The notes under the pieces: generated by a model
Told to the model about the DNA's origin: nothing
The model's database searches: none
The model's input: the letters and a program-made list of their open reading frames with translations, nothing else
Part shown: piece by piece, positions 1 through 64,000 of the stretch
Layout of the letters: each line of letters starts with the position of its first letter
Numbering within the stretch: position 1 is the first letter of the stretch
Translations under genes and position numbers: made by a program
Assembly: GCA_048886685.1 (NCBI GenBank)
Contig: JBHLKM010000003.1
Location: forward strand, 128,001 to 192,000
Source of the DNA: Candidatus Hodarchaeota archaeon
GTDB taxonomy: Archaea; Asgardarchaeota; Lokiarchaeia; Sigyniarchaeales; SOKP01
Direction of reading: 5' to 3'
DNA: 64,000 nucleotides

Positions 1-939
1 TTTATTCCTCACTACTTTCCAACATATAGAATCAAAAGAAAATTATATCCTGTTCCAATAATTCTAGTTGTAATAATTTCAGGTATATTAGCATATTTAA
101 CATATGTAGAAGCAGGAGTTCAAATAGAAGGAGGATATTTCTCAGAAAGCGAATATGGAGCAATTGGGGGGATAATTAATGGAATTATATATACGGTGCT
201 AGCGGGTTTCTCTGCTTTTGTTATTATTTACATTATTAAAAAAAGAGGAGTGGGGACTTTAATATATATTTTTGGAATAGGTTTTGGGATAGTAGCCTTT
301 TTTCAAACTTGGTTCTTTGGTGAGATAATATTATATCTTTCAGTTGCTAATTATCCTAGATTATACTATACTCTTGATGTTGAATTAATTTTTCTTACAG
401 CAGTATTTACCATATTTATAATTTACAGATATTTTACCTCAAAATCAATTAAGATAAAAAATTTCATTGTGTTATATATTGGATTACTAATTGGGGCTTC
501 TATGGGTGTTTTAATGCCTCTTTGGACTACTCTAGCCATATTAATAGGAATTTCGTTATGGGATATGTTTGCTGTTTTGTATAAACATGGACCTATAAAG
601 CAATTAATTGATATTGTTTCTGAATCTAATGACAACAATATTTCAGAAAAAGAATTAAAAGATAAAATTAATAGCGGAGAATTTAGATATGATACTTCCA
701 AATTGGAGATCGGAATTGGTGATCTAGCATTTTATAGTATGCTTACATCCAGTGCTCTTGTTCAAACAAATAATATAATCATTATGATTTTAACTTCAGT
801 AGCTATAATAGTTGGAACAGGAATTACAATAATGGGATTAAAAAGAAATAAAATCCTACCAGGTCTACCTATCTCAATCTTTTTAGGAATTGGAACAATG
901 TTGCTCTCCTGGTATATTTTTTCATTCATATTTGTTTAA
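1..939 (+). CDS. Presenilin-family intramembrane aspartyl protease (5'-truncated by window edge)
   Basis: Frame is open from base 1. Multi-TM protein with SLWDMFAV (YD-type Asp), GIGDLAFYS (GxGD) and LPGLPISI (PAL-like) motifs. Confidence 0.9.
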   Translation, partial: FIPHYFPTYRIKRKLYPVPIILVVIISGILAYLTYVEAGVQIEGGYFSESEYGAIGGIINGIIYTVLAGFSAFVIIYIIKKRGVGTLIYIFGIGFGIVAFFQTWFFGEIILYLSVANYPRLYYTLDVELIFLTAVFTIFIIYRYFTSKSIKIKNFIVLYIGLLIGASMGVLMPLWTTLAILIGISLWDMFAVLYKHGPIKQLIDIVSESNDNNISEKELKDKINSGEFRYDTSKLEIGIGDLAFYSMLTSSALVQTNNIIIMILTSVAIIVGTGITIMGLKRNKILPGLPISIFLGIGTMLLSWYIFSFIFV

Positions 940-1008
940 CATTAAATTTCTAATTTTTTAAAGTAAATTACATTTTATTTTTTATTACCAAATAAAAGGT
1001 GTATCTTT

Positions 1009-2196
1009 ATCGTAACAATAGATGATATTAAAACAATAGTAGTAATAGGTGCAGGGGTTATGGGTCATGAAATTGCTCAAGTAGCTCTTATGGGCGGTTT
1101 TGAAAATATAATTTTAAATGACTTAAATGAGGAAATTATTAATAAAGCTGTGATCAGAATTAAAAGTGGTTTGGAACGACTTGAGCTAAAAGGTAAGTTA
1201 AATGAAAGTTATACAACCACTAATCTAATGGATAATCTAATAGGGGAGGTTAGTTTAGAAAAAGCCCTATCCAGAGCAGACTTTGTTATTGAAGCAATTC
1301 CAGAAGTTATGAAAATTAAAAAAGATCTTTTTGAGAAATTAGGTAATTATTCCCCCGAAAATGCAATTTTGGCAACAAATACGTCTACAATGAGTATTTC
1401 TGAGATAGCTTCAACATCAGGAAGACCTGATAAAGTTATAGGATGCCATTTTTTTACACCCATAGTCGTACTACGATTAATTGAAATCATTAAGGGAAAA
1501 AAAACTTCAGACGAAACTGTAAAAATAGCAAAAGAAATCTGTCAAAAATTACCCTCTCTTCAAGGAAAACGCTTTTTACCAGTACTTCAAAAAGAAAGTC
1601 CCGGATTCATTGTAAATAGGTTAAATGCTGTTTCTTTTCTCTATTTAAACTGGCTTCTGGAATATTCTATGGAAAAAGGTATAGCCTTGGAAAATTTAGA
1701 TGCAGATGCTGAATCTCTGGCAGAAGTTGGTCCATATGCTAAATTGGATTATCTTGGTCTTGATACAGTATTTAATGCCATGATATATTTCGCAGGAGCT
1801 GTTTCTTCAGATTTTACTCCAGGAAAAACTATAACAAGACTAGTAAGTAAAGGAAATCTTGGAAGAAAAACAGGAAAAGGACTTTTTAATTGGAATGGAG
1901 AGAAATTAAAAATTTCTAAAAAAGAGAAAGCTGGTCTCTTAGACATTGAGCTTCTTATGGCAACCCAATTAAATGAGGGATGTAGACTTTTAGAAGAAGG
2001 TGTAGTTCCTGGTTATAAAATAATTGATGACGCTATGATGGCAGGAATGAACATACCTGGTCCCTTTGGCCCTGGAAAAAGAAATTATGGGAAATGGACA
2101 AATTTATTAGAAGATTTTGTAGAAAAATCAGGTATTACATATTTAAAACCGTGTAAACTGATGAAATCTGGCGATTTTATTAATATGAGAAAATAA
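1009..2196 (+). CDS. 3-hydroxyacyl-CoA dehydrogenase family protein
   Basis: VIGAGVMG Rossmann motif (begins upstream of the ATG at 1060), EAIPE, ATNTST, HFF, PGFIVNR, LGRKTGKG. Start inferred at ATC 1009 after GGTG 998-1001. Confidence 0.9.
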   Translation: MVTIDDIKTIVVIGAGVMGHEIAQVALMGGFENIILNDLNEEIINKAVIRIKSGLERLELKGKLNESYTTTNLMDNLIGEVSLEKALSRADFVIEAIPEVMKIKKDLFEKLGNYSPENAILATNTSTMSISEIASTSGRPDKVIGCHFFTPIVVLRLIEIIKGKKTSDETVKIAKEICQKLPSLQGKRFLPVLQKESPGFIVNRLNAVSFLYLNWLLEYSMEKGIALENLDADAESLAEVGPYAKLDYLGLDTVFNAMIYFAGAVSSDFTPGKTITRLVSKGNLGRKTGKGLFNWNGEKLKISKKEKAGLLDIELLMATQLNEGCRLLEEGVVPGYKIIDDAMMAGMNIPGPFGPGKRNYGKWTNLLEDFVEKSGITYLKPCKLMKSGDFINMRK

Positions 2197-2268
2197 AGAT
2201 TTTTTCATAAACCTTTAATAAAACTTTTCATAACTTTATTAAAAAAAGGAAAAAGCTTAGCAGTCATA

Positions 2269-3315
2269 ATGTCTTTTATAAACGGTCTTAAGATCTTCTT
2301 TAAAAAACCGTTATATGTTCTCATTTTAGGTTTGTTTATTGTTGCTTGGATTTTAATTTTATTTGGTTATACTATCTTTATTATTCAAGGATATTATCGA
2401 TTTCTTTTCTTCTTTATTGGTATTTTGGCAGGATTTACCCTACTCTTATTCATTTCCACTTTCTTTAAACCAATTGATGATATAAGTTATATTTTTATTA
2501 TCATTATATTTATGATTTCAATTCCGATTATATTAATATTTAAAGGGCTTATTATATCAATAATCATCCCCTTTTTGATAGTAAATCAATTGTTAACAGC
2601 ATTTTTTGCATTTAAATTATGTATGGATTCATCAACTAAAGTTGATGATTATTTCTATGTTAAAGAAAAATCTCGGAAGTTCGTAAGACCATTAGAATTC
2701 ATATTATTTGGATTTATAGCTTTATCAGTATTTGTTATAACATGGAATATAATGCGCCGTTTAACTCCTGGTGCTGCAAAAAGAAGTGCAAATATCTTTA
2801 GAATTATTTTTTGGGTCAATATAATTTTAATTATTATCGTAATAACAAGACTACCTATTACCAAAAAATTAGCGGCATACATTACATTATTTTTTTTATT
2901 AACTTATTTATATATCTTATATATCATAATAGATTTGATTGCCGTTATTATATTTCCAGATACGTTAAGTTTCACTTGGTATTTCTTTATAATTGACATC
3001 ATATTATTCTTTTACATCATCGGTTCTATATTTGATAAAGTAGAATATTTAGAACAAAAATTTAAAATTTTCAAGGTAGAAACATTATCTTTATTTGTAA
3101 TCATATTGAAATTATTTACTCAATTCTTTAAAATTATCCCGGATATTCCTGGTTTAAGAGTCTCTTTTAATTATGTAAAGATACAATTATATTTACAATT
3201 ATTTCTGTTATGGATGTTTGTAATTTTTATTCTAATTTTTGGCATTCATTCGATAATTGTCCATAAAGAAGGTAATAATAAATTGAATGATTTAGGGGAT
3301 AAAAAAATGAACTAA
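2269..3315 (+). CDS. Hypothetical polytopic membrane protein
   Basis: 348 aa ORF with many hydrophobic segments and no recognisable motif. Confidence 0.7.
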   Translation: MSFINGLKIFFKKPLYVLILGLFIVAWILILFGYTIFIIQGYYRFLFFFIGILAGFTLLLFISTFFKPIDDISYIFIIIIFMISIPIILIFKGLIISIIIPFLIVNQLLTAFFAFKLCMDSSTKVDDYFYVKEKSRKFVRPLEFILFGFIALSVFVITWNIMRRLTPGAAKRSANIFRIIFWVNIILIIIVITRLPITKKLAAYITLFFLLTYLYILYIIIDLIAVIIFPDTLSFTWYFFIIDIILFFYIIGSIFDKVEYLEQKFKIFKVETLSLFVIILKLFTQFFKIIPDIPGLRVSFNYVKIQLYLQLFLLWMFVIFILIFGIHSIIVHKEGNNKLNDLGDKKMN

Positions 3316-3397
3316 TACAATCCATAAATTATAGCATTATGATTTTTTAAATGTATTAAATTTATATTATTAAAGTAAATAATTAAAAACCTATTTC

Positions 3398-3688
3398 ATG
3401 TCCAAACCAGAAAAAGGTATAAAAACAGGATTAGAGAAGATTATAGATTATTTCAATAATAATCTTGAAGAAAACCATCCTATAGCTATTGCGAAAGTTG
3501 TAGAAGACACAGGCTTCTCTTGGAGTTTTATTAAGAAAACATTAGCTAAGATAAAAGAGAATTACGACGGATTTCATTTTGAAAAATCAGGAAATACCTG
3601 GATTACATGGAAAGACCGAGACCACATAATTAAGAAGCTAGATGACACATGTTCTCGTTTTTTAGAAGATTCTGATGATGAGTGTTAA
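3398..3688 (+). CDS. Small winged-helix DNA-binding protein (putative regulator)
   Basis: IAKVVEDTGFSWSFIKKTL HTH-like segment followed by a beta-wing (FEKSGNTWITW). Confidence 0.6.
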   Translation: MSKPEKGIKTGLEKIIDYFNNNLEENHPIAIAKVVEDTGFSWSFIKKTLAKIKENYDGFHFEKSGNTWITWKDRDHIIKKLDDTCSRFLEDSDDEC

Positions 3689-3796
3689 GATATTATAGAT
3701 TAAATTCATTTGTTTAAAATCTTTCTTTCATATTTTTCAATTTTTTGAAAAATTAATCATTAATCTGTAAAAAATAACTAGATTCTATCAAAAAAC

Positions 3797-3838
3797 TTTT
3801 TATTAGTGTGAGATTTCATTTAGTGTGAAGTTTCACAC
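3797..3838 (+). promoter_or_regulatory. TATA-like box followed by two tandem operator-like palindromes
   Basis: TTTTTATT at 3797-3804, imperfect GTGTGAG-AT-TTCATTT at 3806-3821 and perfect GTGTGAA-GT-TTCACAC at 3823-3838. Confidence 0.6.
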
Positions 3839-3869
3839 CAAATAAAATTAATGTATCTGGTTAATTCAA

Positions 3870-4814
3870 ATGAAAATTGAAAAATCAAGCCAAGATCTCG
3901 AAAATGAGGTAATATATGCGGGTTTATGTATCCATTGTGGAAGTTGTAATGCTTTTTGCCCGCATATGGATTTTAACAAAGAAACTGGGGAAGCTTATGT
4001 TGTGGATGAATGTGCTGAGACAGTAGGACTCTGTTATAATGCATGCCCTAGAAGTTTTCTCCCTATATCTGAAATCGAACAAAAATTATTCGGGAAGACG
4101 CGTGTTGATTTAGCAGTAGGTGTTTATAATGATATAATTCAGGTAAAATCCAAGAATAAGGATGAAATATTGTATAACCTCGCATTAGCTGCTTTTGAAT
4201 CTGGAATTATAAAACATATGGTTTTGAGTGAACCAAAGAGTAAGAAACCTCCTGTAGCATTCCCAGTTGTCGTAGATAATGCAAAGGATGCTAAGAAATA
4301 TATACCGAAAGCAACAATGGATAATGCAGGACCGCTGATTACTGGCATTGGCGTAGCATATAAAGATTATAAACGCGATATTGGAATAATCGCAAATCCA
4401 TGTCATTTACAGGGATTAGCAAAAATTCTCACCAGTGATTTTAACACCGGAGCAGAAAGAACATCCTTATGTATTGCTTATGCATGTTCCTCTGGGGGGA
4501 TGACTGGTTGTAAATATTGTACTGACTTTTCTGGTGAATTTTCTGATATTTCATATTCACCCTGGGGTGCTCCTAAAGGTTCTGGTGAAGCTTTCTTAAT
4601 AATCAGAACTGAAGTTGGTCAAAAAGTAGTCGATACTGCTGTTAAACAGAAATTAATTGAAATAACCGACCCAAATCCTGATTTATCAGAAATGAAAAAA
4701 TTTCTAAATAAAAAACGCAAAAAGAATTTCTTAACGCTTCTTGGAAAAGATTTAATCACGGCAAAATACTTAGATCTTAATGTTGATGAGTTAAAAGATA
4801 TTCTTGAAGAATAA
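3870..4814 (+). CDS. Coenzyme F420 hydrogenase/dehydrogenase beta subunit (FrhB/FdhB)-like Fe-S protein
   Basis: N-terminal CIHCGSCNAFCP and C..GLCYNACPR ferredoxin-like motifs, plus NPCH and CKYCTDF..EFSDIS. Confidence 0.8.
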   Translation: MKIEKSSQDLENEVIYAGLCIHCGSCNAFCPHMDFNKETGEAYVVDECAETVGLCYNACPRSFLPISEIEQKLFGKTRVDLAVGVYNDIIQVKSKNKDEILYNLALAAFESGIIKHMVLSEPKSKKPPVAFPVVVDNAKDAKKYIPKATMDNAGPLITGIGVAYKDYKRDIGIIANPCHLQGLAKILTSDFNTGAERTSLCIAYACSSGGMTGCKYCTDFSGEFSDISYSPWGAPKGSGEAFLIIRTEVGQKVVDTAVKQKLIEITDPNPDLSEMKKFLNKKRKKNFLTLLGKDLITAKYLDLNVDELKDILEE

Positions 4815-4921
4815 CCAATATTTTTATTTCTATTTCTTTTTACTTTTGTTTTTCAACCGTTTACTTAAATTTTAATAGAGTAATTCTTCTTTAAAACGAA
4901 AATCTTCTTGAATTAGATTAA

Positions 4922-5455
4922 TTATGTTAGGATATTTTGTTTTATCAAAATTAAACGAGTTAATGTTTCAAAAATTTTTTTATTATTTTCTCCACTTTTG
5001 GATGAGGTTTCAAAGAAATGGCTTATTTTATATTTTTCTTTAAATTCCTCTGCTTGTTCAATATCTATACTCCGTCTTATATCCGCTAAATCAAGCTTTT
5101 CTCCAACTAAAATAAAAACCGAATTGAGAGTGTTATTATAGACAATATCATACCATTCTTCTAAACTTTCAAAGCTAGTTCTTCTTGTTATGTCATAACA
5201 TAAAAGGCACCCTACTGCGCCACGTGCGTAATTAGGTAAAAAAATTCTGAATCGCCTTTCACCCGCGAAATCCCATATTTGAAGTCTTACGCTAGTTGAA
5301 TTATTAACTTCTATATCAAAAGTCGCGAGATCTGTTCCTATTGTTATTTTCTGGCTTATGAAGAGTCCTGTTATCAACCTCTGTACCATAGTTGATTTTC
5401 CTATGCCCCCATCTCCAACAATAACGACTTTAAAGATTAATTTTCGCTGCGACAT
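4922..5455 (-). CDS. Rab-like small GTPase
   Basis: GDGGIGKS (G1), T (G2), WDFAG (G3), GEKLD (G4), ETSSK (G5). Confidence 0.92.
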   Translation of the reverse strand: MSQRKLIFKVVIVGDGGIGKSTMVQRLITGLFISQKITIGTDLATFDIEVNNSTSVRLQIWDFAGERRFRIFLPNYARGAVGCLLCYDITRRTSFESLEEWYDIVYNNTLNSVFILVGEKLDLADIRRSIDIEQAEEFKEKYKISHFFETSSKSGENNKKIFETLTRLILIKQNILT

Positions 5456-5520
5456 GATCCAGAATCTTAATGTTATAAGGAAATCTTAATATTAATATGT
5501 ATAAAGATTTTTATAAAGTT

Positions 5521-6396
5521 TTACTCAATATTTAATTGGTCTTTTATTTTATTATCAAGAGCCTTAAGGTGTTCAAGTATAATAATTTGAATATTCTCAG
5601 GCAAGGATTTAAGAATCTTTTCTAATTCTTCTTTGCTAAAATTGCTAACATCCCGATAGGTTAGAATCAGAGATATGATTGCAATAAGAGGTGATATTAA
5701 CAGGATAAAATAAATAAGAGAAGAATTAGTCATTGGATCTGATCCCGCAATTCCCGTTCCAGGTAGATTAAGGTGAATAATAAAGATTGTGTTTTGATTT
5801 AAAGTAATAATTAAAATGAAATTTAGAATGTTTAGAGCAATGAAAACAAATAAGTTAATTATGGCAATTAATCTATAATTTTTTAATCTTAAAAATGAAA
5901 CGATGGAATCATAAGTTTTAGGATTCTCTTTATTAATTGTGTTAAGATTAATTTCAACTTTTGAATACTTCCATAGATCAACAAAAATCCATAAAAATCC
6001 AAATGTGTATAAAAAAATAAACAACAAGTTAAAATATGGGAAATAATCTTCAACTATATGCGGATTGTAAAGAGATTCGCCCCCTATCCAAAATAATAGA
6101 ATTAATTGGAAAAGAGCTGAGAAAAATAAGCGATTCGCGTGTTTCTTTTCTAAACCTAATGGATTATAAATAATAGGCTTCTCCTCAAATTCAGTTCTCC
6201 ATTTATTTGTATTAACAATTCTAAAAAATATTGAAAAAGCAAAAGAAATAAGCGGAAATAATAAAAGAGATATATTTTCCCATACTTGAGTAATTATTAA
6301 TAGAAAAAGAAAACTAAAAATGATTAAATCACGAATAATGGTTTCATTAAAAAGATCTTTTATTGATATGTAAAAATTATTATTAACTTCACTCAT
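5521..6396 (-). CDS. Hypothetical membrane protein
   Basis: 291 aa with about 6 hydrophobic segments. Confidence 0.65.
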   Translation of the reverse strand: MSEVNNNFYISIKDLFNETIIRDLIIFSFLFLLIITQVWENISLLLFPLISFAFSIFFRIVNTNKWRTEFEEKPIIYNPLGLEKKHANRLFFSALFQLILLFWIGGESLYNPHIVEDYFPYFNLLFIFLYTFGFLWIFVDLWKYSKVEINLNTINKENPKTYDSIVSFLRLKNYRLIAIINLFVFIALNILNFILIITLNQNTIFIIHLNLPGTGIAGSDPMTNSSLIYFILLISPLIAIISLILTYRDVSNFSKEELEKILKSLPENIQIIILEHLKALDNKIKDQLNIE

Positions 6397-6596
6397 TTTC
6401 TTATTAAAAGCAATCTTAATAATTAAACTTTTATGATTAATAGTTTTGAATTATCTGCTTATAGCTTACGAATAAATTAGATTCTATTTCATCAAAGCAT
6501 AACTCTTATTAACCCTAAAAATTTAAATTAACCACACTATTTTATTCCACATCATACATCTTACACATTAAATAGTGTTAAGATGGTGTAGTAAAA

Positions 6597-7694
6597 GTGA
6601 AAAGTGAAAAACTCGGAAGCCGAAAGACGCCTCTCTATGATATTCATGTAAACCTTGGCGCACGAATGGTAAATTTTTCTGGATGGCTAATGCCTGTTCA
6701 ATATGAGAGTATTATTAAGGAGCATGAAGCAGTCCGTTCTAATGCAGGAGTGTTTGATATATCCCATATGGGTGAGTTTCTACTTAATGGTCAAGATGTA
6801 ATTCCCTTTTTACAATATATCATGATAAACGATTTAAAATTATTGGAAATATCAAAGGGTCAATATTCTTGTATGTGTTACGAAAATGGCACTGTAGTTG
6901 ATGATTTAGTTTATTATGAGGAAAAAGAAGATCTCTTTAGAATGATTGTTAATGCTGGTAATATTGAGAAAGATTTTGAATGGTTAAAAAATCATATTAA
7001 TAAATATGATATAAGTATGCAGGATCTCTCATCTGAACGAAGTCGTTTAGCGTTTCAAGGTCCTAAAGCAGACGATCTACTTCAACCACTGGTAGATGTT
7101 GACCTTTCCGAAATAAATAGATTCTATTTTCGGCATTGTAACCTTAATAATATGCCAATATTCATAGCTAGAACAGGCTACACAGGGGAACGTGGCTTTG
7201 AGATCTCATTTGAAAATAAATATTCAGAAGAAATTTGGAATAATTTGACGAATACAGGAGCTAGTCCAGCAGGCTTAGGAGCAAGAGATTCCTTAAGGTT
7301 AGAAGCGTGTTATTCTTTATATGGACATGAAATAAGTGATACAATTACGCCAATAGAAGCGGGATTAAATTGGTTAGTAAAACCAAAGGAAGGTATTGAC
7401 TATATTGGTAAAGAAGTGCTTTTAAAACAAAAATCTGAAGGTACTGAAAGAACTTTAGTTGGTCTAAATTTGTTAGATAAAGGTATCATAAGGGAAAACT
7501 ATAAGATCTTCAAGAATGGAAATCAAATTGGTTATGTAACTTCTGGTGGATTTTCACCTACCCTTAAAAAAACCATTGGATTAGGATTGGTGAAATCTCA
7601 ATATAAAGAAGTGGGGATGGATTTGGAAATCGAAATTCGAGGAAAATTATTGAAAGGAATTACTGTCTCTACACCATTTTATCGAAATGTGTAA
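6597..7694 (+). CDS. gcvT: Glycine cleavage system T protein (aminomethyltransferase)
   Basis: FSGWLMPVQY, FDISHMG, RTGYTGERGFE, GLGARDSLRLEA. Confidence 0.97.
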   Translation: MKSEKLGSRKTPLYDIHVNLGARMVNFSGWLMPVQYESIIKEHEAVRSNAGVFDISHMGEFLLNGQDVIPFLQYIMINDLKLLEISKGQYSCMCYENGTVVDDLVYYEEKEDLFRMIVNAGNIEKDFEWLKNHINKYDISMQDLSSERSRLAFQGPKADDLLQPLVDVDLSEINRFYFRHCNLNNMPIFIARTGYTGERGFEISFENKYSEEIWNNLTNTGASPAGLGARDSLRLEACYSLYGHEISDTITPIEAGLNWLVKPKEGIDYIGKEVLLKQKSEGTERTLVGLNLLDKGIIRENYKIFKNGNQIGYVTSGGFSPTLKKTIGLGLVKSQYKEVGMDLEIEIRGKLLKGITVSTPFYRNV

Positions 7695-7728
7695 AAGGCG
7701 TATAAATTTAGAGAAAGAGTGAATACTA

Positions 7729-8124
7729 ATGAGTTATGAATTTCCTAGTGAATTAAAATATACAACAACTCATGAATGGGTAGATTTAAGTGATAATATT
7801 GCTACTGTTGGCATTACTGACTATGCTCAACATCAACTTGGTGATATAGTTTTTGTGGAACTTCCTGTTGTGGGAATTGTATTAGAGAAAGAAAGTAATG
7901 CTGGTGAAATTGAGTCAGTAAAAGCTGTTGGAGATCTTATAATGCCGTTATCAGGAGAAATTATTGAGATAAATGAGAAACTTGCTGAAAGTCCAGAACT
8001 CGTAAATTCATCTCCTTTTGGGGATGGTTGGATGATAAAGATTAAAATTTCTCATGCTACCGAAATTGATGAACTTATATCTGTTGAAAGATATAAAGAA
8101 TTAGTTAAATCAGAAGAACAATAA
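7729..8124 (+). CDS. gcvH: Glycine cleavage system H protein
   Basis: HEWV, GITDYAQHQLGDIVFV, ESVKA lipoyl-Lys. Confidence 0.97.
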   Translation: MSYEFPSELKYTTTHEWVDLSDNIATVGITDYAQHQLGDIVFVELPVVGIVLEKESNAGEIESVKAVGDLIMPLSGEIIEINEKLAESPELVNSSPFGDGWMIKIKISHATEIDELISVERYKELVKSEEQ

Positions 8125-8196
8125 TATTTTTTTTTATTTATTCGTTAAATTATTTTTGTTGATTATTTATATCAAATAATAGAGTTGAAAAATTAA

Positions 8197-9540
8197 GTGG
8201 ATTTTGTACCTCACGATAAAAAAACAGTTACCGAGATGTTAAGGGTAATTGGTGTCGTTGATATAGAAGAATTATTCCAAGATATCCCTAATGATTTGAT
8301 TAAAGAAAAGTTGAATTTACCTAAAGGATTATCTGAACCTGATCTTTTTCGGCATTTGAAGGAACTCTCGGAAAAAAATCGAAATTACTTGAGCTCATTC
8401 ATAGGTGCTGGTTGTTATTACCATTATATCCCTTCATTAGTAGATTTTGTTATTTCCAGATCTGAATTTTACACTTCATATACCCCTTATCAAGCAGAAG
8501 CGAGTCAAGGCTATTTACAAGCCATTTATGAATATCAAACATTGATTTCCAGACTTACTCAAATGGATATTGCTAACGCAAGTATGTATGATGGTTCTAC
8601 TGCTCTTGCTGAAGCGGCTATTATGGCCACACTAATTACTAATAAAAAATCTATACTTTTATTAGAAGGAATACACCCCGAATATATTGAAGTTGTTAAA
8701 ACATATTGTTGGGGTCAAGATATTAGTATTAAAATAATAAATGAGGATAAATTAATAACTGAGTTAAATGAAGATATTGCCGCTTTATTGTTCCAGAGTC
8801 CTAATTTTTTTGGCGATGTAGAGGATGTCTCAATATTAATAAAAAAAGTTAGAGAAAAAGCTCCAAAATGTTTGCTAGTTCAAGTAATGACTGATCCCAC
8901 ATGCCTAGGAGTCTTAAAACCTCCAGGACTAACAGATATTGATATCTTTGTAGCTGAAGGACAATCTTTTGGCATAAGTCCATCTTTCGGAGGGCCTGGA
9001 TTAGGGATTTTTACTGCTAAAAAGAAATATCTAAGAAAAATACCAGGTAGGTTGATTGGTAAAACTAAGGAGATTAATGGAACAGGAGAAGGATTTATCT
9101 TAACATTACAAGCGCGAGAGCAACACATCCGACGCGAAAAGGCAAGTTCAAATATATGTACAAATCAAGCACTATGTTCATTGGCAGCATCAGTTTATTT
9201 AATGGCAATGGGAAGAACTGGATTAAGAGAGATTGCAATCCAGAATTTTCAAAAAGCTCATTACCTCAAATTTGAACTAGGAAAAATCCCTGGTTATAAA
9301 ATCTTAAATACTAAACCCACATATAACGAGTTTTTAGTTAATTGTCCTAATATTGATTCTCTTATTATTCAATGTAAACAGCGTAACTTACTTCCACCCC
9401 TTAGAATATCAAAATATTATCCTCAAATGAAAAACACCGCTTTAGTGTGTATAACAGAAATGAATTCAAAAGATTCTATTGAAGCATTTCTTCAAGCTGC
9501 TCAAGTGGCATCAAACAAAAAAGAGGAGGGAGAAATATAA
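8197..9540 (+). CDS. gcvPA: Glycine dehydrogenase subunit 1
   Basis: YTPYQAEASQG, NASMYDG, REQHIRREKASSNICTNQAL. Confidence 0.97.
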   Translation: MDFVPHDKKTVTEMLRVIGVVDIEELFQDIPNDLIKEKLNLPKGLSEPDLFRHLKELSEKNRNYLSSFIGAGCYYHYIPSLVDFVISRSEFYTSYTPYQAEASQGYLQAIYEYQTLISRLTQMDIANASMYDGSTALAEAAIMATLITNKKSILLLEGIHPEYIEVVKTYCWGQDISIKIINEDKLITELNEDIAALLFQSPNFFGDVEDVSILIKKVREKAPKCLLVQVMTDPTCLGVLKPPGLTDIDIFVAEGQSFGISPSFGGPGLGIFTAKKKYLRKIPGRLIGKTKEINGTGEGFILTLQAREQHIRREKASSNICTNQALCSLAASVYLMAMGRTGLREIAIQNFQKAHYLKFELGKIPGYKILNTKPTYNEFLVNCPNIDSLIIQCKQRNLLPPLRISKYYPQMKNTALVCITEMNSKDSIEAFLQAAQVASNKKEEGEI

Positions 9541-10976
9541 TGAAATCAAAAACACCTTTAATCTTTGAAAAGGGAATAGATGAAGAACTTCAAAATTATA
9601 TACCTAAAATGGATATAAAAGCAGTAGATCTTAAAGAAATCATTTCCCAGGATCTATTAAGAAATAATATCCCTATCCCTAATGTTCCAGAAATTGAAAT
9701 TGTTCGTCATTTTATGAATTTAAGTCACAAAAATTTTGGTGTTGATACTGGAATTTATCCTTTAGGTTCATGCACAATGAAATATAATCCTAAAATCAAT
9801 GAATATGTTGAAAGATTACATGGATTCAGTCAAATCCATCCATTACAAGAGGAAAACCAAGGTTCTCTCGAGTTATTATTTAATATATCAAAAATCTTAG
9901 GAGAAATAACAGGCATGGATGGATTTACACTTCAACCGGCAGCGGGAGCGCATGGAGAATTAACAGGATTATTAATAATGAAAAAATTTTTTGAAGAAAA
10001 AGGTATAACAAAAAAAAAAATTATTGTACCTGATTCTGCTCATGGAACTAATCCGGCTTCGGCAAAAATGGCAGGCTTCTCAATAATAGAATTAAATTCA
10101 AATGAACAAGGAGAAGTACCACTTGACCATTTAGAATATGCAATGCAGGGTGGTGAAGTTGCTGGAATAATGCTCACAAATCCTAATACTTTAGGAATCT
10201 TTGACCGGAATATTAAGGAAATAACCCAAATTGTACATAATAATGGAGGTTTATGTTATTACGATGGAGCGAATTTAAATCCAATGTTAGGTATATGTAG
10301 GCCTCGAGACATGGGATTTGATATCGTTCATCTTAATTTACATAAAACTTTTGCTACACCACATGGAGGAGGTGGTCCAGGGTCAGGACCCGTAGGTGTA
10401 ATCAATAAGCTTAGCCCTTTTCTTCCTGAACCATGTATTATTTCAACTGAACATGGTTTAGTATGCAAAGAGTCTACTGGTAAATCTATAGGCAGAATTA
10501 AATCTTTTTGGGGTAATTTTGGAGTTATTGTTAGAGCCTATGCTTATATCTTAGCTTTAGGTAGAGACGGTCTGAAAAAAGTTGGTCAAATGGCTGTTTT
10601 AAATGCCAATTATTTACGTGTTTTATTACAAAAAAAATATTTTCTACCTTTTAATCGAGTATGTCAGCATGAATTTGTAATTTCCGATAGGAATATGCCT
10701 AATAATGTAACAACTGAAGATATAGCTAAAAGAATTCTAGATTATGGGATTTATGCTCCAACTATTTATTTTCCTCTGATAATTCAAGGGGCTATGATGA
10801 TAGAACCTACTGAAACTGAGTCAAAAAGCTCATTAGATTATTTCATTGAGATTATGGAAAAGATTTATAGAGAAGCAGAATCTACTCCTGAAGTTTTAAG
10901 AAATGCACCACATAATACGCCAATCAAGCGTTTAGATGCAGTACTTGCTGCTAGAAAGCCTGTATTACATGATTAA
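9540..10976 (+). CDS. gcvPB: Glycine dehydrogenase subunit 2
   Basis: YPLGSCTMKYNP, SAHGTNPASA, HLNLHKTF (PLP Lys), PHGGGGPG. Start overlaps the gcvPA stop. Confidence 0.97.
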   Translation: MKSKTPLIFEKGIDEELQNYIPKMDIKAVDLKEIISQDLLRNNIPIPNVPEIEIVRHFMNLSHKNFGVDTGIYPLGSCTMKYNPKINEYVERLHGFSQIHPLQEENQGSLELLFNISKILGEITGMDGFTLQPAAGAHGELTGLLIMKKFFEEKGITKKKIIVPDSAHGTNPASAKMAGFSIIELNSNEQGEVPLDHLEYAMQGGEVAGIMLTNPNTLGIFDRNIKEITQIVHNNGGLCYYDGANLNPMLGICRPRDMGFDIVHLNLHKTFATPHGGGGPGSGPVGVINKLSPFLPEPCIISTEHGLVCKESTGKSIGRIKSFWGNFGVIVRAYAYILALGRDGLKKVGQMAVLNANYLRVLLQKKYFLPFNRVCQHEFVISDRNMPNNVTTEDIAKRILDYGIYAPTIYFPLIIQGAMMIEPTETESKSSLDYFIEIMEKIYREAESTPEVLRNAPHNTPIKRLDAVLAARKPVLHD

Positions 10977-11075
10977 TATTGGTATTTGAATAAATTTTTA
11001 TACTCTTTGGCAATATAAAATTTAAAAAAAATAAATTTAGTAAGACCTAGCTAATTACAATTTTGGTGTACAAAA

Positions 11076-13037
11076 ATAAATTACTTATCTTTTTTTCCGT
11101 ATGATAAATTTAGGAGAGATCAAGAAAATATTATCAAGCAAATTGAAAATGATTCGAAAACTAAAAAAAATATATTATTAGTAGCTCCTAATGGAACTGG
11201 AAAAACAATAATTGCGTTAAGTGGACTTCTGCCATTAGCATATGAAAAAAATTTAAAGATCATTTACATGTGTAGAACACATTCTCAAAATCGAAGAATC
11301 ATTAAGGAATTAACTAAAATTTCCCAGAAAATAACTAAAGATAACCTTTCAGTAAAATTAAATGGTCTTTCTATTAGAGGAAGAAACGAGATGTGCTTGA
11401 ATGAAACATTATTAACATTAAAACTAAATCCAAAAGAATCAATGTCAGTCTGTAGGGATTTAAGGCAAAACAGAAATTGTGGGCATTTCTTAAATTTATT
11501 AAAACAAAAAGGAGAATTGGAAAAACCCGTATTACTGGCACCAGAACTATTTAATAAGCCTATTGATGCTGAAGAGTTAATAAACTTTTGTAGGAATAAG
11601 AGATTATGTCCTTATTTTTTATGCAAATTCCTTTTAAAGGAAATGAAAGTTATTATTTGTAATTATCAATGGCTTTTTAATCCATATATTCGAGAACTAT
11701 TTTTACAATTTGTTGATCGGGAACTGAAAAATTGTATTTTAGTTCTTGATGAATGTCATAATATAATTGACTTGGCAACAGAGGTAAATTCAGAAAAACT
11801 AACACCCTATTCACTGAAGCTATGTCTAAAAGATCTTGAAATGTACAGATCACCAGATATTATGCAGGATTTTGTTAAAATTTTATTGGATAACTTGAAT
11901 GAAAAAAAACGTGATTTAAACATAGGAGACCAAGAAGTAGATCCAAATAAATATTTAAAATATATATTTGAAGTATTAAACTTCAGTGATTTGAATGGGT
12001 TTAAGAATCTAATTCAAGACATTCAAGAATTTAGTGTATCAATTCATGAAGAGAAGTTAGCTAATGGCAAAGTTTCTAGGGATTTCTTAGGTTCTCTTGC
12101 TGAATTTTGGTTAAAATGGTTAAAAACATTCACTTTAGATCAATTTTTTTTTTGTTTTAATCTTAAGGATATAAAAGGAAAAAGATCCATTTCACTAGAA
12201 ATAGTTGCTTTAGATCCAAGAGAAATTGTAATCCCAATTTTGAAATCTGCTTATACCTCCATAAGCCTTTCTGGAACGGTAAATCCTTACGTTTATAACA
12301 ATCTAATGGGTTTAAAAGATAGCGGTAAAAGCTATAGAGGAATCGTAACAGACTCTCCATTTCAAAAGAAAAATATAAAAGCTATTATAACCGAGGGTGT
12401 GGATACAAAAAGGAATAATAGAACCCCAGCAATGTTCAATAAAATGATAAACAAAATCAACGAAGTGTTGGCTTGTACACCCGCTAATATTGGTATTTTT
12501 TGTGCATCATATCAAATACTTAAAGGTCTTCATTCGAATGGAATTGAGAATATCGTAAAAAAGAACAACAAAAAATTATTTATTGAAGAACCTGGATTAT
12601 CCGCTTCAGAAAACAATACAATGATAGATAATTTCAAAGCTTTTGCCTCAAATGGAGGAGCGGTTTTATTAGGAGTATGTGGAGGTAGAAATTCAGAAGG
12701 AGAGGATTATCCTGGAGATTATATGAATTCTGTAGTTATTGCGGGATTTCCTTACCATTTACCTACTCCTAGAGTTGAAGCAAAAATAAAGTATTATGAT
12801 AAAGTTTTTAATAAACAAGGGTGGAATTTTGCCTATCTTTATCCAGCCATTCAAAGAGCGAACCAAGCTTCTGGTCGTCCTATAAGAAAGATTTCTGATA
12901 AAGGAGCAATAATATTTATGGATAGCCGCTTTAAAGCGAAATATAAATGGATTTCAGAATGGATTAGAGGAGAACTAGAAATCATTCCTGATAGACCCAA
13001 TGCTATAATACAGAATCTAGATCCATTTTGGAATTAA
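11076..13037 (+). CDS. xpd: XPD/Rad3 family Fe-S DNA helicase
   Basis: In-frame upstream of the ATG at 11268 lie FPY..FRRDQ (Q-motif) and APNGTGKT (Walker A). Fe-S cysteines, DECH, SGT and QASGRPIR are present. The start is uncertain (ATA 11076 inferred). Confidence 0.9.
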   Translation: MNYLSFFPYDKFRRDQENIIKQIENDSKTKKNILLVAPNGTGKTIIALSGLLPLAYEKNLKIIYMCRTHSQNRRIIKELTKISQKITKDNLSVKLNGLSIRGRNEMCLNETLLTLKLNPKESMSVCRDLRQNRNCGHFLNLLKQKGELEKPVLLAPELFNKPIDAEELINFCRNKRLCPYFLCKFLLKEMKVIICNYQWLFNPYIRELFLQFVDRELKNCILVLDECHNIIDLATEVNSEKLTPYSLKLCLKDLEMYRSPDIMQDFVKILLDNLNEKKRDLNIGDQEVDPNKYLKYIFEVLNFSDLNGFKNLIQDIQEFSVSIHEEKLANGKVSRDFLGSLAEFWLKWLKTFTLDQFFFCFNLKDIKGKRSISLEIVALDPREIVIPILKSAYTSISLSGTVNPYVYNNLMGLKDSGKSYRGIVTDSPFQKKNIKAIITEGVDTKRNNRTPAMFNKMINKINEVLACTPANIGIFCASYQILKGLHSNGIENIVKKNNKKLFIEEPGLSASENNTMIDNFKAFASNGGAVLLGVCGGRNSEGEDYPGDYMNSVVIAGFPYHLPTPRVEAKIKYYDKVFNKQGWNFAYLYPAIQRANQASGRPIRKISDKGAIIFMDSRFKAKYKWISEWIRGELEIIPDRPNAIIQNLDPFWN

Positions 13038-13103
13038 AATAAAGTCATTTTTAACTCCAATTGAAAATGATCAACTTGATTTATTATTAGAAGAAATGGA
13101 TTT

Positions 13104-14294
13104 CTATGAATTTCTCTTAAAATTTTTAAAAAACTGTTGATTTGGTTTAAATTTTATGAATACTATTACAACTGCTAATAACGGAAAGATTATCATGAAA
13201 GAGATAGCTATATCATACGCATCATCAAAAATCATTAATAAAAGACTGAAAAACAATCCACCTAAAAAACTCCCTAAGAAGCTACTAGTGTTTGCATAAC
13301 CCATGTATATCCCTTTATTCAGAGGTATTGAATTTTGAGCTATATGAATTATACTTACTGACCATAACATAGAATAACTAAATGCTACAAAAATCTGAGC
13401 TAATAAAAAACCAAAAAAATCTTCTGAGAATATATATCCAAGAGCTGCAATTGCACTGAATAAATACCCAAATATTAATATAAATTTGTCATTTTTTTCT
13501 GTAATAATATGACCCATTAAAAGCATTAAAGCTACTTGAATTAAAAAATTTAGACCAATCAAAAATCCAACCTCTGTGGTACTTGATAAATAATAACCCA
13601 TGATCAATGATAAAACAGTTACAATTGGCTTTAAACCGAAGCTTCTAAGAAATAAACCATAATATATTGAATTTGAAATTGTTTTTTCCTCTTTAAATTC
13701 GTAATGAACTTCTTTAATATTATCCTGATAATGATTTAGTATAATAGGTCTGTTTTCCTTTATAAAAACGACGAGAAAAAAGTTTATCAATGATATAATT
13801 GATAAAAATAGGAAAATGTTCTCAACAGTATAGATATCAATAAAAATCCCCCCCAATTGGCTTCCTAAAAACCATCCCCCAGTACTTAGTGCGTTATAAA
13901 TTGAAATTAACCTTTGTTCATTTCGGACCAATTCACTATATAATGTAAATATAGTTCTATAACTCGCGCCAAAAAATCCATAAATAATTGATAATAGAAC
14001 TATTAGAAATAGATTTTTAGTAAATACTAATATAAAGAAAGAAATAGTAACCCCAACAGCTCCAAGTATAACAAATAAAATCCGATTTTGAATCTTATCT
14101 GAATATTTCCCTAGTATAGGAGGAAAAATAAATAATGTTAACGGAAAAATTGTCATAATTAATTGAATTATTGGTTTTTTGGTGCCGACATGTTCTAAAT
14201 ATTTCGGCATATAAGTAACCATTCCTATACTTGCTGTACTTAAAACCAAAATAGAAAATAAAATAAGAATAACTGATCGTTTCGAAAGAATCAA
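13104..14294 (-). CDS. MFS transporter
   Basis: About 12 TM segments and a GKYSDKIQNR motif-A-like loop. Confidence 0.85.
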   Translation of the reverse strand: MILSKRSVILILFSILVLSTASIGMVTYMPKYLEHVGTKKPIIQLIMTIFPLTLFIFPPILGKYSDKIQNRILFVILGAVGVTISFFILVFTKNLFLIVLLSIIYGFFGASYRTIFTLYSELVRNEQRLISIYNALSTGGWFLGSQLGGIFIDIYTVENIFLFLSIISLINFFLVVFIKENRPIILNHYQDNIKEVHYEFKEEKTISNSIYYGLFLRSFGLKPIVTVLSLIMGYYLSSTTEVGFLIGLNFLIQVALMLLMGHIITEKNDKFILIFGYLFSAIAALGYIFSEDFFGFLLAQIFVAFSYSMLWSVSIIHIAQNSIPLNKGIYMGYANTSSFLGSFLGGLFFSLLLMIFDDAYDIAISFMIIFPLLAVVIVFIKFKPNQQFFKNFKRNS

Positions 14295-14313
14295 ATTTTT
14301 TACTCTTATGCTT

Positions 14314-16113
14314 TTAATACTGATTTTCTTTTATTTTAATATATAAGCTAATTAATTTTTTAGACACTTTACTCCAGCGAAAATTATTTTCTACTCTTTT
14401 ATAACAATTTTCTTTAATTTTATGATAAAAACTTGGATTTAGTAAAACTAAAGACTTCAGTATTTCATCAGGTATTTGATTAACCATATTAAGTGTCTCT
14501 TGTTCATAAATTGAATTTTCATTTTTCATTCTCTTCGAAATTTCTGCCAGCAGAAAAAGAGAAATTAAAGCTTTAGCAAATTGAGAAGGGTTATCCTTTT
14601 CAATTAAAATACCAGTACCTATTTCAGAGAAACTTCTAACATCAATAATGGTTTCTTGAAAGCCTCCTACTCGTGTAGCAATAATGGGAAGCTTTAAAGA
14701 CATTGCTTCCAAGGCAATAATACCAAAAGGTTCCCATCTTGATAATGCACAATATACATCTGCGGAAATGTGTGCTAAATGAAAAATATCTTTCGCAACC
14801 CCAAAAATTATACGAAGATTATCTGAGTACTTTTGGACAATTTGAGCATAAGATTTAATTTCTCCCAAACTGTACTCCGTAGGAAGTATTAGAAATAGGA
14901 ATTTTGCGTTTGGTATAACCTTAAGTACTTCAGGTATTGCTTCGAAAATAGTTTCAAAGCCTTTCTGTTGTGATATCCTTCCTGTAGTAATTACTAAAGG
15001 TCCCATTTCTTTAAACGCTTTTACATTTCCATTCTTAATAAATTGATTACCATTTGAGATCTCATTTATTACATTAAGTATTTTTTCAGAACGAATGAGA
15101 GGACTTTTGTCTAAATGAGCAATTTTATGAGTTAAAAGATATTTCTTCATATCTGGTAATGATAATTTCTTCTCAATTGGAATATCTAAAAATAACCGTA
15201 TTTCATCCCCATGTTTATCTATAACCTCTTGATAAATCTCTAGGTAATCCCAATCGCACCCATCCCAAATAAAATCGGATTTAAATTCAATTAAGTCTTT
15301 TCCACAATTCGGTATTATGTCTGATATAAGATATGATTGACTAACAGTTGTAACTATATCACATACAACCGCACCAACCTTTTCCACAGTTGGAATTTGG
15401 TCCATTTCATTAAGTGGGCTATTTTTTTTACATAAATCAAAAATTTCCCTTAAATTTAGTAGATTATGACCATTTTTTAATTGTACTTTAATTGGGGTTC
15501 GATCTATACCACATCCCCTAAAAAAGTTAATATCATACCTAGGCCACGTTAATAAGTGGATAGTAATTATTGAGTTGACATCTAAACCATTTTTAGTCAA
15601 AATTTGCTTTATGCCAATAAATGGAATTACAGCATGATAATCATGTATATGAATTATCCTTGGTAAGTCATCTTTTCGATAATCAATAAGATACTCAATA
15701 TAACATCGCATTCCAATGCTAAATAAATTAATTTTCCCACTGAGAGTATCAGGATTATATACTGCGGGATCATCTAAAAATCTGTTTGTAAATGAATTTT
15801 CTCCTGCCAACAAAACGATATTTACATTATTGATCTTAGATTTATGAAATGAAATACTATAATTACTTTCAGGCTCATTTAATCCAAAAATTGAGGGATT
15901 AATTTGACCAACACAATTGAAAGGTAACTTCTCCCATTCATATTCATTTTTAAGATTATCTAACTGACCATGAGATGGAATAAAGACTGTAATTTCAAAA
16001 TTATCTGCAATATGTTTTGCTTGGTTAGCTGGTACTTCTCCTAAACCCCCTACCTTAACAATTCCAGCATATTCGAATGTAAATATCCAAACTATATCTC
16101 TTTTCTCACTCAC
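14314..16113 (-). CDS. glgA: Glycogen/starch synthase (GT5)
   Basis: KVGGLGEV, HIHDYH, GRISQQKG, SRWEPFGIIALEAM. Confidence 0.88.
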   Translation of the reverse strand: MSEKRDIVWIFTFEYAGIVKVGGLGEVPANQAKHIADNFEITVFIPSHGQLDNLKNEYEWEKLPFNCVGQINPSIFGLNEPESNYSISFHKSKINNVNIVLLAGENSFTNRFLDDPAVYNPDTLSGKINLFSIGMRCYIEYLIDYRKDDLPRIIHIHDYHAVIPFIGIKQILTKNGLDVNSIITIHLLTWPRYDINFFRGCGIDRTPIKVQLKNGHNLLNLREIFDLCKKNSPLNEMDQIPTVEKVGAVVCDIVTTVSQSYLISDIIPNCGKDLIEFKSDFIWDGCDWDYLEIYQEVIDKHGDEIRLFLDIPIEKKLSLPDMKKYLLTHKIAHLDKSPLIRSEKILNVINEISNGNQFIKNGNVKAFKEMGPLVITTGRISQQKGFETIFEAIPEVLKVIPNAKFLFLILPTEYSLGEIKSYAQIVQKYSDNLRIIFGVAKDIFHLAHISADVYCALSRWEPFGIIALEAMSLKLPIIATRVGGFQETIIDVRSFSEIGTGILIEKDNPSQFAKALISLFLLAEISKRMKNENSIYEQETLNMVNQIPDEILKSLVLLNPSFYHKIKENCYKRVENNFRWSKVSKKLISLYIKIKENQY

Positions 16114-16352
16114 GATGCTTCAAATCTTTTTTGAGCGCCGTTAACAGCAAAAAAGCAAATTAAAATTCATGTTGATTTAATCTAAGTCTTTAAAAAAAGA
16201 ATTTTATTAAAACTTAATTAAAAACAGATATCTTTGATTCGAATACGACAAAAGGTAAATATTTTGGGGAATATAATAAAAGCTAATGAAAATATTTTAT
16301 ATTAATTCAAAAAAATAGTGAATTATAAGAAAATAAATTGGTGTTATGTAAA

Positions 16353-16727
16353 ATGGTCAATATTGAAGTGATAGATACTGGTACTCCCAAAGCAGGACCC
16401 TATAGTCTTGGTATAAAAGCAGGAAACCTTGTTTTTGTTTCAGGTCAGGTTACTGATCCAGGAGCTAAGGATATTACTAAACAAACTTTAATTGCTTTAG
16501 AAAAAATTAAGAAAATTTTAGAATCAGCTGGTACAAGAGTTTCAAATATCGTAAAAACCACAGTTTATTTAAAAAAGATGTCAGATTTCAAGGACATGAA
16601 TGATGCTTATAAAGAGTTTTTTATAAACTATGGTGTTAAAGAAAAATTTCCAGCAAGAACTACTATCGAAGCTACTTGTCCACTTCCAAATGGATTAATT
16701 GAAATTGATGCTATAGCAGTTCTTTAA
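16353..16727 (+). CDS. ridA: RidA/YjgF family enamine deaminase
   Basis: GPYS, FVSGQ, FPART, IEIDAIA. Confidence 0.9.
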   Translation: MVNIEVIDTGTPKAGPYSLGIKAGNLVFVSGQVTDPGAKDITKQTLIALEKIKKILESAGTRVSNIVKTTVYLKKMSDFKDMNDAYKEFFINYGVKEKFPARTTIEATCPLPNGLIEIDAIAVL

Positions 16728-16840
16728 ATAAAATCTTTAAAAACGTCTATCTATATGAATAAAAATTGGTCTACTGAATTCTTTTAATTTTTTTATTAAT
16801 TTTTAAAATAAAACTAAAGAAAAAGTAAAGAGTGATAATT

Positions 16841-17122
16841 ATGAAAAACAAATACATCATTATTGATTCAAAAGATAATTGTGCCACAGCTCTCGAGGAT
16901 ATTCCTCAAGATGCAAACGTAAATCTTAAAGATAAATCTATTAAAACCAATCATAAAATTTCATTAGGACATAAATTTGCTATCAACAATATCGAAAAAG
17001 ATGATTATATAATAAAATATGGTGAAATAGTGGGAATTGCAACAGAAAATATAAATGAGGGTGATTGGATTCATACACATAACATTAAAAGTACATATTT
17101 AGAGGAGAAAAAGGATGGATGA
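16841..17122 (+). CDS. UxaA/SuyA-type SAF domain small subunit
   Basis: DNCATAL, GHKFA, IIKYGE, WIHTHN. Confidence 0.88.
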   Translation: MKNKYIIIDSKDNCATALEDIPQDANVNLKDKSIKTNHKISLGHKFAINNIEKDDYIIKYGEIVGIATENINEGDWIHTHNIKSTYLEEKKDG

Positions 17123-18239
17123 AGGCTTTTTAGGGCATCCCCGTTCTAACGGGATGGTTGGGATTCGTAACAAAATAGTTGTTGTATCCTCAGTGGTTTG
17201 TGTGAATACTGTCGCTCGAAGAGTTGCTGACAAAATAAATAATGCCGTAGCAATCACACATCCTTATGGATGTGGTCAATGGGGAATAAGTTATTCAAAT
17301 ACATTTAATATTTTAGCAGGTCTCGCAAGTAATCCAAATGTTTATGGGGCTCTTGTTATTGGATTAGGATGTGAAAATATTTTTAGTAATCTTTTAGCTG
17401 ATAAAATAAAAGAATCACAAAAGCCAGTCGAATCTTTTAATGTGCAGGACGTGCAAGGGGGCACTATCGGTGCAATTGAAAAAGGTGTAAGTATTTGCAA
17501 AAAATTTGATAAAGAAGCACAAAAGTTAAAGAAAGAATTTTTTGATTTTTCACATATTACTTTAGGTTTGGAATGTGGTGGTTCCGATTCAACCTCGGGC
17601 CTAACAGCCAATCCATCACTTGGAATTGTATCTGATAAGTTAGTAAGCTTAGGAGGAACCAGTATCCTTCCAGAAATGGCAGAATGGGCTGGAGCAGAAC
17701 ATTTATTAAGTAAAAGGGCAATAAATGAAGAAGTTTCTAAAGAAATTATGAAACTTTTTGAAGGAAAAAAATTTGAAAACCGTTCTCCGGGAAATATAGA
17801 GGGTGGATTAAGTACTCCTGAAGAAAAATCGCTAGGGAATATAGCTAAAGGTGGAAAAGCTACTATACAAGGTGTTATTCAATATACAGAAAAACCTAGA
17901 GGAAAAGGATTATGGTTAATGGTAGAACCCGGATTAGACGTTGTATCAGTGACTGCTCTTGCTGCAGCAGGAGCAAATATAATTGTTTTTACAACTGGTC
18001 GTGGAACACCATTTGGAAGCCCAGTAGCTCCAGTAATTAAAATCTGTGGAAACCCAAGAACATGCGATTATATGGCAAACAATTTTGATATAGATGCCAG
18101 TCAAATCATAACAATTGACAAATCAATAGAAGATATTTCAGATTTATTATGGAAAAAGCTAATAGATGTTTGTAACGGAGAAAAAACCATTGCTGAAAAA
18201 TTAGGGTTCGAAGAAGATATCGGGATTTGGCGAGCATAG
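17115..18239 (+). CDS. UxaA/GarD/SuyB family dehydratase/lyase large subunit
   Basis: GIRN, HPYGC, GLGCE, ECGGSD, PGNIEGGL, EEKSLG, FTTGRG. Confidence 0.9.
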   Translation: MDEGFLGHPRSNGMVGIRNKIVVVSSVVCVNTVARRVADKINNAVAITHPYGCGQWGISYSNTFNILAGLASNPNVYGALVIGLGCENIFSNLLADKIKESQKPVESFNVQDVQGGTIGAIEKGVSICKKFDKEAQKLKKEFFDFSHITLGLECGGSDSTSGLTANPSLGIVSDKLVSLGGTSILPEMAEWAGAEHLLSKRAINEEVSKEIMKLFEGKKFENRSPGNIEGGLSTPEEKSLGNIAKGGKATIQGVIQYTEKPRGKGLWLMVEPGLDVVSVTALAAAGANIIVFTTGRGTPFGSPVAPVIKICGNPRTCDYMANNFDIDASQIITIDKSIEDISDLLWKKLIDVCNGEKTIAEKLGFEEDIGIWRA

Positions 18240-18381
18240 TCCAAATTTTATTGATTTTTAAAACGAATTTTTAGAAGTATTTCAACTTCTTCCTTTTTAT
18301 TCTAATTTTAAACCTTTATAAAGTATTTTTAATGATCAAATTAAAGATTACTAAAAAATAAAAAAAAATTAATTTAATATT

Positions 18382-19575
18382 ATGTGTGACACATATGTTG
18401 CACTTGGGACTGCTACTTTAGATAAGAGTATTATTTTTGGTAAGAATTCAGACAGAAAGATTTCAGAAGCTCAAATTATTACATTTTCTCCTCATAAAAA
18501 TTATTCTAAAGAGCAAGATCTTAAATGTACTCATATTTCCATACCTCAGGTATCAGAGACAAATGCTGTCATTCTCTCAAAACCTTTTTGGATATGGGGT
18601 TCAGAAATGGGTGTCAATGAGTATGATGTTGTAATCGGGAATGAAGCATTGGCAACAAAAGAACCATTAAAAGAGGAAGGATTAATAGGGATGGATCTTT
18701 TAAGATTGGGACTTGAACGAGGAACAACTGCAAAAGAGTCATTGGATATTATAATAGAATTAATTGAGAGGTTCGGTCAAGGAGGAGCTCATTTTCAAGA
18801 TGGTGCTAATTATCATAATTCATTTATTATTGCCGATCCTGATGAAGCGTATGTAATAGAAGTAGCAGGTGATTGGTGGATTGTTGAGAAAGCAAAAGAC
18901 TTTAGATCAATATCCAATGATCTTTCTATAAGAGGAAAGGGTGATTTAAGAAGAGACGGTATTATCCAACACGCGATAGAGAAAGGGTATTGCAAAGACG
19001 ATCAGGATTTTGATTTTGCTTCTACATTCTCGTCAGAAAGACCTTTCCCTAATTACATTGAATATTCTAATCAACAATTACAAGAAAACAAGGGAAAAAT
19101 TACTCCCTCCTTAATGATGGATTTTCTTCGACAACATGAAGGAAATATATGTAGACATCTGAGGAAAGATCTAACTGCTGGTTCTCAAGTATCCCAATTA
19201 CAAAAGGGAAAAAATAAAATATCTATTCATTGGTTTACTGGAAGCAGTTTAACATGTTTAAGCGTATTTAAGCCTTACATTTTTCCATTGGATAATCAAG
19301 AAATTCTTGAACCAAAATCATATTCTGAAGTCAATCCTGACTGGTTTTGGAAAAGACACTTAGATTTTATTAAACCCTTTATTTCAAAGCCAAATAAAGA
19401 AAATCCTGAGCGAGAAGCCTATCGTAAAAGGCTTAGGGATGTTGAGAATGATTTGATTATGAATATTCATGAAATAATTTCAGAAGATTATGATTTATCA
19501 GAAAAAGAAATCATTAAAAGGATCAATTCTCTTAATCAAAAAGCCTGGGAACAGTCTGAAAAGTTGATTAACTGA
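18382..19575 (+). CDS. Secernin/C69 family dipeptidase (Ntn hydrolase), copy 1
   Basis: N-terminal MCDT, FGKNSDR, WGSEMGVNE, GMDLLRLGLERG. Confidence 0.9.
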   Translation: MCDTYVALGTATLDKSIIFGKNSDRKISEAQIITFSPHKNYSKEQDLKCTHISIPQVSETNAVILSKPFWIWGSEMGVNEYDVVIGNEALATKEPLKEEGLIGMDLLRLGLERGTTAKESLDIIIELIERFGQGGAHFQDGANYHNSFIIADPDEAYVIEVAGDWWIVEKAKDFRSISNDLSIRGKGDLRRDGIIQHAIEKGYCKDDQDFDFASTFSSERPFPNYIEYSNQQLQENKGKITPSLMMDFLRQHEGNICRHLRKDLTAGSQVSQLQKGKNKISIHWFTGSSLTCLSVFKPYIFPLDNQEILEPKSYSEVNPDWFWKRHLDFIKPFISKPNKENPEREAYRKRLRDVENDLIMNIHEIISEDYDLSEKEIIKRINSLNQKAWEQSEKLIN

Positions 19576-20741
19576 TGTGTGATACATTTATAGCGCTTGG
19601 GAATGCTAGTAAAGATGGAAATGTTATTTTTGGTAAAAATTCAGATCGCCCTTTTGATGAAGTCCAGTTAATAGTCTATGTCCCTCGAGAAAAGCATGAA
19701 AGTGGAGACCTTTTGAAATGTACATATATCGAAATTCCTCAAGTTAATGAAACTCATGCTGTTCTTTTGAGTCAACCTTGGTGGATGTGGGGTGCAGAGA
19801 TGGGTACAAATGAGTATGGTGTAGTAATAGGGAATGAAGCGGTACATACACTAGAACCAATAAGGAATATTGGATTATTAGGGATGGATTTATTGAGATT
19901 AGGTCTTGAACGAGGAAAAACAGCAAGAGAGGCGTTGGATGTAATTATTGAGTTGTTAGAAACATATGGTCAGGGTGGAGGTTGTGCTTATAATGATCCA
20001 AGTTGGATGTATCATAATTCATTTATTATTGCCGATCCTGATGAGGCTTATGTTTTAGAAACTGCTGATGAGTGGTGGATTGTTGAAAAAATAAACAGTG
20101 TAAGATCTATATCCAACAGTATCTCTATTAGGGGTAAAGGGGATCTGCGAAGAGATGGAATTATAAATCATGCTATAAAGAGAAATTACTGTAAGGATGA
20201 AAATGATTTTGATTTTGCTACAACTTTTTCAGGATCTCTAATATCTACGATGCCTTCACCTCATTCTAGGGAAGGAAAGGCTACTCTATTATTGAAAGAA
20301 AATATAAATCAAATTTCTCCAAAATTGATGATGGACTTTCTTAGAGAACATCAAGCAGGAATTTGCATGCATGGGGGTTTTGAATCAACTGGTTCACAAG
20401 TTTCTCATCTAATGAAAACCAAGAAATCAATTCATTGGTTTACAGGAACTACTCTCCCTTGCGTTAGCATATATAAACCTTATGCATTTCCTATTAATGG
20501 CCAAAAATTCTATGATTCAGGACCGTATTCAAATATTAACTCAGATTGGTTTTGGTGTAAACATACCATGTCAAAACCTATAAAAAGGAAAAAAGAAATT
20601 AGAAATATTGAAGATTCCCTTATTTCTAAAATTGAAAAGCTGTTAAGTCAGGGAGACAAAATCTCTGAAGATGAATTTATAGAAAAAATAGGAAAGCTTA
20701 ATATTGAAGCTTGGAACAAATCCTACCAGATGTCTCAATAA
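19575..20741 (+). CDS. Secernin/C69 family dipeptidase (Ntn hydrolase), copy 2
   Basis: Same motifs as copy 1. TGATG stop/start overlap with copy 1. Confidence 0.9.
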   Translation: MCDTFIALGNASKDGNVIFGKNSDRPFDEVQLIVYVPREKHESGDLLKCTYIEIPQVNETHAVLLSQPWWMWGAEMGTNEYGVVIGNEAVHTLEPIRNIGLLGMDLLRLGLERGKTAREALDVIIELLETYGQGGGCAYNDPSWMYHNSFIIADPDEAYVLETADEWWIVEKINSVRSISNSISIRGKGDLRRDGIINHAIKRNYCKDENDFDFATTFSGSLISTMPSPHSREGKATLLLKENINQISPKLMMDFLREHQAGICMHGGFESTGSQVSHLMKTKKSIHWFTGTTLPCVSIYKPYAFPINGQKFYDSGPYSNINSDWFWCKHTMSKPIKRKKEIRNIEDSLISKIEKLLSQGDKISEDEFIEKIGKLNIEAWNKSYQMSQ

Positions 20742-20875
20742 TGAGAAATTTCTATTTCATTTGGTTTGTCATATCTCACTGAAAAGTTAATAAAATCTTT
20801 TTTTAATAAAACTTAATAGCTTAAGAGTATTTCTTCTTTTATTATATTACAACAAAATCTTTATTGATTTTTCAG

Positions 20876-21169
20876 ATGTCACAGAGTAAATTAGATCTTT
20901 TAGGTATGGAAGGAGTAATTTCAAATTATAAACGAGGGCGTCATACTATTCACCAGAAACATTGCATATTAGTTTTCACGGATATTAAGACTAGAAAAGA
21001 TGCAAATCGGCTTATTGGTCGAACTGTCGTTTGGAAAAGTTCATCTGGTAAGGAATTAAAAGGGATAATTACTCGAGCTCATGGTAACAATGGAGCCGTC
21101 CGGGCTCATTTTAAGAAAGCAGGAGTCCCAGGCCAAGCTCTTGGAACAAAAATAAAAATCATAAAATAA
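20876..21169 (+). CDS. rpl35ae: 50S ribosomal protein L35Ae (eL33)
   Basis: GIITRAHGNNGAVRAHF...PGQALG signature. Confidence 0.93.
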   Translation: MSQSKLDLLGMEGVISNYKRGRHTIHQKHCILVFTDIKTRKDANRLIGRTVVWKSSSGKELKGIITRAHGNNGAVRAHFKKAGVPGQALGTKIKIIK

Positions 21170-21327
21170 TATTTTTTGTTCAAAAGGATTTTTTCTTTTT
21201 TCTTATATCTGGATATTACATGATACATGAATAATATATTCTTTTTTGTATTTTTGACATTGTAAGATCTTTGATAAAGCGATTTGTAAAGATTTTCGAA
21301 TTTATTGGTTGGGTTTAAATTTTTAAA

Positions 21328-23349
21328 ATGTCAGATCAAGTTTGCCGATTTTGCCAAAGATATGTGCAGTTGACTTATTATTGTGATGAGTGTGGTGCTA
21401 ATTGTTGTTCTGACTGTTTACATGAAAAAAAAGTTGATTATTATCTTTGCCAAGAGTGCAATTCGAAAAATATAGGTCCTCCTGATTCTGATAAAAACAA
21501 AGTATGTAATGATTGTGGTAATGACAATATAATTAAAATAAACCAACCTTTAAAATCATGTCCAAAGTGTGGATCTCACAAAATTATTAACATTTATGAA
21601 AAGAAAGAAGATTTAGAAAAAGAATTTTTAGAATTGATAAAAAATTCTCGCTTATTTATTAATCCCTTAAGAGAGGTTCTCGATAAGTTATTTATCCTTC
21701 AACAAGAAATAAAAAAAGCCAGAGATCCTCCTATAAGATGTTACCATTTTCCTAAAATGGAATCTGATTTATTAGCTCTCTTTAAATTGTTTGTTTACGT
21801 GCAAAATACATTATTTGATAAAATTAATGCCCACTTTCATCAAATGGTTTTATACAAAGAATACTTTTTTGATATTTACTCTCAACCAAATTCTAATATA
21901 ACAATTATTGAAGGTATCTTTGATAATCTCCTTAGAAGTCATAATTCTATCAATGATTTTGTATTCAATAACGTTAAGACTTTTAAAGATAGTATCGCTT
22001 CTTTTGAAGCTAACCTAAAATTTGTTGAAAAAATTAGTCTTTATTTCTCCACTTATAAGAAATTAATAAAATTGGCAGAAAAAGAAAAACCTGTCTATGC
22101 AATCTACGCTAAACTAGTCAATGGACTGAACACAGATGATAGGTTTAAGAAAGACAGAGGAATTTTATTTATCACTAATTTAGATTTATCTTTCATTCAT
22201 GAGTTTGGTTTAAGAAAGAAAAAGCGGGCATTGATTTTTAAAGCCCCAGTTCGAGATTTAATTAGGATAAAAGAAAAAGGAAAAGTCTTCAAAAAATTAT
22301 ACCTTGAATTTGAGTATGGGAAATATGAATTTACATTACCAAATAATGCTCTTTCTAGAGTTATAGAATATATTCTATTGGCAAGAACATTTGACGAATC
22401 CACCGTTTATGATAGTAAATCAGCAACTAAACTCCAAAGAGTCGAAATCGATTTAAATGAGCTAGCAAATTTTATTGAAGAAAGCATTAACTCATTCTTT
22501 AGCCTAAAATGTCAATACAATAAAAGTTCTCAAAAGATAAGTAGGTATAATCAAATTTTTCCTCAATTTTATAATGGGCAAACTAACCAAATTCCAATTT
22601 CAATGCATCAATCTCGAAATCAAGAATTTCCTTATCAAAGTGAAAATTTAGGACAGTTAGAGATGAATCAGGCATTTATTCAAAATCCAAATAATCAATA
22701 TCTTCCATTTTACATTCGAGGAGTAGGTCAATCTCCTCAAGGTTTATATAACTATATTAGCTCTTTGAATCATTATCAACAATCCAACCCAGCCCAAAGT
22801 AGGTTCTTTCCACAAAATTTCATCAATCCAAATCGCTTTCAAAATTATAATCCTCAAAAAATCAAATCCAACTTTGAAGAGCTTCTCGATATTGAAGAGA
22901 ACGATATTCTAACGAGAAATTTAGAACAAACACAAGCTTTTAATCCACAATACCGGAATCAAATAGAACCTGAAATTTTAAATGATAGAAATAGCTTTCA
23001 AGAATTTAACAAAAATCATTTATCTGACCTGTTTAATATAAATAATTCTTTAACTCAGCAATCTTATAAGCATAAAAGGAAGTTGTTTAAATTAGATCGA
23101 GAAAAACATGAAAAAATGCTTGAACTAGAAAAGGAAAGATACAGTCTTAAAGCAACGTTGAAAAAACTTGAAACTAAATTTGATCAAGGATCCATATCAG
23201 AAAGCGATTATTTTCGTACCTATAGAAATTTAAATAAAGAAATTTATTTAATCGATAATAAAATTCAAAAATTAAGACAGAGTTTAGAAGAATTAGAATC
23301 CCTTAAACAAAACAGCAGAAATTTTGATAATAAAAGATTCTATACCTAG
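21328..23349 (+). CDS. Multidomain protein: multi-CxxC Zn finger, helical region, PH/GRAM-like domain, Q/N-rich region, C-terminal helical hairpin
   Basis: Six CxxC pairs at the N-terminus, GILFITNLDLSF PH/GRAM-like strands, a low-complexity Q/N tract and a C-terminal coiled coil. Confidence 0.7.
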   Translation: MSDQVCRFCQRYVQLTYYCDECGANCCSDCLHEKKVDYYLCQECNSKNIGPPDSDKNKVCNDCGNDNIIKINQPLKSCPKCGSHKIINIYEKKEDLEKEFLELIKNSRLFINPLREVLDKLFILQQEIKKARDPPIRCYHFPKMESDLLALFKLFVYVQNTLFDKINAHFHQMVLYKEYFFDIYSQPNSNITIIEGIFDNLLRSHNSINDFVFNNVKTFKDSIASFEANLKFVEKISLYFSTYKKLIKLAEKEKPVYAIYAKLVNGLNTDDRFKKDRGILFITNLDLSFIHEFGLRKKKRALIFKAPVRDLIRIKEKGKVFKKLYLEFEYGKYEFTLPNNALSRVIEYILLARTFDESTVYDSKSATKLQRVEIDLNELANFIEESINSFFSLKCQYNKSSQKISRYNQIFPQFYNGQTNQIPISMHQSRNQEFPYQSENLGQLEMNQAFIQNPNNQYLPFYIRGVGQSPQGLYNYISSLNHYQQSNPAQSRFFPQNFINPNRFQNYNPQKIKSNFEELLDIEENDILTRNLEQTQAFNPQYRNQIEPEILNDRNSFQEFNKNHLSDLFNINNSLTQQSYKHKRKLFKLDREKHEKMLELEKERYSLKATLKKLETKFDQGSISESDYFRTYRNLNKEIYLIDNKIQKLRQSLEELESLKQNSRNFDNKRFYT

Positions 23350-23431
23350 CTCTTTATTAATACATATTTTATGCAAATTCTGCATATTCTACGTTATTTA
23401 AATTTATATTCTTTTAAATTTTATAGAAGAT

Positions 23432-24448
23432 ATGGATAATCCCCCGTTTTCCACAGTAGTTGGAAGTTGGCCATTGAGCAATAATGCGGAGAATATGCTT
23501 AGGGTATTTAATGATCTAATTCAAATTGGCATTGATTATCCATGTTATCCTCAATTAATTTCTATGATTTCTCAGTTTTTAATCCCACTATCAAATGAAA
23601 TTGCCCAATTAGAAGAAATTAACAACAAATTTTATTTATCAGATGATTTCGAAATCCCAAAAATCCCGATAGCTTTAGAGTATGGAGAATTCATAAAAAA
23701 TTTTTTTAATGAACGAGTACAGCTTTCAAAACAAATTATGGGAACAAAAGCCTGTTTAACAGGGCCAATAACGTTAGCATCTGAAATTATATTAAAAGGT
23801 GAAATTGCAAATGACCTCAAACCTAGAATCTTTACAGAATCTAGAGCAGTAATGGTAGATTGGATCGTGGAAAAATTAGCAGGAATTATGAAAAAGTTAG
23901 GAAAAGCATATAATAGTATGGGTATAAATATAATTTCTATGGATGAACCTCTTTTGGGTATTTTAATTGGAAGAAAGGTGCTTTTTCACTCGGAGGAGTT
24001 CATTGTAGAAATTCTAAATGAGGCTATCTCAGAAATAAAGTCTTTATCATCAATTCATGTGTGTGGCAGAATTAGCCCTAAATGCCGTGACATACTCCTT
24101 CAAACTGATGTGAACATATTGGACCATGAGTTTAGAACTAATGAGGAAAATTTTGATATTTTTCAAAAAGAGCATTTAGAAAATAATGATAAATTATTAG
24201 CTTTAGGCACAGTTAAATCGAAGTTCACACCAATAGAAGGATGTGAAATCAATGATTACATCGAAGGAATAAATTCTTTAGAAGCTTATATTAGAACAGC
24301 TATTAAACAGTATGGTAAGGAAAATTTAATAATCAAGCCCGATTGCGGTTTTTTATCTTTAAAAGATTCATTTGGGGAAGAAATCGGTTATGAAATAGCA
24401 ATAAGAAAAGTAAAGAATATGGTACAAGCTCTAAAAAGAATTAAATAA
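23432..24448 (+). CDS. Core (single-barrel) MetE-like methionine synthase family protein
   Basis: TVVGSWP, LTGPITLA, MDEP, HVCG and PDCG Zn ligands. Confidence 0.8.
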   Translation: MDNPPFSTVVGSWPLSNNAENMLRVFNDLIQIGIDYPCYPQLISMISQFLIPLSNEIAQLEEINNKFYLSDDFEIPKIPIALEYGEFIKNFFNERVQLSKQIMGTKACLTGPITLASEIILKGEIANDLKPRIFTESRAVMVDWIVEKLAGIMKKLGKAYNSMGINIISMDEPLLGILIGRKVLFHSEEFIVEILNEAISEIKSLSSIHVCGRISPKCRDILLQTDVNILDHEFRTNEENFDIFQKEHLENNDKLLALGTVKSKFTPIEGCEINDYIEGINSLEAYIRTAIKQYGKENLIIKPDCGFLSLKDSFGEEIGYEIAIRKVKNMVQALKRIK

Positions 24449-24491
24449 CTAATAATATTCTTTTAATGTGTAAAAAATTTATGAAAAAGTG

Positions 24492-25139
24492 TTATCCTTG
24501 TAATTCTTTTCTTAGTTTTTCTATTTCTTTATTTAATTTTTCTTTAGATTTTACTTCGTCTAATTCTTCAATTTCATACTCTGGAATATATTGTAAATCA
24601 TCTGAAGGAATTTCTGGCATTGCCCCTCCTTGGTCAAGAAGCATTTCCGTCTCAAGTTGATTCAATTCCTCTGTCACATCAATCGCAAGATCAATTTCAG
24701 GGTCTCCTGCCAAAATATCCGCTGCTTCTTCAATTTCTGCAACATATGCCTCAGAGTCTTCCGCAATTTCTGCAACTTTAGCAGGTGAAGCTCTTGTGGC
24801 GATATACTCCAATTCATCGCGTATTCCACTAAAGATGTCTCCTGTAGCTGAGATTAATTGGCCCTCCTCAATAGCCTGAATCTGACGTTCTATTTTTGCC
24901 CTAATGTTATTTGTTCTATCAACTTTAGCGTTATAAGATTTGTATTGAATAAGATAATTTTTTGCGCGATCTTTTTCACCCCGTTTCAATGCAATTTTAG
25001 CATTCTTACGGCTTATCTCAGCTCGTTTGGTGTAATTTCTATTAATTAAATTTAATCTATGAATATGGCTCTTAGCTTTTGATACTAAGTCGTCTTTCTC
25101 TTTACCTTTCCGAGGAAAGAGCTTTTTTTTTAATCCCAC
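24492..25139 (-). CDS. ESCRT-III Snf7 family protein (Vps20/32/60-like)
   Basis: Basic N-terminal half with AKIALKRGEKDRAKNYL..K, acidic C-terminal half with EELNQLE..., about 215 aa. Confidence 0.82.
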   Translation of the reverse strand: MGLKKKLFPRKGKEKDDLVSKAKSHIHRLNLINRNYTKRAEISRKNAKIALKRGEKDRAKNYLIQYKSYNAKVDRTNNIRAKIERQIQAIEEGQLISATGDIFSGIRDELEYIATRASPAKVAEIAEDSEAYVAEIEEAADILAGDPEIDLAIDVTEELNQLETEMLLDQGGAMPEIPSDDLQYIPEYEIEELDEVKSKEKLNKEIEKLRKELQG

Positions 25140-25266
25140 TGACTATTCAACTCTTTTTTTTATGATTTATATGATTTTTCTAACTTAAAAATTTAATATT
25201 ATTCAATATAATATAATAAATTAATTCTCAACAAAAAAGTTTTCATAGACCGAAATTTGATTTATT

Positions 25267-26382
25267 ATGAAAAAAATAATCCTAAATTTTGAGATTAAGA
25301 AAAAGAATTTTAAGGAATTAGTTCAAGAAGCATTTAATAAGGATATCTTAAATTATTTAGTTTCAAATAAAACTTATTCTGATTTTAAAGGCATAGAAAG
25401 GATTAATCTATTTACAAGAGATCTGGATATTCCAGCACAATATTTTATAACTGATAATAGAGAGAACCTAAAAGTATTATTAGATAATAATAAATTCTCG
25501 GAAAGAATAATTGGATTTTATAAAGAATTAAAATCGAAAGACGATGAGAAAGTAATTGTCGAACTTTCTAAAAGTAAACAAGTAGATTTTATTATTGTTT
25601 CGGCTAAAGACTGGAAAATTATCCCTTTTGAAAACCTTATTGCTGAAATGCATAAAACAGATACTGATTTAATTGCAGCAGTAGATACGGTTGATGAAGC
25701 AGAATTAATGTTAAAGACTTTAGAAATTGGCGTAGATGGGATACTTTTAACACCAGAAGATATTGATGACATTATTCATTTAAAAAAACTTTTGGATGTC
25801 ACTTTTCAGATTGAACTTTCAAAAGCAAAAGTAGTCAATATTGAGAATATACCTGAAGCTGAAAGAGTATGTGTTGATACAACATCACTTCTAAAAGTAG
25901 GAGAAGGCCTTCTCGTAGGTTCAACAGCGACAGGTTTTTGTTTAATCCATTCTGAAACATTTGAAACTCAATTTGTAGCATCCAGGCCATTTAGAGTTAA
26001 TGCAGGGGATGTATCTGCTTATGTTTTAGTACCTGATGATGATCCTGAAAAAATATTTCGTACCAAATATCTGAGCGAATTAAAAGGTGGAGATAAAGTA
26101 TTAGCCATTACAGAAAGAGGTGAAGTAAGAATTGTATCAATCGGAAGGGTTAAAATTGAAACTAGACCAATGTTGAGATTTGAATTAGAAGCTTCATTAG
26201 AGGATAAAAAAATACCTATCAGTTGCATTTGCCAGAACGCTGAAACAATTCGCTTAGTTGGTGTTGATGGTAAGGCTAAATCTGTTGTTGATATTAAAAT
26301 TGGTGATGAGGTTTTAGTCCATATAGGTCCTGGAGCAACTCATTTCGGTACTCCAATAAAAGAAACTATAATTGAAAAATAA
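25267..26382 (+). CDS. 3-dehydroquinate synthase II
   Basis: DWKIIPFENLIA, RVCVDT, RPFRVNAG, GRVKIETRP, QNAETI, HFG. Confidence 0.93.
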   Translation: MKKIILNFEIKKKNFKELVQEAFNKDILNYLVSNKTYSDFKGIERINLFTRDLDIPAQYFITDNRENLKVLLDNNKFSERIIGFYKELKSKDDEKVIVELSKSKQVDFIIVSAKDWKIIPFENLIAEMHKTDTDLIAAVDTVDEAELMLKTLEIGVDGILLTPEDIDDIIHLKKLLDVTFQIELSKAKVVNIENIPEAERVCVDTTSLLKVGEGLLVGSTATGFCLIHSETFETQFVASRPFRVNAGDVSAYVLVPDDDPEKIFRTKYLSELKGGDKVLAITERGEVRIVSIGRVKIETRPMLRFELEASLEDKKIPISCICQNAETIRLVGVDGKAKSVVDIKIGDEVLVHIGPGATHFGTPIKETIIEK

Positions 26383-26406
26383 ATATATTAGAAAGATAGA
26401 TAACTA

Positions 26407-27534
26407 TTAGACGTTTCCATCCTTGAACAATGGAATTATTTCTTCACTCACTATTCTTGAAGCATCCCAGTAAGTAAATGGAGCATTTTTGCTAGAAGCC
26501 CTATTTGTGGATGAAAATATGAAATGATTAGCACCAGCCTCGATGTAAGATTTAATTCTTTTAATAATATCTTCTTTAGTTCCAATCATTAAACTTTCAT
26601 GTATTAACTCATCTGGAATATCTTGAACTATAGGTTCTAATTTTCCTATATCAAATCTCCTTACGTCCTCTCTATCAATTTTTAAGATGTTCATATCTTC
26701 ACTTTTACGACCAGTTGCTCCTAAATAAAGTTCCTCATATTCATCTTTCCAATATCCTAGTTCTTTTATTCGTCTTGGATTTGTTAGTAATTCATATTTA
26801 TTCCCTAGTATTCTCTGATTGATTAATTTCTCGTTGTCATTTATAAATAGGAAATGAAAAATCCCAAATGAGAAATTTTCTAAATCCCTTCCTATTTCGT
26901 TCATAACCTTAATAATTTCTTGTCTCTTTTTCTTATACGTGACCTTATCAATTCCAACAGGCATCCAACCATCTGCTATCTCTCCTGTTAGTTTTAATGT
27001 TTTAGGGCTATTTGCACCAATCCAGATCGGTATAGTCGATACAGGTTGAGGGAGTAAATTCGCATTTTTCGCTTTGTAGTGTTGCCCTTCAAATGAAACA
27101 TTCCTACCTTCAGTCCAAAATGATTTCATATAATTAATAGATTCCCTCATTTTGGAAAGTGCACGGTCAGAGGGTATACCATAAGCTTTTAAATTCATGC
27201 CTTCCCCAGCGCCAATACCCAAAATAAGATTTCCTTCAGTAAGGTGGTTTATAGAGGTGCATAACTGTGCCAGAACTGCAGGATGTATTCTATGAGGATC
27301 TGTAACTGCAGTTCCAAATGATTTTCCTTTAACCAATTCTGCCATTGCCCCAAATAATGCCCAAGGACTTAAAAAATCGTCAACCAAAGTACCTCCCATG
27401 CCAGATAGGTGATCGGGGAGCCAAAGAGAATCCCAATTTTCCTTACTTGCTGCTATTACTTTTTTTCGGAAAAAATCATACGAATGAAGATAGTATATTT
27501 GATGACCGAATTTTATTTCACTCAAATTTATCAC
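26407..27534 (-). CDS. LLM-class (F420/flavin-dependent) oxidoreductase
   Basis: WLPDH, GTAVTDPHRIHPA, LGIGAG, IWIGA, ADGWMP. Confidence 0.88.
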   Translation of the reverse strand: MINLSEIKFGHQIYYLHSYDFFRKKVIAASKENWDSLWLPDHLSGMGGTLVDDFLSPWALFGAMAELVKGKSFGTAVTDPHRIHPAVLAQLCTSINHLTEGNLILGIGAGEGMNLKAYGIPSDRALSKMRESINYMKSFWTEGRNVSFEGQHYKAKNANLLPQPVSTIPIWIGANSPKTLKLTGEIADGWMPVGIDKVTYKKKRQEIIKVMNEIGRDLENFSFGIFHFLFINDNEKLINQRILGNKYELLTNPRRIKELGYWKDEYEELYLGATGRKSEDMNILKIDREDVRRFDIGKLEPIVQDIPDELIHESLMIGTKEDIIKRIKSYIEAGANHFIFSSTNRASSKNAPFTYWDASRIVSEEIIPLFKDGNV

Positions 27535-27633
27535 TCAAAAACCATTTAGATTTTGTTAACAAATAGTACATAGTTTTAAAAATTCTCTCTTTCTTAAATT
27601 ATTATATAGCAAATTAATACCAATAAAAGAACC

Positions 27634-28908
27634 ATGACAACATTTTGGGCTCCATTATTACACATTTACCAACCACCTACACAAGATCTTAAAGTTTTAA
27701 AATCAATAGATGAAGAATGCTACAAACCTTTATTTAGTCTAGTTGATGCTTATGATGAAGTTAAATTTAGTTTAAATGTAAGTGGTATTCTCATTGAGTT
27801 ATTATATGAATTCGGTTTATCTGATACGATGGATTTATTAAAAAACCTTGTATCTGAAGACAAAATTGAGGTTGTTGGAACAGCTAAATATCACCCCATA
27901 CTTCCATTGATACCAAAAAAAGAAGCTCAATATCAAATTCAAATGAATGAAGAAATAAATCGAAGAGAATTTGGTCGATGGCAAAGAAAAGGTTTTTTTC
28001 CACCCGAAATGGCAATATCTGGAAGTGTTGCTAAATATATTCGCCATTTAGGATACAAATGGGTTATAATGAGTGGTATTGCTTGCCCTGAAGATTGGTC
28101 TTACGATAAAATTTATATTTCTCCTAATGGACTTCAATTATTCTTTAGAGATGATATTCTAAGTAACAAGATTTCCTTCAAGAGCATCTCACCAAAGGAA
28201 TTTATAAAAACGGTTAAAGAGATTTTCCAGCCAAATTTAGATCCAAAGAAAAAATCCATCACTGAGATTGATAGATATATAATTACAGCTATGGATGGTG
28301 AAACATTTGGTCATCATATCAAAAATTATGAAAAAACTTTTCTAAAAAAGGTATTAGATCTCATTAATGATGAAGAAAGCATTAGAACTGTGTTTATATC
28401 AGAATTAGATCGATATTTCCCATTAAGTAATAAAAAAATTATCCCACGTGAATCGAGCTGGAGTACAACTTATGAAGATATTCAAGCAGGTATTCCTTAT
28501 CCATTATGGAAACATCCAGAAAACAACGTTCATAAATATTATTGGAAATTAATGAAATCTCTGAATAATTTAATGAATTTAGCTGACAACATAGATTTAA
28601 CAGTAGATTGGGAGGTTGAGAATTATTACAATACTGCAAGGTACTTTTATAATCGTGGAATATATTCATGTCCAACCTGGTGGGCTAATCCGCAAAATAA
28701 AACATGGAGTCCTAATCTTATTTATAAGGGAATAGAACTACTCATGAGAGCAGCACTGAATGCTCAATTGGCGTTGGTTTACGTTGGAAAATCTGATCAT
28801 AGTGATGGTTACTATGATTCCATCTCATTATATCACAGTTTGCTCTTAATGGAATTGTCTAATATAACAAAAAAGAACATAAAAAGGTATAATCAAAATA
28901 AAGACTAG
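27634..28908 (+). CDS. Glycoside hydrolase family 57
   Basis: HIYQP, YHPILPL, FFPPEMA (nucleophile), MDGETFGHH, SSW. Confidence 0.9.
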   Translation: MTTFWAPLLHIYQPPTQDLKVLKSIDEECYKPLFSLVDAYDEVKFSLNVSGILIELLYEFGLSDTMDLLKNLVSEDKIEVVGTAKYHPILPLIPKKEAQYQIQMNEEINRREFGRWQRKGFFPPEMAISGSVAKYIRHLGYKWVIMSGIACPEDWSYDKIYISPNGLQLFFRDDILSNKISFKSISPKEFIKTVKEIFQPNLDPKKKSITEIDRYIITAMDGETFGHHIKNYEKTFLKKVLDLINDEESIRTVFISELDRYFPLSNKKIIPRESSWSTTYEDIQAGIPYPLWKHPENNVHKYYWKLMKSLNNLMNLADNIDLTVDWEVENYYNTARYFYNRGIYSCPTWWANPQNKTWSPNLIYKGIELLMRAALNAQLALVYVGKSDHSDGYYDSISLYHSLLLMELSNITKKNIKRYNQNKD

Positions 28909-28922
28909 CAGAATTAATGATT

Positions 28923-29300
28923 TTACTTAATTAATTTTCCAAGAACCTCATTCCACTTTTCTAAATCACGCACATACCATGCAATTGAATCAGTTACTCC
29001 TTTTTCATTTGTAAATATTACATTTAAAAGAGGTCTTAACACTGATCTGTACATATGAGATTTTGGATTTTTTATCTCAATGATAGATTTAACTGGAATT
29101 AATATTTTTTTTTTAGGTTTCCACATACCAAAGAATAGTTCCTCTTCTGTTAGCAATAGAACACCATTTCCACGAATTTTACCTAATCCTAACAATTCTT
29201 GTCCGAAAAAATTACTTGAATCGTCTTTAATTAATACATCCTCATCCTTATATTTTTTATGGATTTCATTTATCCGTTTCCTAAATAATTTTTTTAACAT
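28923..29300 (-). CDS. Small PH/GRAM-like domain protein
   Basis: RGNGVLLLTEEELFF strand pattern and a C-terminal W-containing helix. Confidence 0.6.
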   Translation of the reverse strand: MLKKLFRKRINEIHKKYKDEDVLIKDDSSNFFGQELLGLGKIRGNGVLLLTEEELFFGMWKPKKKILIPVKSIIEIKNPKSHMYRSVLRPLLNVIFTNEKGVTDSIAWYVRDLEKWNEVLGKLIK

Positions 29301-29334
29301 ATAATTATCAAATCATAATTCTCTATATTTTAAC

Positions 29335-29565
29335 CTAGTCCCATTAATCATTCATTTGTTTTCTTCAATTATATACCAATCTTCGAAATGGAATTTTAAC
29401 ACTTAAATTTGTAGGAATATAAGGAGGTTAATCTTCATACCGCCATGATCGAGGTTGAAATTGTGTAACTGGAAAAAAATCAGTTTTTAAAGTCATACAC
29501 GATATCGGAACAGCGTCAAGTTTTTCGAAATAAAAAGCTCTTCTTACTCTCTCCTTACCATTCAT
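29335..29565 (-). pseudogene. Decayed 5' remnant of a URO-D/MtaA-like methyltransferase family gene
   Basis: ATG 29565 reads MNGKERVRRAFYFEKLDAVP..., resembling the M..RERV..A..F..PD.VP N-terminus. The frame is interrupted by TAA (29428-30) and further stops. Confidence 0.55.
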
Positions 29566-29716
29566 AGAATTTCAATTGAATCTAATTATTAATTAATGAT
29601 CAAAATATAAACATAAATTATTTAATACCTAGTTTATATATTAAACCAGATATAAATTTAAAAAAGAATTCAACTTGAAAACAGAGTTCTTATAATTTTA
29701 ACGTACTTGGTAAATA

Positions 29717-30793
29717 ATGTCAAAAGATAATAAAAAAAAAATTAAATACTGTATTTATTGTGGCACTGATGTCGAAAATAATCAAACTTATTGCCCAAAA
29801 TGCGGTAAATTAATTTTAAAACTTAGCTCAAGTGAAACACCAACAGAACCAAGTTCTATCCATAAACCTGTTTCCACCAAAAAGGTTGAAATTTCGCGTA
29901 AATGTCCTGGTTGTGGATCACTTGTTACCTCGATAATTTTGGATCAGTGTCCAATATGCAATGCCACCTTAGAAAAAATCTCTGAGGTAAAAAAAATTGC
30001 TATCCAAAAAAAGCCAGGATTGATATTTACAGACAAAAAATTAGAGCCTGAACAAAAATTTATACTAAAAAAGGATAGATGGAATTTAAAAGAAGGAATA
30101 AATGTCTTTGGAACATGTATATACATTTTCATAATAGCATATTTTCTTATTTACTTTCTGCTTATTTTTCAAGCGGAAGAGGATTCAATTGAACCAAGTA
30201 TTCAAATTTATATACTAAACCAAATCCCTGAAATATTAATAATTATCTATCCCATATATTATATACTATCTAAAAATCATAGCTTTACAAAATTAGGCTT
30301 TATTAAAAGTCCTAAGAAGATTCTAACAGGAATCCTTATAGGTGCAATAGGAGCGATAAGTTTAATATTAATAAATATTCTTTTCAGTTCTTTAATCAAT
30401 TATTTAGCCGAAGTAGGCTTAGACTTTTTTGATATGGATACAGAGATCAATTTACAAAATCAAATTATTAGAGATGCTGATTTTATTTGGGTATTCATGC
30501 TAATAACATTAATTGCTATGGGGGCGATATCATTAGAATTTGTATATAGAGGTGTACTACATAACACTTTAAAACAGAGATTTCGTAATGATATTTATAC
30601 AATTTTAACCGTTGCAGTAATTTATTCAATTCTTATGCTTTTTATAGCTCCAAATCCTGCCTATTTCCTCTTGAATTTCTTGTTATTTGTAGTTTTAGGA
30701 ATTCTCTGGGAATTATCTAATGGGAACATCTATAGTACTCTCATTGCAAGTGTTTTTTATAATATTCTTTTAATTATATTAATCTATTTTTAG
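29717..30793 (+). CDS. Zinc-ribbon + CPBP/Abi-like membrane protein with degenerate catalytic motifs
   Basis: Four CxxC pairs followed by a TM domain with LEFVYRG. The His motifs are absent. Confidence 0.75.
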   Translation: MSKDNKKKIKYCIYCGTDVENNQTYCPKCGKLILKLSSSETPTEPSSIHKPVSTKKVEISRKCPGCGSLVTSIILDQCPICNATLEKISEVKKIAIQKKPGLIFTDKKLEPEQKFILKKDRWNLKEGINVFGTCIYIFIIAYFLIYFLLIFQAEEDSIEPSIQIYILNQIPEILIIIYPIYYILSKNHSFTKLGFIKSPKKILTGILIGAIGAISLILINILFSSLINYLAEVGLDFFDMDTEINLQNQIIRDADFIWVFMLITLIAMGAISLEFVYRGVLHNTLKQRFRNDIYTILTVAVIYSILMLFIAPNPAYFLLNFLLFVVLGILWELSNGNIYSTLIASVFYNILLIILIYF

Positions 30794-30877
30794 TTATAAC
30801 CTTACATTACTCCCTCAATATAAAGTTTTAATAATAAGGAAAATCAATAATAATATCATTAGATAGGAGTAAAAAGA

Positions 30878-31588
30878 TTGAGTAAGACAGTTTACAGAAA
30901 TAAGGGTTCTAAGGATAATATAGTCCTTTCCCTTGCGGGTGTTCATGGAGTAGGTAAAACAACAATCTTCAATCTTTTTAAAAAAACACTCCAAGATAAT
31001 AATAAATTCAAATTTTTTCCTGAAAGATATGTAAAAAAACCACCATTTCCATTTGGTTCTTCGAATAAACAGATTGGTTTTAGAAGTGAACTTCATTTTC
31101 TTCAACAGCTTATTAGAAGAAATCAAAATATCATTAATTTTGATAATAAATATAACGGTAGAATAATAGTATTAGATAGAACCCCTTTATGTGTATTAAT
31201 TTATTCTAAAAGTCTAAATCTTAAAGAAAAAGATTTTAATCTCATTTTAGACACATACAATTCCATTATATGGAAGGAAGATTATATAATTTATTTGACC
31301 GCGAAACCTGACATAATTCTAAAAAGGATAATACAGAGAGGTTCACTTGATAAAATAAGAAGAGAGTGGAATGAGGATGATACTGACTATTTACTAAAAA
31401 TTCTTGCTTATTATAAACAATATTTATCTACTAAAACCAACGTATTTCCTATTAATACAAATGATCTTACTCCTAATGATGTAGTTAATAAAATTAAAAA
31501 AATAATAACAGACTTATCTGATTATTCTTTTGAAAAGATTGCACAATCTCCTACAACTCAAATGAATTTAGATAAATTCATAAAATAG
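30878..31588 (+). CDS. Deoxynucleoside/thymidylate kinase family P-loop protein
   Basis: GVHGVGKTT, LDRT, RIIQRG lid. Confidence 0.8.
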   Translation: MSKTVYRNKGSKDNIVLSLAGVHGVGKTTIFNLFKKTLQDNNKFKFFPERYVKKPPFPFGSSNKQIGFRSELHFLQQLIRRNQNIINFDNKYNGRIIVLDRTPLCVLIYSKSLNLKEKDFNLILDTYNSIIWKEDYIIYLTAKPDIILKRIIQRGSLDKIRREWNEDDTDYLLKILAYYKQYLSTKTNVFPINTNDLTPNDVVNKIKKIITDLSDYSFEKIAQSPTTQMNLDKFIK

Positions 31589-31685
31589 AATAAAGATAAA
31601 TATATTAAAATGGTCTATCTATTTATACTTAAATCTCAATAAAAAAATCTTATTCGATTCAAATTATCTAGTATAGGAATAATAA

Positions 31686-32693
31686 ATGTCATCAATTGCT
31701 AGTGATATACAAGAAAAAATGATGTACTTGCTAAAGGAAGAAGAGAGTAAAACTGAATTAGAAAATTTGGTAGTCCTTGATAGAGTAGGAATGAAAATTG
31801 CAACCGCATCATCTTCAGAGCTTGATGCAGATGCAACCTCTGCCTCTAGTACTGCTTTAATTGATTTAGGTTTGAGATTAAATCAAGCAACTGATCATGG
31901 CGCTTTAACAGAAATAGTTTTACATAATTCTTCTGGATATAGTATTTTAATGGCAATAAATGATGAATATATCGTTTTTGGTGGATTAAGAGCTGTTGTT
32001 CGAATAGGTTTTTATCTAGGCTATTTGAGAGACTTAGCAAGAAAGTTGAATAAATTAATTTCTGGCGACCAAGAAACTGAAATGATGCTTTCTTTAGAAG
32101 CGTCAGAAATGGAGAAAATAGAGAAGCAACAAATGGAGGAAGAGACTTCTATCCTCAAAAAACCTTCAGTTGAACAAGATAAAGCGGCTTTAGATGATCT
32201 TTTAGGATTTTTAGATGATTGGGAAAAAGAAGGTGAAGAATTTGAGGATCTTGAAGCAGGAGTTGATAGTAATGTTGTCTCAATCCCTAAGTCTGTTGGG
32301 CTCGAGATAGATCATGAACTAAAAGAAATGGGGGAAGCTCCAATCCCTCAAGTTGAAGAAACATCTATCCTGGAAACTCAATCAGAATTTAAAGTTTATG
32401 ATGATGAAGTTCCCCCAATTGCTCTGGATGACTACACACCGATGGAAATTGAGGAAGATTTATCTTCTGAAGAACCTTTACCTGTAGAAGAAGCAACTAC
32501 TTATGAGGAATCTCCGCCAGTAGAAGAATTACCCTCATCAAGCGACTTACCTTCGTTAGAAGAATTAGCACCCCCTGATTTTGAGATTGAATCTTCTGCT
32601 TCTGAATACGATACTGAATTTGTATTAGAAGAAGAATCAGAAACATTGGGATCTGTTCTACGCGACCTCGGTTGGGACCAAGAAGAAGATTAA
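31686..32693 (+). CDS. Roadblock/LC7 domain protein with long acidic tail
   Basis: About 120 aa Roadblock fold (LVVLDRVGMKIA...GALTEIVL) followed by about 200 aa of D/E/P-rich sequence. Confidence 0.8.
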   Translation: MSSIASDIQEKMMYLLKEEESKTELENLVVLDRVGMKIATASSSELDADATSASSTALIDLGLRLNQATDHGALTEIVLHNSSGYSILMAINDEYIVFGGLRAVVRIGFYLGYLRDLARKLNKLISGDQETEMMLSLEASEMEKIEKQQMEEETSILKKPSVEQDKAALDDLLGFLDDWEKEGEEFEDLEAGVDSNVVSIPKSVGLEIDHELKEMGEAPIPQVEETSILETQSEFKVYDDEVPPIALDDYTPMEIEEDLSSEEPLPVEEATTYEESPPVEELPSSSDLPSLEELAPPDFEIESSASEYDTEFVLEEESETLGSVLRDLGWDQEED

Positions 32694-32769
32694 ACCCTAT
32701 TTCATGGATTTAACTTTAAAAATAGAAAAGAGAAAGAAATAGCTGTACAAATTTCGAAATTTTAATAAT

Positions 32770-33003
32770 TTAATATCTTCTATCTTTTGAAATAATTTTT
32801 ACATTTAAGGCTTCTGGTCCTTTTCCCTCTTTTGAATCTTTGATTTCAAATTCTACCTCATCTCCCATATCTAACTTACGAAATCCTGACATTTCAATAT
32901 TTGAGAAGTGGACGAAAATATCTTCTTGACCATCAACACTGATAAATCCGTATCCTTTTCTTGCATCAAACCATTTAACAATACCTTTTAATCTATTGAA
33001 CAT
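32770..33003 (-). CDS. cspA: Cold-shock domain protein
   Basis: KGIVKWF, KGYGFI (RNP1), DIFVHFS (RNP2). Confidence 0.93.
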   Translation of the reverse strand: MFNRLKGIVKWFDARKGYGFISVDGQEDIFVHFSNIEMSGFRKLDMGDEVEFEIKDSKEGKGPEALNVKIISKDRRY

Positions 33004-33138
33004 TTTAGTTCTGTATCTCAACTATAACGTAAAATAAAATTATATAGAAAAAGATATTTTGCTTTTAAAATTTTTTTAAATACCCTCTTTTAACTAAGAT
33101 AAAATCAATAAATAATAATATACTACAATTATGTAAAT

Positions 33139-34497
33139 ATGATTTTTGATAAAGTATTACAAATTTTCCAAAAATATTGTATATGTGTCCATTGTCTTGG
33201 TAGAATGTTTTCTTTGTTAGCCTCACAAACAACAAACCAAAAAAGAGGAGATTCTTTATTACTGTCATTAACTATGGAAAATCATAGAAAACTTTTATCA
33301 AATAGTATTCAAGATCAAAAGGAGGCAATATTTAATTTAAAAATATTAGCTGAAAATGCTAATTATTTACCTGCTCAGAAAGTATTAAAAACTGAGGTTA
33401 TAGAATATATATTAAGGGATGAGCACCAACCTTGTTATCTTTGCAATGATATTTTTTTAAAAATTGAAAGGTATGAAAGGAAAGCTATAGAAGATCTAGA
33501 GGGAATTGAATTTAATAACTTCTTAGTTGGATCAACACCTGATTCTCAAATAATAAACAAAGAGGATAAATTCAAATCAGAATTTAATATATTAGAAGCA
33601 GAATCTTTTAAAAGTCATTTCAATCGCGTTATTGGTAAACTTCTAATGGATAAACTTAATAAATTTCCTGAATTCGATAATCCAGAGGTATTAATTGTAT
33701 TTTTTATAGGTTTTGAATCATTTAGTATCAAGTTAATCCTACGATCTCTTTTTATATTTGGAAGATATAATAAACTTTTGAGAGGAATTCCCCAAACTCA
33801 CTGGTTTTGTAAGAATTGCAAGGGAAAAGGATGTGAAGAATGTAATTTTACTGGAAAACAATATTTAATAAGTGTAGAAGAATTAATAAGTCCAGAATTC
33901 ATTAAAGCATCTGGAGCTACAGATTCTAAATTTCATGGTGCTGGAAGGGAAGATATAGACGTGAGGATGCTAGGTTTAGGAAGACCATTTATTCTGGAAC
34001 TAAGATCTCCAAAAATTCGTAATATAAATCTGTCTAAAATGGAGAAAAGTGTAAACCGAAAAAACAAGAAGAAAGTTAGAATTCAAGATCTAAGATATAG
34101 CAGTAAGAGAGAAGTGATCAAACTTAAAGCAGAAGCAAAAGACGCTAAAAAATTTTATAGATCATTAGTAGAATCTGTTGTTAAAATATCTAAAGAAGAA
34201 TTTGAAGAAAAATTGATTCTACTGAAAAATAGGTTTGAAAATCAAGAAATTCATCAACGAACACCCTACAGAGTTTCTCATCGCCGTGCTGATAAAATTA
34301 GAGGGAAGATAATCTATAATATAGAGGGAAAGTATATCAAACCCAATTTGTTTGAATTTATAATCGAAACACAAGGGGGAACTTACATAAAAGAACTTAT
34401 TAATGGTGATAACGGGAGAACTTCTCCCTCATTTTCAGAAATTTTCGAAATATTATTAGTATGTAAAGAATTAGATGTAATAAAAATCTCATCCTAA
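33139..34497 (+). CDS. pus10: tRNA pseudouridine(54/55) synthase Pus10
   Basis: GRYNKL.RGIPQT, FHGAGREDIDVRMLG.GRPF, GGTYIKELI. Confidence 0.95.
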   Translation: MIFDKVLQIFQKYCICVHCLGRMFSLLASQTTNQKRGDSLLLSLTMENHRKLLSNSIQDQKEAIFNLKILAENANYLPAQKVLKTEVIEYILRDEHQPCYLCNDIFLKIERYERKAIEDLEGIEFNNFLVGSTPDSQIINKEDKFKSEFNILEAESFKSHFNRVIGKLLMDKLNKFPEFDNPEVLIVFFIGFESFSIKLILRSLFIFGRYNKLLRGIPQTHWFCKNCKGKGCEECNFTGKQYLISVEELISPEFIKASGATDSKFHGAGREDIDVRMLGLGRPFILELRSPKIRNINLSKMEKSVNRKNKKKVRIQDLRYSSKREVIKLKAEAKDAKKFYRSLVESVVKISKEEFEEKLILLKNRFENQEIHQRTPYRVSHRRADKIRGKIIYNIEGKYIKPNLFEFIIETQGGTYIKELINGDNGRTSPSFSEIFEILLVCKELDVIKISS

Positions 34498-34614
34498 ACT
34501 TATCTAATAACTAACACACTCATATGAAATCAAAAAATAAATAAACAATAAATCATAATTCTACTAAATCAATTGATTTTAGTACATAATTTAATTCTTA
34601 TAGGTGTGAGTACA

Positions 34615-34920
34615 ATAACAAAACATCATGGATTTCGTGCGAAAACGAGACATAAACACAGAAAAAATGTCCGTAAACGAGGACTTGGAAGTATTGAAAA
34701 ATATTTAATTGATTATAAAGTAAATGACAAAGTTGATATAATTACTGATCCCTCACATCACAAGCGAGGCATGCCTCACAGTCGTTATCATGGTAGAACT
34801 GGTACAATCATAGAGAAAAGAGGGCGATGTTATCTAGTGGAAGTAAAATTAGGGAATTCAACAAAAACTCTAATAATTGGTACTGAACACTTAAGATTAA
34901 ATCCTGTTTCTGCAAAATAA
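34615..34920 (+). CDS. rpl21e: 50S ribosomal protein L21e
   Basis: HGFRAKTR, GMPHSRYHGRTG, EHLR. The start is uncertain (GTG 34606 or ATA 34615). Confidence 0.93.
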   Translation: MTKHHGFRAKTRHKHRKNVRKRGLGSIEKYLIDYKVNDKVDIITDPSHHKRGMPHSRYHGRTGTIIEKRGRCYLVEVKLGNSTKTLIIGTEHLRLNPVSAK

Positions 34921-34945
34921 AAATGATTTAAATATTGGTATAGCA

Positions 34946-35311
34946 ATGTCTGGACGAAAATTAGACGAAAAAACGGTTTCAATCCCGGAAGTAAAAGAAA
35001 TTATGGAATATGTTAAGGAACAAATGGAAGAAATTGATTCTGAGGAAGGTATGTCTCACTTTCAAGAAATTACATACAATTATGTCAATAAATTTGCTAA
35101 AATAGACACCAAAAAGGCAAAAGAAATAAAGAAATTTCTTATAGAGAAATATGATCTTGAAGAAATTTATGCCATTAACATTGTAAACATAGATCCTCAA
35201 ACTGTGCCTGAATTAAGAATTATTCTAGAAAAATCTTTTACTGGAAAAACATTGAATGATAAACAATTGGAAATTCTTATTGAAGAGCTTGAAGAAATCA
35301 AAACTTCTTAA
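34946..35311 (+). CDS. rpoF: RNA polymerase subunit Rpo4/F
   Basis: Conserved position after rpl21e, YVNKFAK, IVNIDP.T..ELR. Confidence 0.88.
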   Translation: MSGRKLDEKTVSIPEVKEIMEYVKEQMEEIDSEEGMSHFQEITYNYVNKFAKIDTKKAKEIKKFLIEKYDLEEIYAINIVNIDPQTVPELRIILEKSFTGKTLNDKQLEILIEELEEIKTS

Positions 35312-35442
35312 AATTTAGATCGAAGAATTTATAAATCTATATTGTTTTAAATTCTAATGAACTACCCCAACTCATTAAGTAGTTTATAAAAAATAAAATT
35401 TCGAAATGGCTATCGGAAAATTAAAAATCAATAATATTGGTA

Positions 35443-36087
35443 ATGATGGAAAGAAGAGATCGATACAGAGGTCCACCTCGCAGAAGAGGATATCAAAGTG
35501 GTCCCAAAAAGAAAAAACAGTTTATAAAAAAATTTCGGGAGATTATAGTCTTAGATCTTCTTTTGCACGGTCATCCAGAGGAAGATAAACCAAGTTGGGC
35601 AAAAACGCCGATAGCACAAGTTCTTACTTTTCCAGATTTTGTTCTCTATGAGGTTAAGATGAATAAGAATTCCAATATTGGAGTACAAGAACAAAAAACC
35701 TATGAGGAATTTTTAAACGAAGATAAATTAAGAGATGTCTTAAAGAAAATCGATTTTAATGATTTAACCAGTACTTCAAAAGCGTTGATTCAGCCTATTC
35801 TTGAAAAAGAGGTCTTAAAATATGAGGAAGAATTTATTAACTTCTTTAATAACTCCACCTCGATTACTCCCCGTATGCACGCTTTAAAATTATTACCCGG
35901 GATTGGTCAAAAACATATGTGGGAAATTCTTGAAGCAAGAGAAAGACAAAAATTTGTAACATTTCAAGATATTTCTGATAGAACGAGCATTTCAAACCCC
36001 GCTAAACTTATTGCTCAACGAATTATAAAAGAACTCCAAAGAGATGCAAAATATTACCTTTTTAGTAAAACTCAAAAATATGAGTAA
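35443..36087 (+). CDS. DUF655 family putative RNA-binding protein
   Basis: FFN....ITPRMHALKLLPGIG HhH motif and conserved synteny with rpoF and ksgA. Confidence 0.88.
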   Translation: MMERRDRYRGPPRRRGYQSGPKKKKQFIKKFREIIVLDLLLHGHPEEDKPSWAKTPIAQVLTFPDFVLYEVKMNKNSNIGVQEQKTYEEFLNEDKLRDVLKKIDFNDLTSTSKALIQPILEKEVLKYEEEFINFFNNSTSITPRMHALKLLPGIGQKHMWEILEARERQKFVTFQDISDRTSISNPAKLIAQRIIKELQRDAKYYLFSKTQKYE

Positions 36088-36092
36088 ATAAT

Positions 36093-36929
36093 ATGAATTT
36101 TAAAGACGTACAACTAATCCTTAATCAGTTGGATTTCAAACCTAAAAGACAATTAGGTCAAAATTTCTTAACTGACCCAAATATATTAGAAAAAATCATA
36201 CGCATATCTGAGATATCAAAAGAGGATACAATATTAGAAGTAGGACCCGGTATTGGGGCATTAACAGAATCATTAATAGAGAAAGCTAAGAAAGTATATG
36301 CAATAGAAATCGACCCGATTCTAAGCAAATTCCTTTCAGAAAAATTTTCAATGTATAATAATATTGAAATAATTAATGATGACATCTTAAAAGTTAATCT
36401 TCCTTCACATAATAAGGTTATATCAAATATACCATATAAGATAACCGGCCCTATTTTAGAAAAGGTGTTTTTTAAACAAAATCCACCTCAAGGGATCTTA
36501 ACTATTGAAAAAAGTATTGCAAACCGAATTTTTTTATTAAAAAATTATAAGAATTTTTCTAGAATTAGCGTAGGTTTAAATTTTTTCATGAAACCAATTA
36601 AAAAGTATTCAATTCCACGAAATAGCTTTTATCCGATTCCAAAAATTGACTTAACTCTTATTAAAATTGTTCCCAAAGAAAATCTAAATCCCCTTCTACT
36701 GAAGGAAGAATCTATTCAACTATTTTTAAAGTTTATTGCTGGTATCATGCCTTACAAAAATAAAAATATCGTAAATGCTCTCTACTTCTTTTTAAAAGCT
36801 AATAATTACTCTTACCCTACAAAAGAGCAAATTTTACAAATCTTACAAGAAAAAAATTTTGAAAACAAGAAACTATTTAACTTTAATATAGAAGAATTTA
36901 TTGAGCTAAGCCAAATTTTTTATTCCTAA
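36093..36929 (+). CDS. rsmA: SSU rRNA m6,2A dimethyltransferase KsgA/Dim1
   Basis: LGQNFL, LEVGPGIG, IEID, SNIPY. Confidence 0.95.
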   Translation: MNFKDVQLILNQLDFKPKRQLGQNFLTDPNILEKIIRISEISKEDTILEVGPGIGALTESLIEKAKKVYAIEIDPILSKFLSEKFSMYNNIEIINDDILKVNLPSHNKVISNIPYKITGPILEKVFFKQNPPQGILTIEKSIANRIFLLKNYKNFSRISVGLNFFMKPIKKYSIPRNSFYPIPKIDLTLIKIVPKENLNPLLLKEESIQLFLKFIAGIMPYKNKNIVNALYFFLKANNYSYPTKEQILQILQEKNFENKKLFNFNIEEFIELSQIFYS

Positions 36930-36947
36930 ATTAAAACTTCTGAGGAT

Positions 36948-37643
36948 TTGATTACAATTAATTTTATACCTGATCTATTAATTGAATGTGATTTTAAAAA
37001 TGTTTATTATCCATCTGACGATTCATATTTATTAATTGATTATTTTAGAAAAAAAATAAATGAGGATTTCTTTGATGGTATTAAGCTAGAAAAAGTTGAA
37101 AAAATATTAGATATGGGTACCGGTACAGGTATAATCGCAATTTTTTTTCAAATCCTAAAATCTCTCTACCCAAAATTCAAACCTATAATATATGCCTCGG
37201 ATATTTCAGAAGAATCTATTATTTGTGCTAAAGGTAATGAAATCCTTAATAAAATCAATTATGAAATTGAATACTTTCAATCTGATTTATTTAAGTCTTT
37301 CCCAGATTCTTTAAGATCTAAATTTAATATTATAGTTTTTAATCCCCCTTATTTACCCACTTCTTCAGTTATAAAGGAAAGCACTAATAAAAAAGCTATT
37401 GATCATAGTTGGGATGGAGGCTATAAAGGAATTGAAATATTAACTGATTTCCTTAAAGAAGCGAAGAAATTTCTAAATTTAAAGAACCCTCATTATGTCT
37501 ATTATATTAGTTCTAGTAGCTCAAAAATAGACGAGTTGGATAAACAAATAATTGACCTAGGATATGAGAATGAAAAATTAGAAAAAATTCATATGTTCTT
37601 CGAAGATATTATTTTAAACCGAATACAATATATTAAAAGTTAA
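36948..37643 (+). CDS. HemK2/MTQ2-family protein-glutamine methyltransferase
   Basis: VYYPSDDSYLL, LDMGTGTG, FNPPY, WDGG. Confidence 0.9.
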   Translation: MITINFIPDLLIECDFKNVYYPSDDSYLLIDYFRKKINEDFFDGIKLEKVEKILDMGTGTGIIAIFFQILKSLYPKFKPIIYASDISEESIICAKGNEILNKINYEIEYFQSDLFKSFPDSLRSKFNIIVFNPPYLPTSSVIKESTNKKAIDHSWDGGYKGIEILTDFLKEAKKFLNLKNPHYVYYISSSSSKIDELDKQIIDLGYENEKLEKIHMFFEDIILNRIQYIKS

Positions 37644-38920
37644 AAAGGTCTTCGATTTCTTCTTTTTTCTAATAATGAAATACCATCATTATGCAAAGTT
37701 CTTGTCAGATTGTTCATTAAAAGATCAACTTCATTTGGTTTAAATAATGAACGTATATGTGCCTCAATTTGAGGAATTGGCAGTCCATAATGTTGATTTA
37801 GACTTGATATAGGTAATAAAATTGAAGATATTAAATCCGCTTTCTTAGAAGCTTTTTCGATAGGCTCCTCTTCGTCCATAAAAAATTCGATCCTACAAGG
37901 CGTATCATATCTGGTTGTTTTAAGATAAAATGCATAAAATGAAAGTGGAAAATAATATGGAATTTCCTTTTTTATCCCTGTGTCTCTAATTTTATCAATC
38001 TCTCGTTTACAATTAAAAATGCAGCTCCTTTCAGACTTTTTCAGTATCCTATTAAATAAATCGATGTCTGAGAAATATTTAATAACTTCCCGATAATTTA
38101 ATTTAACTACATCACTTAACTTTGAATAACTTGGCTTTAATAACTGAATTGAATCACATAAAAGATTTGATAATGCAGATGTTCTTGTATCCTTAATAGA
38201 TCCAATAAGAATAATACCTTTTTCTTTACAGTATGAATATAGTTTGTGATATGCTTTTAATAGACTATCATATTTTATCGATATTTCAGGATCTTTTGAA
38301 AATAATAAATTTATAGGCATAATGACAATAGATCCATCAATAATTATAAGATCTATATCATCAGATTTTTTTATCATCTTATTAAGTAAATTGATTTCTA
38401 TATATCTCAGGTCCATTGAGACATCTGCATCAACGGTATTCTCATCTCGATTAATAAAATTCCCCTGAACGAAATAGTTATTAAAACCACTTAAATCTGG
38501 GAAATACTCTATATTAGCAACATGGTTTTCTTTAAAATAGTATTTCACAGCAATTCCTTTTAAAAATGAAAAATCAACATTCATAAATTTCCTTATCACT
38601 GAGCTTCCATCAACACTTACTACATTTAAGCCTCTTAAATTCGAAGATAACAATGATTTCTTTAGGAACTTTTCTTTAATATAAAATCTAGGAAATTTTA
38701 TAAAATGTGAAAAATCTAAATCTTCTATATTTTTTAAGATAATCTTAGAAAATGTTTTCTTTAATTTTTCAACCTTAAGATATTCGTTAGCAATAATTTT
38801 TAAATCTTTCAATAAAATTTGTTCTTTTGTTAAGCCTATATTATTTCTTAATGCACTTTTATTATTGAGAAATGTTAATTTCTCATTATTAAGCTTAATG
38901 GGATTTTCTCTTATTGTCAT
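37640..38920 (-). CDS. nurA: NurA-domain nuclease
   Basis: SVDGS, IIDGS, IK, YGLPIPQIEAH motifs. Confidence 0.8.
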   Translation of the reverse strand: MTIRENPIKLNNEKLTFLNNKSALRNNIGLTKEQILLKDLKIIANEYLKVEKLKKTFSKIILKNIEDLDFSHFIKFPRFYIKEKFLKKSLLSSNLRGLNVVSVDGSSVIRKFMNVDFSFLKGIAVKYYFKENHVANIEYFPDLSGFNNYFVQGNFINRDENTVDADVSMDLRYIEINLLNKMIKKSDDIDLIIIDGSIVIMPINLLFSKDPEISIKYDSLLKAYHKLYSYCKEKGIILIGSIKDTRTSALSNLLCDSIQLLKPSYSKLSDVVKLNYREVIKYFSDIDLFNRILKKSERSCIFNCKREIDKIRDTGIKKEIPYYFPLSFYAFYLKTTRYDTPCRIEFFMDEEEPIEKASKKADLISSILLPISSLNQHYGLPIPQIEAHIRSLFKPNEVDLLMNNLTRTLHNDGISLLEKRRNRRPF

Positions 38921-39020
38921 TACAAGAACTAAAAAATAAGGATAATAATAATAATAATGAGATATTTAATTTTTTGATTTTTTAAGGTTAATTGAAAAGA
39001 AAATTTATAATAGATTATCA

Positions 39021-39656
39021 ATGCAGTTAGGAAAAAATCCCTGGATTTTAATCGGGTTAATTTTTCTGGAGATACTCTTTGTTTTAGTACCTGCTTACAT
39101 TTCAAGCAAAATTGAGAAAAAAACATTCAAAACGTTATTGTTTGAAATGGGATTTCAGAAGAATAATGATTTTTTAATTAAAATTATTGCGGGATTAAGT
39201 ATTGGGGTCATATTTTTCTCATTTGGGGATTTCATTCTTATTTTTTTTCGACATATGGTAATAGAAAATTTGTTTGGTACTGAATTTATTGAGGAGGGAC
39301 AAGAAGGAGTAATTAATACTATCCCTTTCCAACCCGATTTGGTCCAAATAATCATTTTTGTTATCCTACAAATAATTATAATTGGCCCTTGTGAAGAAGC
39401 TTTTTTTAGAGGATTTATTATTAAAAAACTTAATGTAAAAATAAAAACAGCATATTCTGTAATAATTTCATCGATTTTTTTTGCACTTTATCACGTTCCC
39501 CCTATGATTGTACCTTTATCTACAACCATTACCTATTTTGGTTATTATTTTGCAATTGGTTTGTTATTAGCTTCGACTTTCATATCGTTTGAATATTCTT
39601 TAATTCCCTGTTCGATATCTCATTCTTGTCTTAATGTCCTAATATTCTTAATATGA
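39021..39656 (+). CDS. CPBP (CAAX/Abi) intramembrane glutamic protease
   Basis: EEAFFRG, FALYH, SHSCLN all intact. Confidence 0.9.
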   Translation: MQLGKNPWILIGLIFLEILFVLVPAYISSKIEKKTFKTLLFEMGFQKNNDFLIKIIAGLSIGVIFFSFGDFILIFFRHMVIENLFGTEFIEEGQEGVINTIPFQPDLVQIIIFVILQIIIIGPCEEAFFRGFIIKKLNVKIKTAYSVIISSIFFALYHVPPMIVPLSTTITYFGYYFAIGLLLASTFISFEYSLIPCSISHSCLNVLIFLI

Positions 39657-39806
39657 ATTTTAGTTCATATGAAATATTAAATTTAAATTAAACAAAAACT
39701 AATTAATATTAGGGCTATTAATATCATAAGGTTTTTTTACACTTTTAATATGATATAACCCTAAAAGCTAAGAGAAATTCCCGAAGGAAATTATTCGTTG
39801 AGGAGA

Positions 39807-40322
39807 ATGACACAATACGATTATACGTTTAAATTAATGATGTTGGGTGATGCTTCAGTAGGAAAAACATCACTCACTCTTAGATACATCTCTGGATACT
39901 TCATGCAAGACTTAAAACTGACATTAGGCGTTGATTTCTATTCTAAGACAACGGTCTTTAACGGTAAGAAAGTTAAATTACAAATTTGGGATTTTGGTGG
40001 AGAAGAGCGATTTAGATTTCTGCTTTCTCAATATAGTAAAGGGGCAAATGGTGCCTTCTTTCTTTATGATATAACAAATCCAATGAGTCTGGAACATCTC
40101 CCAGATTGGACTCAAATTGTTAGAGAAAATGCGGGAGACATTCCAATAATGTTAATTGGTTCAAAAAAAGATTTAGATGAATTTCGAGCAGTTCCACGAG
40201 AAGATGGAATATTAGCCGCTAAAAAATATAATCTTGCTTCTTTTGTTGAACTATCTTCAAAAACAGGAGAAAATGTCGAGAAGGCATTTGATGTATTAAC
40301 TGAGTTACTTTTTGAAGATTAA
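39807..40322 (+). CDS. Rab-like small GTPase
   Basis: YDYTFKLMMLGDASVGKT, LGVDF, WDFGGEERF, GSKKD, ELSSK. Confidence 0.93.
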   Translation: MTQYDYTFKLMMLGDASVGKTSLTLRYISGYFMQDLKLTLGVDFYSKTTVFNGKKVKLQIWDFGGEERFRFLLSQYSKGANGAFFLYDITNPMSLEHLPDWTQIVRENAGDIPIMLIGSKKDLDEFRAVPREDGILAAKKYNLASFVELSSKTGENVEKAFDVLTELLFED

Positions 40323-40430
40323 TAAGATCAAAGAAGTCATTTTTTTTTTAAGATTCTTGTATTAAGCTTAAAATGATATTTACAGATTATAATAATATAG
40401 TTTAAATCGTATAAGAATAGAATGATTATT

Positions 40431-40955
40431 ATGAACGATGAAGAACCGCCAAGACCTAAAGGAATAGATACAAACATTGAAGCACCTCAAATAGATACCG
40501 TAGATATTTATGAAAATAAAATCAATTTAAGTGAGCTTCTCAAGGAATATGATGGAGTTTTAATAGATTTCTTTCGAGGAAACTGGTGAAGTCATTGTAA
40601 AAAGCATTTAAAATTGTTGACAGAAAATTTATCAGAATTTACAACGCGAAATATAAAAATAATCTCTATTGTAAGTGATAGTGTAAGATTACTGAGAACT
40701 TTTAAAGAAGAAAATAATTTTAAAGTCGATTTAATCTCTGATCGTGGTGCTAAAATAGCTAAGGAATATGATGTCTATTGGTTTGCCCCTGGAGGAGGAA
40801 AAAAATACAAAATAAAACAAGCAGTTCCAAGTAAATTTTTAATTGATAAAAAAGGAATGATTATATGGAAATATATCGGCAAAGATAAAACAGATAGACC
40901 TTCCATTGAAATGATGACATCGATTATTGATAAAAATATGAAAAATCCTAATTAA
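40431..40955 (+). CDS. Peroxiredoxin-like (AhpC/TSA, Prx-like/SelU-type) selenoprotein with in-frame UGA (UxxC)
   Basis: From ATG 40431 (or 40422) the frame reads ...LIDFFRGNW-TGA(40587-89)-SHCKKHL... and continues into the 40614 ORF. TGA occupies the first Cys of the FYRGxWCxxC motif. Confidence 0.85.
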
Positions 40956-40957
40956 GA

Positions 40958-41017
40958 ATGAATTGTGCGTGAAAAAACCGAGACGCCCGAGGACGACCCT
41001 GCAAGGGACGGGATTTA
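40958..41017 (+). ncRNA. Candidate 3'-UTR SECIS-like structured element
   Basis: GC-rich island starting 3 nt after the stop. ATGA, then GCGT/ACGC stem with an A-rich loop and GA, then CCCT-GCA-AGGG hairpin. Confidence 0.55.
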
Positions 41018-41111
41018 CTTTTCTAATTTTTTTATTGTTTTCTTAGAAAATTTTTTATTTATCATTTATTATGTATTGTTCAAAACTTAGTTTACTAAAC
41101 TTGAGAAAATT

Positions 41112-42761
41112 ATGTTTAATCGAGCATTTAAAAACTTCTTGACGAAGAAACCTTCAAAGGATGACCTATACCCCTATCTATACTCTATTGCTTTTGGAGA
41201 ATTAGGAAAACCTAAAGAAGAAATTAAAACTAAACCAATTAGATGTAGTAACTGTGATGCAATCTTCACTGATACTGATTTAATTCAGATAGATTCTCAA
41301 AAAGGTTCTTATTATGTATGTGAATTCTGTGGAACAGTCAATACAATTGATAAATCAAAGATTGAGAAAAAGCTCCCAAATGACGTTGATTTTATTTTAA
41401 TAGAAGCATTAAAAAAAGGAGCAGAAAAAGAAGAAAAAATTACAAAAATGGATAAAATCGAGGGAGATCTTTATATTTCTGTGATAGATATCTCTGGTAG
41501 TATGAGTGGTGCTAAAATTGAAGCTGTTAAGAAATCATTAATTCAGACTTTAAAAGATTATAAAATTAATTCTCCTCTCACTAAATATTTATTAATCACA
41601 TTTGAGAGCTCTGTTTACTATTATTTAAGACATGACAAAAATCCTCTAATATTTAGTGGAGATTTACTATTTTCCTTTGAAGGAATGAAAGATCAATTGA
41701 ATAAATCATTAAAAAAGGAAAAATTTTTGGGTTCCTTAGGTGAATTCGCTGATGACTGGATAAGAAAAGTAAAGAGTCTTAGATCGATGGATATGACTGC
41801 ATTGGGTCCCGCACTATATTTTGCAATTCATTCTTTTGAATTATTCAATCATACTGGAAGAATTACATTATTAACTGATGGATTAGCAAATCAAGGAATA
41901 GGAAATTTATCTGGTACTAGTCCTGTTGCTGAAAAAACTTATGAAAATATGGCGGAATTATGTAATCAATATAAAATTATTGTTGATATTGTAGGAGTAT
42001 CAGCAAGTGGAGATAATAATGAAATGGGGCTACAAACATTAGGAAAACTAACTGATAAGACAGGAGGAACATTATATTTAATATCAAGCGAAGAAATGGA
42101 AGCAATTTTTTCTGAACTTAGGCAAATGAGATATATAGCAAAAGATGTAAAGGTTAAAGTTATAGTTCCTCCCAACATTATTATCAAGAACATAACAGGT
42201 GCTTATAGCGCTAAAGGTGTTGTTGAAGGTTCTGAAATAAACTTAGGGGCGATTACAGAAGATAGGGAATTATTCTTAGAACTTGAATCGGCTAAAGAAC
42301 TAGTGGAAAAAGAAGAAGTTCCTGTACAACTTCAAGTGGAATACTTGGATAACGATGGTCGCAAGAGAATGAGAGTTATTAATGATAGAGTAAAGGTGAC
42401 AAAAGATGAAAAGAAATTTAAATCTCAATATGACCAGAGATTTAACGTAATGATGAATATCCAAGCAGCTGGAGGCAGTTTTTATGCAGGAAAAGCCAGA
42501 GAATCAAAAAAACGGTTAATAAACTTAAAACGTGAGATGTTAGCTGAATTTAATCATATGAGATCATCAGGTTTGGGTATTAGTGGACAAAATTTTTCTA
42601 AGGGATTAGCTTATCTAGATGATGAATTGGAGGAAATTGAGATGGAAGAAGAAAAAGCAGCTCATGCTCCGACACAAAGCTACTGGGCAGTTAAAGGTCA
42701 AAAAAGAGCAAGAATTTCCTCAAGTGCTCTAAAAAAACGGATGGAAAAGAAGAAAAAATAA
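41112..42761 (+). CDS. Sec23/Sec24-like protein (Zn finger + vWA trunk + beta-sandwich)
   Basis: PIRCSNC...YVCEFCGTVN zinc finger, DISGSM MIDAS, TALGPAL, LLTDGLANQGIG, TGGT, QLQVEY...RMRV. Confidence 0.78.
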   Translation: MFNRAFKNFLTKKPSKDDLYPYLYSIAFGELGKPKEEIKTKPIRCSNCDAIFTDTDLIQIDSQKGSYYVCEFCGTVNTIDKSKIEKKLPNDVDFILIEALKKGAEKEEKITKMDKIEGDLYISVIDISGSMSGAKIEAVKKSLIQTLKDYKINSPLTKYLLITFESSVYYYLRHDKNPLIFSGDLLFSFEGMKDQLNKSLKKEKFLGSLGEFADDWIRKVKSLRSMDMTALGPALYFAIHSFELFNHTGRITLLTDGLANQGIGNLSGTSPVAEKTYENMAELCNQYKIIVDIVGVSASGDNNEMGLQTLGKLTDKTGGTLYLISSEEMEAIFSELRQMRYIAKDVKVKVIVPPNIIIKNITGAYSAKGVVEGSEINLGAITEDRELFLELESAKELVEKEEVPVQLQVEYLDNDGRKRMRVINDRVKVTKDEKKFKSQYDQRFNVMMNIQAAGGSFYAGKARESKKRLINLKREMLAEFNHMRSSGLGISGQNFSKGLAYLDDELEEIEMEEEKAAHAPTQSYWAVKGQKRARISSSALKKRMEKKKK

Positions 42762-42824
42762 AAAAAGAAGATTGGCAGTTCTACTTATATGGGTTTTAAT
42801 TATCTCTACAAAGACAATTTGCTA

Positions 42825-43658
42825 CTAGTTCTTTTCAAATATTCCTTGTATAACCACAATTCGTCCTTCTTTAAGGTTATGGACAATATTTCTCCACTTT
42901 GTCGTAGGATCCTCAACTATAACACCAAGATTAATTGGTTGGGGATTTTTAGATCGAGGTTTGTTTCTCATATGTTGAATACCTTCAAGTATTTTCATTG
43001 TATCGTCACTCCATGAAATTTCTCTAAATCCACTATTATTAATTAGTTGCCTAAGCTCACTAGCCGTGAGAAGAAAACTGATTTCAGGATTGTTCGCCCA
43101 TATCACAGGGAAATGTATAGGTGTGATCGAACCGGCGCAAACTGTATTAAGTGCCAGGCGACCTTTTGGTCGAAGAACACGACTAATTTGAGAAAACAAA
43201 CGTTCTTTATTCTCGATATTCATTAGGACGTGTTGTAAAAATGCTATATCAAATTCGCCTTTATCAAAAGGCATGTCTAGCCCATTTCCTTGTCGAATCT
43301 CTATTTTATTATTTAAGCCTACCTTATCGTTTATTATTTCTGCAGCACGACAGTATTCTTCACAAAGGTCTAGTCCTGTAATATAACAACCGAACTCAGC
43401 TACTAATGTCCTAGCAGGACCACCAATACCACTTCCTATATCAAGTACTCGCATACTTTCATTAAGTTCAACCTTTTGAGCAAGTTCCATGGTTGCCGAT
43501 CTTCCACGGAGGTGAAGCTCTTCAACAGGTGCAATAACATCTTGAATCAATTTTGCGGTTTCAATCCCTTCATCTTTTAATATAGTGAGAATCTTTTCAC
43601 CAAGATCATTTTGTCCGTATTGGGCGTTTATGGCTTCTTCATAATTCAAACTAAACAA
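42825..43658 (-). CDS. Class I SAM-dependent methyltransferase
   Basis: ELHLRG, VLDIGSGIGGPAR, RVLRPKG. Confidence 0.9.
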   Translation of the reverse strand: MFSLNYEEAINAQYGQNDLGEKILTILKDEGIETAKLIQDVIAPVEELHLRGRSATMELAQKVELNESMRVLDIGSGIGGPARTLVAEFGCYITGLDLCEEYCRAAEIINDKVGLNNKIEIRQGNGLDMPFDKGEFDIAFLQHVLMNIENKERLFSQISRVLRPKGRLALNTVCAGSITPIHFPVIWANNPEISFLLTASELRQLINNSGFREISWSDDTMKILEGIQHMRNKPRSKNPQPINLGVIVEDPTTKWRNIVHNLKEGRIVVIQGIFEKN

Positions 43659-43742
43659 ATCCTTCTTATTTGTTTAGTACAATATCATATCTTAAAAAAA
43701 GTTATGTTTGGAATTAAAAAGACTAGATTATTTCAAAAAGTG

Positions 43743-45230
43743 CTAAAACGATTTGCTATAGTGTATTGGAGGTTTTCGATCTACCCATGGTCTTTCTTGC
43801 TCCAATTGGGCTGCCAAACGGAAAAGAGTCGCCTCATCACCAAAACGAGCTGCAAATTGAATGCCTATAGGAATATTATCCGCTGTCCAATATAACGGAA
43901 CTGACATAGCTGGTTGACCTGTTGCATTATATACAAAAGTAAAGGCAACAAGATTATTCATTAATTGGATAGTTTTGCCTACTTTCGTCGAACTTTCTGG
44001 CGAAAAAGAACCTATTTTAGGAGGGGGAATTGTCAATGTCGGAGTGAGAAGTATATCATAACCACCCTTATGAAACCATCGTGCTACTTTCCGTGAAAAA
44101 CGCTGACATTCTTCTATAGCACTTAAATACTCGGCTCCAGTTCGAGTCATCGCGTTTTGATAAAACAACCAGGTCATAAGCTCCACTTGATCTTCTGTTA
44201 TCTTTTTACCTAATTCTTTTTCCCAATATGTGAACATATGACCAGTTGTACTAGCAAATATAATGCCAAAATGCATAAAAAGATTTGTATAGCTCAATTC
44301 TTCTGCATTTATCTCATCAACATTATGTCCTAAACTTTCGGATAACTTGGCTGCATCTCTCACTGCTTTTTCACATTCTGGATGTATTTTAGGTCCAAAA
44401 CTCCAACCATTAGGAATAGATGTTAAAAAGCCAATATTTAAGCGCCCTACTTCTTTCTCAACTTCTTCTAAGAAAGGCCGTTTCTTTGGCGGGGCATAAT
44501 AAGGATCTCCAATATCTGGTCCTGAGGTTACATCCAAAAGGGCGGCTGAATCTCTAACTGTTCGAGTGAGTGCATGTTCTACAACAACTCCACTCCCAAA
44601 ATCACCTAAAAGTGGACCTAGAGGGTTCCGTGCTCGAGTTGGTTTCATTCCGAAGACTCCACAACATGAGGCAGGGATACGAATCGAGCCTCCTCCATCA
44701 TTTCCATGAGCCATTGGTACAATACCAGCTGCTACAGCTACTGCTGAACCCCCACTAGAGCCTCCTGATATTATATCTGGGTTCCAAGGATTAGTTGTTG
44801 GTCCATATATTATAGGTTCTGTAGTGGGAAGACATCCAAATTCAGGTGTATTAGTTTTGCCAATAATTATCAATCCGGCATTTTTTTGTCGTTTCACGAG
44901 TTCTGAATCAAATTTCGATATATACCCCTTAACGACACCAGAACCTTCATTAAGAGGAGCCCCTTCATATTCAGCAATTAAATCTTTTAAGAGAAAGGGT
45001 ACACCACTAAAAATAGCATCAGTACGTCTACCTGAACTAATTTCCTTATCCCATTTTTTTGCTATTTTATGTGCTTCGTCATACATCTTATGAATCACGG
45101 CATTAAGTTTAGGATTAACACGCTCAATTCGTTCAATAGTCATCTCAACTAATTCAGATGGCTTAACTTCTCCTTCACGTACCATTTCTCCCAAACCAAT
45201 CGCATCATACTCCATCAATTCAACTTTCAA
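43743..45230 (-). CDS. Amidase signature family enzyme
   Basis: [30 protein letters not shown]. Confidence 0.93.
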
Positions 45231-45450
45231 GATTTTACACTTTTTAATTTTTATTTGTAGTTGGATTAATTTTTATTTTTAAATATTAATCAATTAAGTA
45301 AAAAAAACTTATATACATATGTGTAGAATATTATACTGCTGATTTACCAACAAAATACTATTACTACTAAGATCAAACACTAATGTTATCTATTAAAAAA
45401 ATCCAAAAAAAAAACAAAATAAAAAGAATACAAAAAAAATAATGGTATTC

Positions 45451-45801
45451 TTATTTTATTTTTTTGATTATAAAAAGACCTAATCCCATAGCACCACCAA
45501 TAATGCTCCAGACTATGGCAATCCACATCCAGATGATTATATCACCAGGAAAGAAAGGATAGAATATCCATAGAATGACTAAAATAACCGCCCAAATAGT
45601 TCCAATTGTTTTTTCTTTTTTTTCACTCTCACTCATGAAAAATATTAAATGTAGGACAGCACCAATGATGCTCCAAATAATTGCCAACCACATCCAAAAA
45701 AATATGTCACCAGGAAAGAACGGGTAAAAAATCCACAAAAATACTAAAATAATTACCCAAACAGTTCCTGTTATCTTTTTTATTTTATCTATATCTCCCA
45801 T
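45451..45801 (-). CDS. Small 4-TM membrane protein made of an internal tandem duplication
   Basis: GT.W.I....LWIFYPFFPGDI..WMW.AI.WSIIG occurs twice. Confidence 0.75.
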   Translation of the reverse strand: MGDIDKIKKITGTVWVIILVFLWIFYPFFPGDIFFWMWLAIIWSIIGAVLHLIFFMSESEKKEKTIGTIWAVILVILWIFYPFFPGDIIIWMWIAIVWSIIGGAMGLGLFIIKKIK

Positions 45802-45981
45802 TTTATTTTTCTTCCTTTTGTTTATTGTTTTACTTAATTTTAAGGAAAATAAATTGTTGATATAATAGAATAAAGTTACTTTTTATAAAAATCAGATCTC
45901 CTCATTCGAGAATTATGGCTAAAGCCTTTATAAAAAAACAGAAAAGGTAATCTTATTAAAAATAATATCAAATTGATAAAT

Positions 45982-46143
45982 ATGAACAAGAAGACTAAAG
46001 TTTTATTATATAGTCTTGGGTTTCTTGAGGGACCCAGATGGCGAAATGGGAAGTTGTTCTTTTCAGATGCTGTCGTAGGAAAAAGTTATTGTGTTGATGG
46101 TAAAGGGAATTCAGAAGTCATCGTTAAAATGGCTAGTCCATAA
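45982..46143 (+). pseudogene. Truncated SMP-30/gluconolactonase/LRE family fragment (53 aa)
   Basis: MNKKTKVLLYSLGFLEGPRWRNGKLFFSD... matches the family N-terminal EGPRW..G.L.FSD motif, then stops. Confidence 0.7.
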
Positions 46144-46167
46144 CACTTTTTGAGAAGGTGAAAAGAT

Positions 46168-46617
46168 TTGAATGAAAGGATCTCAAAGGATGATTATTTC
46201 ATGAAAATAGCAGAAGTGGCATCTTTACGCTCTACGTGTATTAAGAGAAAAGTGGGAGCAGTACTGGTAAAAAATGACCACATTTTATCTACAGGATATA
46301 ATGGTGCACCCTCTGGATTTGCCCATTGCACTTCTGACTCATGTGTTCGAAAACATCTTATGCCTGGTGAACGACCAGAATGGTGTAGGGGGGTTCACGC
46401 CGAGATTAATTGTATCATCCAAGCCGCACTTCATGGGACAGCAATCGAAGGGACTACTTCACTCTATACCACTACCTTTCCCTGTATGAGCTGTCTAAAA
46501 TTGATTATTAATGCGAAAATCAAACGATTGGTCTACAAGGAAGGATATAACATGGAAAATCGAATAAAAGAGGAATTGGTACAAGAATCTGAGATTGAAA
46601 TTGTAAAATTGGATTGA
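46168..46617 (+). CDS. dCMP deaminase/ComEB family
   Basis: RSTC..RKVGA, TGYNG, HAE, PCMSC. Confidence 0.92.
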   Translation: MNERISKDDYFMKIAEVASLRSTCIKRKVGAVLVKNDHILSTGYNGAPSGFAHCTSDSCVRKHLMPGERPEWCRGVHAEINCIIQAALHGTAIEGTTSLYTTTFPCMSCLKLIINAKIKRLVYKEGYNMENRIKEELVQESEIEIVKLD

Positions 46618-46741
46618 AAATGGTTATAAAATGAAGTGATTATCATGATTAAGATTTGGTTCAATTCTAAAATATATAGAAAAAAGAATGAAAAAAAAAT
46701 ATAGTTTTTATTTTTTTTGAAGAAAATAACAAAAAAATTGC

Positions 46742-46948
46742 TTAGATTAATCCGATAGCAATTTTCATATCAGCTGCGGTTACTTTCTTTCTGCCAGAGT
46801 GTTTAGCAATATCAAGCGCACAACCAGTAAGGCTTTTCGCATATTCTTCTAAATAATCCATTAATTTATCAACTGCAGCTCGACTTACGATTTCTGCTCC
46901 GGCTTTTTTCATTAGAGCCCTTAATGGACTCCATGCAAATGCTGCCAT
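46742..46948 (-). CDS. Archaeal histone (tail-less)
   Basis: KKAGAEIVS, A.HSGRKKVTAADM histone-fold motif, GGAGG SD upstream. Confidence 0.93.
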   Translation of the reverse strand: MAAFAWSPLRALMKKAGAEIVSRAAVDKLMDYLEEYAKSLTGCALDIAKHSGRKKVTAADMKIAIGLI

Positions 46949-47394
46949 TTTTTTATTCCTCCACTAATTTTTAATTTAGGTTTGTTTTATTTAAGATTAA
47001 ATACTTTAATAAAATTGATGTATTTATAATTCTAAATTGTTGTTTCTTATATATAAATATGTTGGTTGGTTTTCGATAACCGAGCAATTTGATCAACTAG
47101 ATCTAATCGACAAAAAAAATCGGGATAGAAAAAAATATTTGTTTTTATTACTAAATTCCAATTATAAGATCTGATCAATATCTGAGATCATTTGGGGCAC
47201 TTTATGATCTTGAATTAGTAATTTCATTATGAGCTGGTTAAAATTATTGATATATTTGTGAATAATCTTTTATGAAATAAAATTTCAAAATACATATCGA
47301 GCTAAATTTCTACACATTTATTTAATAGAGCCTTAATTTCACGCTTTTAACCATTTATAAAATTATCTAAAACTCAAATTTTTTGAAAAAGAAT

Positions 47395-47628
47395 TCATCT
47401 TTTTAAATTACTTTTTGGGGGATTGGTCTTCCTATTCTGTCTAATTAGAAGGAGCCCGAGAAGTAGGAAAACTAAATCAAAAAGTATATCCTTAACGTAC
47501 ACAATACTTTCTTTAAATCCGAAAAATACCCTAATATTTAAGGCAATAATCCCATATAAAATAGAGATTAATCCAAAACTAAAAAGCAATATACCCATAA
47601 AAAAGGTAAAATCATTTTTTCTCCTCAT
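47395..47628 (-). CDS. Small 2-TM hypothetical protein
   Basis: 77 aa with two hydrophobic helices. Confidence 0.5.
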   Translation of the reverse strand: MRRKNDFTFFMGILLFSFGLISILYGIIALNIRVFFGFKESIVYVKDILFDLVFLLLGLLLIRQNRKTNPPKSNLKR

Positions 47629-47881
47629 ATCTTTAATCTGAGATTATGCTTTTACTTAATATTATGAAATTTAAGTATTTAACAGATTTCCTTTTCTAAA
47701 AATTCTCATAATTAGTAGATTTTATATTAAATTTTTTTTATATTAAATATGTTTTATAAATAAATCGAACTCATTCTCTTTTAAGGATCCTATAAATGGA
47801 AAATAGATAGAAAAAATAATTATATTATTTAGTATAATTAATTTTAATTGAACCAAGATTATTTAAGGAGATCTTTAAAAT

Positions 47882-48943
47882 ATGAGTGAAATTAATCCTA
47901 TAATTTTAGTAATTTCTGATATTCATTTAGGATCCTTGGATAGTGAAAAAGATTTGTTCCTTCGGTTTTTAAAAAAAATTATTAATGGGGAATTTGGGAC
48001 TGAATTAAAAGCACTCTTAATATTAGGAGATTTTATTGATTTATGTACAGATATTCCTGAAACTCTTTTGAAAAGACCGCAAATCCAGGAGATATTCACT
48101 CTTTTATTAGAAATTAAAACGGATATGAATCTCATTTTTATACTTGGAAATCATGAAATTCCTGTAACAGGAGATTACGATGAAAAATTCAAACATCGAA
48201 AAGAAAAATTTTTGAACAGATTTAGGAGTAGTAATTTCGGTGAATTATTTAATAATGATGAGATTTACTGTCAATACATGTTATTAAAAAAGGTGAATAA
48301 AGAGGATTTTCTTTTGTTATATGATACAAGAGAAGAAATTGAGGAAAATCCAATTAACAAAATAAGGATTGAAGGAATTGAATTAGATGAAGATTATAGA
48401 TGTTTTATGACACATGGCTATCAATTTGATGGCGATATCTATCGCTTTTTTGTTGGGCAAATATGGAGATCCTTAATCGCTAGGAATAAAATTGAAGTAA
48501 AGGAGGCATATGATTATTTTTGGAATGAAGTAATTAAGAATGGGAGAAAAATCAAACCAGTTACATTTGAAATGATGAAAAAAGATTTGGCTAATTTAAA
48601 AAATGTGTCTATAGAATCACAAGATATCCTTTTTTCAGAATTAAACATTTTAGAATTTAATCTAATAAAAGCAAACATGCGGATATTGAAGAAATGGGAA
48701 CATGCTAGTAAACCGGATTATTACTTTAATGAGATAAAAAGGTTCTTAGAGGATGATGAATATAATTTATCAAAAATAAATCATTTAATATATGGGCATT
48801 CACACCATAAGGAAGTGTATGATGGAATAGTAAATGGTCATTCAATAAGAGTGGTAAACGATGGCTCATGGCAACATATAGGGCCATCCTATGTAGAAAT
48901 TTATAAGAGGGGGATTATTAACTTAAAATCTTTTAGTGCATAG
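47882..48943 (+). CDS. Calcineurin-like metallophosphoesterase
   Basis: SDIHLG, GDFID, GNHE, THG, GHSH, NDGSW. Confidence 0.9.
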   Translation: MSEINPIILVISDIHLGSLDSEKDLFLRFLKKIINGEFGTELKALLILGDFIDLCTDIPETLLKRPQIQEIFTLLLEIKTDMNLIFILGNHEIPVTGDYDEKFKHRKEKFLNRFRSSNFGELFNNDEIYCQYMLLKKVNKEDFLLLYDTREEIEENPINKIRIEGIELDEDYRCFMTHGYQFDGDIYRFFVGQIWRSLIARNKIEVKEAYDYFWNEVIKNGRKIKPVTFEMMKKDLANLKNVSIESQDILFSELNILEFNLIKANMRILKKWEHASKPDYYFNEIKRFLEDDEYNLSKINHLIYGHSHHKEVYDGIVNGHSIRVVNDGSWQHIGPSYVEIYKRGIINLKSFSA

Positions 48944-49080
48944 GTATGCTTGAAAGTACCATCCAAATTCTCATTTATTTTGGTTTTGTATTTAAATAAT
49001 GTTCACAATTTATAAATCTCAACCTTTATTTTAAATTATTAAGCTAAAATTATTAACATATTAGGGATAAGTTTTTATCT

Positions 49081-49689
49081 ATGACAGAGCAAGAAACCCC
49101 AATCTTTAAGATGAATCATGAGAAAAAACCAATCTATATTTTCAAGATCGTAATTTTGGGTCAAGAGCGTGTAGGGAAGACCTGCATTGCCAAACGCTTA
49201 TGTTTTAATATGTTTGATGTTGAGACAAAAGAAACGCTTGGAATTGAGTTCTATACATATGATCTTCCCATTAGAGTTGCTGGAGAAGAAACTTTTATTA
49301 GAATTAGCATATGGGATTTTGGTGGTCGGGAGCAGTTTAAAAAATTATTTCCGTATTATATTAATGGTGCCAATGGTATTTTTATGGTATTTAGTTTAGT
49401 AGATCTTCAAACTTTATTAAGATTAGATTGGTGGTATGAGAGATTAGGTGAATATAATCATGCGGAAACTCCAAGAATATTTATTGGTGCTAAAAATGAT
49501 CTTGTAGGAAATGTTGACAATAAAACGCGAGTAGATAAATTGGTTATAGATAGATTTATGAAACGGCATGATGAAAGTGATTTTTTCAAAACTTCCTCAA
49601 AAGAAAATTATAATATTAAAAAAATTTTTAAAGAGCTGGTTATTAAGATTTTAGACAAGAACAAATTAGATTACGACCAACTTGAATAA
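49081..49689 (+). CDS. Rab-like small GTPase
   Basis: GQERVGKT, TLGIEF, WDFGG, GAKND, KTSSK. Confidence 0.9.
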   Translation: MTEQETPIFKMNHEKKPIYIFKIVILGQERVGKTCIAKRLCFNMFDVETKETLGIEFYTYDLPIRVAGEETFIRISIWDFGGREQFKKLFPYYINGANGIFMVFSLVDLQTLLRLDWWYERLGEYNHAETPRIFIGAKNDLVGNVDNKTRVDKLVIDRFMKRHDESDFFKTSSKENYNIKKIFKELVIKILDKNKLDYDQLE

Positions 49690-49749
49690 AAAAAAAGTTA
49701 TTTATTTTCTTATTAAAAACGTAATACACTCCTTTTAGTGGATTTTATA

Positions 49750-50829
49750 ATGGTTGATATATTTTATGAAGAAGATGGAGATCTTTCAAAATTAGATGGG
49801 AAGACTATAGCAATCATAGGCTATGGTAATCAGGGACGTGCCCAAGCGCTCAATTTAAGAGATTCAGGGCTAAACATTATTATTGGAAATGTTGAAGATA
49901 AGTATGGGAAAATAGCCACGAATGATGGTTTTCCTGTCTTTTCAATTAAAGAGGCCTCCAAAAAATCAGATGTAATATTTCTTCTTATTCCTGATGAAGT
50001 AATGAATGATGTCTTTGAAAGAGAAATCAGACCTAATATCCAAGCTTATTCAACTTTAGTATTTGCGAGTGGATATAATATTGGATTTAAATTATTGAAA
50101 CCGCCTAAAGATCTTGACGTTTTATTAATAGCACCGAGAATGATTGGTGTTGGAGTAAGGGAGAAATTCCTTAAAGATGAGGGTTTTTTTAGTTTTGTCG
50201 CAATTGAGCAAGATGCGTCTGGAAAAGCAAAACAAATTTTATTAGCATTAGCTAAGGGTATTGGAACATTGAAAAAAGGAGCTATAATGATTAATTTCAA
50301 GCAAGAAGCAGAGTTGGATTTATTCAACGAACAAGGATTTGGTCCTGCTTTTGGTAGGGTATTACTATCAAGTATTTATACTTTAATTAAAGCAGGATAT
50401 CCTAAAGAAGCTGTATTGGTTGAAATGTATATGAGCGGAGAGATGGCATATACATATCAGAAAATGGCTGACATAGGAATAATCAAACAAGTAGATTTTC
50501 ATTCTCAAACAAGTCAGTATGGAGCTTTGAGTCGCGGTATTCGCTTTAGAAAACTTCCTCTCAAGGTAAAGATGAGTGAAATCTTAAAAGAAATCCAAAA
50601 TGGTGAATTTACTAAAGAATGGGAAAAAAGAATCAATAAGCTTAAATTTAAAATGTTTAAATATTTCGCAACTAAACAGAAAATAAATAAATTAGAAAAA
50701 CAAGTTAGAAAAAATCTTAGATTAAAATTATATGATATATATGAAGAACTACTTCCGACTAAAGCAGAGCTTTCTGAATTAAAAAAGATTTCAGACGAAT
50801 TAGACCTGTTTGAACAATATTATGATTAG
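49750..50829 (+). CDS. ilvC: Ketol-acid reductoisomerase family
   Basis: IIGYGNQGRAQALNLRDSG, LIPDE, E.DLFNEQ, SQTSQYG. Confidence 0.88.
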   Translation: MVDIFYEEDGDLSKLDGKTIAIIGYGNQGRAQALNLRDSGLNIIIGNVEDKYGKIATNDGFPVFSIKEASKKSDVIFLLIPDEVMNDVFEREIRPNIQAYSTLVFASGYNIGFKLLKPPKDLDVLLIAPRMIGVGVREKFLKDEGFFSFVAIEQDASGKAKQILLALAKGIGTLKKGAIMINFKQEAELDLFNEQGFGPAFGRVLLSSIYTLIKAGYPKEAVLVEMYMSGEMAYTYQKMADIGIIKQVDFHSQTSQYGALSRGIRFRKLPLKVKMSEILKEIQNGEFTKEWEKRINKLKFKMFKYFATKQKINKLEKQVRKNLRLKLYDIYEELLPTKAELSELKKISDELDLFEQYYD

Positions 50830-50834
50830 GTACC

Positions 50835-51818
50835 TTATAATTCAAGAAGTATTACTATTACACCTAAAATAGTTAAAACTACACCAACAAAACCAAATTT
50901 AGAAATAGTTTCCTTATTTACAAAATATGTCAATGGAAGTGCAAAGAGAGGACTAGCACTTGCGATTAATGCTACAACATCAGCTCCTGCTACATGAACG
51001 GATTCAGTATATAGATATGCTCCAAGTGAAGTTCCTATAATTGAGGCACCAATTAATAGAGTCCATGTACGGAGAGATTTCTTACTACTCATTAAATTAT
51101 AGTCTCTCTTTTTTAAGTAATGCTCCCGCCACACCATTGAACTCAAGATCATTAAGGCGAATGGAAACCGAATAACATTTCCTATAATAGAACTAAGTTC
51201 CTCTTTTTGGATAATCTGATCTATTCTACCTGTTGCAAATTCAATCATGATGGCCCCAACGGCCCAACCTATAGATGCAGTGAAGCAATAAATAATTGCT
51301 TTAACAATATTTTTCTCAAAGACTTCTTGGAATTTTATCTTTATTGTTGGTTTTGCTATTAAGTTTCCATTTTCGAGTGGATTCTCAGAGTTTATTTTGG
51401 ATTTTCCAATGATCGTGATTCCTACACCAATTAGAAGAAGTGAAATAATCAAATTGAGTTTAAATGGTTTTTTGAGAAAAATTAGAGATAATATGAAAGT
51501 AAAAAGAGGAAAAGTCATCGAAATAGCAAGAGCAATGGTTGTTCCTAGTTTTTTTTGAGCAGTAAAATAAGCTGTATCCCCAATCACTTGACCAAATACA
51601 AAACTAAAAATTAATAACACCCAGATTTCCCATGGGATTACAAAAATGAGATCTAACTGATTTAAAAAGAAAGCTATAAGGAAGAAAGTTAATGTACCTA
51701 CGGCTGTTCGAAAAAAGTTGATAAAGGTTGGGCTAGCTTCATGCTCTGTTCTGCGAAAAATAACATTGGAGGCAACAAATGTTAGTACAGCTAAAATTGC
51801 GATAATTTCTCCTAGCAT
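50835..51818 (-). CDS. DMT/EamA family transporter
   Basis: About 10 TM segments in two repeats, SASPLFA...KETIS. Confidence 0.85.
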   Translation of the reverse strand: MLGEIIAILAVLTFVASNVIFRRTEHEASPTFINFFRTAVGTLTFFLIAFFLNQLDLIFVIPWEIWVLLIFSFVFGQVIGDTAYFTAQKKLGTTIALAISMTFPLFTFILSLIFLKKPFKLNLIISLLLIGVGITIIGKSKINSENPLENGNLIAKPTIKIKFQEVFEKNIVKAIIYCFTASIGWAVGAIMIEFATGRIDQIIQKEELSSIIGNVIRFPFALMILSSMVWREHYLKKRDYNLMSSKKSLRTWTLLIGASIIGTSLGAYLYTESVHVAGADVVALIASASPLFALPLTYFVNKETISKFGFVGVVLTILGVIVILLEL

Positions 51819-51896
51819 TTTATAAGAAAATTAAAGAACGCATAAATTGTTTTCTATCAAAAAGGATTTAAGATTTAAATATAAACGAGGTAGATA

Positions 51897-53378
51897 CTAA
51901 TTATTTTCTTTATTATGTCGTGCTATTTTTTTTCCAAATTCGTACAGTTTTAGGAATGATTTAGCTGCAGCTTCAAGAGAGGGGTAAACAAGAAAATTAT
52001 CCTTAAGGAGCATATCAACAAAAATCTTACGAGATTCACTAGGATATTGATGTAAGATAATAATCATGGTTTTATTCTGGCTTTCTACATAATCTCTTAT
52101 TTCTTTTAAATTACTGTAATACCCTTGAAAGCTTCTACCCTCTATATCTTTCCATGCATCTGTTTCTAATATTATTAAACTAATGTTTTCATCAACTGCA
52201 GCCTTGGTCACATCTACTAATTCTTTTTGGTATGTTACAAATGGTAAATCTAAAGGATTTGATAAACTCCCTACTCGAATCGGATAGATCTTAGTAAGTT
52301 TTTCGAGTGTTTCACCTTTAAACTGGGGGACTTCAAGCCCCATTTCTATTAATGTATCCGTTGCTAAAATTCCAAAACCACCAGACCATAATATAATTAA
52401 AGCCCTTTTATTCCTAGGATATACAATTTCTCTTTCTAGTTTCTTGAATCGGTTAAAGTATGAGGAAAATAAATATGCATCATCAATTAATTGATCCAGA
52501 GAGGAAGGAACTTCAATAATCGGAGTTTGTTTAAATATGGCATTCCAAATATTCTGTTTAGTTGCCATGGAGCCCGTATGTGATAAAACTGCTGTTTGAC
52601 CTCTTTCAGTTTTTCCTCCTCTCATAAATAAAACTGGTTTTGTCATACCTCTTAAAACTTTAAATAAATTTTTTCCTTCACTTGTATGTATTGGAGAAAT
52701 TCCTTCAAAATATACACAGATTACATCTGTATCGTTATCTTCATTCAAATATTGTAGAACCTCAGAAATTTGAATATCAACACAATTACCAATACTTACT
52801 CCAATTGAAAATCGAAGATGATATCTCCTAGATCCAAATTTAATCATTTTTGAATGTAAATCTCCTGATTGAAAAATCAGACCAATATTTCCATGTTCTT
52901 CCGGGAATGAAGAATAATACGCTGTTTTTCCTCTTGGACTATAAATTCCCATGCAATTGGGGCCGATACTTCTTGTTCTCTTGTAATCATCTAATATTTC
53001 TTTTATTTTATATTCAATTTCAGTCCCTTTTTCATCAAATTCACCAGTCCCAGCAGTAAATATATGAATAAAATTTACTTTTTTTTTTGAAAGAACCTCT
53101 TGTAAAGTTTCAACGAGAAGGTCTCTTCTAATAGATAAAATTAAAAGATCAATTTTATTTGCGGGAATATCGTCAATGGATTTATAACACTTAAGCCCTA
53201 AAAAACTTTCCTCTTTAGGAGACACTAAATATAAATTGTCTAGATTAAATCCCTGCCTTTGAAATCCTTTTACAAAAAAATCGACCGCATTACTTATTCT
53301 ATATATGGCAACATTTTTTGGATTAAACAACAATTCTAATGAAATCCTATTATCATTTGACTCCGACATTTTCCTCAT
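51897..53378 (-). CDS. NDP-forming acyl-CoA synthetase alpha-subunit-like (CoA-binding) protein
   Basis: GPNCMG, QSG, SIGN..D, SHTGS phospho-His, NPLDL. Confidence 0.85.
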   Translation of the reverse strand: MRKMSESNDNRISLELLFNPKNVAIYRISNAVDFFVKGFQRQGFNLDNLYLVSPKEESFLGLKCYKSIDDIPANKIDLLILSIRRDLLVETLQEVLSKKKVNFIHIFTAGTGEFDEKGTEIEYKIKEILDDYKRTRSIGPNCMGIYSPRGKTAYYSSFPEEHGNIGLIFQSGDLHSKMIKFGSRRYHLRFSIGVSIGNCVDIQISEVLQYLNEDNDTDVICVYFEGISPIHTSEGKNLFKVLRGMTKPVLFMRGGKTERGQTAVLSHTGSMATKQNIWNAIFKQTPIIEVPSSLDQLIDDAYLFSSYFNRFKKLEREIVYPRNKRALIILWSGGFGILATDTLIEMGLEVPQFKGETLEKLTKIYPIRVGSLSNPLDLPFVTYQKELVDVTKAAVDENISLIILETDAWKDIEGRSFQGYYSNLKEIRDYVESQNKTMIIILHQYPSESRKIFVDMLLKDNFLVYPSLEAAAKSFLKLYEFGKKIARHNKENN

Positions 53379-53958
53379 TTTTTAGTATTAATTTTGTATC
53401 GCAATTATAACAGTAAATAGGAGTTGAATTAAATTCTGTTCCACAGTTAGGACACTTTGATTTTATCTGATTCATTATAATTTGTAAATCCTCCATTTGT
53501 TCTTCGATTTCAACTTTTGTAATCCTCTTCAAAAGCAAAGAAAACGCTATAGAAACCAAGATAATTAAAAATATTAGGAGGATTGAATGTAAAAGATGAC
53601 TAGAAAAATTGGTTTTAAAATAATCTTTTGAATAGCGGGATAAAAAGACATAACCAAAAAAATTTGGAAAAAAGAATGTCATGACATTCATAGAATACGC
53701 TTTTTTAAAATCGTTATATAAGAAAATAGGAATGACTGATACTAAGATCCAAGTTAAGTAAATAAAAATCAGACCAGATAAATCATCAAATAAAATATAA
53801 TTCGTAATGAATTGGGTAATTCTTTTCTGAGCAATTGAAGCATCTGTATTAAAACTTACATTAAATTTATATCCAAAATAAAATATAAATAAACTCAGAA
53901 TGAGAATCTGAATAATAAAGAGAATAATTTTACTCCTAAAAAAATCGATTATCTTCAT
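53353..53958 (-). CDS. Membrane protein with C-terminal zinc ribbon
   Basis: About 4 TM segments followed by CPNCG...YCYNC. Confidence 0.7.
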   Translation of the reverse strand: MKIIDFFRSKIILFIIQILILSLFIFYFGYKFNVSFNTDASIAQKRITQFITNYILFDDLSGLIFIYLTWILVSVIPIFLYNDFKKAYSMNVMTFFFPNFFGYVFLSRYSKDYFKTNFSSHLLHSILLIFLIILVSIAFSLLLKRITKVEIEEQMEDLQIIMNQIKSKCPNCGTEFNSTPIYCYNCDTKLILKNEENVGVK

Positions 53959-54196
53959 TATTAATTATGTAAATTATAACCTAAAATTAAACTCTTTTAA
54001 ACTTCAATTGAATTTCTCGCTGAAAATGATAAAATTTTTATTATTTGTTATCTTTATTTAGTTACAGTGGAAGGCTCACTATCTTATTTTTTAAAATTAG
54101 CAAATCATCATCAATGTAGAGGATGTTTTCTCCTATGATGTATTCTTCTTCTTCAAAAAATATATGGATGGATGTTAATATGGAGGTAAATAGCAA

Positions 54197-57130
54197 ATGA
54201 GTTATACTTTTTCTAGAACTAAAATGATTGAAAAAATCAAATTTGGACTGCTTAGTCCAGATGAGATAAGAAAAATGTCTGCTGCTCGTATTATAACCGC
54301 AGATACGTATGACGAGGATGGGTTACCTATTCCTAGTGGTTTAATGGACCAACGACTTGGTACAATTGAGCCAGGACAGCGTTGCCAAACTTGCGGCAAT
54401 CTCGTATCGAATTGCATGGGTCACTTTGGACATATAGAATTAGCACGCCCCGTTATACATGTAGGATATGCAAAAAAGGTTTTAAAAGTGCTCCGCAGTA
54501 TTTGTCCAGATTGCTCTCGATTAATGCTCACTGAAGAGGAAAAGGATAAATTCAGACAAGAGCAAATAAAACATAGAAAAATTTTCTTCGAGGGTGATGA
54601 AGATGCTGCAAAAATCGTGTTTAAACGAGCCAGAAAAGCTAAAAATTGTCCTTATTGTGGCACAAAGAAGAAAAAAATTATTATTGAAAAACCTACCACT
54701 TTTTATGAAGAAGAAGAAGGAAAGGGTTCCCGTAGAATAACTCCTATAGAGATTTTAGAACGTCTTAAGAAGATGAGTGATGTTGATCTTAGAATTTTAG
54801 GTATTTCTCCTGAAAATGCTCGACTTGAGTGGGTTATTTTTACTGTGCTTCCTATCCCGCCAGTATGTGCAAGACCATCGATTACTTTAGATAGTGGTAT
54901 CCGTTCTGAAGATGATCTAACGCATAAACTAGTAGACGTTATAAGAATTAATCAAAGATTAAGAGAAAATATTGATGCTGGAGCACCTCATTTAATTGTA
55001 GAAGATCTTTGGGAATTATTACAATATCATATTACTACCTATTTTGATAATCAGGTTTCTGGGATCCCACCTGCAAGACATCGTTCAGGAAGAGCTCTAA
55101 GAACCCTAACTCAAAGATTAAAAGGTAAAGAAGGTAGATTTAGAAGTAATTTAAGTGGTAAGAGAGTGGATTTTTCAGCAAGGAGTGTAATATCGCCAAA
55201 TCCATATATTAGTATGAATGAAGTAGGTGTACCCATAGAAATAGCGAAAATTTTAACTATTCCCACTAATGTTAACGATTGGAATATTGAAGAAATGAAA
55301 CAGATGGTTTTAAATGGGCCTCTTCATCATCCTGGAGCTAATTATATTATAAGGAATGATCGTAGAAGAATTGATTTGCGTTATGTTAAAAATAGAAAAA
55401 TTATTGCAGATATGCTAGCACCAGGATTCACTGTTGAGCGTCATTTGAATGATGGGGATTTGGTACTGTTTAATCGTCAACCCTCGCTTCATAGAATGTC
55501 GATAATGGCACATGAAGTAAAAATCATGGATGGACGAACTTTTAGATTAAATTTGACTGTATGTCCTCCTTATAACGCTGATTTTGATGGAGACGAAATG
55601 AACTTGCATGTACCTCAAAGTGAAGAAGCACGAACAGAAGCAGAATTACTTCTTAAAGTACAAGAGCACATATTATCACCCCGTTTTGGAGGTCCAATTT
55701 TAGGCGGAATACAAGATTTTATTTCAAGCGTTTTTCAATTCACGAGAAAAGACTCTTTATTCAATAAAAAAGAGGCATTAAATTTACTTTATAAAGGAGG
55801 GGTATTTAATGATAACCCTAATTTTAGTTTAGAGCAATTAACTCCAGTGGTAAAGGATCCAGAACCTTTATATTCTGGTAAAGATATATTCAGTAGCTTA
55901 TTTCCTGATGATTTAAACATCAAAGTAAAATCAAAATTTTGCAATAGATGCGATGTATGTGAAGAAGAAAACTGCCCCTATGATGCTTACGTTGTAATTA
56001 AAAATGGAAAATTAATAACTGGAACATTAGATGAAAAATCTTTTGGAGCGATGCAACCAAATAGCATTTTGCAGCGAATTATTAAGGATCATGGAAATGC
56101 GCGAGGTCGACAGTTCTTAGATAGCGCTACTAAAATGTTGCTGGGTGTTATTCGAAAAAATGGTATGACTATGGGATTGGATGAAGTTTATGTTCATGGT
56201 CATGCATCTGATGAAATTCAAAAAATATTAAAAAAAGCTAATGAAGAATCTCATAAACTAATAAAAGCCTTTAATGAAAATGATACTACAATTCTAAAAA
56301 GGGCTCCTGGTCGTTCTATGAGAGAAACCCTAGAGTTAAGAATCCGGCAGGTGTTAGCAGATGCACAAAAAAAAGCAGAGGAATCAGCATCTGAATTCAT
56401 TGGAGATGAAGCACACTCAGTTATTATGACTAAAACTGGAGCGAGAGGAAATACGCTTAATTTAGGAATGATGTCTGCTGTTGTAGGACAAATGGCTATA
56501 AGAGGTGAAAGGATTAACAGAGGTTATATTGGATATAGGAGAACATTACCTCATTTTAAAGTAGACGATCTCTCACCAAAATCTAGAGGTTTTGTAGCTT
56601 CATCTTTTCGAAATGGATTAAAACCTGTAGAATTCTTTTTTCATGCTATGGGAGGGAGAGAAGGACTTGTTGATACCGCGGTAAGAACATCTCAGAGTGG
56701 ATATATGCAAAGAAGATTAGTAAATGCATTACAAGATATGGTTGTAGAAAATGATGGAACTGTTAGAAATTCTGATAAAAATATAATTCAATTTAAATTT
56801 GGTGACGATGGTATAGATGCAATGCATACAGACCACGGTTTAGCAGTCAATTTAGATGTCCTATTATTAAAAGCAAAGGCTCTTAATGTAGAAGAGATTC
56901 GTGAAGAAATTAAACAAAATTCTCTAATTCAAAAAACTACTCCTAAAACAAAAAAAGCTACTCCTCAAAAAGAGAAACCCAAAAAAGAACCAAAACCTAA
57001 AAAAGAAAAAATAGTTCTTGATGAAGAAACATTGATAAAACAATTTGAGGACGAAACTGGAAAGAACGCTATTTGGAGAGGGAAAGAAACAAAAGCTTAT
57101 TTAGAGTGGAAGCAAGAAAAACTTGGATAA
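54197..57130 (+). CDS. rpoA1: RNA polymerase subunit Rpo1N (A')
   Basis: CMGHFGHI, GKRVDFSAR, YNADFDGDEMN, TSQSGYMQRR. Confidence 0.98.
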   Translation: MSYTFSRTKMIEKIKFGLLSPDEIRKMSAARIITADTYDEDGLPIPSGLMDQRLGTIEPGQRCQTCGNLVSNCMGHFGHIELARPVIHVGYAKKVLKVLRSICPDCSRLMLTEEEKDKFRQEQIKHRKIFFEGDEDAAKIVFKRARKAKNCPYCGTKKKKIIIEKPTTFYEEEEGKGSRRITPIEILERLKKMSDVDLRILGISPENARLEWVIFTVLPIPPVCARPSITLDSGIRSEDDLTHKLVDVIRINQRLRENIDAGAPHLIVEDLWELLQYHITTYFDNQVSGIPPARHRSGRALRTLTQRLKGKEGRFRSNLSGKRVDFSARSVISPNPYISMNEVGVPIEIAKILTIPTNVNDWNIEEMKQMVLNGPLHHPGANYIIRNDRRRIDLRYVKNRKIIADMLAPGFTVERHLNDGDLVLFNRQPSLHRMSIMAHEVKIMDGRTFRLNLTVCPPYNADFDGDEMNLHVPQSEEARTEAELLLKVQEHILSPRFGGPILGGIQDFISSVFQFTRKDSLFNKKEALNLLYKGGVFNDNPNFSLEQLTPVVKDPEPLYSGKDIFSSLFPDDLNIKVKSKFCNRCDVCEEENCPYDAYVVIKNGKLITGTLDEKSFGAMQPNSILQRIIKDHGNARGRQFLDSATKMLLGVIRKNGMTMGLDEVYVHGHASDEIQKILKKANEESHKLIKAFNENDTTILKRAPGRSMRETLELRIRQVLADAQKKAEESASEFIGDEAHSVIMTKTGARGNTLNLGMMSAVVGQMAIRGERINRGYIGYRRTLPHFKVDDLSPKSRGFVASSFRNGLKPVEFFFHAMGGREGLVDTAVRTSQSGYMQRRLVNALQDMVVENDGTVRNSDKNIIQFKFGDDGIDAMHTDHGLAVNLDVLLLKAKALNVEEIREEIKQNSLIQKTTPKTKKATPQKEKPKKEPKPKKEKIVLDEETLIKQFEDETGKNAIWRGKETKAYLEWKQEKLG

Positions 57131-57187
57131 GAAAAAAAAAACAAAACATTTGGTAAGATATAATAAAATTTGTAAGGTTTATAGAAG

Positions 57188-58384
57188 ATGGCAAAAATAA
57201 CTCAACAACATCTAGAAGAACAATTAGAAATGTTAAAAAAGGATGGAATTCCTGAAGATTTAATCTTAAAAATTAGAGAAAAAATTAAAAATGAAGATCT
57301 TGAGGAAGAACAACTAGAATATCTTTTAAACAAAATATTTATAAATTTTAATAATGCCCTTGTAGAAACATCAGAACCAGTTGGAACTGTAGCTGCACAA
57401 TCAATAGGAGAACCTGGTACCCAGATGACACTAAAAACCTTTCATTATGCAGGACTTGAAGAGTTTAGTGTTACACAAGGGCTTCCACGCCTAATTGAAA
57501 TAGTTGATGCTCGACGATTTCCTTCAACTCCAGCAATGGAAGTGTATCTAATTGATAAGTATAAAGAAACGGAAGAAAAAGCAATAGAAGTTCACAATCG
57601 TATAGAACAGATACGTATAGAACAAATAACTTCTGATGTAGACTTAGATTTTGTAAATTGGAAAATAGTTGTAAATTTAATTCCTGAAATTTGTGAAAAA
57701 AAGGGAATTGACATAAATGAAATACCTGAAATTTTAAAACGCTATAAAAAAAAAGGAACAATTAAACGTGAGGGAAATTCAATTATAATAGATCCAGGAA
57801 TAGAAGATCTTCAAAGTCTGCAAAAATTAAGAGAAAAGATACTAAAAAAAGTAGTTAAAGGTATTAGAGGAGTAAAGAGGGGATTATTAACACCTTCTGA
57901 TGATGGAGAAGAATGGATAATTAAAACAGAGGGTACTAATTTACAAGGTGTAATTCAAATTGAAGGAGTTGATGATACTAGGTCCGTTTCAAACCATATC
58001 CATGAAATAGAAAAATTATATGGTATCGAAGCCGCACGTCAGATGATAATTATCGAGTCTCAAAAAGTTCTGGAACAACAAGGATTAGATGTGGATTTAA
58101 GGCATCTCCTTATTCTGGCAGATTTGATGTGTTATTCGGGATCAATTCAATCAATTGGGAGACATGGGATTTCTGGATCAAAATCAAGTGTTTTTGCTCG
58201 CGCTGCATTTGAGGTTACCGTAAACCAATTACTTGATGCAGGGCTTTACGGAGAGGAGGAGCGATTGCTTGGAATTCCAGAAAATGTAATTGTGGGACAA
58301 ATATCACCAATCGGAAGTGGTCGTGTAAACGTGATGTTTGATCTCGATGCTAATCTGGAAATACTGAAACAAAAGAAAAAATAA
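57188..58384 (+). CDS. rpoA2: RNA polymerase subunit Rpo1C (A'')
   Basis: [32 protein letters not shown]. Confidence 0.98.
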
Positions 58385-58475
58385 AACTCGTTTTCAAAGA
58401 ATAAAATACACCAAAAAAAACTTAAACATTAAATTATTATTATTACTAATTATATAGACACGTTTTGAAAATATC

Positions 58476-58847
58476 ATGGCAAAGAAGAAAATTAAAGGCA
58501 TTACGGAAAAAGTTGATTTATCGCGTAAGAAAAAGAAGGAATTTGATGTTGATACAAATATTAGAGTAGCATATAAAACTGGTAAAGTTGTCTATGGGAA
58601 AAATAATGTATTAAAACATCTTAGAGAAAGTCTATTCAAATTATTAATTATCGCAAATAATTGTCCCGCAGATTTGGAAAGTCAATTAAACTATTATAAT
58701 TCTCTCATGAAGGATAAAATATATATTCATAAGTATAAAGGGTCTTCTTGGGATCTCGGTTTAGCTTGTGCAAAGCCTTACATGATCTCTGTTATTGGAG
58801 TTGTTCATGAGGGTGATTCAGATCTCTTAACTTTAAAGACAAGATGA
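58476..58847 (+). CDS. rpl30e: 50S ribosomal protein L30e
   Basis: KTGKVVYG, ANNCP, LGLACAKPY..S, GDSD. Confidence 0.93.
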   Translation: MAKKKIKGITEKVDLSRKKKKEFDVDTNIRVAYKTGKVVYGKNNVLKHLRESLFKLLIIANNCPADLESQLNYYNSLMKDKIYIHKYKGSSWDLGLACAKPYMISVIGVVHEGDSDLLTLKTR

Positions 58848-58875
58848 AAATAATTATATAATATGGATTTTATTC

Positions 58876-59352
58876 ATGCTAAAGAAGAATATTAAGATTG
58901 ATAGAGAAGCAATGGAACTTATCTCGTTGTTTAATAATATTTCTGGAGCGATTATAAAAGATTGCCTGACATTTAAAAATCCGGAAAATAATTCCGAAGT
59001 TATCATCTTTCTTGTAAAGGAAGAAGATGTTGGAAAGGCTATTGGGAAAGCAGGTGAGCATGTTAAAGATCTAAAATCAAAACTTAACAAAAAAATTGAT
59101 GTAATTGCGTTTTCAGAAAATCTGAGTAAATTTATTCAAAATATTTTGCAGACTACAAAAAATTCAATTGTGGTTCAAAATATTGAAATAAAAGAAAGCA
59201 GAAATTTAAAGAAAACAGTTATTATAACTGTAAGACCACAGGATCGCGGAAAAGCAATTGGAAAAGATGGATCAATGATAAGAAAAATTAAAGAACTTGT
59301 TTTAAGGTATTTTGAAGTTGATAATGTAATTATCAATACAAAAAATATCTGA
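58876..59352 (+). CDS. nusA: Archaeal NusA-like KH-domain protein
   Basis: Two GKAIGK.G KH motifs and conserved operon position. Confidence 0.93.
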   Translation: MLKKNIKIDREAMELISLFNNISGAIIKDCLTFKNPENNSEVIIFLVKEEDVGKAIGKAGEHVKDLKSKLNKKIDVIAFSENLSKFIQNILQTTKNSIVVQNIEIKESRNLKKTVIITVRPQDRGKAIGKDGSMIRKIKELVLRYFEVDNVIINTKNI

Positions 59353-59358
59353 TTCTTA

Positions 59359-60654
59359 TTGATAACTCTTAATTCAAACACAAAATTATATTTTCAAGTG
59401 ATTAAGTTTCCATCCTTAAAATTGTATAATGAACAAGCTGCTATAAATCATGTTAAATCGTTAAATTTTAGGCGTTATGCGGCAACTGAGGGTGAAACTA
59501 AAACAATAAATTATCTCCGAAAAGAATTGGAGAATGAGAAGGTTAAAATTAAAGTAGAATCTTTTGAATGGACTAAAATATTAATTAAATTAAATAAAAT
59601 GTTTTTTTTATGGACATTTTTTATTCTTTTGGGTAGTGAGATACTTTTATTATATCCCCTATTCACGTGGATAATCCTTCCTCTCAATGGTCTCTTTTTT
59701 GTTGTATTAATATTTGGAGGAAAGTATATTTTTGATCATTCTAGAATAATTTACAGTGGTAAGAGAAGAGAGTCAAAAAATGTAATAGCAACTATTCAAG
59801 CTAAAGATCTATATCCAAAAAGACCTGTTATAATCTTTTCAGCACATCATGATTCAGTTTCATCAAATTTTCCATACAAACTGGGGAAAATATTACTCAT
59901 TTCGGTAGTATTATTTTTGCTCTCAATTCTTCTTATAAACTTAATTCTTTCAATCTGGTCAATTTTGGCTATCTTTACAGCAATTCAAATTGATAAAATT
60001 TATCTATGGATAAGAAATATCTCATTAATTATTGGTATTATTCTACTGTCAGAAATCTTCATAACATTTTTTTCGAAAAAGACTAATAATTCTCTCGGTT
60101 CACTAGATAATGCGTCTGGTGTTGCAGTCCTATTAGAATTAGCGAAAATTGTTAATAAAAATCCCCTTGAAAGAACCGATGTAATTTTTTTATGGTGTGG
60201 AGCAGAGGAAATGGGACTATGGGGTTCAAAACAATACTGTTCTAAACACATTGAAGAATTAGATAATGATTACGACTTAAATAAATCATATAACATTAAT
60301 ATAGACGGGGTGGGTACTTACATAGGTCTAATTGATGAGACTGGATTAATTAAGAAAAAAAAAATGAATGAAAATCTGAATGATGTTATTAAAGCATCAG
60401 ATATGCACCAAAAAATCCCTCCTAGGAAGGCAAATGAAGGATTTGGATCAGGAAGTGATCATCTGGTTTTTAAGGCTTTTACAAAAAGAGCAGAAAAGAC
60501 TGGTTTTCAAGTAACTTGCTTTACATCAAAGAAGGATATAAAATATGTACATTCTAAAAAGGATACACCTGAACTATGTTCTGCTGAAAATCTAAATGGA
60601 TGCATCGATATTTGTTTCAATGCAATAAATAGCCTTGATTTGAGAGTTGAATAA
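59359..60654 (+). CDS. Membrane-embedded M28 family metallopeptidase
   Basis: SAHHDS, DNASG, AEEMGLWGS, NIDG, SDH, HSKKD, with TM insertions. The start is uncertain. Confidence 0.85.
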   Translation: MITLNSNTKLYFQVIKFPSLKLYNEQAAINHVKSLNFRRYAATEGETKTINYLRKELENEKVKIKVESFEWTKILIKLNKMFFLWTFFILLGSEILLLYPLFTWIILPLNGLFFVVLIFGGKYIFDHSRIIYSGKRRESKNVIATIQAKDLYPKRPVIIFSAHHDSVSSNFPYKLGKILLISVVLFLLSILLINLILSIWSILAIFTAIQIDKIYLWIRNISLIIGIILLSEIFITFFSKKTNNSLGSLDNASGVAVLLELAKIVNKNPLERTDVIFLWCGAEEMGLWGSKQYCSKHIEELDNDYDLNKSYNINIDGVGTYIGLIDETGLIKKKKMNENLNDVIKASDMHQKIPPRKANEGFGSGSDHLVFKAFTKRAEKTGFQVTCFTSKKDIKYVHSKKDTPELCSAENLNGCIDICFNAINSLDLRVE

Positions 60655-60779
60655 ATTCTCTTTCCTTTATTTTAATTAATACAAACCAAAATTAGCATGA
60701 AATTAATTCATTTACATAAATTTTAAGTTCTATGATATATTTTTTCTCAATATATAAATTTTTAAATTTGGTGAATATT

Positions 60780-61208
60780 TTGCCAAAAGGACTATATGCT
60801 GCAAGAAAACTTCAAACGAATAGGAAAAAGTTTAAATGGTCAAAAACTAAATATAAACGTAGGAAACTAAAGCTAAAACAGAAAGTTGACCCTTTAGAAG
60901 GAAGTTGTCAAGCACTTGGGATAGTACTTCAGAAGGTTGGCCGAGAAAGTAAACAACCTAATTCAGCTATTAGAAAATGTGTAAGAGTTCAACTGAAAAA
61001 AAATGGAAAAGGTGTTACTGCATTTCTCCCTGGAGATGGGGCGCTTAACTTCATCGAGGAACATGATAGAGTCATTGTTGAGGGAATTGGTGGGGCAAAA
61101 GGGAGAAGTATAGGCGATCTTCCGGGAGTACGTTATAAAGTAGTTAAAGTTAATGGTGTAAGCCTAGAGGCTCTTTTGTCTGGAAAGAAAGAAAAGCCTT
61201 TACGTTAA
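60780..61208 (+). CDS. rps12: 30S ribosomal protein S12 (uS12)
   Basis: TTG start after GGTGA giving [11 protein letters not shown], plus [10 protein letters not shown] and [10 protein letters not shown]. Confidence 0.96.
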
Positions 61209-61221
61209 AGGGAAAAAAAAT

Positions 61222-61839
61222 ATGAGCAAAACGAAAAAAGAAATTAAATTATTTAATAAATGGTCTTTTGAAGACATCAGTATTGCAGATCGGACACTTG
61301 AAAATTACATCAACTTAAAACCGATCATTATTCCCCATTCTGCTGGGAGACATGAGCATAGAAGATTTTGGAAATCTTCTAAAGTGTCAATACTAGAACG
61401 ATTTACAAATAGATTACTTTCTCCTGGATTTATTGGAAGTAGAATTAAGGGACATAAAAGTTCTTCTAATTCTGGCAAAAAAGGAAAATTATTGAGAAGT
61501 ATAAAGAATGCATTTGTCTTAATCGAGCTAACTACAGAGGAAAATCCGATTCAAGTTTTAATAGATGCGATAGTAAATACCTCTCCAAGAGAAGAAACGA
61601 CGAAAATCGCAATGGGAGGCATCAGTTACGCTTCAGCAGTGGATATCGCACCCCAGCGCAGAGTTGATTTGGCTATAAAATATCTATCTCAAGCTATAGG
61701 TGCAAGATCTCATTCTAATGAGAAACAATTTGAAGAAAACTTAGCAGAAGAGTTAATATTAGCAGCAAGAAATAGTCAAGAATCTAGGGCTGTCAGGCGT
61801 AAAGATGAAATAGAAAGGATCGCAGTTTCAGCTAGATAA
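61222..61839 (+). CDS. rps7: 30S ribosomal protein S7 (uS7)
   Basis: LFNKWS, PHSAGR, NPIQVL, PREE, VDIAPQRRVD. Confidence 0.96.
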   Translation: MSKTKKEIKLFNKWSFEDISIADRTLENYINLKPIIIPHSAGRHEHRRFWKSSKVSILERFTNRLLSPGFIGSRIKGHKSSSNSGKKGKLLRSIKNAFVLIELTTEENPIQVLIDAIVNTSPREETTKIAMGGISYASAVDIAPQRRVDLAIKYLSQAIGARSHSNEKQFEENLAEELILAARNSQESRAVRRKDEIERIAVSAR

Positions 61840-62068
61840 AGACCTTCATAATAAAAACTAAGCATATCAATTAATTTAAGAAGATTCTTGAGACATTAGA
61901 GTTCCAATTACCCCATATAAATAATCAATAAAAAAAACATACATTTTTTGATAAATTAAAGTCAAAAAAATCTTTATTTAAAAAATATACCAATCTCTTT
62001 TTATATCAATAATAAATTATACTAACTTAGGGATATTTTAAATGATTAATGCGAAGAGGTGATGGAAC

Positions 62069-62224
62069 ATTAAGGTGTTAAAGAAAAGACAATGGCTTAT
62101 AAAAGACGAAAAAATGAAAGGTATAAGCCCTAAAAAGTACTATGAAGAAATGTTTAAAGAACTTGTAAAAGAAATTAATGAAAATGAAAAAAGCGTCAAG
62201 AAATTCATTACTATAAAAAATTAA
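62069..62224 (+). CDS. Small hypothetical protein (about 50 aa) missed by the ORF track
   Basis: Strong GAGGTGA SD, then ATT-AAG-GTG...: (M)KVLKKRQWLIKDEKMKGISPKKYYEEMFKELVKEINENEKSVKKFITIKN. Confidence 0.5.
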   Translation: MKVLKKRQWLIKDEKMKGISPKKYYEEMFKELVKEINENEKSVKKFITIKN

Positions 62225-62428
62225 GTTAAATTTAAATAAACTCATTTACTTAAACTATGATCTAATTATTAGGAAGCACCACAAAATACATAGAATTTTG
62301 TTTCAGAATTAGCTGGTGCTTCAGAATATTTACATAATTTTGATTTGGCAGAATCTGCATATTCAAATCTGTGAACCATATTATAATGGCTCTTTGCTGA
62401 TAATATCAAGTAGAAAAAAAAATATGAG

Positions 62429-63928
62429 TTAGTTTTTAATTGTATAATCCAAAACAGTACCAATAACAACAAAAACAAAAAATGTGCTAATAGAAATGTT
62501 CTGAATTAAGTACTCGGTAGGTGGTAAAATAGCTATATATAATATTGTTATGAAGAAGTCATATACTAAAAATGAAGTCCATAAAGCTATAGTTGTTGTT
62601 CTAATTGGTTTTTTTGTGACAAAACTAATGGTTAGACCTATAAGAGCATAAATAAGAATAATAATAAGAGGTAGTGGTACCCAATCAAATTCAGGTGGAA
62701 TTAAAGTTACATATATGAAAAATATGATTACTGAGAAAATTAAGAAGAAATTAATATAGTACAACAAACGCCTTATTAAGTTCTTTTCTTGATCTATTTT
62801 GAACCATAATATACCAAAAGATATGAATAATAACCAAGCATAAATCAAATTTAATGCATCCAAAAAAGTGAATCCAACATCTATAAGGTAATGTGTACCT
62901 CTTAACGCATAAATGATTCCGTATCCTAGAATTTGAGTAAGCAAAATGTGGTATGTCGATCTTCCTATTAATGAAATCACATGTGAAAATTTATTATCTG
63001 AATTTTGTGGTAGACACTTCATTGCAAGTAAAAATAGAAAGGCGGAATATGGAGAGATTAAGAAATGATAGTCTCCTCTTAAAAGTGGAACGCCACCAAT
63101 CATAATCCTAAAACCAAAAAATTGATAGGCACAAATAAACGCTAAACTAATAGGATATATAATCCACATGAAGAAATTTCTATTTTGTTCTAGTTTATAG
63201 CCAAATGAGAACCACATACCAAAGCCAATCGCAGGTAGATAAAATAAAATAGAGGTCATGAACATATTAAGCATATGTATTTTTGACCAAGAAATTACAC
63301 TCCCAGGATATAGGTTGCCAATAAAGAAAAAAATGGCTAAATGCATTGCGATCTCAATAATAAAGCATAGGATTAATGTTAAATTTGGTTTTTTAGTTAA
63401 TGCTTTATAGAGTAAAGGTAAGATTATGATAGACTGGAAAATTAATGGTAGAAACCAATTTCCAGGACCCCAAAATGGTAAAATTCCTATAAATAAATTC
63501 ATAAAACCATGGCTGGGGTAATACTGACCATGATACATCTCTGAAATGTTGAATTGATAAAGAATTAGCCCCAATAATGTAGAAAATCCGTATAAAACAA
63601 GAAAAGGTACAATATACCGTAAAATTTTACTTTTAAAATAATTCCAAGAATATAATTCCTTTAACGATTGATCCCCTTTTCTTTGGAATGAAATTCCCAT
63701 ATTAAATCCCATTATTACTAAAAATACTGGAATAGATATTCTCTCCCATAGTGTGACAGCGATATTGCTTTTTACTCCCCATGAAACCATATGATCAAAA
63801 ATTACTAAAAATATCATTGCTGCTTTTAAGAAATCTACTTGGAAATATTGTCTAGTGTCTATTATCAAAACTTTCTGTTTGGTTTCAGTTATAAATAATT
63901 CAGATTTTTTTTTTTTCTTCATATCCAT
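62429..63928 (-). CDS. Acyltransferase-3 (OafA-like) membrane protein
   Basis: VDFLKA..IFLVIFDH, IPVFLVIMG, PGNWFL, GRSTYHILLTQ. Confidence 0.82.
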   Translation of the reverse strand: MDMKKKKKSELFITETKQKVLIIDTRQYFQVDFLKAAMIFLVIFDHMVSWGVKSNIAVTLWERISIPVFLVIMGFNMGISFQRKGDQSLKELYSWNYFKSKILRYIVPFLVLYGFSTLLGLILYQFNISEMYHGQYYPSHGFMNLFIGILPFWGPGNWFLPLIFQSIIILPLLYKALTKKPNLTLILCFIIEIAMHLAIFFFIGNLYPGSVISWSKIHMLNMFMTSILFYLPAIGFGMWFSFGYKLEQNRNFFMWIIYPISLAFICAYQFFGFRIMIGGVPLLRGDYHFLISPYSAFLFLLAMKCLPQNSDNKFSHVISLIGRSTYHILLTQILGYGIIYALRGTHYLIDVGFTFLDALNLIYAWLLFISFGILWFKIDQEKNLIRRLLYYINFFLIFSVIIFFIYVTLIPPEFDWVPLPLIIILIYALIGLTISFVTKKPIRTTTIALWTSFLVYDFFITILYIAILPPTEYLIQNISISTFFVFVVIGTVLDYTIKN

Positions 63929-64000
63929 TATAATACTCTTTTTTGAAAAAGTTAAAAAAATTTACTTAAGAAATTAATTTTTTTTCCAATAATATAACGA

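Follow-up and report, generated by a model that had tools for sequence, protein, structure and literature searches.

In the 64,000-nucleotide stretch of a Candidatus Hodarchaeota archaeon genome analysed here (GCA_048886685.1, JBHLKM010000003.1:128001-192000; hereafter the window), two short open reading frames (ORFs) lie in one frame on either side of a TGA codon, raising the question of whether this codon ends a gene or is read as an amino acid. A preliminary description had taken the two ORFs for a single peroxiredoxin-like (Prx-like) selenoprotein gene with selenocysteine (Sec) at the redox-active position. On the evidence described below, it is very probable that both ORFs belong to one gene, prxL, which encodes the PrxL selenoprotein and carries a lokiSECIS element. 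The gene is a missed annotation of a published family and not a discovery.

Gene Structure and Genomic Context

Translation with table 11 divides the prxL frame into a 55-aa ORF (40422-40589) and a 113-aa ORF (40614-40955). When it is read through, a single frame runs from the ATG at 40422 to the TAA at 40953-55 and contains exactly one internal stop, the TGA at 40587-89, which sits within the motif FFRGNW-[TGA]-SHC. The second in-frame ATG, at 40431, is the start shared with most relatives, which begin at MNDEEPP; the residue numbers used here (Sec56, Cys59 and residues 56-59 for the box U-S-H-C) are those of the 177-residue form starting at ATG 40422. In Pfam, the read-through product matches AhpC-TSA (1e-21, 77.6 bits with the cut-off at 26, residues 20-149) and Redoxin (6e-16, 59 bits, above the cut-off), both matches spanning the TGA, and this agreement is far beyond chance. 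The preliminary description had claimed one continuous frame from ATG 40431 with a single TGA at 40587-89, a gene split by the ORF caller and a protein of the AhpC/TSA Prx-like kind, and all three points are confirmed by the translation, by the two table 11 ORFs and by the Pfam matches across the TGA. Just 3' of the prxL stop, the GC content peaks at 55% (40960-41019), in surrounding DNA of 15-35% GC. The features of the locus, together with the Sec genes of the same genome, are collected in Table 1.

Regarding the neighbourhood, a 'eukaryotic signature' gene lies on each side of prxL: upstream, a Ras-family small GTPase (39798-40322, + strand; Pfam Ras, 3e-45) and, downstream, a gene (41112-42761, + strand) for a protein with a zinc-ribbon and the Sec23/Sec24 trunk and beta-sandwich domains (1e-10 and 6e-9). 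A GTPase-like coding sequence (...LQIWDFGGEERFRF...) is also located about 1 kb upstream of prxL in two relatives (L043 and L045).

Table 1. Position of the prxL features in the window and of the selenocysteine genes on contigs C1, C12 and C13 of the genome.
Feature	Position	Strand	Details
prxL coding sequence	40431..40955	+	174 codons including one Sec; stop TAA at 40953-55; a start at ATG 40422 would add 3 residues
UGA, almost certain Sec codon	40587..40589	+	First position of the U-S-H-C box, at the N-terminus of predicted helix 56-68
TGT, sole Cys of the protein	40596..40598	+	Second redox-box position; aligns with the peroxidatic Cys of BCP/PrxQ
Lower helix (predicted), 5' strand	40943..40949	+	Lies in the last Asn-Pro codons; base-paired (40943-48 with 41011-16) in the minimum free energy (MFE) fold
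AUGA, 5' half of the SECIS kink-turn core	40958..40961	+	Invariant in 35/35 aligned elements; begins 2-3 nt past the TAA
SECIS upper stem and apical loop	40963..40990	+	40963-70 with 40983-90, 8 positions, one U-C mismatch
SECIS 12-nt apical loop, GAAAAAACCGAG	40971-82	+	A-rich; leading A-run invariant in the alignment
GA, 3' half of the SECIS core	40992..40993	+	Second-position A invariant; first-position G in at least 90%
Small GC-rich hairpin, GACCCU-GCA-AGGGAC	40995..41009	+	Directly 3' of the core; covariation as helix 2
Lower helix (predicted), 3' strand, GGGAUUU	41010..41016	+	From the MFE fold and the pair table
T-rich tract, probable archaeal oligo-T terminator	41020..41047	+	T-run about 5-20 nt after GGGAUU, here and in relatives
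tRNA-Sec, anticodon TCA	C1:221073-221165		Found with aragorn; scores 63 bits for Rfam RF01852, whose cut-off is 47
SepSecS	About 200 nt from the tRNA-Sec gene		Passes the cut-off, with 482.8 bits
EFSec-like GTPase	About 4 kb further on than SepSecS		selB is the top-scoring family, with 238 bits where the cut-off is 242
PSTK-like kinase	C12		selen_PSTK ranks first among families (1e-39, matched along the full length); 136 bits against an NCBIfam equivalog cut-off of 290
selD, two tandem genes	C13:56676-58803	+	Both pass the cut-off and each contains a single in-frame TGA

Conservation of the TGA Codon

The six-frame search for prxL homologues took in 398 genomes of the phylum and found matches in 112 of them, including 42 of the 51 genomes of the genus and 86 of the 132 of the family. 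Within the order, at identities from 86% down to about 31%, all matches possess one to three in-frame TGAs, bar three partial matches lying outside the Sec column; no in-frame TGA occurs in the matches, of 25-33% identity, from other families in the phylum. At the column that the preliminary description had proposed to inspect for TGA or Cys among Asgard homologues, the codon alignment has TGA in 27/27 close orthologues, and the motif F[FY].G.W-U-xx-[CU] is present in 30/30 fetched loci, the relatives compared not being independent samples. The search of the 398 genomes found no Cys form at this column in the order, and the relatives within the order have neither a sense codon nor a frame disruption at the TGA site. 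The column is Cys in a distant, TGA-free homologue of the CxxC type (genome G055; FYRGGW-C-PNC), and Thr or Ser in the true BCP peroxiredoxins of other Asgard families (FYPADF-T/S-xxC). As for the other half of the redox box, the Cys at its second position is the only one in the whole protein, and exactly one Cys is also present in 25 of the 27 orthologues.

The median dN/dS relative to the window gene is 0.17 over the 59 codons 5' of the TGA and 0.09 over the 123 codons 3' of it, at a median dS of 1.1-1.4 in these comparisons; therefore, both halves of prxL are translated and constrained. The relaxed selection on the flanks that had been considered as a sign against the selenoprotein is absent, both values indicating purifying selection. 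Taken with the SECIS element described below, the TGA conserved through the order and the Cys of the distant CxxC homologue uphold the earlier placement of Sec at the redox-active position: the TGA at 40587-89 is almost certainly a Sec codon, and we infer from this comparative evidence that Sec is inserted there.

A genuine stop codon, with the locus either degenerating as a pseudogene or holding two small genes, one for a peptide of 55 aa and one for a truncated redoxin of 113 aa, would explain why table 11 yields two ORFs and why the public annotations of relatives list only a C-terminal piece of 100-119 aa; such a piece, however, would be devoid of the entire redox box. This reading is also opposed by the retention of the TGA at one column in more than 100 genomes despite saturated synonymous sites, by the constraint on the codons upstream of it, by the lack of any sense codon or frame disruption at the site within the order and by the presence of a SECIS and of the full Sec machinery, making it extremely improbable.

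Mishandling of the TGA in Public Annotation

Counted among the protein collection hits (P0001-P0120), more than 80 database relatives are fragments of 100-119 aa that start just past the TGA, represent the C-terminal two thirds and are deprived of the active site, being labelled as 'redoxin domain-containing protein' in metagenome-assembled genomes of Lokiarchaeota, Promethearchaeota and Thorarchaeota. Meanwhile, about 40 full-length homologues (170-195 aa) read Trp at the Sec column (GNW-W-SHC), some of them extending through the SECIS as fake C-terminal tails, and their contigs reproduce these entries only when TGA is translated as Trp.

Those full-length entries speak for a TGA read as Trp or another standard residue, either by genome-wide reassignment or by near-cognate read-through. 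However, TGA is an ordinary stop elsewhere in this genome, where it ends 225 of the 1,682 long ORFs (13%), and it also terminates prxL itself in six relatives (L028, L034, L037, L040, L048 and L049), in which a sense codon stands in place of the TAA and the frame extends by two codons, to the UGA of the AUGA core. One mRNA in these relatives then holds both a Sec-UGA and a stop-UGA, and the use of AUGA as a stop codon was described in 2016 for VhuU.1 (PMC4989117). Additionally, the sole tRNA with a UCA anticodon found in the genome is tRNA-Sec, the column is Cys and not Trp in the TGA-free CxxC homologue, and a Trp within the redox box would abolish function. A standard residue at this position is thus scarcely credible, and the W calls of the database most likely arose as artefacts when a genetic code was chosen for short contigs. 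Together, the Trp-reading entries and the truncated fragments are marks of a TGA mishandled by gene callers, and the public predictions of the PrxL family are systematically wrong.

Selenocysteine Machinery

The genes for tRNA-Sec, SepSecS, a PSTK-like kinase, an EFSec-like GTPase and SelD, which had been named as components to be confirmed, are all found in the genome (Table 1). The PSTK-like and EFSec-like proteins were assigned by best-family rank and full-length coverage, because the NCBIfam models were trained on methanogens or bacteria. The duplication of Sec-containing selD genes is common in Loki- and Thorarchaeia, according to the 2024 survey (PMC11227280). In the proposed mechanism, the UGA at 40587-89 would be decoded by this tRNA-Sec, delivered by an EFSec of the archaeal/eukaryotic type.

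SECIS Element

Judged by comparative sequence analysis, the element located 3' of prxL is a eukaryote-like lokiSECIS of type I with covarying helices; the preliminary description had not noticed it. The 35 aligned relatives have a common layout, TAA-GA-AUGA-N-[8-nt stem]-[A-rich loop]-[8-nt stem]-N-GA-C-[small GC hairpin]-UU-GGGAUU-[T-run], and in the window gene the upper stem reaches 9 positions if the A-G beside the core is counted, and the apical loop has 12 nt against 11 nt in most relatives. The element also agrees with the original description of lokiSECIS, where the stem has 9 bp and the loop, beginning with adenines, 11 nt (PMC4989117). All features of the type I eSECIS-like model, as listed in section 7 of PMC11227280, are present, with a GA_[G/A]A core, a stem of 7-15 bp with at most two mismatches and a loop of 8-20 nt; one relative has AA in place of the core GA, which the published model accepts in the 3' half of the core (PMC11227280).

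In the upper stem, 93.2% of the cells of the alignment are paired and 7/8 pairs are changed on both sides, and in the small 3' hairpin at 40995-41009 (helix 2), the corresponding values are 84.8% and 3/6 pairs. For both helices jointly, the observed covariation was reached by 0/500 shuffles, and sliding the 3' partners lowers the pairing from 89.6% to 31-56%. RNAalifold independently predicts the upper stem and the 3' hairpin. The support for the SECIS is of a comparative kind only, since folding 40950-41030 gives an MFE no better than that of shuffles (z = 0.51) and the Rfam search of the whole window at the gathering score gave no match to a SECIS or other RNA. Standard SECIS models are described as missing lokiSECIS by Mariotti et al. 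(2016; PMC4989117). The same region was also compared with the euryarchaeal SECIS type, which was rejected: the GC-rich hairpin at 40995-41009 has a symmetric A/A mismatch and not the 5'-GAA...A-3' bulge.

Decoding of the UGA would be directed by this lokiSECIS, situated about 370 nt downstream, through its AUGA/GA kink-turn core, its upper stem of 8-9 positions and its A-rich loop. In this gene, two further parts would belong to the SECIS, namely the small hairpin on its 3' side and a lower helix to which the last Asn-Pro codons contribute.

Possible Extended Structure at the Gene End

Positions 40942-41023 give a three-way MFE fold, in which the lower helix is formed by 40943-48/49 with 41010/11-16. 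Across the 35 relatives, the pairing AAUCC[CU]/[GA]GGAUU has a mean of 5.7 paired positions out of 6, with three double changes from C-G to U-A and four U-G pairs. The Pro codon of this helix is CCC in 28 of the 35 relatives and CCU in the other 7, never CCA or CCG, and CCC makes up 12% of the Pro codons genome-wide. The lower helix and the CCC bias suggest that the end of the ORF is constrained at the RNA level, in a helix that is nearly invariant and in which the covariation is thin. It is possible, if still somewhat doubtful, that the functional signal is, in contrast to the simple hairpin of published models, a three-armed RNA composed of the lower helix from the Asn-Pro codons (AAUCCC/GGGAUU), the kink-turn with its upper stem and the GC hairpin. 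Compared with the published PrxL and SECIS models, the lower helix within the last codons and the additional 3' hairpin are not mentioned in the available parts of the two papers (PMC4989117, PMC11227280).

Related Elements in the Same Genome

A covariance model (R1) was built from the PrxL SECIS elements, giving the window copy 79 bits. Besides this copy, R1 matches SECIS elements downstream of two HdrA-VhuD pairs, at C6:148055 and C2:241613 (E 3e-5 and 5e-4), whose HdrA-like and FlpD/VhuD families, with multiple in-frame TGAs, are confirmed by Pfam; the small trailing GC hairpin is also present after the SECIS of these pairs. The fourth match (C2:362217-362297, - strand, locus L067) has an E-value of 0.008, and directly 5' of it lies a small ORF whose product has a single hydrophobic segment and contains GGG-U-VC; the frame ending in the AUGA of this match is not open, the GGG-U-VC ORF being in another frame.

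In addition, the genome was scanned for the SECIS shape with a regular expression, which is noisy (74 matches against 36 in the reversed-genome control) and was used only for picking candidates, followed by R1. The stretch at C7:172057-172092 (- strand, locus L071), near a contig end, is SECIS-shaped, having an AUGA, a perfect 8-bp stem, an A-rich 12-nt loop and a GA; no selenoprotein gene was recognised upstream of it, and it is not among the R1 matches at E <= 1.

Fold and Proposed Mode of Action

The AlphaFold model of PrxL (pLDDT 88.3, pTM 0.85) places Sec56 at the N-terminus of the helix 56-68, after the strand 45-51. The nearest structures found by Foldseek are archaeal BCP/PrxQ proteins (Bcp4, 3hjp, TM 0.79/0.87), with ResA-type proteins close behind, and a sequence search against structures ranks them likewise, BCP/PrxQ (2ywn, 3hjp and 2cx3; E 1e-11 to 2e-10) coming first, followed by the ResA type. 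In the alignment to 2ywn, 3hjp and 2cx3, Sec56 is matched to the Thr of PxxxTxxC and Arg52 to its Pro, Cys59 occupies the place of the peroxidatic Cys, and the catalytic Arg of BCP/PrxQ aligns with Gln133, or with Pro136 if ungapped; the typical peroxiredoxin signature (PxxxT/SxxC plus catalytic Arg) is therefore absent from this alignment. The best NCBIfam matches are ResA (48.5 bits), SelL-related redox protein (47.9 bits) and BCP/thiol peroxidase (46 bits), all of them far under the cut-offs.

PrxL has no hydrophobic N-terminus, signal peptide or membrane anchor, and it is predicted to be cytoplasmic because of the missing hydrophobic N-terminus. Thus, prxL would encode a cytoplasmic protein of about 174 residues with a BCP/PrxQ-like thioredoxin fold and the box Sec-Ser-His-Cys. 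Sec56, at the N-terminus of the helix, would act as the attacking nucleophile and Cys59 would resolve the intermediate, in a selenenylsulfide cycle. The substrates may belong to the disulfides, the sulfenic acids or possibly the peroxides, and the chemistry would be of the thiol/disulfide type and not that of a canonical Thr-Cys-Arg peroxidase. As the peroxiredoxin signature is missing and the U-x-x-C box is of the thioredoxin type, a selenenylsulfide oxidoreductase appears to be the likeliest mechanism, and PrxL is probably an oxidoreductase rather than a peroxidase, as far as the position of the motif alone can tell.

The same gene, with the same Sec decoding, could instead encode a peroxidase, in which Sec56 or Cys59 would reduce H2O2 or organic hydroperoxides in the oxygen-stress defence of anaerobes, Sec56 acting as in glutathione peroxidase or Cys59 from the BCP/PrxQ peroxidatic position. 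Sec enzymes are efficient peroxidases, the nearest sequences and folds of PrxL are those of BCP/PrxQ peroxiredoxins, Cys59 is aligned with their peroxidatic Cys, and thiol peroxidase is one of the three best NCBIfam families, with its 46 bits. However, the signature is lost at each of its positions, where Pro is replaced by Arg, Thr by Sec and the catalytic Arg by Gln133 or Pro136; ResA and the SelL-related family score as well as BCP, all three far below their cut-offs; and Mariotti et al. group the protein with Prx-like CxxC proteins that do not have the typical Prx features (PMC4989117). A peroxidase is hence rather unlikely, and an oxidoreductase of the thiol/disulfide type remains the preferred assignment. 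The term 'antioxidant-type' used in the preliminary description is too loose for the evidence, since the peroxiredoxin catalytic signature is absent and the box is thioredoxin-like.

Relation to Known Families

As described by Mariotti et al. (2016, Mol Biol Evol), Lokiarchaeota possess a PrxL.2 protein with one Sec, at the first redox-box position, and a PrxL.1 protein in which both Cys of the redox box are replaced by Sec (PMC4989117). The same paper describes these proteins as having no other Cys, and the lokiSECIS as lying near the ORF end, where it can overlap the coding sequence; the Prx-like UxxC protein is one of the five selenoprotein families published there for Lokiarchaeota, and the PrxL family is stated to be without biochemical characterisation (PMC4989117). 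In the survey of Huang, Xiao and Zhang (2024, ISME J), Prx-like selenoproteins are present in 43.2% of the Sec-using Asgard genomes, mostly with type I elements (PMC11227280). The novelty implied in the preliminary description is consequently not sustained, as the Prx-like UxxC selenoprotein had already been published (PMC4989117) and occurs in that share of the Sec-using Asgard archaea (PMC11227280). Among the five widespread selenoprotein families of Asgard archaea, to which the 2024 survey adds two rare ones (PMC11227280), PrxL alone is missing from euryarchaeal selenoproteomes.

The window gene resembles PrxL.2 (PMC4989117), or prxL in the later nomenclature (PMC11227280), in its Prx-like fold, its single Sec placed first in a CxxC-type box without Cys elsewhere, its type I lokiSECIS near the ORF end (AUGA_GA core, stem of about 9 bp, A-rich loop) and its Loki-type Asgard host with full Sec machinery. 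Nothing essential differs, the loop having 12 nt here against 11, in a comparison made with the published descriptions. The gene matches PrxL.2 in all defining features tested and is a correct rediscovery of a known family.

PrxL.1 (UxxU) belongs to the same family and has the same SECIS, whereas the window gene retains a Cys at the second box position. In four relatives (L038, L044, L045 and L046, in genomes G181, G177, G201 and G220), a UxxC prxL is followed about 200 nt on by a UxxU paralogue, the two having about 60% identity and each its own SECIS; the codon of the second-position Cys is TGA in these UxxU paralogues. The genome studied here has no UxxU copy at E <= 1e-10. Two distant members of the family (G271:C10:33587-34057 and G213:C25:28109-28492; L062 and L063) carry three in-frame TGAs, those of a UxxU box and a third one. 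The diselenide redox box is also known from eukaryotic SelL (Shchedrina et al. 2007, as cited in PMC4989117), and the window protein has the NCBIfam 'SelL-related redox protein' as one of its best matches.

Regarding other relatives, archaeal BCP/PrxQ proteins (Sulfolobus Bcp4, 3hjp; S. tokodaii, 2ywn/4g2e; Aeropyrum, 2cx3) are the best sequence and structure matches, and their peroxidatic Cys corresponds to the box Cys; however, PxxxTxxC reads RGNWUSHC in the window protein, the catalytic Arg is absent and the identity is only 20-25%. The proteins of the ResA/TlpA type and the bacterial Prx-like selenoproteins share with it the Redoxin fold and a W-C/U-x-x-C box at a helix N-terminus. A further likeness is the segment V-P-S/T-x-F-L-I-D, which resembles a cis-Pro loop; ResA is the top NCBIfam match, and there are PDB matches too, but the window protein is devoid of a signal peptide or membrane anchor. 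The bacterial Prx-like selenoproteins (Zhang and Gladyshev 2008, as cited in PMC4989117) differ in having a bacterial SECIS within the ORF and not a kink-turn SECIS at the 3' side.

The window thus adds one more well-documented instance of the known PrxL family, and the recognition of prxL gives back to the proteome of a Lokiarchaeon a redox-active selenoprotein, with a value that is mainly for annotation. The only possible increment over the literature is the extended three-armed SECIS overlapping the last codons. If this reading is true, the C-terminal '...NPN' and the rare CCC codon would be kept by RNA structure and not by protein function, and the terminating ribosome would have to unwind the base of the SECIS.

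Follow-up and report, generated by a model that had tools for sequence, protein, structure and literature searches.

In the 64,000-nucleotide stretch of DNA analysed here (the window), which belongs to a 4.4-Mb assembly of a Promethearchaeota (Lokiarchaeia) archaeon, a gene for a peroxiredoxin-like selenoprotein, prxL, is followed directly by a GC-rich intergenic segment and then by a T-rich tract. The gene and its in-frame UGA codon lie as follows:

40422..40955, plus strand: prxL, peroxiredoxin-like (AhpC/TSA) selenoprotein gene, 177 codons, stop codon UAA at 40953-55
40587..40589, plus strand: in-frame UGA, predicted to be read as Sec, within the redox motif W-U-S-H-C and 369 nt 5' of the AUGA core described below

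When TGA was translated as U, the 177-residue product matched the Pfam families AhpC-TSA (1e-21) and Redoxin (6e-16); an ATG at 40431 is a possible alternative start. A PrxL selenoprotein family with U-x-x-C and U-x-x-U forms is described for Lokiarchaeota in the text of PMC4989117, and its translated sequence identifies prxL as a member of this family. Using a six-frame search of 60 related genomes, we found that 27 of the 35 genomes of the genus possess prxL orthologues sharing this in-frame TGA, and each of the 47 homologous PrxL matches in the 60 genomes contained one to three in-frame TGA codons, with no Cys-form orthologue among these matches. The source genome contains a tRNA-Sec gene and SepSecS (388 bits), and Sec decoding is therefore available. 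The two genes form a small Sec-machinery cluster, with tRNA-Sec at C1 c[221073,221165] and SepSecS about 340 nt away (C1:219573-220730, minus strand).

The neighbourhood of prxL includes several other genes. Directly 5' of it, 39798-40322 (plus strand) encodes a small Ras-family GTPase (Pfam Ras 3e-45; also Roc and Arf), a neighbour typical of Asgard genomes, and the flank continues with a CAAX-protease-like (Rce1-like) membrane protein at 39021-39656 (plus strand) and a NurA-domain nuclease at 37640-38920 (minus strand). The next gene on the 3' side, 41112-42761 (plus strand), codes for a COPII-coat-like eukaryotic signature protein of 549 aa, whose N-terminus is Cys-rich (CxxC...CxxC) and which contains the trunk and beta-sandwich domains of Sec23/Sec24 (Pfam 1.4e-10 and 6e-9).

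Positions 40956-41020, immediately behind prxL, contain 52.3% G+C compared with a window mean of 30.2%, which places them in the top 0.19% of 65-nt windows. Ten islands this GC-rich occur in the window, and as each of the nine others falls within an ORF of 90 aa or more, 40956-41020 is the only intergenic one. The initial annotation had called it the most conspicuous GC-rich intergenic island of the window and had proposed it as the recoding element of the upstream selenoprotein gene. The motif positions listed there were all correct, among them CCCG at 40986-89, CCCU at 40997-41000, GCA at 41001-03, AGGG at 41004-07 and CGGG at 41009-12, and likewise UGAAUU at 40959-64 and GAUUUA at 41012-17. 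Three folds had been proposed: a eukaryote-like hairpin (Fold A), a methanogen-like fold with a purine internal loop closed by C-G pairs (Fold B) and a three-way junction (Fold C). Our analysis of sequence conservation and covariation indicates that the element is a three-armed RNA made of a closing helix (H1), a SECIS stem (H2) and a third arm (H3), with the following parts:

40943..40949, plus strand: 5' strand of H1, AAAUCC plus U40949, the closing helix, overlapping the last prxL codons
40950..40957, plus strand: 5' linker of the junction, AAUUAAGA, containing the stop codon and unpaired in both the MFE fold and the RNAalifold consensus
40958..40961, plus strand: AUGA, 5' half of the SECIS core, unchanged in all 31 orthologues
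40962..40970, plus strand: 5' arm of H2, AUUGUGCGU, pairing with 40983-91
40971..40982, plus strand: apical loop GAAAAAACCGAG, 12 nt, with a run of A and AG at its end
40983..40991, plus strand: 3' arm of H2, ACGCCCGAG, with covariation
40992..40993, plus strand: GA, 3' half of the SECIS core, invariant in the 31 orthologues and followed by the conserved C40994
40994..41010, plus strand: H3, the third arm, between the 3' GA and H1, with the loop GCA
41011..41016, plus strand: 3' strand of H1, GGAUUU, pairing with 40943-48 and directly abutting H3
41019..41041, plus strand: T-rich tract (T4 at 41019-22, T7 at 41027-33, T4 at 41038-41), with the next gene starting at 41112

The MFE fold of 40938-41022 is exactly this H1/H2/H3 junction (-14.7 kcal/mol). 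In it, the AUGA core starts 2 nt past the UAA stop, and H2, with UUGUGCGU at 40963-70 and ACGCCCGA at 40983-90, comprises nine positions, two of which are non-standard (an A.G at the base and a U.C). H3 is formed by the pairs C40994-G41010 and G40995-C41009, an A.A mismatch and the pairing of CCCU with AGGG. The folding stability of the single sequence was not above chance when compared with shuffles (z = +0.51 and -0.48); the case for more than a chance structure is made by conservation and covariation, not by thermodynamic stability. Rfam searches returned no SECIS family at the gathering score in the whole window or at E<=10 in 40800-41200, where only chance snoRNA- and rRNA-like matches appeared, and standard SECIS tools are reported in the text of Mariotti et al. 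2016 (PMC4989117) to miss lokiSECIS elements.

In the genus, PrxL genes with an in-frame TGA gave 31 complete 3' flanks, and each of these has the element in the same position, as has one further flank that is cut by a contig end. The trinucleotide GAC after H2 is nearly invariant, and the apical loop, 12 nt in our copy, is mostly 11 nt long among the orthologues. Two outer blocks are conserved as well. The first, AAUCCCAA, lies 5-9 nt 5' of the AUGA and usually forms the last codons of the gene, and where the CDS ends elsewhere, the motif AAUCCC persists, either within the UTR or in a different reading frame (L024, L004 and L012). The second, UUGGGAUU, follows a hairpin that begins directly past GA-C and has the consensus AACCUUG-YRA-GGGUU. 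The two blocks are complementary to each other, and compensatory C>U with G>A changes in the resulting helix H1 are found in L027 and L024. T runs are present at the matching place in all orthologues, and the tract at 41019-41041 is, from its sequence, presumably an archaeal oligo-T transcription stop.

The three helices were examined for covariation in three alignments, namely a structure-blind MAFFT alignment of the 31 orthologues (A2), an alignment of 65 elements fitted to the covariance model R1 that is introduced below (A4), and a structure-blind MAFFT alignment of 43 cross-family elements including the prxL element (A5). The proportion of paired cells was 86.7% compared with 80.1% after shuffling in A2, 87.7% compared with 66.5% in A4 and 81.6% compared with 65.5% in A5, and the corresponding covariation scores were 0.311 versus 0.178, 0.591 versus 0.204 and 0.527 versus 0.222; for each alignment, 0 of 500 shuffles scored as high, a result that is to be read with the reservation that the aligned elements are related by descent and that shuffle tests overstate significance for such sequences. 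Slid controls stayed at or below 0.12 in A2 and at or below 0.17 in A5. Double changes were seen in 3 of 8 pairs of H1, 8 of 9 pairs of H2 and 2 of 6 pairs of H3 in A2, in 8/8, 9/9 and 5/6 pairs, respectively, in A4, and in 8/8, 9/9 and 4/6 pairs in A5. When RNAalifold was applied to A5, it returned the three helices de novo, with compensatory changes in 13 of the 15 predicted pairs, and H3 was predicted de novo on the MAFFT alignments. H1 was additionally assessed by a duplex test that is independent of any alignment: an element's own two H1 strands paired with a mean of -8.7 kcal/mol, compared with -4.9 kcal/mol for pairing with the tails of dissimilar elements, and in 69% of the elements the own tail was better than at least 90% of the foreign ones. 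For the outer pairs of H3, we discarded an anchor-based count made without an alignment, because the CC/GG register is ambiguous where the 3' strand is GGG. Since H1 and H3 are mostly invariant among the PrxL orthologues, support for these two helices leans on the cross-family set.

It was because the orthologues vary so little in H1 and H3 that we built R1, a covariance model of the element, and used it to search whole genomes. In the 4.4-Mb source genome, R1 found only four sites at E<0.01, and each of them lies just behind a UGA-containing ORF; the genes in question encode PrxL, two VhuD-like proteins with two Sec residues each and a small membrane protein with a GGG-U-V-C motif. R1 matches were present in 36 of 36 genomes of the genus, at one to nine sites per genome, and in all 83 sampled genomes of the family, which represent 11 genera. 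Outside the family they were rare: 2 of 8, 1 of 2 and 1 of 3 genomes in three other families had matches, and none was found in two more families. Among 60 matches that we fetched and that are not orthologous to this gene, 58 had an AUGA, a stem of nine positions, an 11-nt loop, GA-C and H3, and in 58 of the 60, H3 was followed by a strand complementary to 5-9 nt 5' of the AUGA. The sequence of this H1 varies with the gene family (ACCCC/GGGGU, ACCGA/UCGGU, GCUAGAA/UUCUAGC, AUUCUGAA/UUCAGAAU and UAAUCCAAA/UUUGGAUUA). A loose pattern scan of the genome was useless (about 2,950 matches), and a tightened pattern gave seven matches, two of them real; the scan also brought up an HdrA-like ORF, interrupted in frame by several UGA codons, whose 3' end has an element of the same design, with CUGAA/UUCAG as H1 and AACCCA/UGGGUU as H3.

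These results support the proposal that the island acts in recoding, for which conservation behind UGA-containing orthologues, covariation of H1, H2 and H3 in the 3' regions of orthologues and other selenoprotein genes, and specificity for UGA-containing genes all argue. Fold A corresponds to the SECIS core, with its AUGA, nine-position stem, A-rich loop ending in AG and GA, and this is the core of the published lokiSECIS. The three-way junction of Fold C was right in kind and its closing helix was misplaced: the helix supported by our data joins 40943-48 with 41011-16, while pairing of 40959-64 with 41012-17 was observed in 63% of cases, which is the level of the shuffles, and came with no double changes. 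Taken together, we consider it highly probable, judging from these sequence comparisons, that the element is the 3'-UTR SECIS of the prxL mRNA, that it belongs to the lokiSECIS or Asgard type I class, and that the SECIS hairpin is one arm of a three-way junction.

The third arm could also be read as a 3'-end hairpin, that is, a transcript stabiliser or terminator-associated structure which merely adjoins the SECIS ahead of the oligo-T tract. T runs do follow H3 and H1 in all orthologues, and short GC hairpins in front of U tracts resemble intrinsic terminators. However, H3 begins 1-3 nt after the GA in about 90 elements behind unrelated genes, counting all 31 orthologues and 58 of the 60 elements that follow genes other than prxL, and the strand directly after H3 pairs back to a site upstream of the AUGA, with covariation. 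Moreover, two C-G pairs and the loop G of H3 are invariant across gene families, a pattern that suggests specific recognition rather than mere stability. Archaeal termination is not known to require a hairpin, which counts further against this reading, and we regard it as unlikely.

According to a second alternative, only the published simple hairpin (AUGA-stem-loop-GA) matters and the complementarity within H1 and H3 is tolerated without having a function. Published models, as given in their main texts, do comprise core, upper stem and loop only, and H1 and H3 are both short, but compensatory changes accumulate across families in H1, where AU, CG, GC and UA occur in the same columns, and in H3, whose outer pairs covary as AU, UA, GU and GC in the cross-family alignments. 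Such changes are hard to explain without selection for pairing, and we therefore give the idea of functionless outer helices even less credit than the terminator-like reading of H3.

Fold B raised the further possibility that the downstream half of the island is a functional methanogen-type (euryarchaeal) SECIS that either complements or replaces the eukaryote-like hairpin. The sequence of this single copy does allow a CCCG/CGGG helix to enclose a purine-rich internal loop and the CCCU/AGGG helix, and structures resembling the euryarchaeal SECIS (eaSECIS) are reported 3' of eSECIS-like ones in 3.4% of Asgard selenoprotein genes in the text of Huang et al. 2024 (PMC11227280), whose authors nevertheless judge them to be probably non-functional. 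The element shares with eaSECIS its 3'-UTR site and, in the single sequence, a short GC hairpin with three C-G pairs. Within Fold B, the inner hairpin stood up to analysis, being part of H3, whereas the outer helix (40986-89 with 41009-12) did not: its pairing among orthologues was no better than in shuffles (139 and 61 of 500), it was paired in only 34.5% of cases across gene families, and it would use the bases of the covarying H2 arm. In addition, the conserved 5'-GAA_A-3' bulge of eaSECIS between the stems is absent; in its place Fold B has the loop AGGACGA versus A, and H3 contains a 1x1 A.A mismatch, with an orthologue consensus that lacks an internal loop altogether. Nor is there the long GC-rich lower stem of about 10 bp, or three conserved S-S pairs, only two C-G pairs being conserved. 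We thus think it very improbable that the element is a hybrid with a methanogen-type SECIS. The methanogen VhuD SECIS is described in the text of PMC4989117 as also having AUGA...GAC around a stem. Finally, a dispersed repeat or mobile element with no link to recoding, for which nothing speaks except the multiple copies per genome, is a scarcely credible explanation given that the four confident copies in the source genome share one orientation and one position behind UGA-containing ORFs and that the copies are not identical and have covarying helices.

The SECIS type and its association with PrxL are already known, having been published in 2016 (PMC4989117) and generalised in 2024 (PMC11227280). 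According to the text of Mariotti et al. 2016 (PMC4989117), lokiSECIS elements occur in PrxL, VhuU and HdrA-VhuD genes and consist of a 9-bp stem flanked by AUGA on its 5' side and by GA (or AA) on its 3' side, and of a loop of 11 nt, in which most of the first five bases are A and the terminal G is ultraconserved and usually follows an A. The prxL element agrees with this description in lineage, in PrxL family (U-x-x-C) and in its nearness to the stop codon, as well as in the AUGA, the nine-position stem, the A-rich start and AG end of the loop and the GA. Its loop is one of 12 nt instead of 11 nt, a length that falls inside the range of 8-20 nt given for the Asgard type I eSECIS-like model, in which the stem measures 7-15 bp with at most two mismatches (main text of Huang et al. 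2024, PMC11227280). What the prxL element has in addition to the lokiSECIS of the main texts, figures and supplements apart, is the covarying, CDS-overlapping H1 and the third arm H3. A 2026 review still gives the Asgard SECIS, in its text, as core, upper stem and apical loop only, and neither a third arm nor a covarying closing helix overlapping the CDS appears in the texts of the 2016, 2024 and 2026 publications, figures and supplements apart. A full-text literature search for SECIS together with 'three-way junction' likewise retrieved nothing relevant. The suggestion of an undescribed architecture thus does not apply to the core, which is that of lokiSECIS (PMC4989117), and does apply, as far as the main texts go, to H1 and H3, which are probably an undescribed extension of a known SECIS structure.

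Resemblances extend to two further systems. With the eukaryotic SECIS (type I), the prxL element has in common the site in the 3' UTR, the AUGA_GA quartet, unpaired A's in the apical loop, and a lower helix and an internal loop below the core. It differs in that its upper helix is shorter (nine positions) and its internal loop accommodates the hairpin H3 on the 3' side, and the Rfam SECIS models (SECIS_1 and relatives) do not match it. The second system is the k-junction of TPP riboswitches (Wang et al. 2014, PMC4005666), a k-turn whose non-bulged strand carries a third helix. In k-junctions the T helix is coaxial with the C helix, and there are cross-strand A-minor contacts. In the prxL junction, too, a third helix, H3, occupies the non-bulged strand, as judged from a secondary-structure topology that is supported by covariation, and H3 is contiguous with H1, such that coaxial stacking as in the k-junction would be possible. 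The function of the TPP k-junction is unrelated, and the likeness is one of secondary structure. As the linker from H1 to the G of the AUGA measures 11 nt in the prxL element and about 8 nt in VhuD elements, rather than the 3-4 nt of k-turns and k-junctions, membership in the k-junction class is not established.

We infer the recoding activity, the k-turn geometry, the coaxial stacking and the binding partners of the element, and propose the following course of events. By analogy with the eukaryotic SECIS, the AUGA and GA bases presumably pair as tandem sheared G.A / A.G, as in a k-turn. H3, sitting in the strand that leaves the 3' GA, could stack on H1. Once folded, the element would recruit the Sec-specific elongation factor with Sec-tRNASec, either directly or through a putative SECIS-binding protein, and a ribosome pausing at the UGA at 40587-89, which lies 369 nt 5' of the element, would receive Sec instead of terminating. 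The texts of PMC4989117 and PMC11227280 know of no SBP2 in these archaea. Since H1 and the core lie within the footprint of a ribosome at the stop codon, a terminating ribosome would have to melt the element, which would then need to refold. A more far-reaching reading, which we put forward tentatively and rate at somewhat less than an even chance, is that a k-junction-type three-way RNA constitutes the SECIS of Lokiarchaeia (Promethearchaeia), in which H3 and the CDS-overlapping H1 would be required for recoding and would offer a second recognition surface to an archaeal SECIS-binding factor, and that the eukaryotic helix I and internal loop would have been derived from it by loss of the third arm.

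The prxL element is one more clear PrxL example of the published lokiSECIS, and its functional unit probably extends beyond the published hairpin to the covarying three-way junction, which was present in all genomes sampled from the family. Mutagenesis, structure probing and protein pull-downs have concrete targets in H1, in H3 and in the invariant loop G of H3, and a covariance model of the R1 type is better suited for finding unannotated selenoprotein genes in these genomes.

Several relatives have tandem prxL pairs in which a U-x-x-C copy and a U-x-x-U copy, with one and two TGA codons, are found together (G020:C11:39992-41311, G034:C157, G006:C50, G007:C107 and G092:C3). Each tandem copy has its own three-armed SECIS, and the source genome possesses the single-Sec copy only. 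Another family of the order has PrxL homologues (L029 in G053 and L030 in G049; about 35% identity) that contain an in-frame UGA and the motif Y-U-V-P-C, and within 500 nt downstream of these two there was neither an R1 match nor the type I AUGA-stem-GA pattern.

A three-armed SECIS is also located at G000 C2:362218-362304 (minus strand; L034), behind an ORF of about 75-85 aa that contains the motif GGG-U-V-C and for which a single membrane helix is predicted. Small ORFs of a similar kind, with the motifs GGGU.C and TU.S.CM, precede R1 matches in many related genomes (L048, L055, L056, L058, L060, L061, L065 and L088). Other small UGA-containing ORFs stand in front of R1 matches in related genomes (L045, L050, L078, L054, L085, L087 and L093), with motifs such as D-C-D-(L-P)-I-U, C-F-U-H and F-D-C-U-L-S-C, and to judge from these motifs, they may represent further selenoprotein families.
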